This document shows positions 1-64,000 of a stretch of DNA of 64,000 nucleotides, piece by piece. The notes under the pieces are model-generated. The model ran no database searches and was not told where the DNA came from. It saw only the letters and a program-made list of their open reading frames with translations. The position numbers and the translations under genes are program-made. Positions within the stretch are counted from its first letter, which is position 1. Each line of letters opens with the position of its first letter. The stretch spans positions 19,716,001 to 19,780,000 of the forward strand of contig OX597825.1 of assembly GCA_951406725.2 (NCBI GenBank). The letters are read 5' to 3'. This DNA comes from Octopus vulgaris (lineage: Eukaryota).

Positions 1-134
1 TCCAGGCTTTGTGTTCAGCGAAAGATGTCTAAATTTTGCTGACAGGAAGCCAATAATCATATATGTGTAGCGCTCTCTATCGAACCATCAATTGATCAAT
101 CGATCGATCAATATATCGATAAATAATCATATAT

Positions 135-190
135 TTATAAAAATACTGATAGGATGATAGATAGGTTGTCACATGTGTATGGGGAGAGAC

Positions 191-226
<36 letters not shown>

Positions 227-417
227 GTGTGTGTGTACGTGTGTGTTTGTATGTATGTATACATGTATATTTCTGTATAAAGATATGATATATATGTGTG
301 TGTACACATATTCGCTTATGCATAGGCGCATATGCATATATGTGTGTATGTGTGAGTATATGATATCTGTGTATGTGTGAGTGTCTGTTAGAGCTAGAGT
401 GTAAGAGAATCATAGGC

Positions 418-454
<37 letters not shown>

Positions 455-590
455 TAGACAGACAGAGACACATATATATATATATATATAGATAGATATA
501 TAGATAGACAGACAGACTGACATATAGATAGATAGAGAGATAGATAGACAGACAGACTGACATAGATAGAGAGGAATGTACACAGACGGA
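135..590. repeat. Compound microsatellite block (TA)n/(TG)n/(GA)n/(GACA)n/(GATA)n
   Basis: Directly visible di- and tetranucleotide arrays. Confidence 0.95.
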
Positions 591-712
591 GAGGCTAAAA
601 GTTATCTTCACAAAGTGGCAAAGAGGTATCTAGTCTATAGCAGATACTAATATACATATAAATTTATACATGTTCATATATAAATGTACAAGCCACACAC
701 ACTCATACACCC

Positions 713-762
<50 letters not shown>

Positions 763-1253
763 AATACACGCAGGCATATGTATATGTAGGTACATATCGA
801 AAAGATAAAGAAAGACAGGATGGATTGAATGGACTAAAGATGTGAATTTAGAGATATCCATTGATATCACTTCAATAAGAATATTCCCAAAGCTGAAGGA
901 AATTGAAGAAAAATAAATCGAGGAGGTTGAGAGCAAAGAGGTGGAAAAGAGTAAGAGATAAAAATAAATAGAAAAACATGTATTGGAAACAGCTTTTTAG
1001 TGAAGGAAAGAAATTAGGTATCAGGTATATCTACGAGGTCTGTTATTTCTGCTTGATATCAAAATATAATGATTATCACACTTATGCACTCAAATACGCA
1101 GCCACACGCCTACTCATTTAATATCTTAGGCGAAAGGAAAAGTAAATATGACGCTGTGTATAAAACATGTGTGTGTATGTATACTTACTCAGAGGTATAT
1201 GTAGTTGTATGTCTGTATATATGTATATATTTGTACGTAAGTACACACGTACA

Positions 1254-1575
1254 CTATTTTATACACATATTTGTCTGTCTATCAATCTGTGAATATAAAT
1301 ATATACACACACACTCACATATATATATGTGAATATAAATATATACACACACACTCATATATATATACATACATACATACATAAACATAGATCGATAGAT
1401 AGATAGATGCATGCATGCATGCATGCATACATACATACATACATACATACATACATAAACATAGATCGATCGATAGATAGATGCATGCATGCATGCATGC
1501 ATGCATACATACATACATACATACATACATACATACATACATACATACATACATACATACATACATACATACATA
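1254..1575. repeat. Compound (TACA)n/(TGCA)n/(GATA)n microsatellite with higher-order duplicated blocks
   Basis: Directly visible; the block ataaacatagatcgat..gatgcatgcatg occurs twice. Confidence 0.95.
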
Positions 1576-2059
1576 ATGTATTCAGGAAGAGGTATTGCTA
1601 AGTTCCTGGCTTTGGGTGAAAGAAAATACAGATAGATCAATTATTGGTGCTGTCCTTCAGTTTCTCTCAGCCCTGTAAAAGAATTCGGAGATTTAGGGTT
1701 CAACTTTGCCTTTCGCGATACCCATTTCAGCACCCCCATCGTATATATATGTACGTATTTATGTGTGTGTGAGGGTGGGTGTGGTGTGCATAAGCTGTGT
1801 GTGTATGTGTGTCTGTTCAAAAATCTTTTGTTGTATACAATGCAAGTGAATGTACACTGATCGCAGTGCGCATGTGCGGCTATATAAACCGTCAATATCT
1901 TAACGTACACAATTCTCAATCTAAATGCTTTTGAGCATCGTGCTCAAAAACCCTATTTATAAGTGTGTACGCACGCAGGCACGCTCGTGTGTGTGTTCAT
2001 CTTAGGTATGGCTGATAACGTTTTCTGAGAACTCATACAAACATATACACATGCTTATA

Positions 2060-2104
2060 TATGCATTCATCTTATGTGTATGTACGTACAGACACATACA
2101 CGTG

Positions 2105-2147
<43 letters not shown>

Positions 2148-2273
2148 ATGTATGATGTTGTGTATATATATACATAGATATATAAAGATATAGATATATA
2201 TATACATATATGTGTGTGTGTGTGTGTATGTATGATGTTGTATATATATATACATAGATATATAAAGATATAG

Positions 2274-2304
<31 letters not shown>

Positions 2305-2496
2305 CATATATACATATATACATACATAAATATATATATATATACACATATACATATATAGATACATATATATATATATATATATATACATCTATATATA
2401 TATACACACATACACACACACACATATATATATATATATGCATATATATATACACACACATATACACACATATATATATTATATATATATATATGT

Positions 2497-2528
<32 letters not shown>

Positions 2529-2583
2529 GCATATATATATACACACACATATACACACATATATATATTATATATATATATAT

Positions 2584-2640
<57 letters not shown>
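2060..2640. repeat. Compound (TA)n/(CA)n/(TG)n microsatellite
   Basis: Directly visible. Confidence 0.95.
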
Positions 2641-2641
<1 letters not shown>

Positions 2642-3047
2642 TGAGAAGAGCGGTAACTTCAGAAAGATGTTGACATGCTTTTAAGGATTCCTTTCTCAAG
2701 ATAGCATAATAACCCAAAGTATATATTTTTAGAACTTCAAAAAGATGAGCAATTTTAAGCGCTAAATATACGTTTCTTTTGCGCATATATCACGTATGTG
2801 TGTCTAATTGTCTGTACGTGTCTGTATGTGTGTATATATGTATGTATGTGTGTGTTTCTGTATGTGCGTGCGTGTCCAATGTGTGATTTTGAGAATGTTA
2901 ATGTATGCCTATATGCGTGAAGAAAGATGCGGATGATTTCATCTCTATGTTTATCAACAAAATGATGGAATTCAGACGCATTTGCATGACCACTCGCATA
3001 CTGTGCACGCACGTACAATCACGGCACACGCGTGTGTGATACACGTC

Positions 3048-3049
<2 letters not shown>

Positions 3050-3106
<57 letters not shown>

Positions 3107-3191
3107 ATAGATAGATAAATAGATATATTGATAGACAGACAGACAGTCAGACAGATAGATAGATAAATAGATAGATAGATAGATAAATAGT

Positions 3192-3235
<44 letters not shown>

Positions 3236-3468
3236 TAGATAGATAGATAAATAGATAGATAGATAAATAGTTAGATAGATAAATAGTTAGATAGATAGAT
3301 AGATAAATAGATACACTGAGGTTAGCCAGCATTAATAATCTGTAACAATGATAACGACGCCCATTTGTATTCTATATCCCTACCATCAAAAATTTGGAGA
3401 TTTATTTTTCATAACACGCGTGTGTGTGTTTGTGTGTGTGTGTGTGTTTGTCTTTGTGCGTGTGTATG

Positions 3469-3532
<64 letters not shown>

Positions 3533-3560
3533 GTTTATCTGTGTGTATGTGTGTTTGTTT
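3050..3560. repeat. (TA)n, (GATA)n/(GACA)n and (TG)n arrays
   Basis: Directly visible. Confidence 0.95.
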
Positions 3561-3672
3561 ATAAGTTCAGGTTAGTTGAAATAATAAACTGCTAAAACGC
3601 AAATTTACTGTAGCTACCACGTCGAAAATTTTCGCTTACGCTAAAAAGTATAAAAATAGCGTATAGGTTTAG

Positions 3673-3789
3673 AAGACCGATAAAACAAGTAGTAGGCTTG
3701 CAAAGAATAAGTTCTGGGGTCGATTTGCTCGACTAAAGGCGGTGCCCCTGCATGACCACAGTCACATGACTGAAACGAAGTAAAAGAGT
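3673..3789 (+). mobile_element. SINE family A, 3' fragment
   Basis: Matches the 3' half of the full copies at 23141 and 45621 (agaccgata..ggggtcgatttgctcgactaaaggcggtg..tgactgaaac..gtaaaagag). Confidence 0.8.
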
Positions 3790-4326
3790 ATCTGACCAGT
3801 ATCGCCATCAGGATTTCCAAACATTCATTTTTCCAATTCTTTAGCTGTTGTCAATGGGAAATACCTAAGAGAAGCAACTGTTCTGCGCCATATCTAAAAT
3901 ACAGTCAACAACATTGACTGGTCTGCGCTAGTAGACCGCTAGGTTGCGGAAATTACCGAAAGATTAGCGCCATGCAGCTTTTAGACATAAGCAAAGTTTA
4001 GGTTAGTTAAAATGTGTTTGTGCCATATTTCAACTGCTAAAAGTCAAACTCAGTGCAGTTACTGCTGAGAAATTTTTATCATATGGTAAAAAGGTATAAA
4101 AACGACCATATGTGTCTAGTGTCGCTAGCTATCAGGATTCTCAGACATCGATGTTTCTTTCTCCTTAAGTGTTCTCAGTAGGAAATGCCCAAGTGACTAA
4201 CACTTTCTAATTGCGAATGAATGTACTTATGTATGTGTTTAGACCTCAAACATCAGAAAATGAATTTGATTCGGGAAAAACGGATTTGATTTTCGAATTA
4301 TGTGTCCAACGTACAAAGTTATCCAA

Positions 4327-4363
<37 letters not shown>

Positions 4364-4366
<3 letters not shown>

Positions 4367-4919
4367 GCCCTGATGCAGTACCAGGCAGAGGCTCTCATGG
4401 CTTCTGATCTTAACTGATTGGAAGTGTTATCATGTACATTGTTCTGTCTTGGTATAAAAGATGGGCTACAGCAAATATTCAGCTCAATACCACAGATTTG
4501 CTTGTCAGTTGTTTGACCTTAACCAGTTGAGCATGTCCTTAGTGGCTGACGATATGTGCATCTCTGATCACGAGCAGAAGTACTGGGGGAGCATCATAGC
4601 CATGTGTTGAGAGGGATTCTTTGGGGTTTGAATAATTCACCTCTGGAAACATGGGTGGGTTTTTCAACATCCTTAAACAACCCTTATTCAGGGACCGTTT
4701 GAGCGGGATGGGCTACTCAACCTGAAGAAAATTCTAACTAGGCCCCACCTGTAAGGTCATGTGCAGTTTATCTTGATATGAGATCACCATGCCGCGCACA
4801 TATGGTTGTGATGCATGTGCCTGGTGTGCCCTTATCAGACGGGTAGTCATGATGGGTATATTGGGCTTCGTATATTTTACCCCAGTGTCACTTTGATGGC
4901 ATGAACTGCTCTCTCAGTC
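4364..4919. mobile_element. ~555-bp non-coding interspersed element inserted into an (AAT)n array
   Basis: Higher-GC unique block flanked precisely on both sides by (AAT)n; no ORF. Confidence 0.55.
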
Positions 4920-5343
4920 AATAATAATAATAATAATAATAATAATATAATTTTTTACGAGAAAAATCTCAACTTTTAGGTCGACAATTCTCACACTATC
5001 ATTATCAACGTTTCTTTCTAAACATATTTCCCATACTCTTTGACACCCTCTCTCTCACTTTGTGTATGTACTATGTCTCTTACGCAGAATTTCGGTTTAT
5101 TTAACACCAAGTCTTGTAATGCATACAGTCATCTTTCACTTTATCATTGCTATCACTGTGTTTCTTGATTGGTTATAAATGGCCAAACTTTAAGCCTTTT
5201 GAATTAAATGAATTACAATCTCGGATTCATCATGAAAAAGTACATCAATATACCAAATTTGAAAATCTCCACTTAATTTTAACTTTCAAAATTTGCGATA
5301 GCGACAGGAAAGATTTCTATCCATCCAACTCTGGCTCTATCTT

Positions 5344-5377
<34 letters not shown>

Positions 5378-6591
5378 ATTTATTTATCTTTCACTTTCTC
5401 ATAATAAACTTTCTCACTCTATACAAGTATATCGTTCACAGTGAATGTGTACTTGTTAGTATATGTGTGCGTATGCACGTGTGTAAGGAGTTTCATTAGG
5501 GCGATAGTGTAATTCAAAAATGCTATGTAAATGATAAATTAATTTAAATGCATACTTTTCTGTTAGAAAACCTTGTCTCATACACACACGGATTCGCGTG
5601 ATGTGCAGTACGTTGGTTTAAAGATTTAGATAAACAATTTTTTTATTGTTGTTGCCTATGATGTTTGGCAAAGCCATCAACACTCAATCTTCCTCCACAT
5701 CCAGCAAATTTATGTTTTTAAAGACCTCAAAATAAAACACAACATATCTTGTATCTAATCTCAATTATATATTACAACTTGTAATATATTCCACCAACGT
5801 TAAGATCAAAAATTTCCAAGTCAACAAGAATCTGTAAGCCTTGTGGATATCATATTACTTATAGATGTTCAATATAATTTGAATATTTATATGAAACAAT
5901 GGAAGAAGTGAAGATTATGAATACATCTTAAGGATCATATATAATCAAACTTTCTCTCCGGGTTATATTTGGGTCACTCCAAAGCTTTACATCACACAAC
6001 TGTAAACAAATGTGATTAGAAAACAACATTTGTTAAGACAACTATATTATGTAGGAAACACTCGAAATGTCACGAATGGTTATATAAGTAAGTGAATGCT
6101 ACAACGTCCAGAATAAAATCAGTACGCATAGCGATTAATAAACATAGTAATACAATACAGCAGTATTGTATTAGTTGGTTTATGATTCGGTGTGTACAAT
6201 GTCAGGTGATATTAATAAAGAATTGACGCAAAAGGTTTTTGTTAATTCTTTCCTGCAACAAGGAAAGCAATAACAACAGCTATTAAAATTGTTTCATCTG
6301 GGGATATAACGCTGGAAAGATTTTAAACGTCCTTCGGGCATAAATATAATTGTCTCAAACACAGCATAAGATATTTCACGAAAATTGTAACTTCTTAGGC
6401 ACAAACACACAAATATTGTGTGACTGTGAGTGTGAATGTGTGTGGGGGGAGTTGTGTGTTTTGCATATGTGTGATCTTGGAGTGTAGAAAATAATTTCAG
6501 TCTTGCAGTGTATACAAATATAAATTCTTCAATGTTTTGGATAGAAAGTTAATATCTGCATGGCATTATCATATAAATACAGTAGAAGCAA

Positions 6592-6628
<37 letters not shown>

Positions 6629-7484
6629 CATATCTCTGTGAGACACTTCACTTTCAGAACCGTAAGTTTCCTGTTATGCATACAATTATTAGAAAGGGAA
6701 AAGATGACATAGAGTTACGTAATATTAATTTGTATTTGTCGAGAAGCGAAATATAATATAGCAGATAGAAAGAGAGGTGATTCCTACATGTTAATTTTGA
6801 TATTTTAAACACGCCTAGGGGGAGGTTTTCCAATCTACTGCACTTATCATCTCTTAGAATCGAAGTCGTTCAATTCGCGATATTCCATATGTAAATCACT
6901 ATATTCCGTATACTGTGTGTGCCTTCGGCGATAGATTGGAATTGAGTATTACAACAATTATTTTTGTTCGCCAATATGTATGTATGCAACAGCAAAAACA
7001 GTTTCTATCTCTATCCCACAGCAATATTTCTGTTTATGATACTGTATATTGTTTTAGCAAGAACATTATTCCACATAAAGAGGCAGCAACCAAATGTCAT
7101 CCTACGGAACCTGCTAATCACATATATTATATCTTCTAGAAATGCGGAACTTTCGACATTTTCGCTCTTATCTTCAGGGCTTTAGTGTTCAACTGTCAAT
7201 TGTGTTCATTACACATTTTGTGAGTATCCTTTGTTTTTGAACAAAAGAAGAACCTTCACATTTTGATATAATAGTCAGTAACCTAGGAGGATGATAGGTT
7301 ACACTTCATGACGAAGTTGGCTTGAGTTTACATGATACATAACCATATATTACTGTTTTAAAATATGTAGAGTGTGTAACATTGAGCTATTCTAATCAAC
7401 TACTCATGAAATAGAATATGGATCCTTGAATAGATTCCTACTTGACTTGATAGATGACCTGTTTGATATTCTTTTTACTTTTAT

Positions 7485-7898
7485 GACGGCGAGCTGGCAG
7501 AAACGTTAGCACGCCGAGCGAAATGCGTAGCCGTATTTCGTCTGCCGTTAAGTTCTGACTTCTTATTCCACCGAGATCGACTTTGCCTTTCATCCTTTCG
7601 GGGTCGATAAATTAAGTACCAGTTACGCAATGGGGTCGATGTAATCGACTTAATCCGTTTATCTGTCCTTCTTTGTCCTCTCTATGTTTAGTCCCTTGTG
7701 GGTAGTAAAGAAATAGCTATTTCGTTTGCTGCTACGTTCTGAGTTCAAATTCCGCCGATGTCGACTTTGCCTTCCATCCTTTCGGAGTCGATTAATTAAG
7801 TTCCAGTTACGCACTGGGGTCGATGCAATCGTCCTAAACACTTTGTCTGTCCTTGTTTGTCACCTCTGTTTAACACCCTGTCGACAATAAAAAAATAA
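7485..7898 (+). mobile_element. SINE family B (tRNA-like head, Meta-domain-like core), partial tandem dimer
   Basis: Head ggcgagctggcagaaacgttagc; core gtcgactttgcctttcatcctttcggggtcgataaattaagtaccag present twice; near-identical TSD atattcttttWactttt at 7466-7482 and 7899-7915. Confidence 0.9.
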
Positions 7899-8867
7899 AT
7901 ATTCTTTTAACTTTTGACAGCTTTCACGCTATATTAATTTTCATTTCGGATTATGAAAATCTGGTTGAACTGATTTTAAGTTTCTTCCATTATTTTCTTC
8001 TAATTTTGGACTCTCTTATTAAAATTATTTCTGTAGAATCTTAAGTTGATATTTAGATCTTATAAGTTTTCATAATAATGGAAAGACTTATCTACATGAA
8101 CCAAACGGTCTCCCAAAGTGTTACTGTACGTGAAACTTAGATTCGGTAATGTAATACTTCACAGTTTACGCAATAGAAAAAATTACAATGCTATAAATTT
8201 CTTTGGTTCATCTGACTTTTTCTATAAATACTTTGGGTATGCGCACGCGAGTTTGAGTTTGTGTGTGTGTGTATGTGTGTAGGAGAAATAATAAATATGT
8301 TCTCTATAGAGCATGATACACTAGGCTAACGACATTATTTTGTGAGACGTGTAGCAAGGCAGGCAATCTAAGTTTAATATGTCCACACTGTAAACCTCAG
8401 GTTTGGCGACCAAGTAAAATTGCTGTGTTTTTATAGAGAAGTATTGAAAAGGCGAAATGCATATTTATACCTTTTATTCCAGTTAGATTACACGCGTTTC
8501 CGAGAAATTTCCATTGTCATAGTTCCCTAGCGCAATAACCACGTCTATTAAACGATTCCATAATCGATCATTCGAATAACGGAGAGAACGGACTTCCTCC
8601 TTTATCTTCTTCAGAGCTACAACATACTGGCTGCCAAGTAGGATATTTGACCCAAAGCCTAGCGGTGGTAGCTAGGTCATCTGTTTTAAGCATTTCTTTG
8701 GCCAGTGCTAAACAGACTACTATCGGCATAGTCGATCAAAGTTTTACATATATGACCAGAAACGGATTGAAATTCGATATCTCACTATTCTGTTTAGTGT
8801 TTTTGTTTCTCTTTCTCTCCCTCTCCCTATATATAGATATATATTAGTATATATATAAATATATACT

Positions 8868-8911
<44 letters not shown>

Positions 8912-9000
8912 GGAGAGTTCACGAAAAAAACAAAAGACGGAGACAGGTGGTGTACAAAACAAACAGATGTATTAGTGTAACGCCAAGGAATAGATAAAAT

Positions 9001-9036
9001 CTTTTACGTTTCGAGCCTACGCTCTTCGACAGAAGG
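9001..9036 (-). ncRNA. Minimal hammerhead-ribozyme-like motif in a Penelope-type tail (tail ~8911-9110 ending in (TA)n)
   Basis: Minus strand: cctt CTGTCGA A GAGC gtag GCTC GAAA CG TA aaag. Perfect stem II; variant core and weak stem I. Confidence 0.5.
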
Positions 9037-9430
9037 GGACACAGAAAAAAAAACAAGGAGAGAAACAAGAAGAGAAAAAAAATGTGCGTAGTGGCTACCG
9101 ATCTATCATACATCGATATTCTTCGTTTTTCCTTACTCGCTTAAAGGTCGTGTTTATTTTGAAAGGACACATGAGAAGGTAATGATGTGAATGAGCATTA
9201 TTTATAAGATGTGGTGATTCGGTGAGTGCATAGGTACCGTCGTCTTCCTTTGCGCAACCAGTTAGACATTAATTTCTAAGAAAGTACCACACATTTTTAT
9301 TGATCGGTATATGGTGATCGTCTATAACACACGAACGTCGGACCTATGCCATCTCCAAGAATCCAATAATCCATACTTGTGATCCATTCAAGGTCATTTA
9401 TATCCTGGTGCACCAGTGTTTACAATTAAA

Positions 9431-9740
9431 AGCATGGCTATGTAGTTAAGAAACTTTGTGTGCAACCCCACTGTTTCCGGGTTCAGTTGTATATACGTTC
9501 TATCATAAATCATATGCACGTATATAAGTGTATTTGTGTTTGCGTTTTGTTTGTTCCCTCACACTGCTTGAGAAATGTTGTTGGTTTATTTACGTTACCG
9601 TAACATAGCGATTCGATAACAGGGGAGATTCACAATAAGTGGCATAAGTTTTAAAAAATATACATAGAATTCTTCGACTGAAATCTCCTGAAGGCCGTGT
9701 CTTAGCATAGCCGCAGTCCAATGACTGGAAGAAATAAATT
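9431..9740 (+). mobile_element. SINE family A, old degenerate copy
   Basis: Recognisable head (gcatggctatgtagttaag..ccgggttcagt) and tail (gcatagccgcagtccaatgactgg). Confidence 0.6.
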
Positions 9741-10376
9741 ATAATACATAAAAAGATGTAACCAGCGTACTAAATTTCGGGTATCGTCATGAAAGAATCG
9801 TAAATACCTTCTTTCGCCTCTATTTTGTTTTTACTACATGATCGATTTCAAGGCAGATGGCTCTAAAGCACATTCGGTTTATATTTTGAAGTCCGGAACA
9901 AGTATGTACAAATACCAACTTGATTTTGTATTAAAGCTGTTTTATTTTTAGATTCCACTATTATTATTCTTTTGATGTATCGATTACAATATATTCCTCT
10001 TTATTGGTTGTTGTTTTCGCTTTTCTTATCGTACTATTCCGAATTGTTCCGGCTACTGTAACATCCTGTGCGTTAAGGTTGTGTCTCGGTCAAATTCTCC
10101 CGTAATTGGCAACGGTATTGCTAATGTTTCCAGCTTTCAGTATATATATAAGTGAAATAATTCTCTATGCGTATATATTAGTATGAATGAATGTATAAAT
10201 GTGTGTACGTATGTGTTTATGTATATGTGTGCATGCATAAATCTGGGAAACTAACGTATTTTATAGACACACACACGTACGCACACATTTGTAAGTATAT
10301 AAGTATATATGTCTCCATATATAAATATATGCACATGTATATATATATGCACATGTAACTCTCCCCCTCTCTCTCT

Positions 10377-10409
<33 letters not shown>

Positions 10410-10526
10410 CATATATATGCATATATATACATGTGCATATATTTATATATGGAAACATACTTATATACTTACAAATGTGTGTATTTGTGTGTACGTGTGT
10501 GTGTGTGTGTCTATAAAATACGTTAG

Positions 10527-10567
<41 letters not shown>

Positions 10568-11879
10568 CACTTTCAGAGTGTTACAAAAAATAATTATAAT
10601 ATAATAACAGCAATAGAAATATCGTTGCGAACACTGCTATTACTGTTGAGACACATATATTTTTGCAATATCATTTTATGTTCAGATAAATTATTAAATT
10701 ACATTGCATTGCAGCCATTAAACAGTGCGTTTAGATTTTAGTTTACCTAATGGTTATATTTTCAAATTCTAGCTTAATTCGATTAAATGGTTTAAAAACA
10801 GCAGCGAACACTTGCATCGAATTCTCTCACACAGGCACACATAGATGTAAGCAGCCAAAGTAGTCGTTAAACACGATAATCAGTAAATTACAGTTGTTCT
10901 AAACGTATAAACAACTCTACCTAAAGAGATTTGATGGATCAACTAAATTTTTTATAGGAGTGTAACCTTTACCAATTCTCAAGTTTTATTACTTAAAATT
11001 AGAGCAATCTAACTGAAAACTTTCTTTGTGGAGATTTAATTACTAGTAAGATGAGTCGCTGGTTACGTAAAGTCAGAGAGGCCAATATAAAAGGAAATGC
11101 GTTTTGATTTTGTTTTATTATTTTCTTTAGATTCTCTTTAAGGGCAATAACAGCAGGCTGTCAACGTTTATTGCTCTCAACCAACGGAGATGTGTTAGAT
11201 TAACATACATTTATGACCATAAACGTCATCATTTTCTGCTGTTATTCCCTCACGCAAGCTCTTTTCATAGTATCAATTAAATGGAAAACGGTTTGCCAGA
11301 CTATACAATGCAACGAACAAACTGCGCCCAGACAGAATGTAATTTTTTCTACAGCAGACATTCTATTTCTCAACGTTTTCAAAATACACAACTTAGTATA
11401 TTAAAACTTCCAAATAGGTGTTTGTATGTACGCAATACATAACATGCGTACATACATGAGCGCACCAAACACTATCACATACATATAAAGATGTATATGT
11501 GCGTTGATGCGTGTGTATATATAATATATATGTATATACATATGCATGTGTGTGTGTGTGTGTGTGTTGTATATAATTTATATAATGGTAAATAAATATA
11601 TTATTCCTTAAAAAACGAAGTGTGACGATGATTTTAAACTACTTTTGACATGTTCCTCTCAGAATGCATGGATTATTCATTTCAAGGAAATAACGTGCAC
11701 TTTGGAGGTTAAAAACGCAACAATTTTAATGGCCTACGCTGAAGCAAGGCCGCAAATTTTATTTGGGGAGGAACAGTGTCGATTCAATCGAACCCGAAAA
11801 TTTATTGGTAATTATTGTAACTATGGCAAACATGTGAATGCAATTTTCAAAATCGCAAAATCATTATAATTTCAAATTT

Positions 11880-12056
11880 GATAGTAATAATAGTCATTAT
11901 TATTATAATTATTATTATCATTATTAATATTATTATTATCATTATTATCACTATTATTATTATCACTATTATTATTATCATTATTATCAGTATTATTATT
12001 ATCACTATTATTATTATTATTATTATTATTATCACTATTATTATTATTGTTATCAC

Positions 12057-12087
<31 letters not shown>

Positions 12088-12090
12088 TTG
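11880..12090. repeat. (ATT)n/(ATC)n trinucleotide array
   Basis: Directly visible. Confidence 0.95.
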
Positions 12091-12509
12091 AAATTTTCTA
12101 AATTTTACTAATTATTTCAATATTTGCATTCAGATGTCCTCTCCTTGTAAAGTGCCCACTGATTACCCTCGTTCAAGTGAAATGTAATAATCAATGTAGT
12201 GTATGAAAGCAGAAAGCCATGAATCGTAACTTGACACCGCAAAGCACTTTGGACGGATTTTTAACAATTTCAGCCTTGCACGTCTAATTTATATGCAATA
12301 AAATTCTAGTCGCAGTTGTTGGAATTAATCTTGACTAACTAGGTTTAAATTCCCTGCCAGACGTGAAAACGGTGAGCTTTCTGTATCTTAGTAAATGGAA
12401 GTTTATTTCTATTATCAAGTAAATTATATAAACGTTACGATATAATATACCATTTCCTCTTAGATTATTCACTCCTGTAAATCATTCTTTCTCAAAAACG
12501 TTTTAATTA

Positions 12510-12899
12510 AACGTAAAGTATACTAGCCATCTCAATATGGCTAACCACTAAGGGTGGGTGTTACTGTAGCTTTTAGCCCCAGGAGATCATCGTCTCCAGC
12601 TGGCTTTAGGTCCGCTTTCTGTGCCCTTATGGTATTTGCAAAGGGAGGTCATCCCTCTCTCGTAAACCTAAGTGATACGTACGGACTGCAGTTTCTAGGT
12701 ATTTGCCTGTCTTCGGCGTACGGCAATCACCGGTTTTCGATGAAGGAAGACCAGTTTGCAAATATTTATTTATTGTTTTTCCGGTAACTTCCGTCACTGA
12801 TTTCGAAAAACTGTCTGCAAGCAATAATAAATCTCTGAATGAGATGTAAACAGTAACTGGTCGACAACGTAAAGTATATTAGCCATCTTAATATGGCTA
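12510..12899 (-). mobile_element. Candidate non-LTR retrozyme, copy 1 (356-bp unit plus 34-bp terminal redundancy)
   Basis: aacgtaaagtataYtagccatctYaatatggcta at 12510-12543 and 12866-12899; internal type I HHR; colinear homology with 39342-39770. Confidence 0.7.
12678..12722 (-). ncRNA. Type I hammerhead ribozyme motif
   Basis: Minus strand: CGTACG CCGAAGA cAGG caaata CCTa GAAA CTGCAG TC CGTACG. 6-bp stem I, palindromic stem/loop III, GUC cleavage triplet, one core substitution (CUGA to CCGA). Confidence 0.75.
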
Positions 12900-13778
12900 G
12901 ATCTCCGAAAATGTTTGCGCTTCGTTAGTTATTGTTTTTGTTGTTAAGCAACAAGACGGGCAAGGATGATCAGGTGATGGTCTAGGGCTTAGCGACGGGA
13001 GAACCCTACACTTTGGAAAAAAAAAACTTTGGTCGTCTTGTTGTAGTCGAGGGCTCTTCGTTGACGCCCGACACCCCTGGGAGGTGGCCCTCGAAGTCGC
13101 TGGAAATGGAGATCTCCAGGTCCAAATTCTTGAACGGCTGCGCTTCGGTAATTAGAGTCCGGTATACCAGAATTATAAACTACCTACTGTATCGATTAGG
13201 TTGAATGTGAATCCCAAACGTATCAAAGAACAACAGAAAAAATATAAAGTGTAAATGATACAAAAACAATGTCACATAAACTAATCTCGGTTATATTTAA
13301 ATTTTGCTCTTCTAGTTTATTATGAAATATTCTCTCTTTCAACTATGTACATGGAAGCAAAAATGATGTTTATTCTCAATTTCTTCTCTGAAAATGTTAA
13401 CAAAATATGGCCATAAGCTGAGCTATGTTTATGGTTGTTGAGGTACTAGAGGTATTGTGTTATATTCAAATATTCTTTCAAGATGGCAAAACCTAAATCC
13501 ATCTCATGGACTCATTACTTGTTCAACATAATCTTAACCCGTTACATATTATCTTAGAATACACGTTCTGTTTATTTGTAATTTTGAATCTAATCTTTAC
13601 CATGTGGTAAAGTGCTGCGCAGTTTAGTCTTTGCGACAATTGTCAAACCGAAACAAATAGTAAATTGTCTCCCTTATTTACTGGTAAAATGAAATAGTAT
13701 TAGTCATCAACAAATAGTATTTTTTTAAAAAATATTTCTAGAAGTATATATTATTTAACCCGCTTAATGTAGAGACTA

Positions 13779-14046
13779 GTGGAGGCGCGTGCCTTAGTGG
13801 TTAGGGTGTCAACATCATGATCGTAAGATTGTGGTTTCGATACCTGGACCGGGCGACGCGATGCGTTTTGTTCTTGAGCAAAACACTTCATTTCACGTTG
13901 CTCCAGCCTACTCAACTTGCAAAAATGAGTTACGCTGCGATGGACTGGCGTCCCGTCCATCTAGGGAACACATACGCCACTGAAACCGGGAGACCGGGCC
14001 CATGAGCCTGGCTGTGCTTTAAAAGGGCGCATTTATTTTTTATTAT
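13779..14046 (+). mobile_element. SINE family C (tRNA-headed), full length
   Basis: A-box/B-box-like head (gccttagtggttaggg..ggtttcgatacc), AT-rich tail, TSD ttaatgtagagacta at 13764-13778 and 14047-14061; homologous to 18123-18391 and 55520-55783. Confidence 0.9.
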
Positions 14047-14686
14047 TTAATGTAGAGACTAGGATACCATAAATCAATCAAAAGTGTACTATTAACAGTG
14101 CGTGAGCTGAGCTAGTAATTTCTCTTTTGCTGTTACTATCCTTAGAATGTGGTTTCAATTTTAGGTTGGTGCATTGTAGCCTTGAGCAAGCAAATTCATT
14201 TCAAGTGTTCACAAGCATCCCCATTCAGTGGAATTCAGTAGATGGCAACATTAATCGTTTGAACGCAATGGATACATGGCTAGTCACCGTTGTAATTGTT
14301 CCGTAGCTACCAGAAAGGCTTTTATGTTCTTTTCGAGATTATATCTATATTCTAAAGTTTTGGGATAGCAAATTGTCATCGGAAAAAACTCGAATACACA
14401 TATTTCGGGCCTAGCGCATTTCAGTAATTTAGATGATATAAAGTAAAATTTATTGGTATTCTAAGTATGACATTGAAAAGCTTTTCTCGCCATTCTAAAC
14501 AAGTTGTGCCTAAAACAATATTATTGTTTATAAACTGTTTATATAAGCATACATACTCACATACACACGCACGCGCGCGCAAACGCACACACTCACTCTC
14601 TCACGAACACAAAGACAAACACAGACGTTGATATATATATGTGTGTATGTGTCTGTGTGTGTTTGTGTGTGTGTGTGTGTTTTTGT

Positions 14687-14720
<34 letters not shown>

Positions 14721-14799
14721 ATATATATGTATGTATGTGTACATATGTGTGTATGTATGCATATATACGCACGTATACATACATACACAGATATATATA

Positions 14800-14985
14800 T
14801 TCTTTTATTCTTTTACACGCTTCAGTCATTTGACTACAGCCATGTTGGACCACCGGCTTAAAGAGTTTTAGTTGAAGAAATCGACCCCAGGATTCATCCT
14901 TTGTAAGTCCAGTAATTATTTTATCGTTCTCTTCGCCGAATCGCTAAGTTTCGCGGACATAAACTGACGCACATATGTTGCGATG
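14800..14985 (-). mobile_element. SINE family A, 3' portion
   Basis: Reverse complement of the family A tail (cagtcatttgact..gccatg..tcgaccccagga..gccgaatcgctaagt). Confidence 0.7.
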
Positions 14986-15612
14986 GTATAGGATGTTAGA
15001 AATTGCCAGATTGGTTGTGCTGTTATTTGTTGTAGTATTATTAGATTCATGTTTTAATTCACTACTTTAATTTTTATTTCTCCAGCTGTCTTATCTTATT
15101 GCTTATATATATATTTTAAACACTCCCATAATAACTTTATCCGACTGTTTTCCTTCTACTTTCACTTTCCGGTCTTTTGTTTACTTGAACAAGGACCAAG
15201 TCCACTATACTTCGATCCACTATTAAAATTCTTAACATAAATATACTTACTCTATTTACAGCTCTCTCAATCTTTATAACTTACATTGTCCTACTTCTCT
15301 CTCTATTTTCTTTACTTCACATTATTCTCTATAATTCGTAATCACAGTTTCATATACCTTTCACTCCTTTATTATTACTCTCGTTATCTGATTAACAATA
15401 GCCTATCCATTTCTCTCACTTTTATACTCTCTGTCATCTTCATTTCCAACACCACTACTCATCATTTTCTTTTAACATTTTTCTAAATCTCCTTTTTTCC
15501 TATCTGCAATCAAATTTTATCAATTATCGGTCTTCTGTACATTCTATATATACACATTTTTTTGCGTGTTTATAGCAGAGTTCAAAACTTAGTGCAACCA
15601 GGATGTTCTGTT

Positions 15613-15771
15613 GATCTGAAGAGCTAGTTGACTTCTATATCTTCATTAAATTCTAAATGTACATTAGTACCATGCAATATACATCATGCATATTAGTGCA
15701 TGGAGAATGATTTATTATACACAAAACTAAAAATATTATTACATGATTAAGGCTGCGAAACGGCTGTCATC
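15613..15771 (+). ncRNA. Type I hammerhead-like motif with ~130-nt expanded stem/loop II, in a probable Penelope-type tail (~14990-15950)
   Basis: GAT CTGAAGA GC ...(~130 nt)... GC GAAA CGGCTG TC ATC. Stem I GAT/ATC; loop III is a near-palindrome; pyrimidine-rich upstream region; (TA)n downstream. Confidence 0.5.
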
Positions 15772-15959
15772 TCTCATACTTCCTGACATGAAATGTCAGG
15801 AGGTATGTACACCCTATCAAATGGTTTCGTAATTTGAATCTACCGGACATTAACTGAATTTGATTCTGCTTTACACTAATCTGTACTGGATTAATATGTG
15901 GTACATAGCCGATTCCACCAGAGGACCATTTTTGTTGTTACCATTGGATTCTATATATC

Positions 15960-15973
15960 CATATACATGTATA

Positions 15974-16042
<69 letters not shown>

Positions 16043-16317
16043 CATACAGATAATCCAAATAAGATACACACATAATCATGCATACACACAAACACACACA
16101 CATATATATACACACATATATATATATATATATATAGATATATATATGCACATATGTTGTATTTATAATACACACACACACACACATACACACGCACATA
16201 CACAAACACACAAATACACTCACACAGACACATACATACACACACAGACAAATACACACACACATACATACACACACACCTACATATACACACACACCTA
16301 CATACACACACACACAC

Positions 16318-16356
<39 letters not shown>

Positions 16357-16361
16357 TATAC

Positions 16362-16444
<83 letters not shown>

Positions 16445-16445
16445 A
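15960..16445. repeat. Compound (TA)n/(GA)n/(CA)n microsatellite
   Basis: Directly visible. Confidence 0.95.
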
Positions 16446-17281
16446 GAGTACTATATGGTCTGCAATGATATTTCCTGTCATGCAAAAATAATCATATTGC
16501 TGTTACCCTTCTTTAATACTATCAGCAGCCGAATTGATGGCAGATGTCTCACTATGTTATTGGATTCAACTTGGTGCGTAATTAACGTCACCGAACCTTT
16601 TCAAATTTTCTGCTATTATTATCTTAATGCTATCTTACTTGAGAAGATTCTTCACCAAAATAGATGCCAGTTCTATCATTAATACTTGACAATTCTAGAC
16701 ACCATTTTTTCAGGCGACAATTTATCTTCGATTTCAATTATAAGAAATGTATTTCTTTTCTATAAATATCTTATTTTTTGCTTTCATCTACCCTTCATTA
16801 TATTTCAAATGTGAATAACTGCTCGAATTTTACCTACTTATCATATTGATATGTGCGTAACTGTCTCTCTTATCTAAGTATGTGCACGGTATTATACTTG
16901 TATTTTTAGCAAGTAAAATACCATTGTTAGTAAAACCCAATACATAGCAATAAAAAAAATATTGGGGAAGGTACGCGTATTACATCATACATATCACTGC
17001 ATCTTACTTTTCTTAAGTCCATTAAAATTTCATACATATATCTTTATATATATGTATTTATATATATGTCTTTGATTACAGGTGAAAGCAGATTTTCATT
17101 CGACTACTGCTTAATTCTTTTGGCAAGCGGAAATACGACAGATATCGCATCAAATGAGTTCACTCATTGCTGCTTTCTTACGGGTTGAACAATAGCTTCT
17201 AAGAAGACGAAAGTAGGAGAGAAGTGTATTTAGTGTCTCTCTGTCTCCCTCTCTCTTCATATCCCTTTCTTTCTCTCTCTC

Positions 17282-17345
<64 letters not shown>

Positions 17346-18122
17346 GTTTGGAGATGATGTACATGTATTTTGACTCTTTCTATAGTATTATTGAGTGTGT
17401 AGCGGTGGGGAGAGATATAAGAAAGTACAAGAAAGTGAGAGAGAGCGCGCGTGTGTGTATGTGTGTTTGTGTGTGATTTTGTATCTGAAAGATGTGTTAA
17501 AGAAAAAGAAGGAAAGGAAGAAGAAGGAGAGAAAGAAAAATGAAAGAGAGAGAGAGAGAGAGAGAGAGCAAGTTCACTGCATTTGAGAAACGGAATGGTT
17601 ATGGTGTGGATATATTTGATCAAATGTCTGCTCGATCAGATTTGGCCAACAACTGTAGAAACAACGGCACCAGCAGCGAGAACCATAATATAAGTAACGC
17701 CCTACTCAGACAATCAATCGAAATGTGTTTGTCATATATAAAACAGTGGTTATTGTTTGCTCGTTTATTGGACTGTAACAATCTTTTGCTACGTTACAAT
17801 TTGATGGAGACAATCATTAAGTGATAAGAGAACTGCAATAAAAATCGATACACATGTGGCCAGTGCCACATCTAAATACCAATAGGTTGTATTTGTCATT
17901 ATCGGTAATATGTATAATTAAACAAAACACAGGAGCCAGGAAAGTGCGAGGTCGGAATGCAGTCAATAGATCAGAAAGAATATGCAGCTATATCTCTGAG
18001 TATTCGTAGTTATATGGAATAACACGAATGATAATAAAGATCAATTGATCATGATTGTAATATCTTTGATCATAGCTCTCTTTCAATAGGAAATTGCAAG
18101 GAGTTAAACAACTTACAAACTA

Positions 18123-18391
18123 GAATTTAAAAAATAAAATAAATGCACCTTTTTAAAACCTAGCCAAGATCATGGGCCCGGTTTCCCGGTTTCAATGGCG
18201 TATGTGTTCCCCAACTGGACGGGACGCCAGTTCATCGAAGCGTTACTCATTTTTGCCATCTGAGTGGACCGGAGCAACGTGAAATGAAGAGTTTTGCTCA
18301 AGAACACAACGCGTCGCACCGTCGAGGAATCGAAACCACAATCTTACGATCATGGTGCTGACACCCTGACCACTAGGCCAGGCGCCTCCAC
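18123..18391 (-). mobile_element. SINE family C, full length
   Basis: Reverse complement of 13779-14046; TSD tacaaacta at 18114-18122 and 18392-18400. Confidence 0.9.
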
Positions 18392-18750
18392 TACAAACTA
18401 CATAGGTTATGAAATTTAGCTACACCACTAAATGGCTCCATTTTCGATTCCATCGTACAACAGTTTGGGTAAGTATCATATAACAAGGCTTAGTGTGAAT
18501 CAAGCTTTGTGAGTGTCAATCTGACGGTAACTGTCAGAGTGAGCATTTTTGTTCTTTGATTAAACTTATCATCATGTTTAAGACATCTGCCTATTATTTT
18601 CCTGTGGTTAGTGGAGCTCACTCCATTACAGCCATTTGAGCGAAGTCTCAGTTTTCAGCAGGTGAAAGGACAAATCCCTCTCTTCATCCCAATTCTAGAG
18701 GCTGTGACATGGGACAAAATGCTGTATTTTCTCTTCTGATTCTTGTATGA

Positions 18751-18818
<68 letters not shown>

Positions 18819-18958
18819 CATGAATATATATATATATAAATTTAAAATTGAGGATAAAATCTTTATAAGAAATTATCAGTAGTTAGCGTGAAAAACCTCG
18901 TAAGAGAAAAATCCGTAAATTTTTCCACTTTGAAAATATTTATTTATATTATATAGAG

Positions 18959-19133
18959 GGTACTACTATTCATAGATACCGCACGCTAGAGGGACCCTTG
19001 CGGTCAAAACTACTAAAATAAACAAAATAAACAATATTGTACCGAAATTGTTTATTCGGTACAATTTTGTTTATTTTAGTAGTTTTGACCGCAAGGGTCC
19101 CTCCTAGCGTTCGGTATCTATGAATAGTAGTAC

Positions 19134-19134
<1 letters not shown>
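18959..19134. repeat. Near-perfect fold-back inverted repeat (~176 bp) between microsatellites
   Basis: ggtactactattcatagatacc..gggacccttgcggtcaaaactactaaaataaacaaaat is mirrored with about two differences; short asymmetric centre. Confidence 0.9.
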
Positions 19135-19203
<69 letters not shown>

Positions 19204-19339
19204 ATACGAGTAACAAATGTAAATGTTGACAAATTCATAAATGCAGAAGTTTTGATGCAATATTGTTTTATTGTTGTAGTAACATATCTAAAAGAAAATA
19301 CGTAGCAATTATAGAATTTCAGTGTTTGATATGCATAAG

Positions 19340-19555
19340 ACGGCGAGATGGTAGAATCAATACTGTACCGGAAGAATATGCAACAGCATTTCTTTCGGCT
19401 CTTTACTTTCTGAGTTTAAATTACGCTGAGGTCGAAATTACCTTTCCATTTGTGAGGATTGATAAAAGAAGTAACAATTGACCGATGGACTGGATGTAAT
19501 TGACTTACCCCCTACCTCACACCTCTGGTCTTGGGCCCAAATTAGAAAAAAATAT
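19340..19555 (+). mobile_element. SINE family B, old degenerate copy
   Basis: ggcgagatggtagaatc..ttctgagtttaaattacgctgaggtcgaaattacctttccat..gatgtaattgactta. Confidence 0.6.
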
Positions 19556-19759
19556 TTCGAATACGCACATTTTCATATTGGCGGAAATTATGATGGGGAG
19601 ATATTCAAGATTGTCAAGGAAACTAAAAATATTCACAACGTGTATCATAAAACTCTGTAACAACATTTATTTTACTCTTTGGACAGTAAGTGTTATTTCT
19701 TATTTGCTTCTATCTGGAAATCAAAGGAGATGACAATCACTCCCTTCAAATTCTACTTT

Positions 19760-20041
19760 TGTAACCTGAACTTGTTTTGAAACTGACTCGTTTTCCATTA
19801 CATTTTAGACAGATCCTGAAGCAGATTATTCTAGATCTTTCTAGAAGTTTCTAAAGCTTTCAAGAATTTCTAGAACTTTCTGGCAACATAGATGGCAGTA
19901 TGAATACAGGGGTCGTATGTTTAACAGTTTAGCTGCTCAAGAGGAGACAAGTTTGAGGAGAGCAAATTTGAAGTAAATATTAGCCATTTTTCATACTCTA
20001 TAAGCGAAGGCAATTATTATATCCTAAATTAGGAAATAACA
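19760..20041 (+). mobile_element. Possible solo LTR (~280 bp)
   Basis: TGTAAC...ATAACA termini, repeated ttctagaa motifs, TATA-like tatgaata, agtaaa signal; 4-bp flanks cttt/gttt are an imperfect TSD. Confidence 0.35.
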
Positions 20042-21341
20042 GTTTCTACTCAGGGACAAAAATTGTGTTAAACAGTATGATATATTCTTATTGATTTTAT
20101 CTGACTGAACTATTGGAACATTCCATAAACGAGTCATAATATTTGATATTAACGTAGATAGAATAAAATTATTCATTATGGGCATAGTGAAAACGTAGAG
20201 CATACAGGAGAAGCAAGGGAAAATAGGGAAATTGTTAGGGATAAAATTATGTGGAAAATCTGGTTCCCTTTAAAATAGAAGAGAAACGCAACAGACAGAT
20301 ATGATAAAGAAAAGAAAGTGTCTCTTTTATGAGACTGGAAGTATAAAAAAATTTATATAGAGAAGAAATTATAATAAAAACTTAATAGAAGCAGAACTGT
20401 TTGGGAATGTCCGCAGGTGTATAGAAAGAACAGAGTGAAAAGGTTTATTTGTACAGATTTACGTACAATTAGAATTCCTGCATTGGAAATCATGAACGAT
20501 ATCTGATAGACGAAATGAGAAAAGAGATAAGACAATTCGTGCGGGGGAACGTTGGAGTGGAGATAAATATATATGAAAGAAAGCTATGATGGCAAGATAA
20601 ATGTTACAAATGAAATTTTGTAAATCAAATTAAAACAATATAGAAATAAGTTCTGATTAAATAAAGTCTAGCATAATCTATTTCTCTGTTTAGGAGTATA
20701 TTTACGTAAATGAGAATATTTCGATGTGTTAGCTACTAATATTGCGTCTAGACAATAAAGATGTATTCAATAGATGTTTTTACTTTCGGTGACATTGCTT
20801 TATAAACACAGCTGCTTTCACTCGTACATTACCTACCATAAGTTGTTAATGAATTTATTATACATACACCGAAGTCTCTTCAATTATGTATCTGTATTAA
20901 TGTCTATATGTTCTAACTGTGGCTATATATATACTTATATCTACAATTATATGTCTATCGCGATATCTTCTATTATCTTTTATCTTTTACATGTTTCGGT
21001 GATTAGACTACGACCACGCTGTGGCGCTACGTTCAAGAATGTTTAACCGAATGAATTGAACCCAGTAATTAATTTTGTTAAGCATGGTACATATTCTATC
21101 GGTAACATATGCCGAACCGCAATAATGTAGGTACCTTCCCTTTCACACTTTTCAAAGAATGCGTTTTCAGCCACCACCAACCATCTTTCGCCTGCATCTT
21201 GCAGTTGGTTGCTCATCAGTTGTCTTCATTCTAACGAGATTTTCGTTCGTGGGAAAAATATCGCAGCCGAGCCCACCCAGCTGTAACCTGTAGATGTCCT
21301 CTTGTATACATATGTATGTATGTATATAAATAAATAAATAA

Positions 21342-21427
<86 letters not shown>

Positions 21428-21438
21428 ATATACACAGA

Positions 21439-21966
21439 ATGAACACAATCCTCCAAACACACACGATCATAAAAAGCAAAAGACAGCCTAGATCCATGAA
21501 AAGTCTCCTTACACAAGCCCGAATTCACTCTTCAACACAGAAGCCGACAGTAAAAAAATGTGGAAGACCCAATTGCGGGATATGCGACTATCTAATTGAG
21601 GGCTCAGAGTTCTCCTTCAAACAGGGACAACGGTTTACAGTGAAAAGCAACTTTACATGTGCTTCGGAGAACTTAATATACTCACTAACCTGCTCCGGGT
21701 GTCAAGAGCAGTACATAGGCCAAACAAAAAATGGTTTGCGTAAACGAATGGCCCTGCACAGATCCCAGATAAAAATTCCCCAAAACAGAAAAATAGCTTT
21801 TAGCCAACACATAGATACTTGCGCCAACAAAAAAACACCAAACTTCAGAATTTTCCCCCTCTACCAATTTAGGGACGATACAACCTCGAGACAACGAATA
21901 AGTAAAGAAAATCTCTTTATTACAAAATACAAGCCACTTCTTAACGGGTCTACGACAAACAATTAA
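21439..21966 (+). CDS. GIY-YIG endonuclease domain of a Penelope-like element (175 aa; RT absent)
   Basis: KRQPRSMKSLL linker, CGRPNCGIC Cys motif, NLIY..CSGC..YIGQT..LRKRMALHR, FSQH, and C-terminal KENLFITKYKPLLN (Glu and Asn); no internal stops. Confidence 0.85.
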   Translation: MNTILQTHTIIKSKRQPRSMKSLLTQARIHSSTQKPTVKKCGRPNCGICDYLIEGSEFSFKQGQRFTVKSNFTCASENLIYSLTCSGCQEQYIGQTKNGLRKRMALHRSQIKIPQNRKIAFSQHIDTCANKKTPNFRIFPLYQFRDDTTSRQRISKENLFITKYKPLLNGSTTNN

Positions 21967-22089
21967 TATACCTCAACTTTAGAATAAAAGAAAAAAATAT
22001 ATATATACACACACAAATATTACACTCCATAGAATCCATTACTAATCAGCCCCTTCATAGCTAAACTTACACCCATTCATATTCTCCCT

Positions 22090-22325
22090 TCTCTGTTTTT
22101 TTCTTCTTCTTCTTCTTCCTCTTCTTCTTCATCACCATCATTATCATCATCATCGTCGTCATCATCATCACCACCATCATCACCACCATCTTCTCCTTCT
22201 CCTCCTTCTTCTTCTTCTTCTTCATCATCATCATTATCATCATCATCGTCGTCATAATCATCACCACCATCACCATCATCGTCATCTTCTCCTTCTCCTT
22301 CTTCTTCTTCTTCCTCTTCTACTTC
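22090..22325. repeat. (TTC)n/(ATC)n/(ACC)n trinucleotide block, internally duplicated
   Basis: Directly visible; lies inside the PLE 3' region. Confidence 0.9.
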
Positions 22326-22679
22326 TCCACCCCTACCCCTTAACTTTGTCACTAATGTTTTTTAGTATAACACCTACGCTAATTCTATAAACAAGCCTGT
22401 CAATATAAATATTCTCCTGAATTGAACTGAGACTGCCAGCCGCCACTGACCATTCAAAATACGACCATCAGGGCACTCCCAGATTCTCCCACCCCCTTTC
22501 CTCACCAGCCTTCTTCCTCTACTACCCGACCAAGAACTCACAACGACCTTCAACACACAAGTGCAAACAAGGGAGTCAGAGAAAGGCAGAATGCCACTTA
22601 AATCTGAACACTACTATAGAAATATTCTTTTAAAACAACTTTTCTTCTAATTTTTCTAAATTTAATTATTTAATCGTTA

Positions 22680-22717
22680 CAGTTGAAAAGGTCTCAAAAT
22701 GACCGAAACCGGTACTG
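22680..22717 (+). ncRNA. Minimal type I hammerhead motif (core variant) of the Penelope-like element
   Basis: CAG TTGAAAA GGTC tcaaaat GACC GAAA CCGG TA CTG. Stems I and II pair, palindromic CCGG loop III, GUA triplet; core TTGAAAA instead of CTGANGA. Confidence 0.65.
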
Positions 22718-22766
22718 AAATGTTCACTATAAAATTATTTTAGCATTTTCTATTTTTGACTTGTTT

Positions 22767-22818
<52 letters not shown>

Positions 22819-22823
22819 ATGTA

Positions 22824-22852
<29 letters not shown>

Positions 22853-22854
<2 letters not shown>

Positions 22855-22984
22855 TTATTATATAGAAGGAGCTTCTACAGGACTAGTACTGTTTCATTCA
22901 AGAGAAATCTTCAGGAAGCTTCCTGAAGATTTCTCTTGAATGAAACAGTACTAGTCCTGTAGAAGCTCCTTCTATATAATAAAT
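22853..22984. repeat. Perfect 132-bp palindrome (centre 22918/22919)
   Basis: atttattatatagaaggagc...tcaggaag|cttcctga...gctccttctatataataaat; the arms are exact reverse complements. Confidence 0.97.
22917..22967 (+). ncRNA. Type I hammerhead ribozyme with intact core (mirror copy on - strand at 22870-22920)
   Basis: AGCTTC CTGAAGA tTTC tctt GAAt GAAA CAG tactagtc CTG TA GAAGCT. 6-bp stem I, stem III CAG/CTG, palindromic ACTAGT in loop III, GUA cleavage after 22961. Confidence 0.8.
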
Positions 22985-23050
22985 TAATTTTACTCTGCTA
23001 TGTATTGAGTACCTTACTTACTGTGGTGAACCCCGAATCAACCCGAGACC

Positions 23051-23113
<63 letters not shown>

Positions 23114-23140
23114 ATGTATATATGTATATATATATATATA

Positions 23141-23301
23141 GGCGCAGAAGTGGCTGTGTGGCAAGTAGCTTGCTTACCAAACACATGATTCCGGCTTCAG
23201 TCCCACTGTGGCACCTCGGGCAAGTGGCTTCTACTGTAACCTTGGATCGAGCAAAGCCTTGTGAGGGGATCTGGAGGAGGGAAACTGAAAGAAGCTAGTC
23301 G

Positions 23302-23336
<35 letters not shown>

Positions 23337-23567
23337 ATGTGTGTGTGTATATGTGTAAACGCTTGTGTGTCTGTGTTTTCCCCACCACCAGCATTGCTTG
23401 ACAACCGATGCTGGTGTATTTACCTCCCTGTAACTTAACGGTTCGGCCAAATAAGCCGATAGAATAAGTACTAGGCTTACAAAGAATACGTTCTGGGGTC
23501 AATTTGTACGACTAAAGGCGGTGCTCCAGCATGGCCGCAGTAAACTGACTGAAACAAGTAAAAGAAT
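23141..23567 (+). mobile_element. SINE family A (tRNA-like head, CORE-like segment, internal microsatellite), full length
   Basis: ggcgcagaagtggctgtgtggcaag..gcacctcgggcaagt..(TA/TG)n..gactaaaggcggtgctccagcatggccgcag..gaaacaagtaaaag. Confidence 0.9.
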
Positions 23568-23792
23568 ATATATATGTATGTATGTACACGCACACACAGG
23601 GTATCAACAACGCAATTAAGGAAACTGAAAAAAATTATTAAAATTACAATGAAAGCTTGATACTGTTGATATATTTACGTAATATGAAGTGAATAGAGAA
23701 GTTCATATAAAACAGCTAATACATTTCTATTTGGACCCCATTCGTTGCATGAAGGACGTCTGTATTCAATTTCTGTCCGTTTCTTTCTTAAC

Positions 23793-24183
23793 GTGGAATC
23801 GAAGCACTCCGTCGGTTACGACGACGAGGGTTCCGGTTGATCCGAATCAACGGAACAGCCTGCTCGTGAAATTAACGTGTAAGTGGCTGAGCACTCCACA
23901 GACACGTGTACCCTTAACGTAGTTCTCGGGGATATTCAGCGTGACACAGAGAGTGACAAGGCCGGCCCTTTGAAATACAGGTACAACAGAAACAGGAAGT
24001 AAGAGTGAGAGAAAGTTGTGGTGAAAGAGTACAGCAGGGATCACCACCATCCCTGTCGGAGCCTCGTGGAGCTTTAGGTGTTTTCGCTCAATAAACACTC
24101 ACAACGCCCGGTCTGGGAATCGAAACCGCGATCCTACGACCGCGAGTCCGCTGCCCTAACCACAGGGCCATTGCGTCTCCATT
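23793..24183 (-). mobile_element. SINE family D (tRNA-headed), nested in the mariner relic
   Basis: About 14 differences from 36296-36680 by eye; TSD tttcttaac at 23784-23792 and 24184-24192. Confidence 0.92.
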
Positions 24184-24199
24184 TTTCTTAACATACTTT

Positions 24200-25085
24200 A
24201 ATCAACAGTCGCAAAAGCGGCAGTTATTCTTTGGTAATCTAACTCCTTTATTGTAGTTGGATACACGATATATTTAGTACATCCCAAAAGTATGTGGATG
24301 TTATATCTGATAAAGGAGGTTTGGCAAGGAATTGGATCAATTCCTTCTATCCTGCGATCTGAATGGTTTCTATTTAAAGATCCGTGAACGTTTATTCGTC
24401 AGTGAACGGTAACACATGGATTGAGCTCTTCTAGTTTTGACACAACGTGTTCTTCTAGAACATTCAACAATATGTCAGCTGTTATTGTCTTTTCAAAACG
24501 AAATTGACCAATAACTTTGTACCAAAAATCGTCAGCACACATAAACCATTGAACTATCACGTTCGATTTCCCTAGTAATTTGGGGATTTTCCGATCCCCA
24601 AATTCTCGCATTATGCATGTTAAGTTTTCCAGACACAGAAGTTTGTTTCATCCGTAAAGTAAATACGATTGAGGAAGTTGCCTTCTTTGAATTTTCCAGG
24701 ATTTTAATAGTAAATTCGTTTCGTTGCAGTTTGTTATTTAACTTAACTGGTTGCAATAACTAAATTTATATGCGTATATCCTCAAATTCTTATGGAGCAC
24801 AATATGAATTTTGACCCCGAAATTTTTATCTCGGTAATTATAGTTGAGCGGAAAGAGTTCGGGTGAACTTAGCGTTATAGAGGACGAAAACACCCAATAT
24901 CTTCTTCAGATGTTCTTGGCCTTCCGGTTTATGTAGCACCCTCTTTTTTTCCATTAATTGCTAATGCTAGCTGCGAATCGTCTGACGTGCCGGAGATTGT
25001 TTTCCATATTTAGATGTATAATTTCTTTACGTTTCAATATCTGACTTAATTTCAATAAACAAAGACACACTTTGTGTCATTTCTT
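24200..25085 (-). pseudogene. Transposase pseudogene (DUF4817-type HTH plus DDD-domain remnants)
   Basis: Fragments KYGKQSPARQTIR, RPRTSEE, VSGKLNMHNARIWGSENP..EIERDS, KVIGQFRFEKTITAD; many stops and frameshifts. Confidence 0.75.
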
Positions 25086-26278
25086 GTGACGTATTCGTTG
25101 TCTGAAATATAAAATCAGCATTAATTGCGGTCCGAAGCATAAAAACATAACTTTGACAAAACTACTAATATCATTAAAAGACATTTAATAATAACATATT
25201 AGATGTCTCGAAAACAACTTGCACATGCAAGTGCTACCAGTCAAAAACTTCGCATCCCGGAAGCCAGCAAGTGTATGGGGTCATCAGGAGAGAATGCGCG
25301 CCGTTTCGGGGCCTACCTCTCGACGGCATCAATGCGTACCGGCCCCCCTCACTGATATGAGGCCCCGCTTGCTAGATCAACTGGTTAGTAAATACAGTTC
25401 AATATTCTTCTAGCCATCGCTCATCGTCTCTTTTTAACCAAATCCAGTGGCTTGCCTTCACCACTGTAGTTTGGATATCGGTCTTGGTGGTATTGACTTC
25501 ACGATAACAACAGTCGTGTCACACTGTGTCCAACGAACCCTCTACATCCGACTTCGATTGGAAAATTTAGATACCAGCTCTTCTACGTTTTTTGTAACAA
25601 CATATTGAAATTGTCGAAAGTCTTTGTGGACACCCTGTGTGTACATATGCGTGCGTGTGTGTGTGTGCGCGCGCATACACATTTATTTGCCGATAATATG
25701 GTAACTTTTCATATATCATTGTATGAGTAATAATCTTTTATTAAGTTTCTTTGTGCAACATATATTACCTCAGTTGCAAATTCGCGAGAATGCGTTAAAT
25801 TTCACATGCATATACCGAGTTTTGTAAACGGATATTCCCACGTTTATTTATTTATAAAACAATTGAGTATGATCGAGATGCGTAATACAGGAGTTAGATG
25901 AAATGCATCCAAAACGAAATCCCGATCAATTCGATAGATTCATTTGAAAATCTCGTGACACTGTTGGTCGGTTTCAAAAGCAATTTCATATTGCAGTAAT
26001 TTGGTTTTGTTCCTTTTTTTCACAACAAATTTTTCGAAAGACAATGCCCTGTTTGGGTATTCAGAGAAAATATGATTTGCACACGGACAGGGAAATTTAT
26101 CTGGTAGCAATGTTTTTTTAGTTATCCAGTTTTTTCTTAAGTATTTTTCATGTAATATTAAGAAGCATTCAAAATAATGGACATGGAAAAATAGTTGTTG
26201 TTTCGTATTTTTATGATTGATATTAACCAAGCTACAAAATTTTTGGAATATTTTATAACCTACAGTTATGGATCTAAA

Positions 26279-26329
<51 letters not shown>

Positions 26330-26333
<4 letters not shown>

Positions 26334-26480
26334 GACGGGCTTCTTTCAATTTCCGTCTACCAAATCTACTTTGGTTGACCTAATGCTATAGTAGAAGCCA
26401 CTTACTCAAAGTGCCACGCAGTGGGACTGAATCCGGACCCATGGGGTTCGTAAGCAAGCTACTTACCACTTGCTTACATG
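26330..26480 (-). mobile_element. SINE family A, 5' half
   Basis: Reverse complement of the head through gaaagaagcccgtcgtata. Confidence 0.8.
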
Positions 26481-29064
26481 TACATCTGTGTGTGTGTGTG
26501 TGAGTTTGTCTGTGTATGCATATATAGTGTGATAACAATTTTCTGTAACCAAATATCTGTGATAAAGGACATGATCTCGAACGCCATAGCTTCCAAGGTA
26601 TGCATAGCATTCAAGACGAAATTTCGCTCCCTGTTAAAGCTGGGCACTTTTACTTTCTCATTTAGTAAATAACGTCATGTGGAGACTTTTGGGGGACTGC
26701 TGCAACAATAGACTAATAGGAACAAATAGAGTCTAAAGGCGCAGCTTACGCATGAGGAAAGCAATTCATAACTTTTGTTAGCTGCAGAGTTAATTTACGT
26801 TCGTTTACAGCAGCCATTATTTTTCCTATTCTAGAAAGATTATGATAAAAACAATGCAACAAATAAATCATCGAAACATTTATTTTAAATATTTCGAACA
26901 CAGAAAGTAAATTATATCAATCAAATATATACTATAGAATCATTTAACACTTCATAAAATTCTCATAAAGGAAGAATATTAGTGTGTTACATATATATAA
27001 TATGATAGACAGGGCCTGTTGTTGATTACAGCAAATTCAATAATATATAAATGTTCAATACATAAAATATGGTCCCAGATTAACAAGAGCGATACATTAG
27101 GTTTACAACTTTATCAATATAATCACGAATGTAATTATTTTAATTGTATTGTAATGTCACTGATGCCTAGGTAGTTGGATTCACTGGTGTGCTGGTCCTG
27201 GCAATAATGGCAACCAATTATCGGTAGGAGCACTTTTAACTGTAGTCAGGGTACCTTGGGTATAAACAATATTTTATCTTTCGTCTAAATTAGTAAATGA
27301 CATTATGTATCAGAGATGGCTCACCTTTACTGCCTAATGATGGTTGTATGTGTACAAATTAAAAAAGAAAAACTTTTCGCTCGTACGCATGTCAGCTACA
27401 GCTTAGCTTTATCCCAATTGCACTTGTAATATGATACCAACAATTTAATGCTATAAAGAGCAATTCTGATCGCATTGGCATTTCAAACCAGATCAGCTCA
27501 GATCTTCACTCGATAACATTAACCCTTTACTTGATTTCTTGATATTTAACATATATATTATCTGCACGGCATGTTGTAACAAATTAGTAGATTTTGCATT
27601 TAGCAATAAATGCCATTCCATCGTAAAAAATATTTCCACTATCCTTCACAAGAATAGAACAGTGTTGCTTCTTTTGAGTAAAAAATTACTCCACGTGATG
27701 AAGGAAATGGGATAATGGACAACTCATGTTTATTTCTTGAGCATTGAGATGGATTTCTTGTGTGAATGCAGGTCTTTATTTTATTCATATTTATTTTACC
27801 AAACTCAGAAATGTGAATTACAGAGTTGACTTCGTGATTTATATGAAAATAAACAAGCAATGCTCTGAATTATTTCGCCCGTAATGGACAAAATTTTTAC
27901 GTATATTTTATATTCAGTAATGAAGAAAATATATAAATTTATATAGTTGATTGATTTATACCAGTTATTACTGGTATATTTTTATAATTAAAAAAAGATA
28001 AAATTAAGCACTGCAGATGTTTTACAATGACATATAAGAGTTTCCCGCTACTAGGGAGAAAATTATTACTGTGTCTACAAAAGGCAAAATAAATCTCATC
28101 AGAATATAAGCTTTAACAATTTAGTGATTGTCAGCTGATGTCACCTGATGTCAACAGACAATTTAATAACTTTATGATTAAATACCATAGCTCACGTCTA
28201 GTGGAAAATACCAACGGAAAGATTACTTCCAGATATTTATGAATAATAAACAGCTTCTTGAAGGTCGGTCGATTTATTTTGTAATTCTGTAAGCCAGAAA
28301 AAACGCTGTTCATTTTATATTATTCATTTAGATTATTGTTATCAAAATTAATAAATAATAGATCATATTTTTTCCCAATATTTTATGGGTATTACATTTT
28401 ATATCTACTTCAATATGCAGCTGATAGAAACATTGATTTCATGATAATATTAATTGAAGCTCAGGTCAGTCAAATACCAATAATGGAAGTGTCTCGCATT
28501 ACTAAATAAGTAAATACACTTTTATATAATGGCGTCAAAATAAAAGAGGAGGGCATGAGACATTTTTCATAAATGGTTGAGACTTCGTTTTTCTCTACTT
28601 TGGAGTAAAGGTCAAACCAAGATAGGGATAGAGTGAAATATAAATATTAAACTTGGCAAAGTTGTCTGTGGGTTACCTGAGCGTAACTTTCAAAATCTTC
28701 AATATGTCTATACATTTTTGGAGACACCCTTTCTGACATTCTCATTAAAAAATATATACCTTTGCTAGAAACAGTGTAATTAACACGTCTAGGGCATATA
28801 AATTTATTCAAAGTTTCCAACGACGCACTCGATATAAATCACAGTCTTACAAATACTAATCTAACTGGATCGAGTCAAAAGGAAGCAGCAGGAATATTTA
28901 AGAGAAGAAATATATTCTATGTATAGGCTAACCTAGGTCAATATGTGCTTCAGATGTTCATTTGTAACCGGAATTTTACAAATCAGGTCGAAATTTATTA
29001 TCTTTCGTTACTCCGAATTGAATAAAGGTAGTTTCACTAATAGGCTCAATATGACATCTCATGT

Positions 29065-29470
29065 GCAGGCATGGCTGCATGCTAATTAAATCACTTGCAA
29101 GCCACATGGTCCTGAGGTTAGTCCTACTGCGTAGCACCTTGGGTAAATAACTAATAATGACCCGAAGCGGTCAAAGCCGTGCGAGTGGAGTGAAATTTCG
29201 TAGTGGGAAACTGAAAGACGATATTCGTTTACATGTGTATATACGTATGTATGTGTTTGCCTTTGTGTTGGTGTATATCTTCACTCCACAGCCTGACAAC
29301 TCGTGTTGGTTTGTTTATGTCCCCGTAACTAGCATTTCGGTATAAAAGGTCAATAGAATAAGCACCAAACTAAAAAATAAACCCTGGGTAGATTCGTTCA
29401 ACTAAAGCCCTTCGAAGCGATGTAGAGAAATGTCCAAAATCTAGTGACTGAAACAAGTAAACGAAGATAA
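29065..29470 (+). mobile_element. SINE family A, degenerate full-length copy
   Basis: gcaggcatggctg..gcaccttgggtaa..ggaaactgaaag..gtccccgtaact..tgactgaaacaagtaaa. Confidence 0.75.
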
Positions 29471-29619
29471 GAGATCCTACATAGATTCTGGTCTTATGCA
29501 AAGCAAAATTAACAGAAACCGGTTGATCAGTTCATTTTCAAAATGGAAAAGATTATCTGGCATTCACTATAAATATGAATGAACATAATAAATAGAATTC
29601 GTAAAACACACACACGCAC

Positions 29620-29950
<331 letters not shown>

Positions 29951-31439
29951 ACGACTGCTTCTTTTAGCGTGTCAAATTACCTGTTTGATATATCGCAATA
30001 CTACACAGTGTCTGTGTGAGCTACGAAATTCTCACCCACTGTTATGTCGCACGTTCGGAGGCCTTCTACTCAACTCGACTCTGCTCTGTCTGCTACTACT
30101 CTCTACTCTGCTCTCTACTCCTCTGTGCTCCTGACGTCTAGGCGTCTCCCCACTATATCTACGTATTGGGCTAGCCTACTTCATCGTCTGGGGGGCGCCC
30201 ACACAACACGGTTAAAGGTAGTTTCTCTTGTGTTCAAATGTACACTATTTTAAAAAACACACACATACATATATATATATATATATGTATGCATACATAC
30301 AGGGAGAGAGAGAGAGAGAGAGAGAGAGAGGCAGGCAGACAGACAGGTAGCTGCAGAAAAGATAGACTGCACACAAACTCTCACTGTGTGTGTGTGTTTT
30401 TTTACATCTGTCTACATTCGAATGTCACGGCATATATATACTATTATATTTATCGACACATATTACCGTTTCCTTTCACTGAAATGTTATTATAAACACC
30501 TAAAGAAATTTCGGAACATAAATCCTAATTACATTGCCAAAATGCATAATGAATATGTCATATGCGTTACATTTCGCTGTCACTTCATTTTAATCACGGA
30601 ATATATATATATTTAGCGACGGTATTTAATTAAAGATACAAGTAAATCATTTTCTAATTTCTTTGTATCATTAGTGTAACTCTTGTTTCTATTTTGTATT
30701 ATTTAATTTCAACCAATTTTATGTTCTTAAGTAACATACGCTTCTTGTTTGAAACATTCCAGCTTCAAATGTTTTATGAAGTGTTATATTACTAGGTATA
30801 AAATATCATTGGTTTCTGTATTTCAGTTCCTTTAGAGCAAAGAATCGGCCATGTATAAATGCTATATTTCAGGTAAAATTTATACTTATGAGACATTAAT
30901 AGATTTGATAGGTAATGCGATGGAGGCGGCTATTTTATGAAATATTTCATTAACGCGGCATTTAAGTATATGATTGATGTTAAGCTGGCGTTTAGTGTAT
31001 ACCTTTTAGATGAGCAGAAACCTTATAGCCATCCTTTTTTTTTTACGCAGGAAAATAACCACACGTTAGTAATACAACAACATATGGAACGGTAGAAAGG
31101 ACAAAATGACAAACAGCATTCTCACACATCCATATTTTTTGCACAGAGATCTTTCTGATACATAAATATGTGTTCCCGCATGCAATTTTAAGTAGTGTTC
31201 CGGTGCAAGAAAAGAAAAAAGCTTCCTAGATATCTTCTGGTATGTTATTCACCGACTGCATCCATATTATGTTAATTTACTTAGTGTACGTTGCATTTCC
31301 TAATTCAGCATATATGCTGAAGAATGGTTGCTTCAGGAAAATGAGTTTTTGGCTACCAATCGCAATACACGCACACACGTACACACACACGTGTGTGTGT
31401 GTGTGTGTGTATGTATGACTCACTTTACATAAATACGTA

Positions 31440-31960
<521 letters not shown>

Positions 31961-32899
31961 TGTGCACTTGTGTGTACATGTATGATTGTGTATTGAATAC
32001 GACATTGCTTATATTTCCCGTGCCGCCGCAGTAATATTATTTGTGTGAAAATCTTTCAGAAGCAGTCCAGAAACTCTTGATTTATAAATGGTTATTTTTC
32101 CCCCCATTGCAATAAATTTCCTGTCTCGTTAGTCTTTTTTTCTTTCCATTTTGTAAAGCTAGAAGCAAACGAATGCCGAACAGTATATACATAGAACGTA
32201 AACAGTTAGTTAACGTCAAAATGCCATACTGAATATAATACAACAACTAGAGTATTTGATTTTAGTTGTGTAATTGTCGTATACATCAAATAACAGTGTG
32301 ATGAAAAGAAATGCATTCGAAAATCAATAGGGCATAAAACTTACTAGCGTTGCGTGTGAATGTGACATCCATTTGTACACAGACACAAACACACGTACAT
32401 AAATACATACACATATACAGAGGCGCACACACAGGCACACACACATATACATACATATATAGATGTAGATATATGTAAGTATGTATGTATCTATGCGTGT
32501 GGTCGTTTGGAAACACGACTATGTTTGGGTTTTGCCATCTTTATTTCAGTTTGCATTTAATGCTTTTGTTTAAGCCACTAGCATTTCCTTTGGAACAATA
32601 AACTTCCTGAATGCAACATCAAGGTTTCTAGATTGTCATATGTTGGGAGAAGACCGGTGTTCGCGTGTGCAAATATCTCTTTTATTAAGGAAAAACAATT
32701 ATTACTCACAACACGGCCTAGTGCTAAAATAACACTCAGCATATACGACATATATACATATCCCAAACAAAAAGAACGCACGATTAATGCCATATATATA
32801 AAATACCCAACAGTCAAATGTACTTGATAAATTTCACATAAATGCGATTTGTCTACAAAATATATGCTATGCCATTCAACATGAATATTGTATAATTTC

Positions 32900-34570
32900 C
32901 ATGAGTCTTAGAAGTTTTGAAAGTGGTTATTTCCTTACTCCTCCAATACGCCGAGAGTTGCATTCCATTATCAGAAATTCATTTCTCTGGAATATCGGGC
33001 AAACAATTTATATAGGAACTTTATATTTGTCTTAACGGTTGGTTTGTTGCACCTGCATACCTCTATACCTCTGCCCACTTTGCACAGCTGTCTGTCTTGA
33101 TGAGATAGTAAACGCCGACACCGGGCCGGCAGAGTCGATATGTAACCTAGACCATGGGTTGTCAGTCTTAGGCCACGATTAATATTTTACCGGCGGGGTT
33201 TTGGCCGTCAGCGCGCAACTTCGACAAGTTCTCAACCAATTTTCGCTATCCCGGTCCATAGTTGCCCAATAGATGTAGCTCCTCATCAGAACATTCTTCC
33301 TCGACGTTTCCGGGTGTCTGCTGCGGAATTGCTCCAATACATGTTTTTGGAATGTAGTCGGCACTACCACTATTTGCGCATACATCAGAATATAGTCGCA
33401 TATTAAGAAACGACTCGAATTTGTATTTTTATTCCGCTTATTTTTTAAAGTTTCTTTTATTTTTGTAATATACTCATTGCCTACATATTTCATTCTCATC
33501 TTGGGTGCTGCCACTGGCAGTTCTTGGATAACATTAGTCATAATACTTTTTATATCATTTTCTGCCTGCAGTGCGGCTATCACGGCATCTTCTTGTGGTT
33601 CTGTATTTGGGGGAATTAGTCTCGATAGACAGTCCGCATGTCCAGTTTTTCGATGGAGCATACTGCATTTTGCAATTGTAATTTAGTAATATTTTACCCC
33701 AACGTTGTAGTCGGTCCGCTGTATTGTTAGGTAACCATTTCTTTGACCCACAAAATGGTCGATGATCTGTTTGTAATAGAAAACTTCTACCATGTGATTT
33801 TATTACTACCCACAAGGGGCGAACATAGAGGGGACAATACAATCGGGGAACTTAAAATAAGAAAGCGAAATGACAAGAAAAGAAAAAAATAAAAGTAAAA
33901 ATGACAAATGAAAGAATATTTACAATGAGATGCAAATGCCCACTCGATCCCCGGAATCGAGAGGTTACATTTTCGTAGCCCTCAGGCAGCCGCTCTTTCA
34001 TTCGAACACCCGTGTAAAAAATTAAGAAAACTTCTACCATGTAGAAACCTGTGAATTGTTTTCCCAACAAAGATAATTTATAGGGCTTCTTTTTCTTTCT
34101 GGCTGTATTTTTTCTCCGTCGCTATCTACTTGTGTAGCAAAAGTGCTCCTATTCCTTACTCCGAAGTATCAGACACTACAACAATGTCCATTTCAGGATC
34201 GAAATGACCTAGGGACAAATCTGCTATTACAATGTTTTTATTTCTTAAAACTGCTTTTAGCATTTAACCGACCAATTCCGCTTTACTTCTTTTTTTAAAT
34301 AAGTCATTCAATGGAGCCCTTAGTGTGTGTCTGTTAGGAATGTAGTTTTGGCAATAGAGTGCCAGCCTAAGAAACGATTGTAACTTTGGTATAGTTGTCT
34401 GAGCAGATATATTCTTTATTGCATCTGCCCTCGACGAGTCAAGCCGTCTACCATTTTTATCAAATATTTGCCCTAAGTACCTAATTTGCGGCAAAAAGAA
34501 TTCGCATTTTCTTTACTCTAAGTGTCGAAGCGAACCCGTGGTCTTTAATTTTCTTAAACAAAGCTTATAT
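32900..34570 (-). pseudogene. Ty3/Gypsy LTR-retrotransposon pol relic (RT C-terminus, RNase H, integrase)
   Basis: In order on the minus strand: KCEFFLPQIRYLG, KLQSFL..APLNDL, HGRSFLLQTDHRP, ADRLQRW, GHADCLSRL, HP..MRSYIYW..CRSC, PWSRLHIDSAGP, SDNG; frameshifted. Confidence 0.9.
33796..34024 (-). mobile_element. Short retroposon 3' end (probable 5'-truncated LINE) inserted into the Gypsy RNase H region
   Basis: Exact 18-bp TSD agaaaacttctaccatgt at 33778-33795 and 34025-34042; last ~40 nt match the SINE family B tail. Confidence 0.75.
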
Positions 34571-36295
34571 ATGCTCCACATGCTGTTCACACGAATTACA
34601 CGAGGTATGATATTTAGTGCGTTCGTTTTGTAATGAATTTTCTTCGGTCACTCGTATGTTCTTATATCGGCATCGAATGAAATTCGTTTTAACATTTGGC
34701 CAACAACTAGAATCCTTGCACTTAAAACCTGGAGATTTTAATGAGTGCACATTTTCGGGTTGGAACGAAGCACTCTAATTTGGGGGGGGGGGGGAATGAA
34801 GCGGGTAACATTCTTCGCATTGCCGCACATGATATTAACCAAAATAAAAAAAAAATCCTTTTTGACTGACACGTGTCGTTGAACAAGTTCATGCTTCGTG
34901 TTAAAATTCTAATAACTGAAAAATATTCAAAGTCGCTTCCATATTTGAGTCTCGTAATTAATATTAATTAAATTAATTCAATTATATAATGCTGTAATGT
35001 GTGAGTTTTGAGTGTGCTTAGTTTCTACCAGGTCTCAACTAGAAAGCACTGCTTAGATCATAGACGTACTAGTCTGGTTATTGGTTATAAGTGTAAACAC
35101 TGAATGGCTTAAAATGTTAAATGCATATTTCGATGAAAAATAAAACCTTTCTCTGCGATGAGTATTGAAGACGCTTTCAGAAAACTTAAATGATTTCTAT
35201 GTTTATAATTTAGCCTTTGAAAAAAGAAAGGATTATAATGAACCGTATCGATTTTTGTTTGTTAGTGGATTCAGATTAGAAAGTCTGTAACTCTAGAGAG
35301 GAAAATACTGTCCATTTAGATATAGGCAGATATTCCATTCATTGATTTACTGATGTTGCTAATTTAATTGGATTTGTTAATTTAAATATTAGCGAAAATG
35401 GAAATTGATTTCAACACACAACTTCAAGAACAATAATAATAACAAATAATTGCAACAGCCAACAATACTAGATCAAACGTCAACGATCAGTAATTCAAGT
35501 GTAAGACACTGTTTCAATCCTTCATTAAAAGCAGAAGTTTGATACTAATTTACATTTTATTTAGTCAGGCGAACAGCAGTGACTCTGTGATGTTTGCTGC
35601 TATTTCAAAACGGATAAAGTTTATGAAACTGCTCAGCTAAAGTAATATGCAGATCAAATGAAAAACAATAGCTCTGGGGGAATTGGGGATTTGATCGAAT
35701 GTTTGCAGCTTAGTGTATTTCAACCAAACGAATTACAACCGTGAGTGGATGACCTTTATTCTATAGCAAAATATACGTTAGGAAAAACCCTGAATATTTA
35801 ACTGCTTGTTTCAATACAAGGATCTGTGCATTAGAACGGAACGGGACCTCGCTATTTGGGTGAGTTGTATATCCGTTTATAGGCAAAGACTGGAATGGAT
35901 AGAAATTTTGACCAATCCTAGGGATTGACTATCACAAATTCGTAGGACTTGCTATTGCATGTATTGACTAAAGTTAAGAAATCCCACATTTGTAGATTGG
36001 TGCGAAATTTATCGATGTGATATGGCCGTATGTGTAAAATTTTCTCGTTGCACTTACGAGCTAACAGGTTCAATCTTACAGCGTAGCATTGATGCAGATG
36101 TCGTTTACCATAGCTTCAGATCGACTCAAGTTTGCGAGTGAAACTGAAGAGATGGAAACCGTTGGAATCTGTTGCACAGATTGTAAAAGCAATTTAATAT
36201 TTCAACCTTGACATGAAGATATGTGTCTCAGACATTTAGCTAAGCTTACACGTGATTATGGCTAGCCAAGTCACTTGCAAGCTAATTCAAGTAGT

Positions 36296-36680
36296 GTGGA
36301 AGCGCAATGGCCCAGTGGTTAGGGCAGCGGACTCGCGTTCATACGATTGCGGTTTCGATTCCCAGACCGGGCGTTGTGAGTGTTTATTGAGCGAAAACAC
36401 CAAAAAGCTCCACGAGGTTCCGGCAGGGGATGGTGGTGATCCCTGCTGTACTCTTTCACCACAACTTTCTCTCACTCTTACTTCCTGTTTCTGTTGTACC
36501 TGTATTTCAAAGGGCCGGCCTTGTCACTCTCTGTGTAACGCTGAATATCCCCGAGAACTACGTTAAGGGTACACGTGTCTGTGGAGTGCTCAGCCACTTA
36601 CACGTTAATTTCACGAGTAGGCTGTTCCGTTGATTCGGATCAACCGGAACCCTCATCGTCGTAACCGACGGAGTGCTTCC
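36296..36680 (+). mobile_element. SINE family D (tRNA-headed), full length
   Basis: A box tggcccagtgg, B box ggtttcgattcc; exact 12-bp TSD aattcaagtagt at 36284-36295 and 36681-36692. Confidence 0.92.
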
Positions 36681-37214
36681 AATTCAAGTAGTAATAGAGC
36701 TGGTGGAAGGACTGACTACTCATTGTCGAAACTGACGGAGAACCATTTATTTATGTTAATTGTTATTTTGCCCGGTACGTTGCAGATTCAGTGAAATATC
36801 AACCCCCAGACTGTGGAACATAGTGCTTTTTAGAATAATCAGATTTATATTAGTTCGACATTATTTTGTATCTTTTATACATATATATATATATATATAC
36901 ATACATACATATACATATATATACATATATATGTCACGAATAATTTTGAATGAATCTTTTCATGTGTATGTTGGATTATCTTATTTAATTTTATATGAAT
37001 TAACCTAGATATTCGACTATCTATCAAACACCTACAGAAAACAATAATTCCAAATGTACAACTTTGAAACACGCATTCCTGCATACATGCACATACACAG
37101 GCAAATATATATATATATATATATATATGCACAGATTCTACAGAACATATGCACACATCGGTATAAGTATGTATGTGCGCCTGATTGTGTGAAAGTATGT
37201 ATTGTGTGTGTGTG

Positions 37215-37249
<35 letters not shown>

Positions 37250-39341
37250 GCACAAACATACAGATAAACGGGGAGAAAGAAACAGAAATAGAATCTGTAA
37301 TTTGAGGTATTCAAATTAACAGCTAAAGCTGACATTTTTACGCTGATTCCTGTCACAATAATAGAAATATTTGATATTCACTAAGATATATTGAATTACC
37401 TACAATATAAGAAATATTTCTGGTTCTGTATTAATGTTTTATCTGTCCACCACGCATGTTACATCTTCCATAACACAACAATTTAGGGAATGTACCAGAA
37501 ATATTAGATTGGAAGGAGAATAAAATGTATCGGTAAGAAAATCTTATAAGGCAAAGATAATAATTTATAAAGAGATTACATCTGTTCTGTATAAAGAGTA
37601 CTTCTGTAAAACAGGAAATGCAATAAGACGTTTATTAGGGCAAGCCGTCACCTATTTTGGTTAGGTAGTGTACTTCTAGAGATTCTAGTGATTAGTTTTG
37701 TGAGAGCTATTAAACTTATTCAAACTGCTTTAAAGATTGATGATAGAATGTTAGGCTGGGAAAGATTTCAACTGATATTCAGAGAATAAAATTAATCGTC
37801 ATTCGTTATCCCGAATTTATGTTGATATTCTGTATGTAACCTCGAGTTATTTTAGTCATGTTGAATTAATATACATCCTAACTGATTAAAGATAACCAAA
37901 TGAATGTGGTGAAGGTATTGGTATTGCATAGAATGATTGAATGAAGAAAATTCACACAGGTATGCAGCATTAGTACAACATAGAATTTCCTACTTCGCTT
38001 TTGTTAGGTTTCTTACGTTAGTTCTCTTCGTTTTCGTTTCACTTAACAAAATAAGACCCCTTAGATGAGGGAGAAGATCGAAAACTAAATTGTCGAATGT
38101 CGAAAGAGACGACATTTTATCAAACAGAGCACAGCTGTTTCTCACGTTACATGATAATACAAAGTCACACAGTATTAATTGATACGCTTAGAAAAATTCG
38201 GTAGTGAATATTTCAGAGTCTACATGAAAATATGCCGTTTTTTTATTTTTTTTATTTCCTACTTACTGAAATAACTTTGATATTTTCGTTCGGAAGTCAT
38301 TGGGTTCAAGGAGACCAACGGAATTAAGGATTTATCTGAGGATTTTAATTCTGGATAATAAACTCTTTCATGGTGGAAGTAAAAATAATTTCTTAATCGC
38401 AGTAAAACAAGATAAACTCATAACTTTAGATTGGAACTTCAGTAAGAATGCGGAGACGTATTTCTTAAAAAGTAACAGATTATGCTACGTAACTTAAAGA
38501 AAAAAAGAAAAAAAATATTTTGCCAATGGAAGAATTAATCACAGGAACGAACGTCTTTGTTTCACGTTCTTCGACAATCCCTGCCACCATCATACACAGA
38601 TACATTCTTCCCTTCTATACGCTTTTATACGTGTAAATGAATGTGTCTGTGCGTGAATCCGTGTGTGTGTGTGCGTGTGCGTGTGCGCGTTCGTATGCGC
38701 ATTCACACACAAATACAGACATATGCAGGCACAAAGGTTCATGCATGCTCACATATAAGCATACAGAATATATGTGTGTATCTATATACACGTATATGCA
38801 TGCATACATATACACATACACAAATACATAGATACATAGGGAATAGTGGATTGCGAAGCATATTACGCTGCTTATGATAGAATTCCTCGAATGGCTGCCT
38901 TCAAATCTTTTCATTCTAAAAGTGCTTTTCATACCGATATTTACGTAGTATCATTTATAGCATTAAGGGCTTCTGTTATCCAATGCTCTCAAAACTGGTC
39001 ACCTCACTTTATCTTTAATATTTATAAAATTCGCATGACGTCCACAATATAATTTAATTATATTTTAGAATACCGAAAACACTTGGCTGGCTTCATATTA
39101 GGCTTTCAAAATGTATATTGTATAAAGTTGTGTCACGAATTATTCTATTGCAGCCGTTGTTATGAAAATAGTTTTTTTTAAGTAAGAATCTGGTTTAGAA
39201 TGCTATCCAGTAACATGCAACTTGATTGGTCAGCGTTCATCTATTACGCTAATGTGAGAGTCAGATGAGAAGGTCATATAAAATCTTCTTTCTATTGACT
39301 ATGACAGATAGAATAGAAAGATATGAATAAGTGATATAACA

Positions 39342-39770
39342 ATAAGCTATATTAAATCTCTGAGCGAGAGGTAAACAGTAGCAATACGGAATCGTAACAT
39401 ATATTTGCCAACCAAGTGTGGCATCCTATACTGGACAGTGTTACTGAGGTTTATAGTCCCAGGAAGACATCCCTTCCAGCTGGCAAACGACACACATTCT
39501 GTGTCCAATTAGTATTCGCGAGGTAAGTCATCGCCCCCATCCTTAGCCTTACGTGATCCACATTGACTCGAGTTTCTTTGTGGTTACCCGTCCTCATCAT
39601 GTGTTTGATGAAAACTCACTCCACTCGCAAAATACTTTATGCATTTCCCAGTGACAAACCGTCGCTGATCTCGAAAAAGGAGATATAAGCTATATTAAAT
39701 ATCTGAGCGAGATGTAATCAGTAGCAATACGGAATCGTAACATATAATTGCTAACCATGTAGACATTCTA
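39342..39770 (-). mobile_element. Candidate non-LTR retrozyme, copy 2 (343-bp unit plus ~85-bp terminal redundancy)
   Basis: ataagctatattaaat..gtagcaatacggaatcgtaacatata repeated at 39342 and 39685; shares gtgttactg, cccagga, tccagctggc, ttctgtg, ctgatYtcgaaaaa, aaatctctga..gtaaacagta with copy 1. Confidence 0.65.
39559..39603 (-). ncRNA. Degenerate type I hammerhead motif
   Basis: Minus strand: cac ATGATGA ggacgggtaaccacaaa GAAA CTCGAG TC aatgtg; same position in the unit as the copy 1 HHR; palindromic loop III. Confidence 0.55.
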
Positions 39771-40850
39771 CAATATTAATTTATACGAAAAGAGAATCGT
39801 GTCTTACACATGTTTTTATAGTTTGTTCCGCAGTGGTTTGTAATTTTTGGTAAACGAGTTTTGCTGGTCCAGAGTAGAGCCCTAAAATGGATTGAAGGGA
39901 AAGACAAGGAAGTTGCATTCCGTGTATGTATCCACTTGTTCACAAACTGAAATATGTCTTGTTTCGGGATCCGGTATTTTTTGACGATAAATCATCCTAA
40001 AGTGAATTTTATTTATCGAATATCGTCTTCATTGCATCGATTGCATTTTATAACAACGGACAGAATGGACATAATTCGTGACATAGTTCCATACACTATA
40101 CACTTTCGAAAATGTAATGAGAAATCGGTCAAGTTTATTCCTATATATTAAAATACAATTAAATTCTAATTGATTCTAATATATTCTGTCTGTACTATCA
40201 AATTCGTCTATGTGTATGTGTGTGAATGTATGTTTATATATATATATATACACATACATACATATTTAAAGGGTGTGATCGCGAGAGAGATTTATGAGAG
40301 TCCGTGTTTACTTGCGAGTGCCAAATTTCAAATAATTCTCGTACCAATTTTTCTCTGCTTAAATTTCTTTCTGTCAATTCGGCGCACAGCTTTCTCTTGC
40401 GATATTCGACTTTTACTGTGACGGCGGAGGCGCATAAGATTTCCCATTCGCATTTTTTCATATATATATATTAATCTCCGGATATTTATTTCTGTCTGTT
40501 CGTGCTTTTATATCTGTTGTAGATGTGATTTAAAAACTAAACGAGTTACGTGTACGCGGATCTACTGTAAATGACATTCCGAAGATGGCCACCTTGTCAT
40601 ATTTTAAAACTGGCTGCGTATAACATATAGGAAATCTCACCATTGTTGCTATAGAGAACAGTCACATAACCTTTCTTCCATTACGTTTTATGTGTGTGTG
40701 TTTTTGTGTATATATATATATATATATATGTATGTATATAATATATACATATAAATACTAATGTGATGTTAATTTACATATATACATAGAAGCATATATA
40801 TATACATATATATATACATATATATACATATATACACATATACACATATA

Positions 40851-41564
40851 TACATGTATGTACACATCTATGTGATTTGCAGTGTCGTAGTAAAAAATAT
40901 ATTTACTTCAAAATCTATAAGTGTTCTGTAAGTATGTAGTGCGCATGCCCAAAGTAGTATGCAATAATTCTGGTCGCTGACTGTAACAGCTGAAAGAAAA
41001 TAGCCATAAATCTTGGAGTAACGATTCCTGTTAATGCGAATTCACATGTTCATTTTGATCCTTCGGTCTTGTTGCATTAAGGAGATTTTCAAAAGCTGCT
41101 TTACAATCGCAAGAGGCAAAAGTCCTGCAAATATCGGTAATCCTTATTCTTCTATCACTTCCCTTTCCTCGTTCATATTTATATATATGTGAGTGTGTGC
41201 ATGATAGTGTGTGAGTGTATATATATATATATATATATATACATATATTTATTTGTATGTGTGTATGTGCATATAAATGTATATATATGCATATATATTT
41301 ATGTATATATATATATATATACACATATATATGTATTTATATATACACATATTTATAGTCATATATGCACATATATCAATAAATATATATGTGTAATTAT
41401 ATATATATATATATATATACATCTATAATTGCACGCACACACACATACACACACACACATATATATATATCTATATATATATATCTATATATATATGAAT
41501 TTATGAAGAAATGTGTATGTGCCTATAGGGCTACTTGAGTATGTGTACATGTCAGCAATATTAT

Positions 41565-41609
<45 letters not shown>

Positions 41610-41642
41610 TAAATCTATACATATATATATACATATATATGT

Positions 41643-41674
<32 letters not shown>

Positions 41675-42279
41675 AGAAACATATATATACATATATATAT
41701 ATCTATACATATATGTACATATATATGTATACATGTATATATATATAGAAACATATATATATATATACATATATACACATATATACATATATACACATGT
41801 ATACATATATACACATATATACACATACATACACATACATGTATGTACACATCTATGTACTTTGCAGTGTCGTAGTAAAAAATATATTTACTTCAAAATC
41901 TATAAGTGTTCTGTAAGTATGTAGTGCGCATGCCCAAAGTAGTATGCAATAATTCTGGTCGCTGACTGTAACAGCTGAAAGAAAATAGCCATAAATCTTG
42001 GAGTAACGATTCCTGTTAATGCGAATTCACATGTTCATTTTGATCCTTCGGTCTTGTTGCATTAAGGAGATTTTCAAAAGCTGCTTTACAATCGCAAGAG
42101 GCAAAAGTCCTGCAAATATCGGTAATCCTTATTCTTCTATCACTTCCCTTTCCTCGTTCATATTTATATATGTGTGAGTGAGTGCGTGACAGTGTGTGAG
42201 TGTATGTACATATATATATATACATATATATGTATTCATAAATACATATATATTTATAGTCATATATGCACATATATAA

Positions 42280-42318
<39 letters not shown>

Positions 42319-42366
42319 TGTGTGTGTTTGTAATTATATTTATATATACATCTATAATTGCACACA

Positions 42367-42405
<39 letters not shown>

Positions 42406-42492
42406 CTATATATATATATCTATATATATATGAATTTATGAAGAAATGTGTATGTGCCTATAGGGCAACTTGAGTATGTGTACATGTCAGCA

Positions 42493-42497
<5 letters not shown>
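40851..42497. repeat. ~1-kb tandem duplication (40851-41562 vs 41836-42497)
   Basis: Unique ~320-bp core repeated almost identically at a period of 985 bp; flanking microsatellites differ in length. Confidence 0.95.
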
Positions 42498-42540
<43 letters not shown>

Positions 42541-42551
42541 CAGACAGGCAG

Positions 42552-42586
<35 letters not shown>

Positions 42587-43825
42587 CAGAATGAGAGGGA
42601 GAGACAGAAACATACAAACATATACGTATATATGTATATATCTATACGCATACGCACATTAAATATCATATGCATTTATACATATATACATATCTACATA
42701 CATCAATAAATAACATGCATATAATCTTTATATATATTATATAAATATGTTTATATTTATATTTTTATACATTCATATGTGTATATAATTCATCTTTATC
42801 AGGATATAGCTGTTTGCAGGAGTTTGTACACACATTTGTGTGTGTGAGCGTATGTGCACATGTGTCTTTCTGTATGTGCTTATTATGAAATATTGGACAT
42901 AAACGGAGTGTTTGAAAGCGCAGACATTATCGATAAAATTTATGATAACGTATCTCACTTTCTCTATCAATGTGTTTATGCCTTTATACGATTATGCATG
43001 TGCTCACGTGCGAACCCACGCACAAACACTCGTACGCACACGCGGGCACACATATGTATACACAATTGTGATAGCATTTACATTTTTAACGTGTGATTTA
43101 TGCTAACATGGTATATACTCTTTTTGTTTTCAGTGAATTTTTGTTCGCATTAAATAAGGTTCCTATTTCTCGACAAATCCTTAAGAGTTGTGGTTTTTAA
43201 ATACTTGGCACATATTCCTCCGGAAGCTACAGTAGACTCAGTCTAATTGGCCGAGAGTAGCTCCAATATATCGAGTGATTTTATTTACCTCGACAAATTC
43301 TGTTAGAACATTGTTCTGCTTTACAGCTAATAAAAAAAGATAAGCACGGGATTCTGTATAGTTTCCACGAAGCCGAATACATCACTAAACCTTGAATCTA
43401 CACAGGTAATATCGTCACACATTCAGTGACGGATTTAGGATAAAGGAGACTCTGGGCTATTTAAGTTATCAGGCCCTTACTTATAAGGGCGCTTACTATG
43501 TTGAAAAAAAAACATGTAAAAGCGTTCTAATAATTGATTTTACTTCTAAGAAAAACATATGAACTTTTGACATTTGAAAAATTCATTGTAAAAGATTTTG
43601 TAGGTAAGAAGATGCCCACACACACACATCGGGACCCTGTGCTTAAGCAAACCTTTAAAAAATCGTATATCAGACACTGCATACATTTATCTATCTTTAA
43701 TTTATATATCAATATATCTCTTAGTCCTCAATTGGCGAACGAAATACATTGCAGCAATTGTGATAGATGTTTGTATGTACTGAGTTCGTAACAAGCTTTA
43801 GCTTTCGGGGAGCGGAAATCATATA

Positions 43826-44055
43826 CCTATTTCTTTATTACCCATAAGGGGTTAAACACAGAGGGAACAGACAAGGACAGACATAGGTATTAAGTCGATT
43901 ACATCGATCCCAGTGCGTAACTGGTACTTAATTTATCGACCCCGAAAGGATGAAAGGCAAAGTCGACCTCGGCGGAATTTGAACTCAGAACGCAGCGGCA
44001 GACGAAATACCGCTCAGCATTTCGTCCGGGGCGCTAACGTTTCTGCCAGCTCGCC
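43826..44055 (-). mobile_element. SINE family B, monomer
   Basis: Reverse complement of the family B head, core and tail. Confidence 0.9.
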
Positions 44056-44379
44056 CACGTGGTTACACTTGTCGACGATATTTTCTTCTGCAAATGTGTA
44101 GCTTTGCGCTTAGGTTCCAATTTAACAATTTAAAAAATTATTATCTAAATTTGAAATGACAATTTAAAAAACGAAAGGAAATGTAAAGTATTACGCATGC
44201 GTGGCTTTGCTGTAAGTAGTTCGCTTCCCAATCATATAACTGAGATCAGTCCCACTGCCTGCCACATTCCTCAACTGTCATCTTCTATAGCACCGGGCCG
44301 ACCCAAACCTTGTGAATTGATTTAGTTAAGGATGGTAGAAATGAAATTTAGACCCACGTGGTTATACATTTAATCCTTG

Positions 44380-45220
44380 ATCTTTTTCTCTTTTCCAGTT
44401 ATTGGACTACGGCCATTTTAGTCGAACGAATCGATTCTGGTAATTATTTTGTTTTATGCCTGGTACTTATTCGATCTCTAATGCTGAAGCGTTATGTTAT
44501 GAGGACATAAATAAACCAAAACCTGCTGTCAAGCGTTGGTGGGAGACAAGCACCAACAGGAAGAGCAAACACACATACTCATACACACACACACCAACAC
44601 ACTCACTCATAAATATACGACGCGTTTCTTTCTGTTTCTGTCAACCAAATTAATAGACAAGGGTTTGACTGGTCCGGTGGCAATTTTTTTTCCACGTGAG
44701 CTACGGACCCAGGTAATGAACTTATTTGCATGCAGCAGATCACAGCTGACCTTAACCTCGTTGTCAAGTTAGCAAAGGTTGGCATTCAAAATGGCGTTCT
44801 CCGATTGCCATGCGAAACTTGTATTGTGCTCTCATCGAGCGTGATTTGCTAGCATCCCTCTCCACTTACTGTTTTACAAAGAAAACAACACAAATATCTA
44901 CGCAGAACCGGTCATTGTGGAAACAAGCACAATAACAACAAGCATTGTTAAAAGTGAAAAGAAGCATGGTCATTCCTTACCCAAGTGAACTTATCTTATC
45001 GCCCGTCACTTGTTATGCGCTCATAAATTAGTTTGATAGCTGAGCTCCGATTGGCTGCATGCAAATGTGTTCATAACTCGGGTCCGGAACTCTCGTGGGA
45101 AAAAAATGCGCAGCCCGGTGCTATAGAAGATGTCAGTTGACGGATATGCCAAGAAGTGAAACTGAGCTCGAAATTATATGGTTGGGAAGCGAACCCCTTA
45201 TAACACAACCACGCCTGCGC
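44380..45220 (-). mobile_element. SINE family A, degenerate, split by a MITE insertion
   Basis: 3' half at 44380-44673 and 5' half at 45119-45220 are colinear with the family consensus. Confidence 0.65.
44674..45118. mobile_element. MITE-like element with ~60-bp imperfect terminal inverted repeats
   Basis: Left ..tttttttccacgtgagctacggacccaggtaatgaacttatttgcatgcagc vs right gctgcatgcaaatgtgttcataactcgggtccggaactctcgtgggaaaaaaa; ccgg at both ends. Confidence 0.7.
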
Positions 45221-45621
45221 TATACTTTACATTCCCTTAATGTTCTGCGTTTTTTGTGGGGGGGGGGTCTTAATTTTGCGTTTCAGATTTTTTTTCTTCT
45301 TCTAGCTCAGAGTTGCGGCCATGCTGATGCACCGCCGTTTTGCTTCACTGTTATTACTAAGAGCCTCCTCTAATATGTGGAACTTGGTGAAGAATGGAGT
45401 TTGATATAGCTGCGCTCATTTGCACCTCTTGCCGTGAGGCAGGTTCATCTTGGGCTCTCGACAGGAAGAGGTCCAGCTTTGATTAAAAAAAACCCTACAT
45501 CTACTTTGTGCAAGTTCCTCACATGGTATTTAAGATACGGTATTTGGATAACCATATCTTAAATCATTGACTTGGAGCCTACGCGCAAAAGCCACACATC
45601 CCTGGAAGAAATTATCATCAA

Positions 45622-45785
45622 GGCGCAGGAGTGGCTGTGTGGTAAATAGCTTGTTTACCAACCACATGGTTCCGGGTTCAGTCCCACTGCGTTGCACCTT
45701 GGGCAAGTGTCTTCTACTATAGCCTCGGGCCGACCAAAGCCTTGTGAGTGGATTTGGTAGACGGAAACTGAAAGAAGCCTGTCGT

Positions 45786-45844
<59 letters not shown>

Positions 45845-46290
45845 TGTGTGTGTGTTTGTGTGTCTGTGTTTGTCCCCCTAGCATTGCTTGACAACCGATG
45901 CTGGTGTGATTATGTCCCCGTTACTTAGCGGTTCGGCAAAAGAGACCGATAGAATAAGTACTGAGCTTACGAAAGAATAAGTCCCGCGGTCGAGTTGCTC
46001 GATTAAAGGCGGTGCACCAGCATGGCCGCAGTCAAATGACTGAAACAAGTAAAAGAGTAAAGAGTTTGTGTGTCTGTGTTTGTCCCCCTAGCATTGCTTG
46101 ACAACCGATGCTGGTGTGTTTATGTCCCCGTTACTTAGCGGTTCGGCAAAAGAGACCGATAGAATAAGTACTGGGCTTACAAAAGAATAAGTCCCGGGGT
46201 CGATTTGGTCGACTAAAGGCGGTGCTCCAGCATGGCCACAGTCAAATGACTGAAACAAGTAAAAGAGTAAAAGTGTAAAGAGTAAAAGAG
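45622..46290 (+). mobile_element. SINE family A, young copy with tandem duplication of its 3' half
   Basis: Head ggcgcaggagtggctgtgtggtaa; the segment gtttgtgtgtctgtgtttgtccccc..gaaacaagtaaaagag occurs at 45854 and again at 46064. Confidence 0.92.
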
Positions 46291-46763
46291 TATCAACAGC
46301 AGTCTCCACCTGGTACATGATTTCCAATCCCCGAAGGCGGAACGCGTAAAGGAAACCAAAATTTTATTGCGAACTCAGTAACTACAGATGTCTAACGTAA
46401 TTACTGCAATATATTTTGTTCGCCAGTTTATGTCCAAGTGATATATTAATATATAAATAATAGATGAGCGATTTAATTGAGTCCATACTAGATAAAAACT
46501 GTATCGAAAATATATCACACATTAATTCGTCAAGAAACTTCGACTTCTGTTTTCCATTTATACATTAATTCGATCGATATCTAACACCTTTCGACTTCAA
46601 CTGCCAAATTTCTACATACACATTTATGTTTCGATTAGAAATAACCAATCATAAAAGTTTTATTTACACCAGCTAACTCTTAGCCTCAAATACATAGACA
46701 CATACTAACATAATGATGTATATATATACATATATTATACCTATACACACACACACACAAAGG

Positions 46764-46798
<35 letters not shown>

Positions 46799-46832
46799 GT
46801 ATGTATCTGCATATACAGTCACACTTATATCT

Positions 46833-46897
<65 letters not shown>

Positions 46898-46914
46898 ACA
46901 TAGACACGTACACT

Positions 46915-46949
<35 letters not shown>

Positions 46950-47028
46950 CACACATATGTATTATCTGCATATGCAGTCACATTTATATGTGTGTATGCA
47001 TATATATATTGATACATAGACACGTACA

Positions 47029-47073
<45 letters not shown>

Positions 47074-47119
47074 GAAAAAGACAGAGATACAGTGAGTCAC
47101 AGAGATACACACAGTGAGT

Positions 47120-47158
<39 letters not shown>

Positions 47159-48716
47159 GAGAGAAAGAAAGTAGTTGCCTAAACGGAATTTGTAATGGTT
47201 AGCCAACAACGAAATGAGTTTTGAGACTGTCCACTGTAGCCACCACGATGTGATCAATAAAATAAACACCAATTACAAACAAAGATCTTATCCAACATCA
47301 ATGCATCTTCCCTTAAACAAATAGCTGGGACATGAAGATGATTTAGTCAACCCAATTAGACTGAAGGAAATCAATACTCATTGTTTGGGAAATATTTTAG
47401 TTAATATATATACTGATATTCGGTAATATATGCTATGGAGGTTATAGGAATCTCGTTCAAAGTAGTGATGGAAGGAATATCATGCTTTCTGTAGCAGAAG
47501 GAGATAATTCAGATCTGGTCTGTTTAACATCAAAGTTTTATTGGTCACTGTAATCAATCAAAATGTAAGAGAAGAATAATTAGTAAATTTGACGACGGAA
47601 ATATTTAACTGAAACCTAGATAAGCTCGTTTGTTTCCTTGTAGAAACTGTTTATAATTCGAAAATCATGTCATTTAACATAGAAAAGCATTACGAAGTAA
47701 ACTTTGACTATATTGCAAGCTTAAAGATGACTATTTACAATATATCAATGCTTTCTTGAGTGCGTAGTGTTAAGGAAACTGATTTTCACGTCAATATAAT
47801 TATTCTGTAAATAACGATCTCGAAATGTTGCATGAGATGACATGGAGGATTTGCCGATATCAACAAACTGGTACTTTATGAATCTCAGGAGGGTAAGAGA
47901 TACAGTTAATTTCACGGGTTGCAAGGCAATTTTCCTGATCCATTGCTAATTCTGCCAACTCACCGATTCCGAAGAATGAAAGAGATAGAAACGTCACAAG
48001 AATTAGAGATACCAAAGAAATTTGAAATACTTAAACTGCATAAAATGCATTCCATGATTCAAATACATGTTTACATGGAAGTCCGCGCAAAAGAGTAAAC
48101 CATTAAACTGGATGATAAACACTCATAATATAATTTAAAAAAATACCAGAATTTAAAACTTACTGTTCAACAACTAAACGCGAGCAATAAACCTGTATGA
48201 ACCAGTATGTTACATGTATTCAGTTGCACATATGAAATTATTGTGCTTCATTACTCTAACAGTAAAAATAGTCGGTTGAATATGCGATAACAGCGAGGAG
48301 CAATTGAAATAAATTATAGCATGAAGCCCAAACAAAATTAGTAAGAAAAATATGTGAACAATTCGTAAATTTGCCTTAGAATTGCTCACAAGAAATTGGT
48401 TATAACTCGGGAAAGCAATTCTCATAGATAAGCAGAGCAGAATTTTGCACACAGTTAAAATGGAAGAAGCACAAGAAAAATACACATCTTATGTATGATA
48501 TGTGAGCCGCGATGGCACCATTCTTATTCTGCAGCGAGGTTTAGAACCACCACATCGGTTATGGCTATTTGAAACAGGCAGTAACAGATTCCCATCACTA
48601 CAGATTGTAAATGTGTCTATGGAAATCAGGAAAACTGATAATACATTTAGGGTTAAATATGAACGACAGACGTCCAACACTTTTACTAAGTATGTCTGTA
48701 AGCGTGTGTATGTACT

Positions 48717-48783
<67 letters not shown>

Positions 48784-50105
48784 AACTGTGGACAGCTGAG
48801 GAGGAGTTAGACTTCTGGGATTTTGATTGTTAAACATATGCAAATCCATGTGGTGTAGTCATTAGGGTGTTAGACTCATGATTTAAGATCATGATACCGA
48901 ATCCCGGGGGTCTGTTTCCGAGTGAAGGGCAATTCAATTCTCGATGCTTCAGTCCATCTATTCAAAACACTTGCACTTGCTGCGGCGTGGCTCCTCGCAC
49001 AATGCTACCGAAATACGTTACAAAGATACGATCTCAAACACGCATTATAGATACGTAACACTAGTTGATTACATATTAATCATGAATCTATTACAGTTTA
49101 ATTTCTTACGTTTCATTTCCCGTTTCACACCCATTATAAAGCATTTCTTTCAAATTCTTCAGTAACTTGTAGTCGATGCTAACATTTTGCTACAACTATG
49201 ATTTTCCAAATGTTTACGCAAGTTGCAGTTATCGATTGGCATTTTACACATTGCCCAGTTGTTTTACTGCAAGCAAAAAAAATTACTGAACTATTAAATA
49301 CATATTCCCTTTTAAACATATAGAATAGCATTAACTGTGTTGGCCAAAATCCCGTGTTAACTTGTGAAGAATGAACAAAATGATAGAAAGAAACATTAAC
49401 TTTTAATTAATTTTAAAATATTTTTGAAATTAGACTTTGTATCAACAACAATCCTTTCACTCGTATTCTTAGCAAACTTCTATAATGGAAAGCTAATGAT
49501 TTATCTACTTAACGGGAAGTGGAGTAAATTCTGCAGCCAACATATCGTATTAAGGCAAGATCCTCATTTAATGAATGTGTGTAAATTAATTAACTTATAA
49601 CTAACACTCCTTCAAATTCAATTAAAACTAGCTTTGTCGTCGTTTTGAATCGATTTGGTTTATGCGAACGCCATTCTACTTATATGCCATCCAACACAAT
49701 CAACTTCCAGGAGAATTCAAACATTTGACTGACAAAGCTATAGATGTTTGCAGAAGGAATTTCGGTATTGCAGCTGGCAAAGCTGAAACGTTGGCACGTT
49801 GAATTGGGAATCAGATATAAAGTAGTACATCAGTAACAATATTTTCCTCAAGTGGCCATTTTATCTATGGCAAGGAGGAAATTAAAGAAAATTAGAGAGT
49901 GGGTTTAGATTAAATCAGATATCCATACAACCATACAAGCATCCCAACGTGCAGCATATCATGCATCCGCTGATTAACTAAGTATGCAATGTGTATCAAC
50001 GTATGTAAGAGTGTGTAAATACAGAAAATATATAATCGCTACAGAAGGTAACATAAAATTATATGTTGTTGCCTTCACTTGTTCATATATTACTTACACG
50101 TGCAT

Positions 50106-50478
50106 AAGGTGGCGAGCTGGCAGAAACGTTAGCGCGCCAGGCGAAATGCTTAGCGGTCTTTCGTCTGTCGTTACGTTCTGAGTTCAAATTACGCCGAGGT
50201 CGACTTTGCCTTTCATCCATTCGGAGTCGATAAATAAAGTACCAGTTACGCACTGGGGTCGATGTAATCAACTTAATACTTATGTCCGTCCTTGTTTGTC
50301 CCCTCCGTGTTTGGCCCCTTGTGGGTGATAAAGAAATAGGTATTTCGTCTGTCGTTAGGTTCTGAGTCGATAAATAAAGTACCAGTTACGCACCGGAGTC
50401 GATGTAATCGACTTAATCCCTTCGTCTGTCCTTGTTTGTCCCCTCTATGTTTAGCCCCTTGTGGGCAGTAAAGAAGTA
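50106..50478 (+). mobile_element. SINE family B, partial tandem dimer
   Basis: One head, body and tail repeated; flanking direct repeat attacYtacacgtgcat. Confidence 0.9.
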
Positions 50479-51199
50479 TACATTACCTACACGTGCATCA
50501 TTACTAGCATAATATTATCTTAACTCACGCACTCACTCGCACACACATCGGTAGACACAGACATATATGAATACACACATATAGATATGGTACTTGCCAC
50601 GCGAGCCACTTTACTAGATTTTAATGTTAAATCATGGAGTAGATTAGATAGAGAGAATGCTTTTGACTCTGCGCAGGTCACAGCCCTAGTCGATTATATA
50701 TCCTTTCATTAATCCAGTTTTCCTTTCCGAATGTAACAGGGGGTCTATATAGCGATGACGCCCAGTTCTTACTGGACAGAAGTAGTAAAATACACTTAGA
50801 GAAGCATACGAAATACTTCTTAAGATATTTTAAGCATTTAGGATTAAACATACTATGGGAAAGGATTATCTTAGAGTAAATTTTCTTGACGCTGCCTTCT
50901 GTCTTGATACTGTATTATTGAACCATATCATAAACCGAATGATCATATTAAGTACATAAATATAGCATCCAACCAGCCACCATCGATAGAACAGGCATTA
51001 GTTAAGTATATTTCTACAAGAATTTCTAGATCATCCACTAATATAAAAGTTGTCGAATCACATGAAACTTATAATGCTGTTTTAGCTACAACTGGGTACC
51101 GTGAAAAGATTCAATATATACAAAATGCAGGCATACACAAGACTGTCAGTTCCTCCTATAATAATACACATTGTACACCATCACAACGTTGCGGTATGA

Positions 51200-52440
51200 G
51201 AACTTACTCAGATCGAGACTATAGGTCAGGGAGAATAGTTCATTGCAGATAAACAGTCACAACCTAAGCAATATTTGGGCTGCTTGATGGTATGAAATCA
51301 ACTTCATTTCTTGTTCTGTTTCGATTTCCTAGCATTTAAATTAGTAAAACAAAGTATTTTCTATTCTCATCGTTTCGTAATACACGAATTCAGTTATTCT
51401 TTTCCTCCTTCATTGTTCCTCTCATATCCATATATTCGGATGATATGTTCACATTTATTATTCATAATCCCCACCTTTGCTTTAAAATCCCCTTTCACTG
51501 GAATATAGTTCGCTTTCTCTTTGATGGCACTGTAAAGATGTCAGTAAAATACTCCAATATCTTCGTCATCGCAGCCATTATATTTCCTGCATATACTTGA
51601 ATAATGTTGATTTTGTAATTTCTGTGCAGTTTAACGGTTATTTTGATTATTCGTTCATTTAGCATTTTGTAATTGATTAATGTGGAAGTATCCAGGTTTG
51701 TCAAATACAAAATAAAAATAAATACAACTAAAGAAAGAACAAGAAGCTCAGAAAGTCTCAGAGAATTTGCATTGAAAAACTTATACCAAAGCCTCAGAAT
51801 TCCATTTAACCTTGAAAAATAGATTTGATACATTTTGGGACAAGATAGACAATAGCAATACCGAACTGATAACGAATATCATTACTAAGACAGTAAAAAA
51901 ATGTAGCTAAGAAAACTACGTCTAACAGAAAAGAGGCCAAAAACTGAACATTACCGAGAGATATTATCGACCTCATGAATATCCGACGAATAATGAAACA
52001 AGATTCATTTACACAACGCATAAAATATACTGAATTATGTAAAACAGGGTAAAACCCAAATATGGAGATGATTACGGAAACAATCGAAAACAACAAAAGT
52101 CTTTTTAAATCTAAGCAAAAAATTACTAAGATATGTAATACAATCATTAGCCTAAGTGACAAAACAACTTAGAGGAGACGAGCAAATATTAGAAAGAATA
52201 AAAGAATTCTATGGAAACATATTAAACAATAAATCTATTCTCGAACAGTAAATCCAAAGTTTTAACGGCTGTTGTCTAGAAAATAAAAACTCTGTAATAG
52301 AGTTTTCCGGCACATCTGCTTACTAGAAAGGATGGACAACTGATGGGAAATCAAACTGACAAGTGGACACCACGACTAGAGAAACAGACGGGATGACCAT
52401 GCAGAAACTGGAATGAAAGCTTTGTTAAATTCTTAAAGAC
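51200..52440. pseudogene. RTE-like LINE ORF relic: AP-endonuclease on - strand (51700 to 51200), linker and C-terminal remnants on + strand (51700 to 52440)
   Basis: Minus: NERIIKITVKL..NIIQVYA, GDFKAKVG, TRNEVDFI. Plus: REFAL, KYTELCK, KWTPR; heavily decayed. Confidence 0.65.
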
Positions 52441-52617
52441 AACATTTAATAACGTCACGCACTTGACTAGCATTGCGTGTACTTCAGATATACCAAACTC
52501 TTAGGAAACGATATCTTATCTACTTAACAATGGTTTCAATCAGTGGTTCTACAATACAAAAAAAGAAATCTCAACAATATTTTATACCAATCAAACCAAT
52601 CAGCCGCAGGTTAAATT

Positions 52618-52920
52618 CAGGGTGTCAAATCACAAACCCAGGTCCTCGTCAATTTTTTCCCACAATAAGTTGGAAGAAATAATTTTTGTTTTCCCTCAAC
52701 GGGATGTCAAACAAAATTTATTTACCCACTGGAGTGTCAAACAGCAACCACACCGTTACATGTTTGACTCCCCTAGATATATACTCAATGGTTGTCAGAT
52801 GTTCTGCCAACTCCTGCTCATTCATCTGCTTGGAGAAGACGGCAATTGTGTCGAAAACTTTCGAATACGTTCTCAACACCACCGTCCTCTCCTCTTGCTG
52901 TCTGAGCCACATCTTAGTCT
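52618..52920 (-). mobile_element. Possible hAT (Charlie/Buster-like) relic
   Basis: CAGGGTGTCAAA TIR-like end with two further gtcaaac copies; minus-strand peptide WLR..VLRTYSKVFDTIAVF weakly resembles the RWLS region. Confidence 0.3.
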
Positions 52921-55519
52921 AAAATCTTATCTCTACAATCTCTACAATCTTATCCGTATATTTTTGCCATGTTTTAAATTAAAAAATAAATAAGTCCAAA
53001 ACAATAGTTCGCATAAAAGGAAAGAGAATTCAAAAGGAAACAAAGGGAAGAAGAAAAAAATGCAAACAGTTCAATAAAAAAGTCACAATAGAAGAAGAAA
53101 ACAACAGTTCAAAAAATCACAACAAAAATTATTCTGGGCATTCAGGTGCTCCAAGCCCTTATGGTACTCCAATTAGAACCTGGACTGCCCCACTTGAAAA
53201 GAGCTTTCCAACGTAGTTGTAAAATATACACTATTTACAAATAGCAAACGACTTTTGGTGGCAGTAAACGTCACCCAACTATATTTCTCACAATGAGAAA
53301 AAATTTTCACTTCATGTGAACACCTGCAATAGAGTTTTTCAATAATGGTAAATGTTGCTGTTGTAAAAAAATGCACTGTTTAAAAGTGAACAATTTTTGG
53401 TCTGAAGGATACGCCCCCAAACTCTACTTCTCACAATGAGAAAAAATGTTCACTTAATGTGAACAATATTGCTAACCGCAAGCAGACCAACATCCTAAAT
53501 CTAGTGAGGACTCCTTGTTTGTAAAAATTATAACCACAGACATCAGCACCCACTGGACCCTAGAGACAAAAGTCTTACCTTGAAGCAGCAACTTTTCCCT
53601 GGCTAAACACCGCCAGTTATCTACTTCAGTGCACAACACAATGACACATGCGTACACTGAGGCTCAAGGGAAGTATGCAGGCTACTTGGTAAGCAAGCTA
53701 CTTAGCACACATCCACTCCTACGCTTATGATGGTATTTATTTACAACTTTCCCATGCCTTGCTTCTGCTTTTCTAACTCGTAATTATCTAATGTCGCTAC
53801 GAACAAGCTGTTCCTAAGCTTTAATTTCAATACAGAGTACAAAAAACATTGTTTATCGTATTGTTAGTTTAATTTGGCACTTTTGAATAATAAGAAAGGA
53901 TTACTGATCTTGCATTGAACTTAAGAGAATTATTTTCATTAAGCTGGTTTTGGAAATAAAAAATGAGAGATCAAAATCAATACGAAGATTAATGTTTAAA
54001 CAATATCGAATTTTTTTATCGTTTCACACACATTCACAAGCAAATATGCAGAGAAACTACAATAGTGTTCATATGCGCATGAATATACTTGCGTGCACGC
54101 TCGGGTATGCGTGCAGTTGCTTTTGTAATAATCTGGCATATCGAATTTGTTCGTGGTATCAGAAGGGAAGTTACCGTCCAGGGAGAAAATTCTGAATGCT
54201 AGAATTGCAAATTGTAGATATAAACTTACACACATATTCACATGCTCTCTGTCTATCTGTCTCTGTCTCCCCTCTCTCTCTCTCCCTCTCTCTCCCTCTC
54301 TCTCCCTCTCTCCCTCTCTCTCATACACACACACAGACGAGAGCATTCATTGATCCAACTTACTGTAGGAAATTTAATGTATTTCGTCATTTCTGGGAAA
54401 ATACCTGATGACGTATGTTAATTAAAACATCATGCATTTAATTATTGTTGGTATTTGTTTATTAGATATAATTAATTCGCAGCTAATTGTCGCTCCCTTG
54501 TTGAGATACTACACCGATAGACTCAGCAGTTTCGTAGCATGTTCTTTTGGCGACGTCTCGCCAGACTTTTGATGGTTGTCATACATTGTTATCCAATATA
54601 ATGTTAATGTGAACGTTTACATGTTATTGTGCATATTCAGTTATCCAATCATCATGAAAAGATATTTTGAATTTTGAATTATACCCTTCTTTGAACTGGA
54701 ATTCAACATCTAGTTTATATCAGTATCCTCCATTGTTGATCGCTTGTATCTACTGACTTTAAGTTATGTAGTTTTTGTCTGTAGTTCTGACCTCGTTACT
54801 ATCTTTCTTAATGACTCCGGCTGTCTCTTGCACGACTGAATGATTATCGAAGATTTTTTTTTTTTTTTTTCAGTTTTGGTCCCATACTAGAATCGATAAA
54901 ATTAGACATCGTTGTTCATGGGTCAAACTAACATATTGGTCTTTTGTTCTTTGAAATTCCCGGATGTTAATTTGATTTGATTTGAATTTCAAATTAATTA
55001 GTTTTATAGTGTATGCTCACTGACAGGATTTCTTTTTGTTTTGTGTTTCTTTTTTTTTTTTCTTCATTTCTTCTACTCTTTATCTCTTATTATAAGATTT
55101 GAAACTGTTCTGTGAATTTGTTTAGTCTGGTTGTACGGAATATTACTCCGAATGTATTGGGGAAAACGTGGTATAAGTTGATGTATTGTCAGAAGTCGAT
55201 GAGTTTAAAACTCATATTTTTGTAAATTTGTGGAGGGGTTTATTGTTTTTTATATTTTTTCATTATCATATTTGCCAGAAGGAGATTCACGTTACTGAAA
55301 TCCATAAGGTACAGGATCTGTAGGTTTATATGTTTAGTGACATTTGGTTATTTCCTCAATTCATAAAAAATTTTGTTTCCTAAAATGAAACATACGCCTT
55401 GGAATCGTACACTAGTGTAAACTTTAATGCAAAATTTTGATAATATTTTTCATCAATAATTAAACTGAAACTCTTTTGTCAGCTTTCCGTATTATTATAT
55501 TTTTCTCTAGCTTTAAATT

Positions 55520-55783
55520 AAAAATAATATATAAATGCGCCCTTTTAAAGCCTAGCCAGTCTCATGGGTCCGGTTTCCCGGTGTCTATGGCGTATGTGTT
55601 CCCCAGCTGGACGGGATGCCAGTCCATCGCAGCGTTACTTATATTTGCCAGCTGAGTGGACTGGAGCAACGTGAAATGAAGTATTTTGGGCAAGAATACA
55701 ACGCGTCGCCTGGTCTAGGAATCGAAACCACAATCTTACGATCATGATGCGGAAACCCTAACCACTAAGCCACGCGCCTCCAC
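55520..55783 (-). mobile_element. SINE family C, full length
   Basis: Reverse complement of 13779-14046. Confidence 0.9.
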
Positions 55784-57483
55784 ACCTTTAATTTACTATC
55801 TTATTATTACTACTTATTTAAGTCGACTTTTTGTTTGCGCTTTTTCCAAGTTTTCATTCAGTGTACTGCAGATAAACTTACGTGCATCATCAAGGGTTTC
55901 GTTCCTACCTGTTTCAGGGCAGGATACGTTATAATTTTAAAGTTCTGCCATAATTACATTCTACTCGTCTGTTCCTGCAGAAATATACATTATCATCTTT
56001 CAGTGTTAACTTCCATCCTTTAATAAGTAAATCCATTTGTAAAAGTGTTTATAAGTTTTGTGAAATTTCATTATTTTTGTTATTTTATACAGGGAGTCCA
56101 TCTGGTGTCCCAATCGTTTTTATTTCTGTCAAAAATAACGATTAAGGGAAGGAAGCGCTTCAATGTTATGCTTCTTACATATATTTTGTACACTTTTGCG
56201 CCATTTAATTCAAGCGCATTCCAGTATTTAATATCTTTATATGTCCTTTATATTTGTCCCTATATAGTAAACTGGTTTTGTTTCAAATTATTTCTCTGTT
56301 CCTGACTGTTGGGTTTTCTCACACCGAAATTTTGGTATCCGCTTGTTGATGTTTCTGTCTAAGTTCTTTGCTGTTATTTATCGTATGACTGTGGTTTTGT
56401 AAGGAACTACTTATATATCTTTCATTGCTGAGACTAGTTTCGCTCTACCCAGAGGATGTTAACATTTCCAAAATGATTCTCCTGTTACCTATGATTGTCA
56501 GACTTTTGTGTATATAATAGACTAAATTTTACTTTATTACTATAATATTTTTCTGGCTTTTTGTTGGGGGAGCAGTATAGAAATTGGGATTGTCTTGTGA
56601 GAATGGGTCTATAGTTTTGGCTTTCGCTTTCTTTCAGAATGCGATTTGCGACATGTTTTCTTTTCTATATTTCACTTCGTTAGCAGATCCTGTGTTTTTC
56701 CTGTCTTTTAATGAAATTGTACGTTCTTGCATTTTTTCCCGTAGTTTGTAAACAAGATCTTCATTTTACCCTTGTTTAGTATTCTTGTTATTACTTCTTA
56801 GTTAAGAAAAAAGTTGTTTTTTTCTTGTGTTCTTTAGTGTCTCCGTATACATCCAATTTCATTAGCTCATCTTGCATTTGATGAAATTATAAGTATAGCA
56901 AAATATACGTATATATGTGTGCGTGTATGCATGCATGTATGTATGTATGTATATGTGTGTATGAATATCGCTGCGAGTAAAATTAATAGCTTGTATTCAT
57001 TTTAATATCTTTCGCAAAACCCACAATAAGCATTTATGTTTAATGTCCCTAGAATTTATTCAAGAATGACGAAATTGATATAGGAAATATTACTGAGAAA
57101 GCATAAAAAATATTCGAAGTAATGCGAAATAAATATATATTAGATAAAATTATAGAAATTAATGCATAAACCTAAATACGTAATATTGCTAAGAATTAAC
57201 ACGCAGCCTAATAATCTAAGGACATGTACGAGTATATATATATATATATTGTGAGACAGAGAGAGACATGTATATGTATGTATAACACAAACATGACTTA
57301 TAAATATGCAGTCGAAGAACAATCATTACACTTTATTTTAGATTATGAAGCTGAATTGCATGGAACTAATATCAGATAAAATTGAACACAAAAATAGGTA
57401 AACCATTCGAAAACGAAATATTTCTATGGATTAGCATACAGTACGTATGTGTGCACGTATATGTGTGTGTGTTCAAGATAGAG

Positions 57484-57534
<51 letters not shown>

Positions 57535-58096
57535 CAGACAGATAGGCAGACAGATAGAAGAAAAGATAGATGTGTGTGTATGTAAATATATATATATATA
57601 TATCCATATCCGTGTGTATGTGTGTGTGCATGCGTGTGTGCGTGTATGCATTCGAGTGTGTGTGTGTGAGTGTAATCAATGTAAGCAAACCATTTTTTGA
57701 CGAGATACATAGAGTTTCATTCAAAGACACACACATATATATATATTTGTTTGTATATATAACAAACAGCAACTTTATCGAAGTGCTCGGCAAAATATCC
57801 TTCGAGAAATTATTAAAATTTTACAGTTGAGCAGGAATATACGCATATTAATATGCATGAAATATTCAGAAATACCAAGTGGTAAATATTCCTGCTAATC
57901 AGTGGAAACCTTGCTTCATGAGAATCATATATATGTTTGTGCATGTTCGAATGTGTGTGTGTGGTAAGAGCTTTGGTCCCCAAACACAAGGATTTGATTT
58001 CCGTTCCATTACGTTGCGCCTTGGGCGAATGTATTCTATTGATCCAAGAAAGGTATGGAAAATGGATTTGGTTGACAGAACCTGAAAGATCATCAT

Positions 58097-58141
<45 letters not shown>

Positions 58142-58202
58142 CCTTTAATTTTTTCCCATATTTTTTCAGAGCTACTAGATTTTTGCCTTTATATACATAC
58201 AT

Positions 58203-58597
58203 GGTGGCTGCCCCCTCTTTATCGAGTATGGACATTGCACGAAGCTTAATGTATGGTGTTATCGTGCAATGCCTGTGCAAGAAGATTTTTTTTAAGTGAG
58301 GAAAGGCTGTGTACTGAGTCAATCCCACTCACTAAGCAACAGCAGCCATAATCCGAAAAGAAGAACAAGTCAACATGATGGGTAACCACTGAGCCGCAGG
58401 TTTTATGTCGGAGTTATCCAAGTTACCTTAGTTACCTTCTCCTAGAAGGATGCCCTAACAAAGGCTAGGAGTTCTTCACTCCCAAAGGGCGGAGGAACTC
58501 TTGAGAGTCAACGGACATCCAATAAATGTCGTAAGGCTGTATCATGCGCGGGGGCATAGAAATAATCGGTCTGAATACACGATCACGCGGTTAAACC
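58203..58597 (-). mobile_element. Non-coding ~395-bp retroposon, probably an RTE-derived non-autonomous element
   Basis: Flanked by atatacatacat on both sides; minus strand has tagcctttgttagggcatccttctaggagaaggtaact, which resembles RTE-clade 5'UTR sequences as I recall them. Confidence 0.5.
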
Positions 58598-58607
58598 ATA
58601 TACATAC

Positions 58608-58667
<60 letters not shown>

Positions 58668-58896
58668 TCTATATTTTTATGCAGCTGGAGATTGCTCTAC
58701 ATTTTAAAATTGATGTAATATTTGCATTGTTCAATTAAATGGAGTTGCATGAAACGATCGTACTGCATTACCTCTGGATATCCTTGTTGCTTATTTTGAT
58801 TGTAATCACACCATTTTGAATTATATTGATAATAGCATACTAAATTCTGGTCCCTTTAACATAAGTACCATATTCAACTGAATCTAAATTTTACTG

Positions 58897-58933
<37 letters not shown>

Positions 58934-59035
58934 ATAGAAATGGTAAGACAACAAAAGAATGGAAGAGACCTTGATATTATGTAAATAGAGGAATTTATCT
59001 GTAAATGTAATATGTGGCGATTATTCGGTAGCCAT

Positions 59036-59095
59036 GATAAACTCTCAGTTTCGGATGTCGGTTCTAAAACCCACGCTGCCATCTCTTCAGTTATC
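59036..59095 (-). ncRNA. Type I hammerhead-like motif in a Penelope-type tail (~58931-59160) ending in (TA)n
   Basis: Minus strand: GATAa CTGAAGA GATG..(22 nt)..CATCc GAAA CT gag AG TT TATC; intact core boxes with single-base register defects. Confidence 0.6.
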
Positions 59096-59359
59096 GAGCC
59101 TGGCCGGATAACTACATATTGTTTGCCTACATCCAAAAAATTCATGAAATAAATGCATCATATCGAGCTGCAGAATTAATATTAGAAGTTATATTATTAA
59201 ATGAACATATGTTAAATTAAATTCTAGTGATTTTTCTTTTTAAGATTGAACATAATTCTCTAAATATTAACATTAGTAAATATTTAATGAGTCCTTGCCT
59301 TTTACAAAATTTTCAGCAGCTACTGTTTACACAGTCTGTAATCTAATTACTACTATTTA

Positions 59360-59454
59360 CGTAAAGATATATGTATGTATGTATGAATGTATGTATGTAT
59401 GTATGTATCTACATGTGCATTCGTGTTTGTGTGTGTGTGTGTGTGTATGTGTGT

Positions 59455-59498
<44 letters not shown>

Positions 59499-59909
59499 TT
59501 GTTTGTGTGCGTTTGTTTGTGTATGTTAGTATTTGGATGCGCGTCAAATGCTGATAACATTGGACAAATTTTTAAGAGTTTGTCTAGACATATACCTTCT
59601 AAACAAAATACTATTGAATGAGTGAAGGTATTAATGATGGACTTAAGTCTAAGAACATAAGTATTTTCAAATAACTACAAATACACTTCTGTATATCATT
59701 TAGTTCGTTGCCATTCGGACTGAAGCATCACATAAAATATAAATATACATGAAACAGCATAATCACACATTACACGTTGCACACATGCACACACAAGCTC
59801 ACCCACATATATATATATATATATGTACATATGCATATACATATATATATACATGCACATATGTTTATGTGTATATATAAATATATATATATATATATGT
59901 GTGTGTGTG

Positions 59910-59954
<45 letters not shown>

Positions 59955-59961
59955 TTATATT

Positions 59962-59997
<36 letters not shown>

Positions 59998-60040
59998 TAT
60001 ACATATATATTTATGTGTGTGTGCATATATATATATTTCT
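59360..60040. repeat. (TATG)n/(TG)n/(TA)n compound microsatellites
   Basis: Directly visible. Confidence 0.9.
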
Positions 60041-60565
60041 TAATAAATATGAATGCGTTAGTGTTTAAAAATACATATCAAAACAAATTTATTATATCAT
60101 AAACGATACTAAGTATGATACAATTATTATATGAAAATATAATATATATATGAATATATATGGAACACAATGGAATGAAAATGTCATACAACACAATGGA
60201 ATGACAGAAAAAATCGTAAGTGCTCAAAATATATAAAAAAATATATAAGTTTATGTATATTTTTCTAATAAAAACCATTAAATAAATATTCACTGAGATA
60301 TAAAAACAATAATGCATTTAACAGCATACACTATGACACAATCATATGAGTTTGTGTGTGATAAAAAAAACAGAGAGAGAGAGAGAGGGATAGACTGACA
60401 GGAAAATAGAAACATTCTCAGCGTGGATATATATTTATATACACACTCAGGTACCTACACACATACATATATGTGTGTATTTGTATATGTTTTTATATTA
60501 TACTTCCATAATACATATATATATATTGTGTGTGTGTGTGTGTGTATATAAGTATATATATATAC

Positions 60566-60623
<58 letters not shown>

Positions 60624-61387
60624 AGATATGCAAATATTTAGTGTTTAGATGAAAAGCTCCATGCTTTTTTAATCGATTCAGATGACAATAATATTTCTGT
60701 TACCTATAATCTGTTACCTATAATCCAATTTACCTCATCCAGATTTTTTTATATATATATATTTGTTCGTATTACCAATAACGCAGTACGCGTATCAATT
60801 CTTAAACGTCTAGTCCTGCTCTACTAACCATCATTTACATACTTAGCTCTGAGTCATCGATTTTTTTCTTTTGCTGGCTATTGTGAAACTGTACAGCTTT
60901 AGATTCATTTATTGTAGAAATATATTGGTAAGAGCAAAGACTTATATCTGTAAACGAGGCGAAAGATGTGTCAACTCAGTATTCCAGTTTTTTGAATTGA
61001 GATATGTGAAGCAAATTTTCTTGAACCGAAATTTTAAACAAGTAAACAAACTTTGTTCACCTGCATATGTACTCTAATTTATGAGATTTTCTGCGAGACG
61101 CAAAATGTAGTTTCGGTGGTAACAGGTAATTTTAGATGAATTCATGTGAAACAGTTATAAGACATCGTTGTAAAGTATATTGCGATTTTTTTGCGGTACA
61201 CGCCTGCTTTATGCGGGGAGAGGATATACTCAAGACGATTGAATATGGTATATCATTGGGTTATGTAACTTCTTAAACCTATTTTATATACTTGCCAGTT
61301 ATAACCAAATATTCCATTCGCAGTTTAAAGCTGATGCCTGAGAAGAAATGATTTGAAACAGAAAACAGAAACATTCGTTTAATATAT

Positions 61388-61752
61388 ATTTCATTACTAC
61401 CCACAAGGGGCTAAATACAGAGGGGACAAACAAGGACAGACAAACGGATTAAGTGCGTAACTGGTACTCTTTTAATCGACCACGAAAGGATGAAAGGCAA
61501 AGTCGACCTCGGCGGAATTTAAACTCAGAACGTAACGGCAGACGAAATACCTATTTCTTTATTACCCACAAGGGGCTAAACACAGAGGGACAAACAAGGA
61601 CAGACAAACGGATTAAGTCGATTACAACGACCTCAGCGTAACTGGTACTTATTTCATCGACCCCGAAAGGATGAAAGGCAAAGTCGACCTCGGCGGAATT
61701 TGAACCAAGAACGTAACGGCACGCGTGCTAGTGTTTCTGCCAGCTCGCCGCC
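61388..61752 (-). mobile_element. SINE family B, partial tandem dimer
   Basis: One head at ~61752, core and tail twice; flanking repeat cgtttaatata at 61376 and 61760. Confidence 0.9.
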
Positions 61753-64000
61753 AAACAACCGTTTAATATAATGTTGCTCTTACTTTGACCACGTTAAAAG
61801 CTTATATTATTAAGTATTTGTGTATTGATTTAATACTATTAAGATGTTTTGTTCATTTCTGGCACAGAAGCAATTTAACTCATCTTCATTATCTGATATG
61901 ACGAATCCGGGGTGGCCGAAGTCAACTTTATGTTTGCTTGATATCGAAATCAGAAAGTAAACTATTGCAACTCGATACCATACTGTACTTTCTTGAATGT
62001 CCTAATGTTTCTGTCAACCGCTACTCTCCAGCAAATAAAATATTGGATCATATTTGATTGGTACTACACTGCTGGAAGTCAACAAAGGAATATGGTGTTT
62101 AAATGGCAAAGGTAAAGAATTACATAAAAAGCCTAGGCACACCAGTTTTCATAGATGGTTCTTTAGCCAATTTTCAATGAGATATACCTCAATACAAATC
62201 AGAAAACATTTTAGAAAAACGTTTAACCTTTCCGATGTGTTTCGATTTTACGACATTTTCCCTGCATGCGCGTATTACGAGTAGAAATTCCAATACAGGG
62301 ACGGGGTTGGAGTGAGTATTACTTATTCTTAGTTAAGGAATTTCAAAACCCCTCGCTAAATTATAAAATTGCCGAAGGCAAGACATTCTAACAATACATG
62401 CTGATTACCATATACGTGTCCTTGTGTGAAGATTAGTCGTGTTCAAAAACGGAATGCATATTGCATGAATCAAAGCTGTCAATTTGATAAATGGAGAGTT
62501 GAAGTAATTCTCGCTTACTTCTTGACTAGAAGAATTATATGAAAGTCAGCATTGAAGCAAGCGGTGACTAGAAATGGTAATTTTTCGCTGACGTTGACAA
62601 CATACGATATAATTCCCTAGAAATTTTATCTTTTGGTCTTGTAGGAAATGGTTTCTGATAGCTTTAGTGAATGAAAGGGACTACAATTACGATTGTGAGT
62701 GAATAAATGTTGAGAAAGTTTGTTGAATAGATTAATGCTGTTGGGACCATTCATTGAACTAAATTGAATAGAAATTATTAATAATTATCATAAATATTGA
62801 TTTGTTCATAATAAACGCAATCTCGTATATTTGTTAGCGATATTGTTCAGTTTTAATTCGACCCTAGTATATAAAAGGGAGTTATTTGAATCAATGGCGA
62901 GAATAAAAGATGAAACAGAACCGTGAATTTATTTCTCAGATGATTAATATGAAAAGAATGTTTATAGACTTCTTACCCAGCATGAGTATATTTTGGGAAA
63001 TACTTCTGAAACACAAGATGTTGCAGTATGTATTTATGCATTTCAAAGTTATTTAGATATGCAAACAGCAATAACAGTTTCTAAATGATTAAATAACTAC
63101 AATATATGAAGGTGCAATGAATATTATCAATATGTTCTAATGCTATTGTATAGTTTTTCGATTCCGGGGAGCAGAATCAAAAGGGAATACCGTGCGTATA
63201 GCTTTGTGCGTGAGGCATATACAATTGAGATGCATTATCAGATTATTGAGACTACACAGGGAACTATTCGATGGATTATTTAACATATGATATCGACACC
63301 ACAGCGAGTAAACGTAAACGATTTTTGCCCGGCAACTGTAAGTCTTTGCTAGGTTTGACGAATCAAGACCGTAGCTGTTGATTTCCAGCATTAACCATAA
63401 GAGATTAATTGGTTTTAGATTAATCGGTCCGGTATTATGCTGTTCCTGGCATATGAATAAACTTTAAATTAAAACATTATTCATCGTAATCTCTAATGCA
63501 GAATTAAATTATGGTTCAGCTTAATATATGCTTAATACAATGGTTGATGCCTATCGAATTTTACGAAAACTGAGAGTTAATATATCTTTATTATAGCCTA
63601 TGATATTGTTTTCTTTGTCACAAGTTTAATGCGGAGTAATTTAAACGACCATATTACAGTTAGATACGTAATCAATAGTGTATCACAATGTCCAATGAGA
63701 TGATAAGAGGAAATTATTACACATCTATTACAGGTCTATATATGAAGTATACTAGCAAGAGCGAAGCCCCCTGAAAAGGCTTTTGTAATGGTCACTATTA
63801 TAAGGATATGGGTTATATATTAATATGTGTGTGTGAGTTTGTGTATATATATATACATATATGTATGCATATACAAACACATCCACACACAAACACACGC
63901 ATACACGCACACAAATATATATGTATGTATATATACAGAGAGCGAGACATATATTTACACACCTATGTTTCTGTGTGTGTATCTATGCATGTTTGTATGT

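Follow-up and report, generated by a model that had tools for sequence, protein, structure and literature searches.

Copies of a hammerhead retrozyme family in Octopus vulgaris, including an old truncated one, end at two sites where a Penelope-type enzyme likely starts, probably on a small RNA circle

Two related repeats in one stretch of Octopus vulgaris DNA end at different points of a common unit, which raises the question of how such copies are made. In the window, by which we mean the whole 64,000-nucleotide stretch that was analysed, copy 1 lies near 12.5 kb and copy 2 at positions 39342-39770. The earlier note took the pair for circular permutations of a retrozyme, with variable start points such as reverse transcription around a circular RNA would produce, and regarded the palindromic loop III of both as a sign of selection on dimeric ribozyme function.

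Copy 2 does consist of a 343-bp unit with terminal redundancy that is colinear with copy 1. A local alignment of the two holds 240 identities over 358 aligned positions and scores 83, compared with a mean of 11.4 and a maximum of 18 for 500 shuffles; elsewhere in the window no 500-nt stretch scores above 23. The identification of the element as a retrozyme also stands, but it reads from right to left, since the hammerhead words lie on the minus strand (GAAAC-TGCA-GTC at 12695>12684 in copy 1, GAAAC-TCGA-GTC at 39576>39565 in copy 2), so that what had been called a start is the RNA 3′ end. The features are as follows.

12510-12899, minus strand: copy 1, of the younger TGCA-loop subfamily S1, about 1.1 units, RNA-sense 3′ end at 12510
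12678-12722, minus strand: type I hammerhead of copy 1, predicted cut after 12684
12820-12865, minus strand: tail sequence, here internal; the block named in the earlier note
39339-39344, repeated at 39770-39775, strand not given: ACAATA, possible remnant of a target duplication
39345-39769, minus strand: copy 2, of the old TCGA-loop subfamily S2, about 1.2 units, 5′-truncated
39345-39390, minus strand: 46-nt tail between the two fixed ends (+175 to +220), with its second-pass copy at 39688-39733
39559-39603, minus strand: decayed type I hammerhead of copy 2, predicted cut after 39565
39685-39770, minus strand: second pass over element sequence (terminal redundancy)

The direct repeat of copy 2 pairs 39342-39428 with 39685-39770 at a period of 343; it is firm over 39345-39413 against 39688-39756 (64/69 identical) and weaker out to 39770. 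The family's fixed end falls at 39345, versus the 39342 given previously, and this RNA-sense 3′ end lies at +220 after the predicted cut, in the tailed class. The RNA-sense 5′ end is uncertain, at about 39757 to 39769. In copy 1 the redundancy is 34 bp (12510-12543 and 12866-12899, period 356), and the RNA-sense 3′ end is at +174, in the tailless class. The ends of the two copies are thus offset by 46 nt, close to the roughly 45 bp noted before, and the intervening 46 nt are identical at 34 positions. Copy 1 has the named block in its interior (from 12820), whereas in copy 2 it lies within the terminal repeat, and the redundancy is, as proposed, element sequence and not a target-site duplication (TSD). 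An exact 6-bp ACAATA flanks copy 2; this is under the 7-bp threshold set against chance matches and is not significant alone.

Copy 2 is single-armed, having no inverted partner arm, and is 81% identical to a natural S2 tandem and 62-68% identical to other subfamilies. In its hammerhead, stem I (CACATG/AATGTG) carries a mismatch at 1.1-2.1, the core (ATGAGGA) has lost C3, and stem II (CGGG/CAAA) is broken. The hammerhead does not form in the minimum free energy fold of copy 2, and Rfam models recognized a hammerhead neither in copy 2 nor in an S2 copy that is intact. Because C3, the 1.1-2.1 pair and stem II are gone and no hammerhead folds, the ribozyme of copy 2 is likely dead. That of copy 1 reads CGTACG / CCGAAGA (a U4C variant) / CAGG..CCTA / GAAAC-TGCA-GTC / CGTACG. 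Taken alone, copy 2 is an ordinary fossil: the decayed remains of a small mobile repeat that encodes no protein. Six subfamily queries found no other family members in the window, whose repeat listing is dominated by microsatellites; the 150 matches listed of 287 from an Rfam scan of the whole window are miRNA models on microsatellites or hairpins.

Searches of the 2.8-Gb genome returned 2,586 first-look candidates for copy 2 and 3,026 for copy 1, and a 19-letter hammerhead pattern has 5,208 exact matches, versus 18 for the reversed control. The family is dispersed in thousands of copies over many contigs, with a unit of 343-360 bp, runs that reach about 10 units and tandem arrays of similar size. 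The best matches of copy 2 (S2) are 78-85% identical to it and those of copy 1 (S1) 92-97%; S2 is an old subfamily and S1 a younger one. Representatives of five loop-defined groups are 57-91% alike, and the main loop III types (TCGA, TGCA, CTAG, CATG and TATA) are all palindromic. In total 377 loci were fetched, some places twice and 65 of them Penelope-type element (PLE) loci; the samples below are best-scoring subsets (the best 40 per DNA search) or first matches on one contig. The family is non-coding, as judged from long copies, which wrap into their own unit and enter no reverse transcriptase (RT) ORF, and from tblastn with one PLE ORF. One S1 monomer unit is strongly self-paired (z −5.21, with 0/100 shuffles as stable). 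Four contig sets presumed to be RNA cover the unit, the contigs being uninformative on strand, ends and circles.

The family joins the animal non-LTR retrozymes as a new member; this group was defined by Cervera and de la Pena (2020, PMC7229834), who named PLEs as candidate movers. As described there, it has a non-coding unit within 150-450 bp, low GC, monomers to multimers in dispersed positions, one type I hammerhead per unit with a short helix III and a palindromic loop, thousands of copies, and co-existing PLEs; mussel retrozyme units, at 350-390 bp, are of similar size. A likeness to plant LTR retrozymes, which are also non-autonomous hammerhead retroelements thought to spread via circular RNA (PMC7229834), is limited to that. 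Plant elements are described with a type III hammerhead, true LTRs, PBS/PPT, a 4-bp TSD and a Gypsy partner, none of which occurs here: the topology is type I, the redundancy is variable and the TSD mode is 12 bp.

The core, stems I-III and covariation of the type I hammerhead are all found at the family level. In 24 hand-picked sequences, whose relatedness inflates the covariation counts, 98.6% of stem I and 87.5% of its extension are paired, and 3/6 pairs of stem I show double changes; double changes occur in loop III as well. Positions 3-8 are C-G in 14, U-G in 5 and U-A in 4 of these sequences, and 10.1-11.1 is unpaired in 18/24, a mismatch at the helix II base that one published axolotl retrozyme family shares. 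U4C recurs in several lineages (S1, CATG and a TCGA lineage), the youngest among them. Given these U4C cores and the mismatch at 10.1-11.1 in most sequences, ribozyme activity is uncertain. Separately, one S1 lineage acquired a UUGACAA core with G10.1-C11.1, accompanied by linked changes, and core variants were noted at three S1 loci (L163, L164 and L188) and in the CTAG and TATA lineages.

Loop III is palindromic in 89 of the first 100 listed pattern matches, from one contig and with tandem units counted singly (manual counts: CATG 37, TCGA 20, TGCA 12, TATA 11, CTAG 8, CCGG 1). The suggestion that palindromy is selected therefore holds for the lineages and not for copy 2 itself, whose core and stems have decayed. 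Likewise, the difference between CTGCAG and CTCGAG is real, but it distinguishes two subfamilies (70/77 versus 34/60 hammerheads) and does not reflect selection on copy 2. Selection acts on the source lineages.

If reverse transcription started anywhere on an RNA circle, as the earlier note proposed, the copies should be dispersed circular permutations. Copies longer than one unit are indeed common and cross the cleavage site. Their RNA-sense 3′ ends, however, are fixed at 174 and 220 nt after that site, 46 nt apart, in every subfamily examined. In S1, 164/191 segments end at 168-178 (93) or 214-226 (71), which together are 24/354 positions; duplicates were removed from this count, as were one array running off its locus (L188-L190) and L084, a twin of L056. 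The two-site pattern is seen in every query set, including central and 3′-region queries, which favour neither end. In S2, 25/30 loci found with a central query, copy 2 among them, end at 163-178 (15) or 214-228 (10), and both ends were recognized by eye in four further subfamilies (CTAG, CATG, TATA and a second TCGA one). The two copies in the window are simply one of each end.

The 5′ ends behave differently. Over 147 S1 segments they are flat, at about 0.0094 stops per nt, with 4 versus 7.7 expected within 10 nt of the cut site, 10 versus 8.9 at one start site (A) and 8 versus 8.3 at the other (B); among copies chosen by their 3′ region, 21/29 cross the cut site. Three stopping points for the RT were considered, namely the cleavage site, the other start site and the completion of one turn, and all are rejected by this flat rate. 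With 3′ ends at two fixed sites and 5′ ends flat, the prediction of dispersed permutations fails, and priming anywhere on the circle, refuted by the end distribution, is scarcely tenable. A minor end at +204 accounts for 4/191 segments (L049, L050, L044 and L185); two of these, L049 and L050, have in common both the +204 end and a 5′ end at +172, within different flanks.

Many copies adjoin an inverted, 5′-truncated arm. Among 51 inverted S1 pairs, 33 combine a +174 with a +220 end (A/B), none are A/A or B/B, and 18 have an unclassified end, such that all 33 classifiable pairs have one end of each kind; the dropped twin L084 read 220/220, and the second arm of L035 is ambiguous, its end being read as 213 in one analysis and 171 in another. 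The 20 inverted S2 pairs include 8 A/B and no same-class pair, and in the pattern and CTAG samples 15/16 pairs are A/B by eye, counting those in which each arm has an identifiable hammerhead. Outside (AT)n, inverted insertions have a TSD of at least 7 bp in 29/42 cases (null mean 1.6), of which 23 are 11-13 bp long. Simple single-armed insertions have a TSD of at least 7 bp in 8/52 cases (null 1.0). The A/B pairing and the TSDs around inverted insertions indicate that the two arms arise in one event. Arms also share non-consensus variants (70/336, versus a shuffle null of 0.066), and those of two inverted insertions (L035, and L056 with its twin) differ in core type. Ends fall in (TA)n in 48/167 cases, and flanks have an AT content of 0.88 versus 0.63. 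As a side observation, L056 and L084 have one head-to-head junction between two core types, with different flanks and outer ends, which suggests re-copying of a two-armed insertion. In the window, perfect 66-bp inverted arms between (TA)n tracts at 22853-22984, the source of an Rfam mir-3199 match, resemble a two-armed insertion, very short, of a different repeat.

Target-primed insertion by a PLE accounts for this pattern of two sites, inverted arms and TSDs of 11-13 bp, and the local tandem duplication that the earlier note had named as its own alternative does not take the place of its reading. In published work, a PLE protein cleaves AT-rich target DNA on both strands and extends each of them; copying begins at two sites inside the RNA, and the segment that separates these becomes the genomic tail (Frangieh et al. 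2024, PMC11167929). PLE insertions are described as having TSDs of 8-10 bp, arms that are inverted and truncated, and a tail on only one of their ends (Craig et al. 2021, PMC8557442; Arkhipova et al. 2013, PMC3846280), and antisense self-priming has been proposed for head-to-head junctions (PMC3846280). As in those accounts, the octopus copies show two fixed ends downstream of a hammerhead, a tail on one end only, head-to-head arms, AT-rich or microsatellite targets, a TSD of about 10 bp and random 5′ truncation. Unlike PLEs as described, they have no ORF, the whole element is the repeat unit, and the hammerhead has canonical size where theirs is minimal. At 46 nt the tail exceeds the 30-40 bp published for PLEs, and the sites lie 174 and 220 nt after the cut, whereas in the anole element the AC-rich site lies at about 85-92 nt (PMC11167929). 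It is likely because a Penelope-type RT-endonuclease starts copying at these two sites that the copies end there.

PLEs might also be related to the family in another way, the copies being solo pLTRs, that is, 3′ ends detached from an autonomous PLE, whose redundancy arose later by local duplication. PLE pLTRs carry type I hammerheads (PMC4209133), and Xenopus retrozymes are reported to resemble pLTRs (bioRxiv 10.64898/2026.07.22.740005). Yet the long octopus copies wrap into their own unit and never into an ORF, the redundant length varies freely, and an RT plus GIY-YIG ORF between pLTRs, the feature of an autonomous PLE, is absent in the retrozyme copies examined. With tblastn and one PLE ORF, a PLE fragment was found near only 1/121 loci among L001-L121 (L107) and near none of L157-L186; L107 was considered as a pLTR joined to a PLE RT and rejected, since microsatellite and unrelated DNA lie between. 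We therefore regard solo pLTRs as very improbable, although the family as a whole likely originated by descent from a pLTR.

This genome harbours two young PLE families, both with intact RT-GIY-YIG ORFs, a minimal hammerhead-like motif with U3-A8, and two 3′ ends of their own about 30-40 nt apart in (TA)n targets. The first has a 466-aa ORF followed by an RT plus GIY-YIG ORF of 765 aa (781 codons between stops); the second has a 784-codon frame and a truncated copy inside the window. Searches of six retrozyme subfamily references against the 3′ regions of both families gave no significant DNA similarity, and the window copies and an S1 reference, compared with 35 GIY-YIG loci, matched only flanking retrozyme insertions. 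As neither family aligns with the retrozyme, the mover is proposed from anatomy only. In the young, roughly 4.8-kb PLE of L137-L156 (e.g., L142 620-2020 and 1987-4284), the 466-aa ORF upstream of RT-GIY-YIG has no Pfam match over the cut-off; canonical PLEs are described with a single ORF. The 784-codon family is very young, with about 145/150 scored matches 100% identical over 170 aa. Its 5′-truncated copy in the window (21436-22771, plus strand, the GIY-YIG end of the ORF) ends at its own tailless site in (TA)n, and a hammerhead-like motif with a UUGAAAA core and a palindromic ACCGGT lies near 22687-22717.

Whether the template of such an enzyme is a circle is a separate matter, on which the comparison of the two window copies gives no support to the earlier proposal; uniform multi-unit insertions elsewhere do support it, short of proof. 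Circles have already been proposed as templates for more-than-unit copies, together with the dimer rationale for a palindromic loop III (PMC4209133). In the CATG subfamily, 23 full units at 7 loci differ by 0.13 substitutions within insertions versus 7.5 between them, although polishing of the assembly could exaggerate the uniformity of tandem units. At L328, one haplotype runs through all of a single A/B head-to-head insertion, whose arms hold 9 + 3 hammerheads. The presence of several haplotypes, each fixed through its own array, points to a single-unit template that is read repeatedly. Over 65 segments, two passes share rare variants at 72/427, versus a permutation null of 0.010, and private variants are common to two passes at 7/93, versus a null of 0.003; the 355/427 rare variants not shared are read as later mutation. 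Direct runs with typed hammerheads are of one core type in 15/18 cases. The other three (L047, L053 and L195) are mixed and count against a circle, since one circle cannot give them. A fixed heterogeneous dimer as master, with pass 1 always unlike pass 2, was not seen in the allele table. Apart from these counts, L330 (G000:C1:48889500-48893300) reads A, G, A, G at one position over four successive units, as a two-unit circle or a two-unit duplication would give.

The same two-site priming could instead take place on an uncleaved linear multimer transcribed from tandem source arrays, with the hammerhead as a passenger or 5′ trimmer. The anole PLE uses uncleaved linear RNA in vitro and inserts unprocessed RNA, the hammerhead being dispensable and its mutants without effect (PMC11167929). 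The arrays of about 10 units, the lack of any pile-up of 5′ ends at one full turn, the mixed core types and the frequency of U4C cores are also consistent with a linear template. However, array-wide haplotypes at several insertions would then require repeated single-unit bottlenecks, each followed by re-expansion. In addition, multi-unit runs are commonest in the CATG lineage (7/11 of its insertions among the first 100 matches), and the palindromic loop III and 3-8 covariation are maintained across lineages. A linear multimer thus seems unlikely; given PLE-type priming, a circular template appears fairly probable on this sequence evidence.

Taken together, copy 2 is, with good likelihood, an old 5′-truncated copy of a 350-360-nt hammerhead family on which a PLE RT-endonuclease likely starts at two sites, probably on a small RNA circle. 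A source copy with two or more hammerheads would be transcribed, and the transcript would cleave itself as a dimer through the palindromic loop III and then be ligated to a circle. A PLE enzyme would cut both target strands about 12 nt apart, with one 3′-OH priming at +220 and the other at +174. Each cDNA would stop at random (about 1% per nt in S1), perhaps after circling more than once, and two cDNAs would join head to head, or one would join the target directly. Copy 2 would then stem from priming at +220, with one arm and 1.2 turns of the circle, and copy 1 from priming at +174, with 1.1 turns. In its most specific form, a single Penelope dimer would prime both strands of a 12-nt staggered cut on one RNA circle, invariably the tailed site for one strand and the tailless site for the other, and roll round it; this we hold tentatively, with slightly more doubt than confidence. 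If it is true, the PLE tail, the head-to-head arms and the retrozyme multimers are three outputs of one reaction, and the 355-nt circle is a minimal substrate for its reconstitution.

These observations bear on two open questions, namely the identity of the enzyme that mobilises animal retrozymes and the way in which the tail and the head-to-head structures of PLEs are made, and the family-level evidence sharpens this open mechanism. The available text of the animal retrozyme papers bases PLE mobilisation on common ribozymes, co-occurrence and pLTR trees, the last two added by Li, Clavereau and Pollet (bioRxiv 10.64898/2026.07.22.740005), and describes no fixed RT ends, tail or inverted arms. 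No description of this anatomy for retrozymes was found in the literature searched, chiefly the main text of freely available papers. Circular RNA and cleavage are shown for the published animal retrozymes, and the family here is known from genomic sequence. In it, a non-coding hammerhead repeat bears every element of the PLE insertion signature, and the events can be counted in their hundreds; tail and no tail are paired almost strictly, and the youngest lineage has uniform multi-turn arms. For the in vitro PLE assay that already exists, the family also offers a short defined template on which the start sites are predicted exactly.

Two minor observations concern other repeats. The window holds a two-copy 210-bp tandem at 45854-46271, 95% identical and unmatched by the retrozyme queries. 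Elsewhere in the genome, a 63-nt piece of the retrozyme (+110 to +171) sits at one fixed place inside another short multi-copy repeat and has been carried with it to several loci (L083 2580-2642, L227 2346-2408 and L251 857-919).
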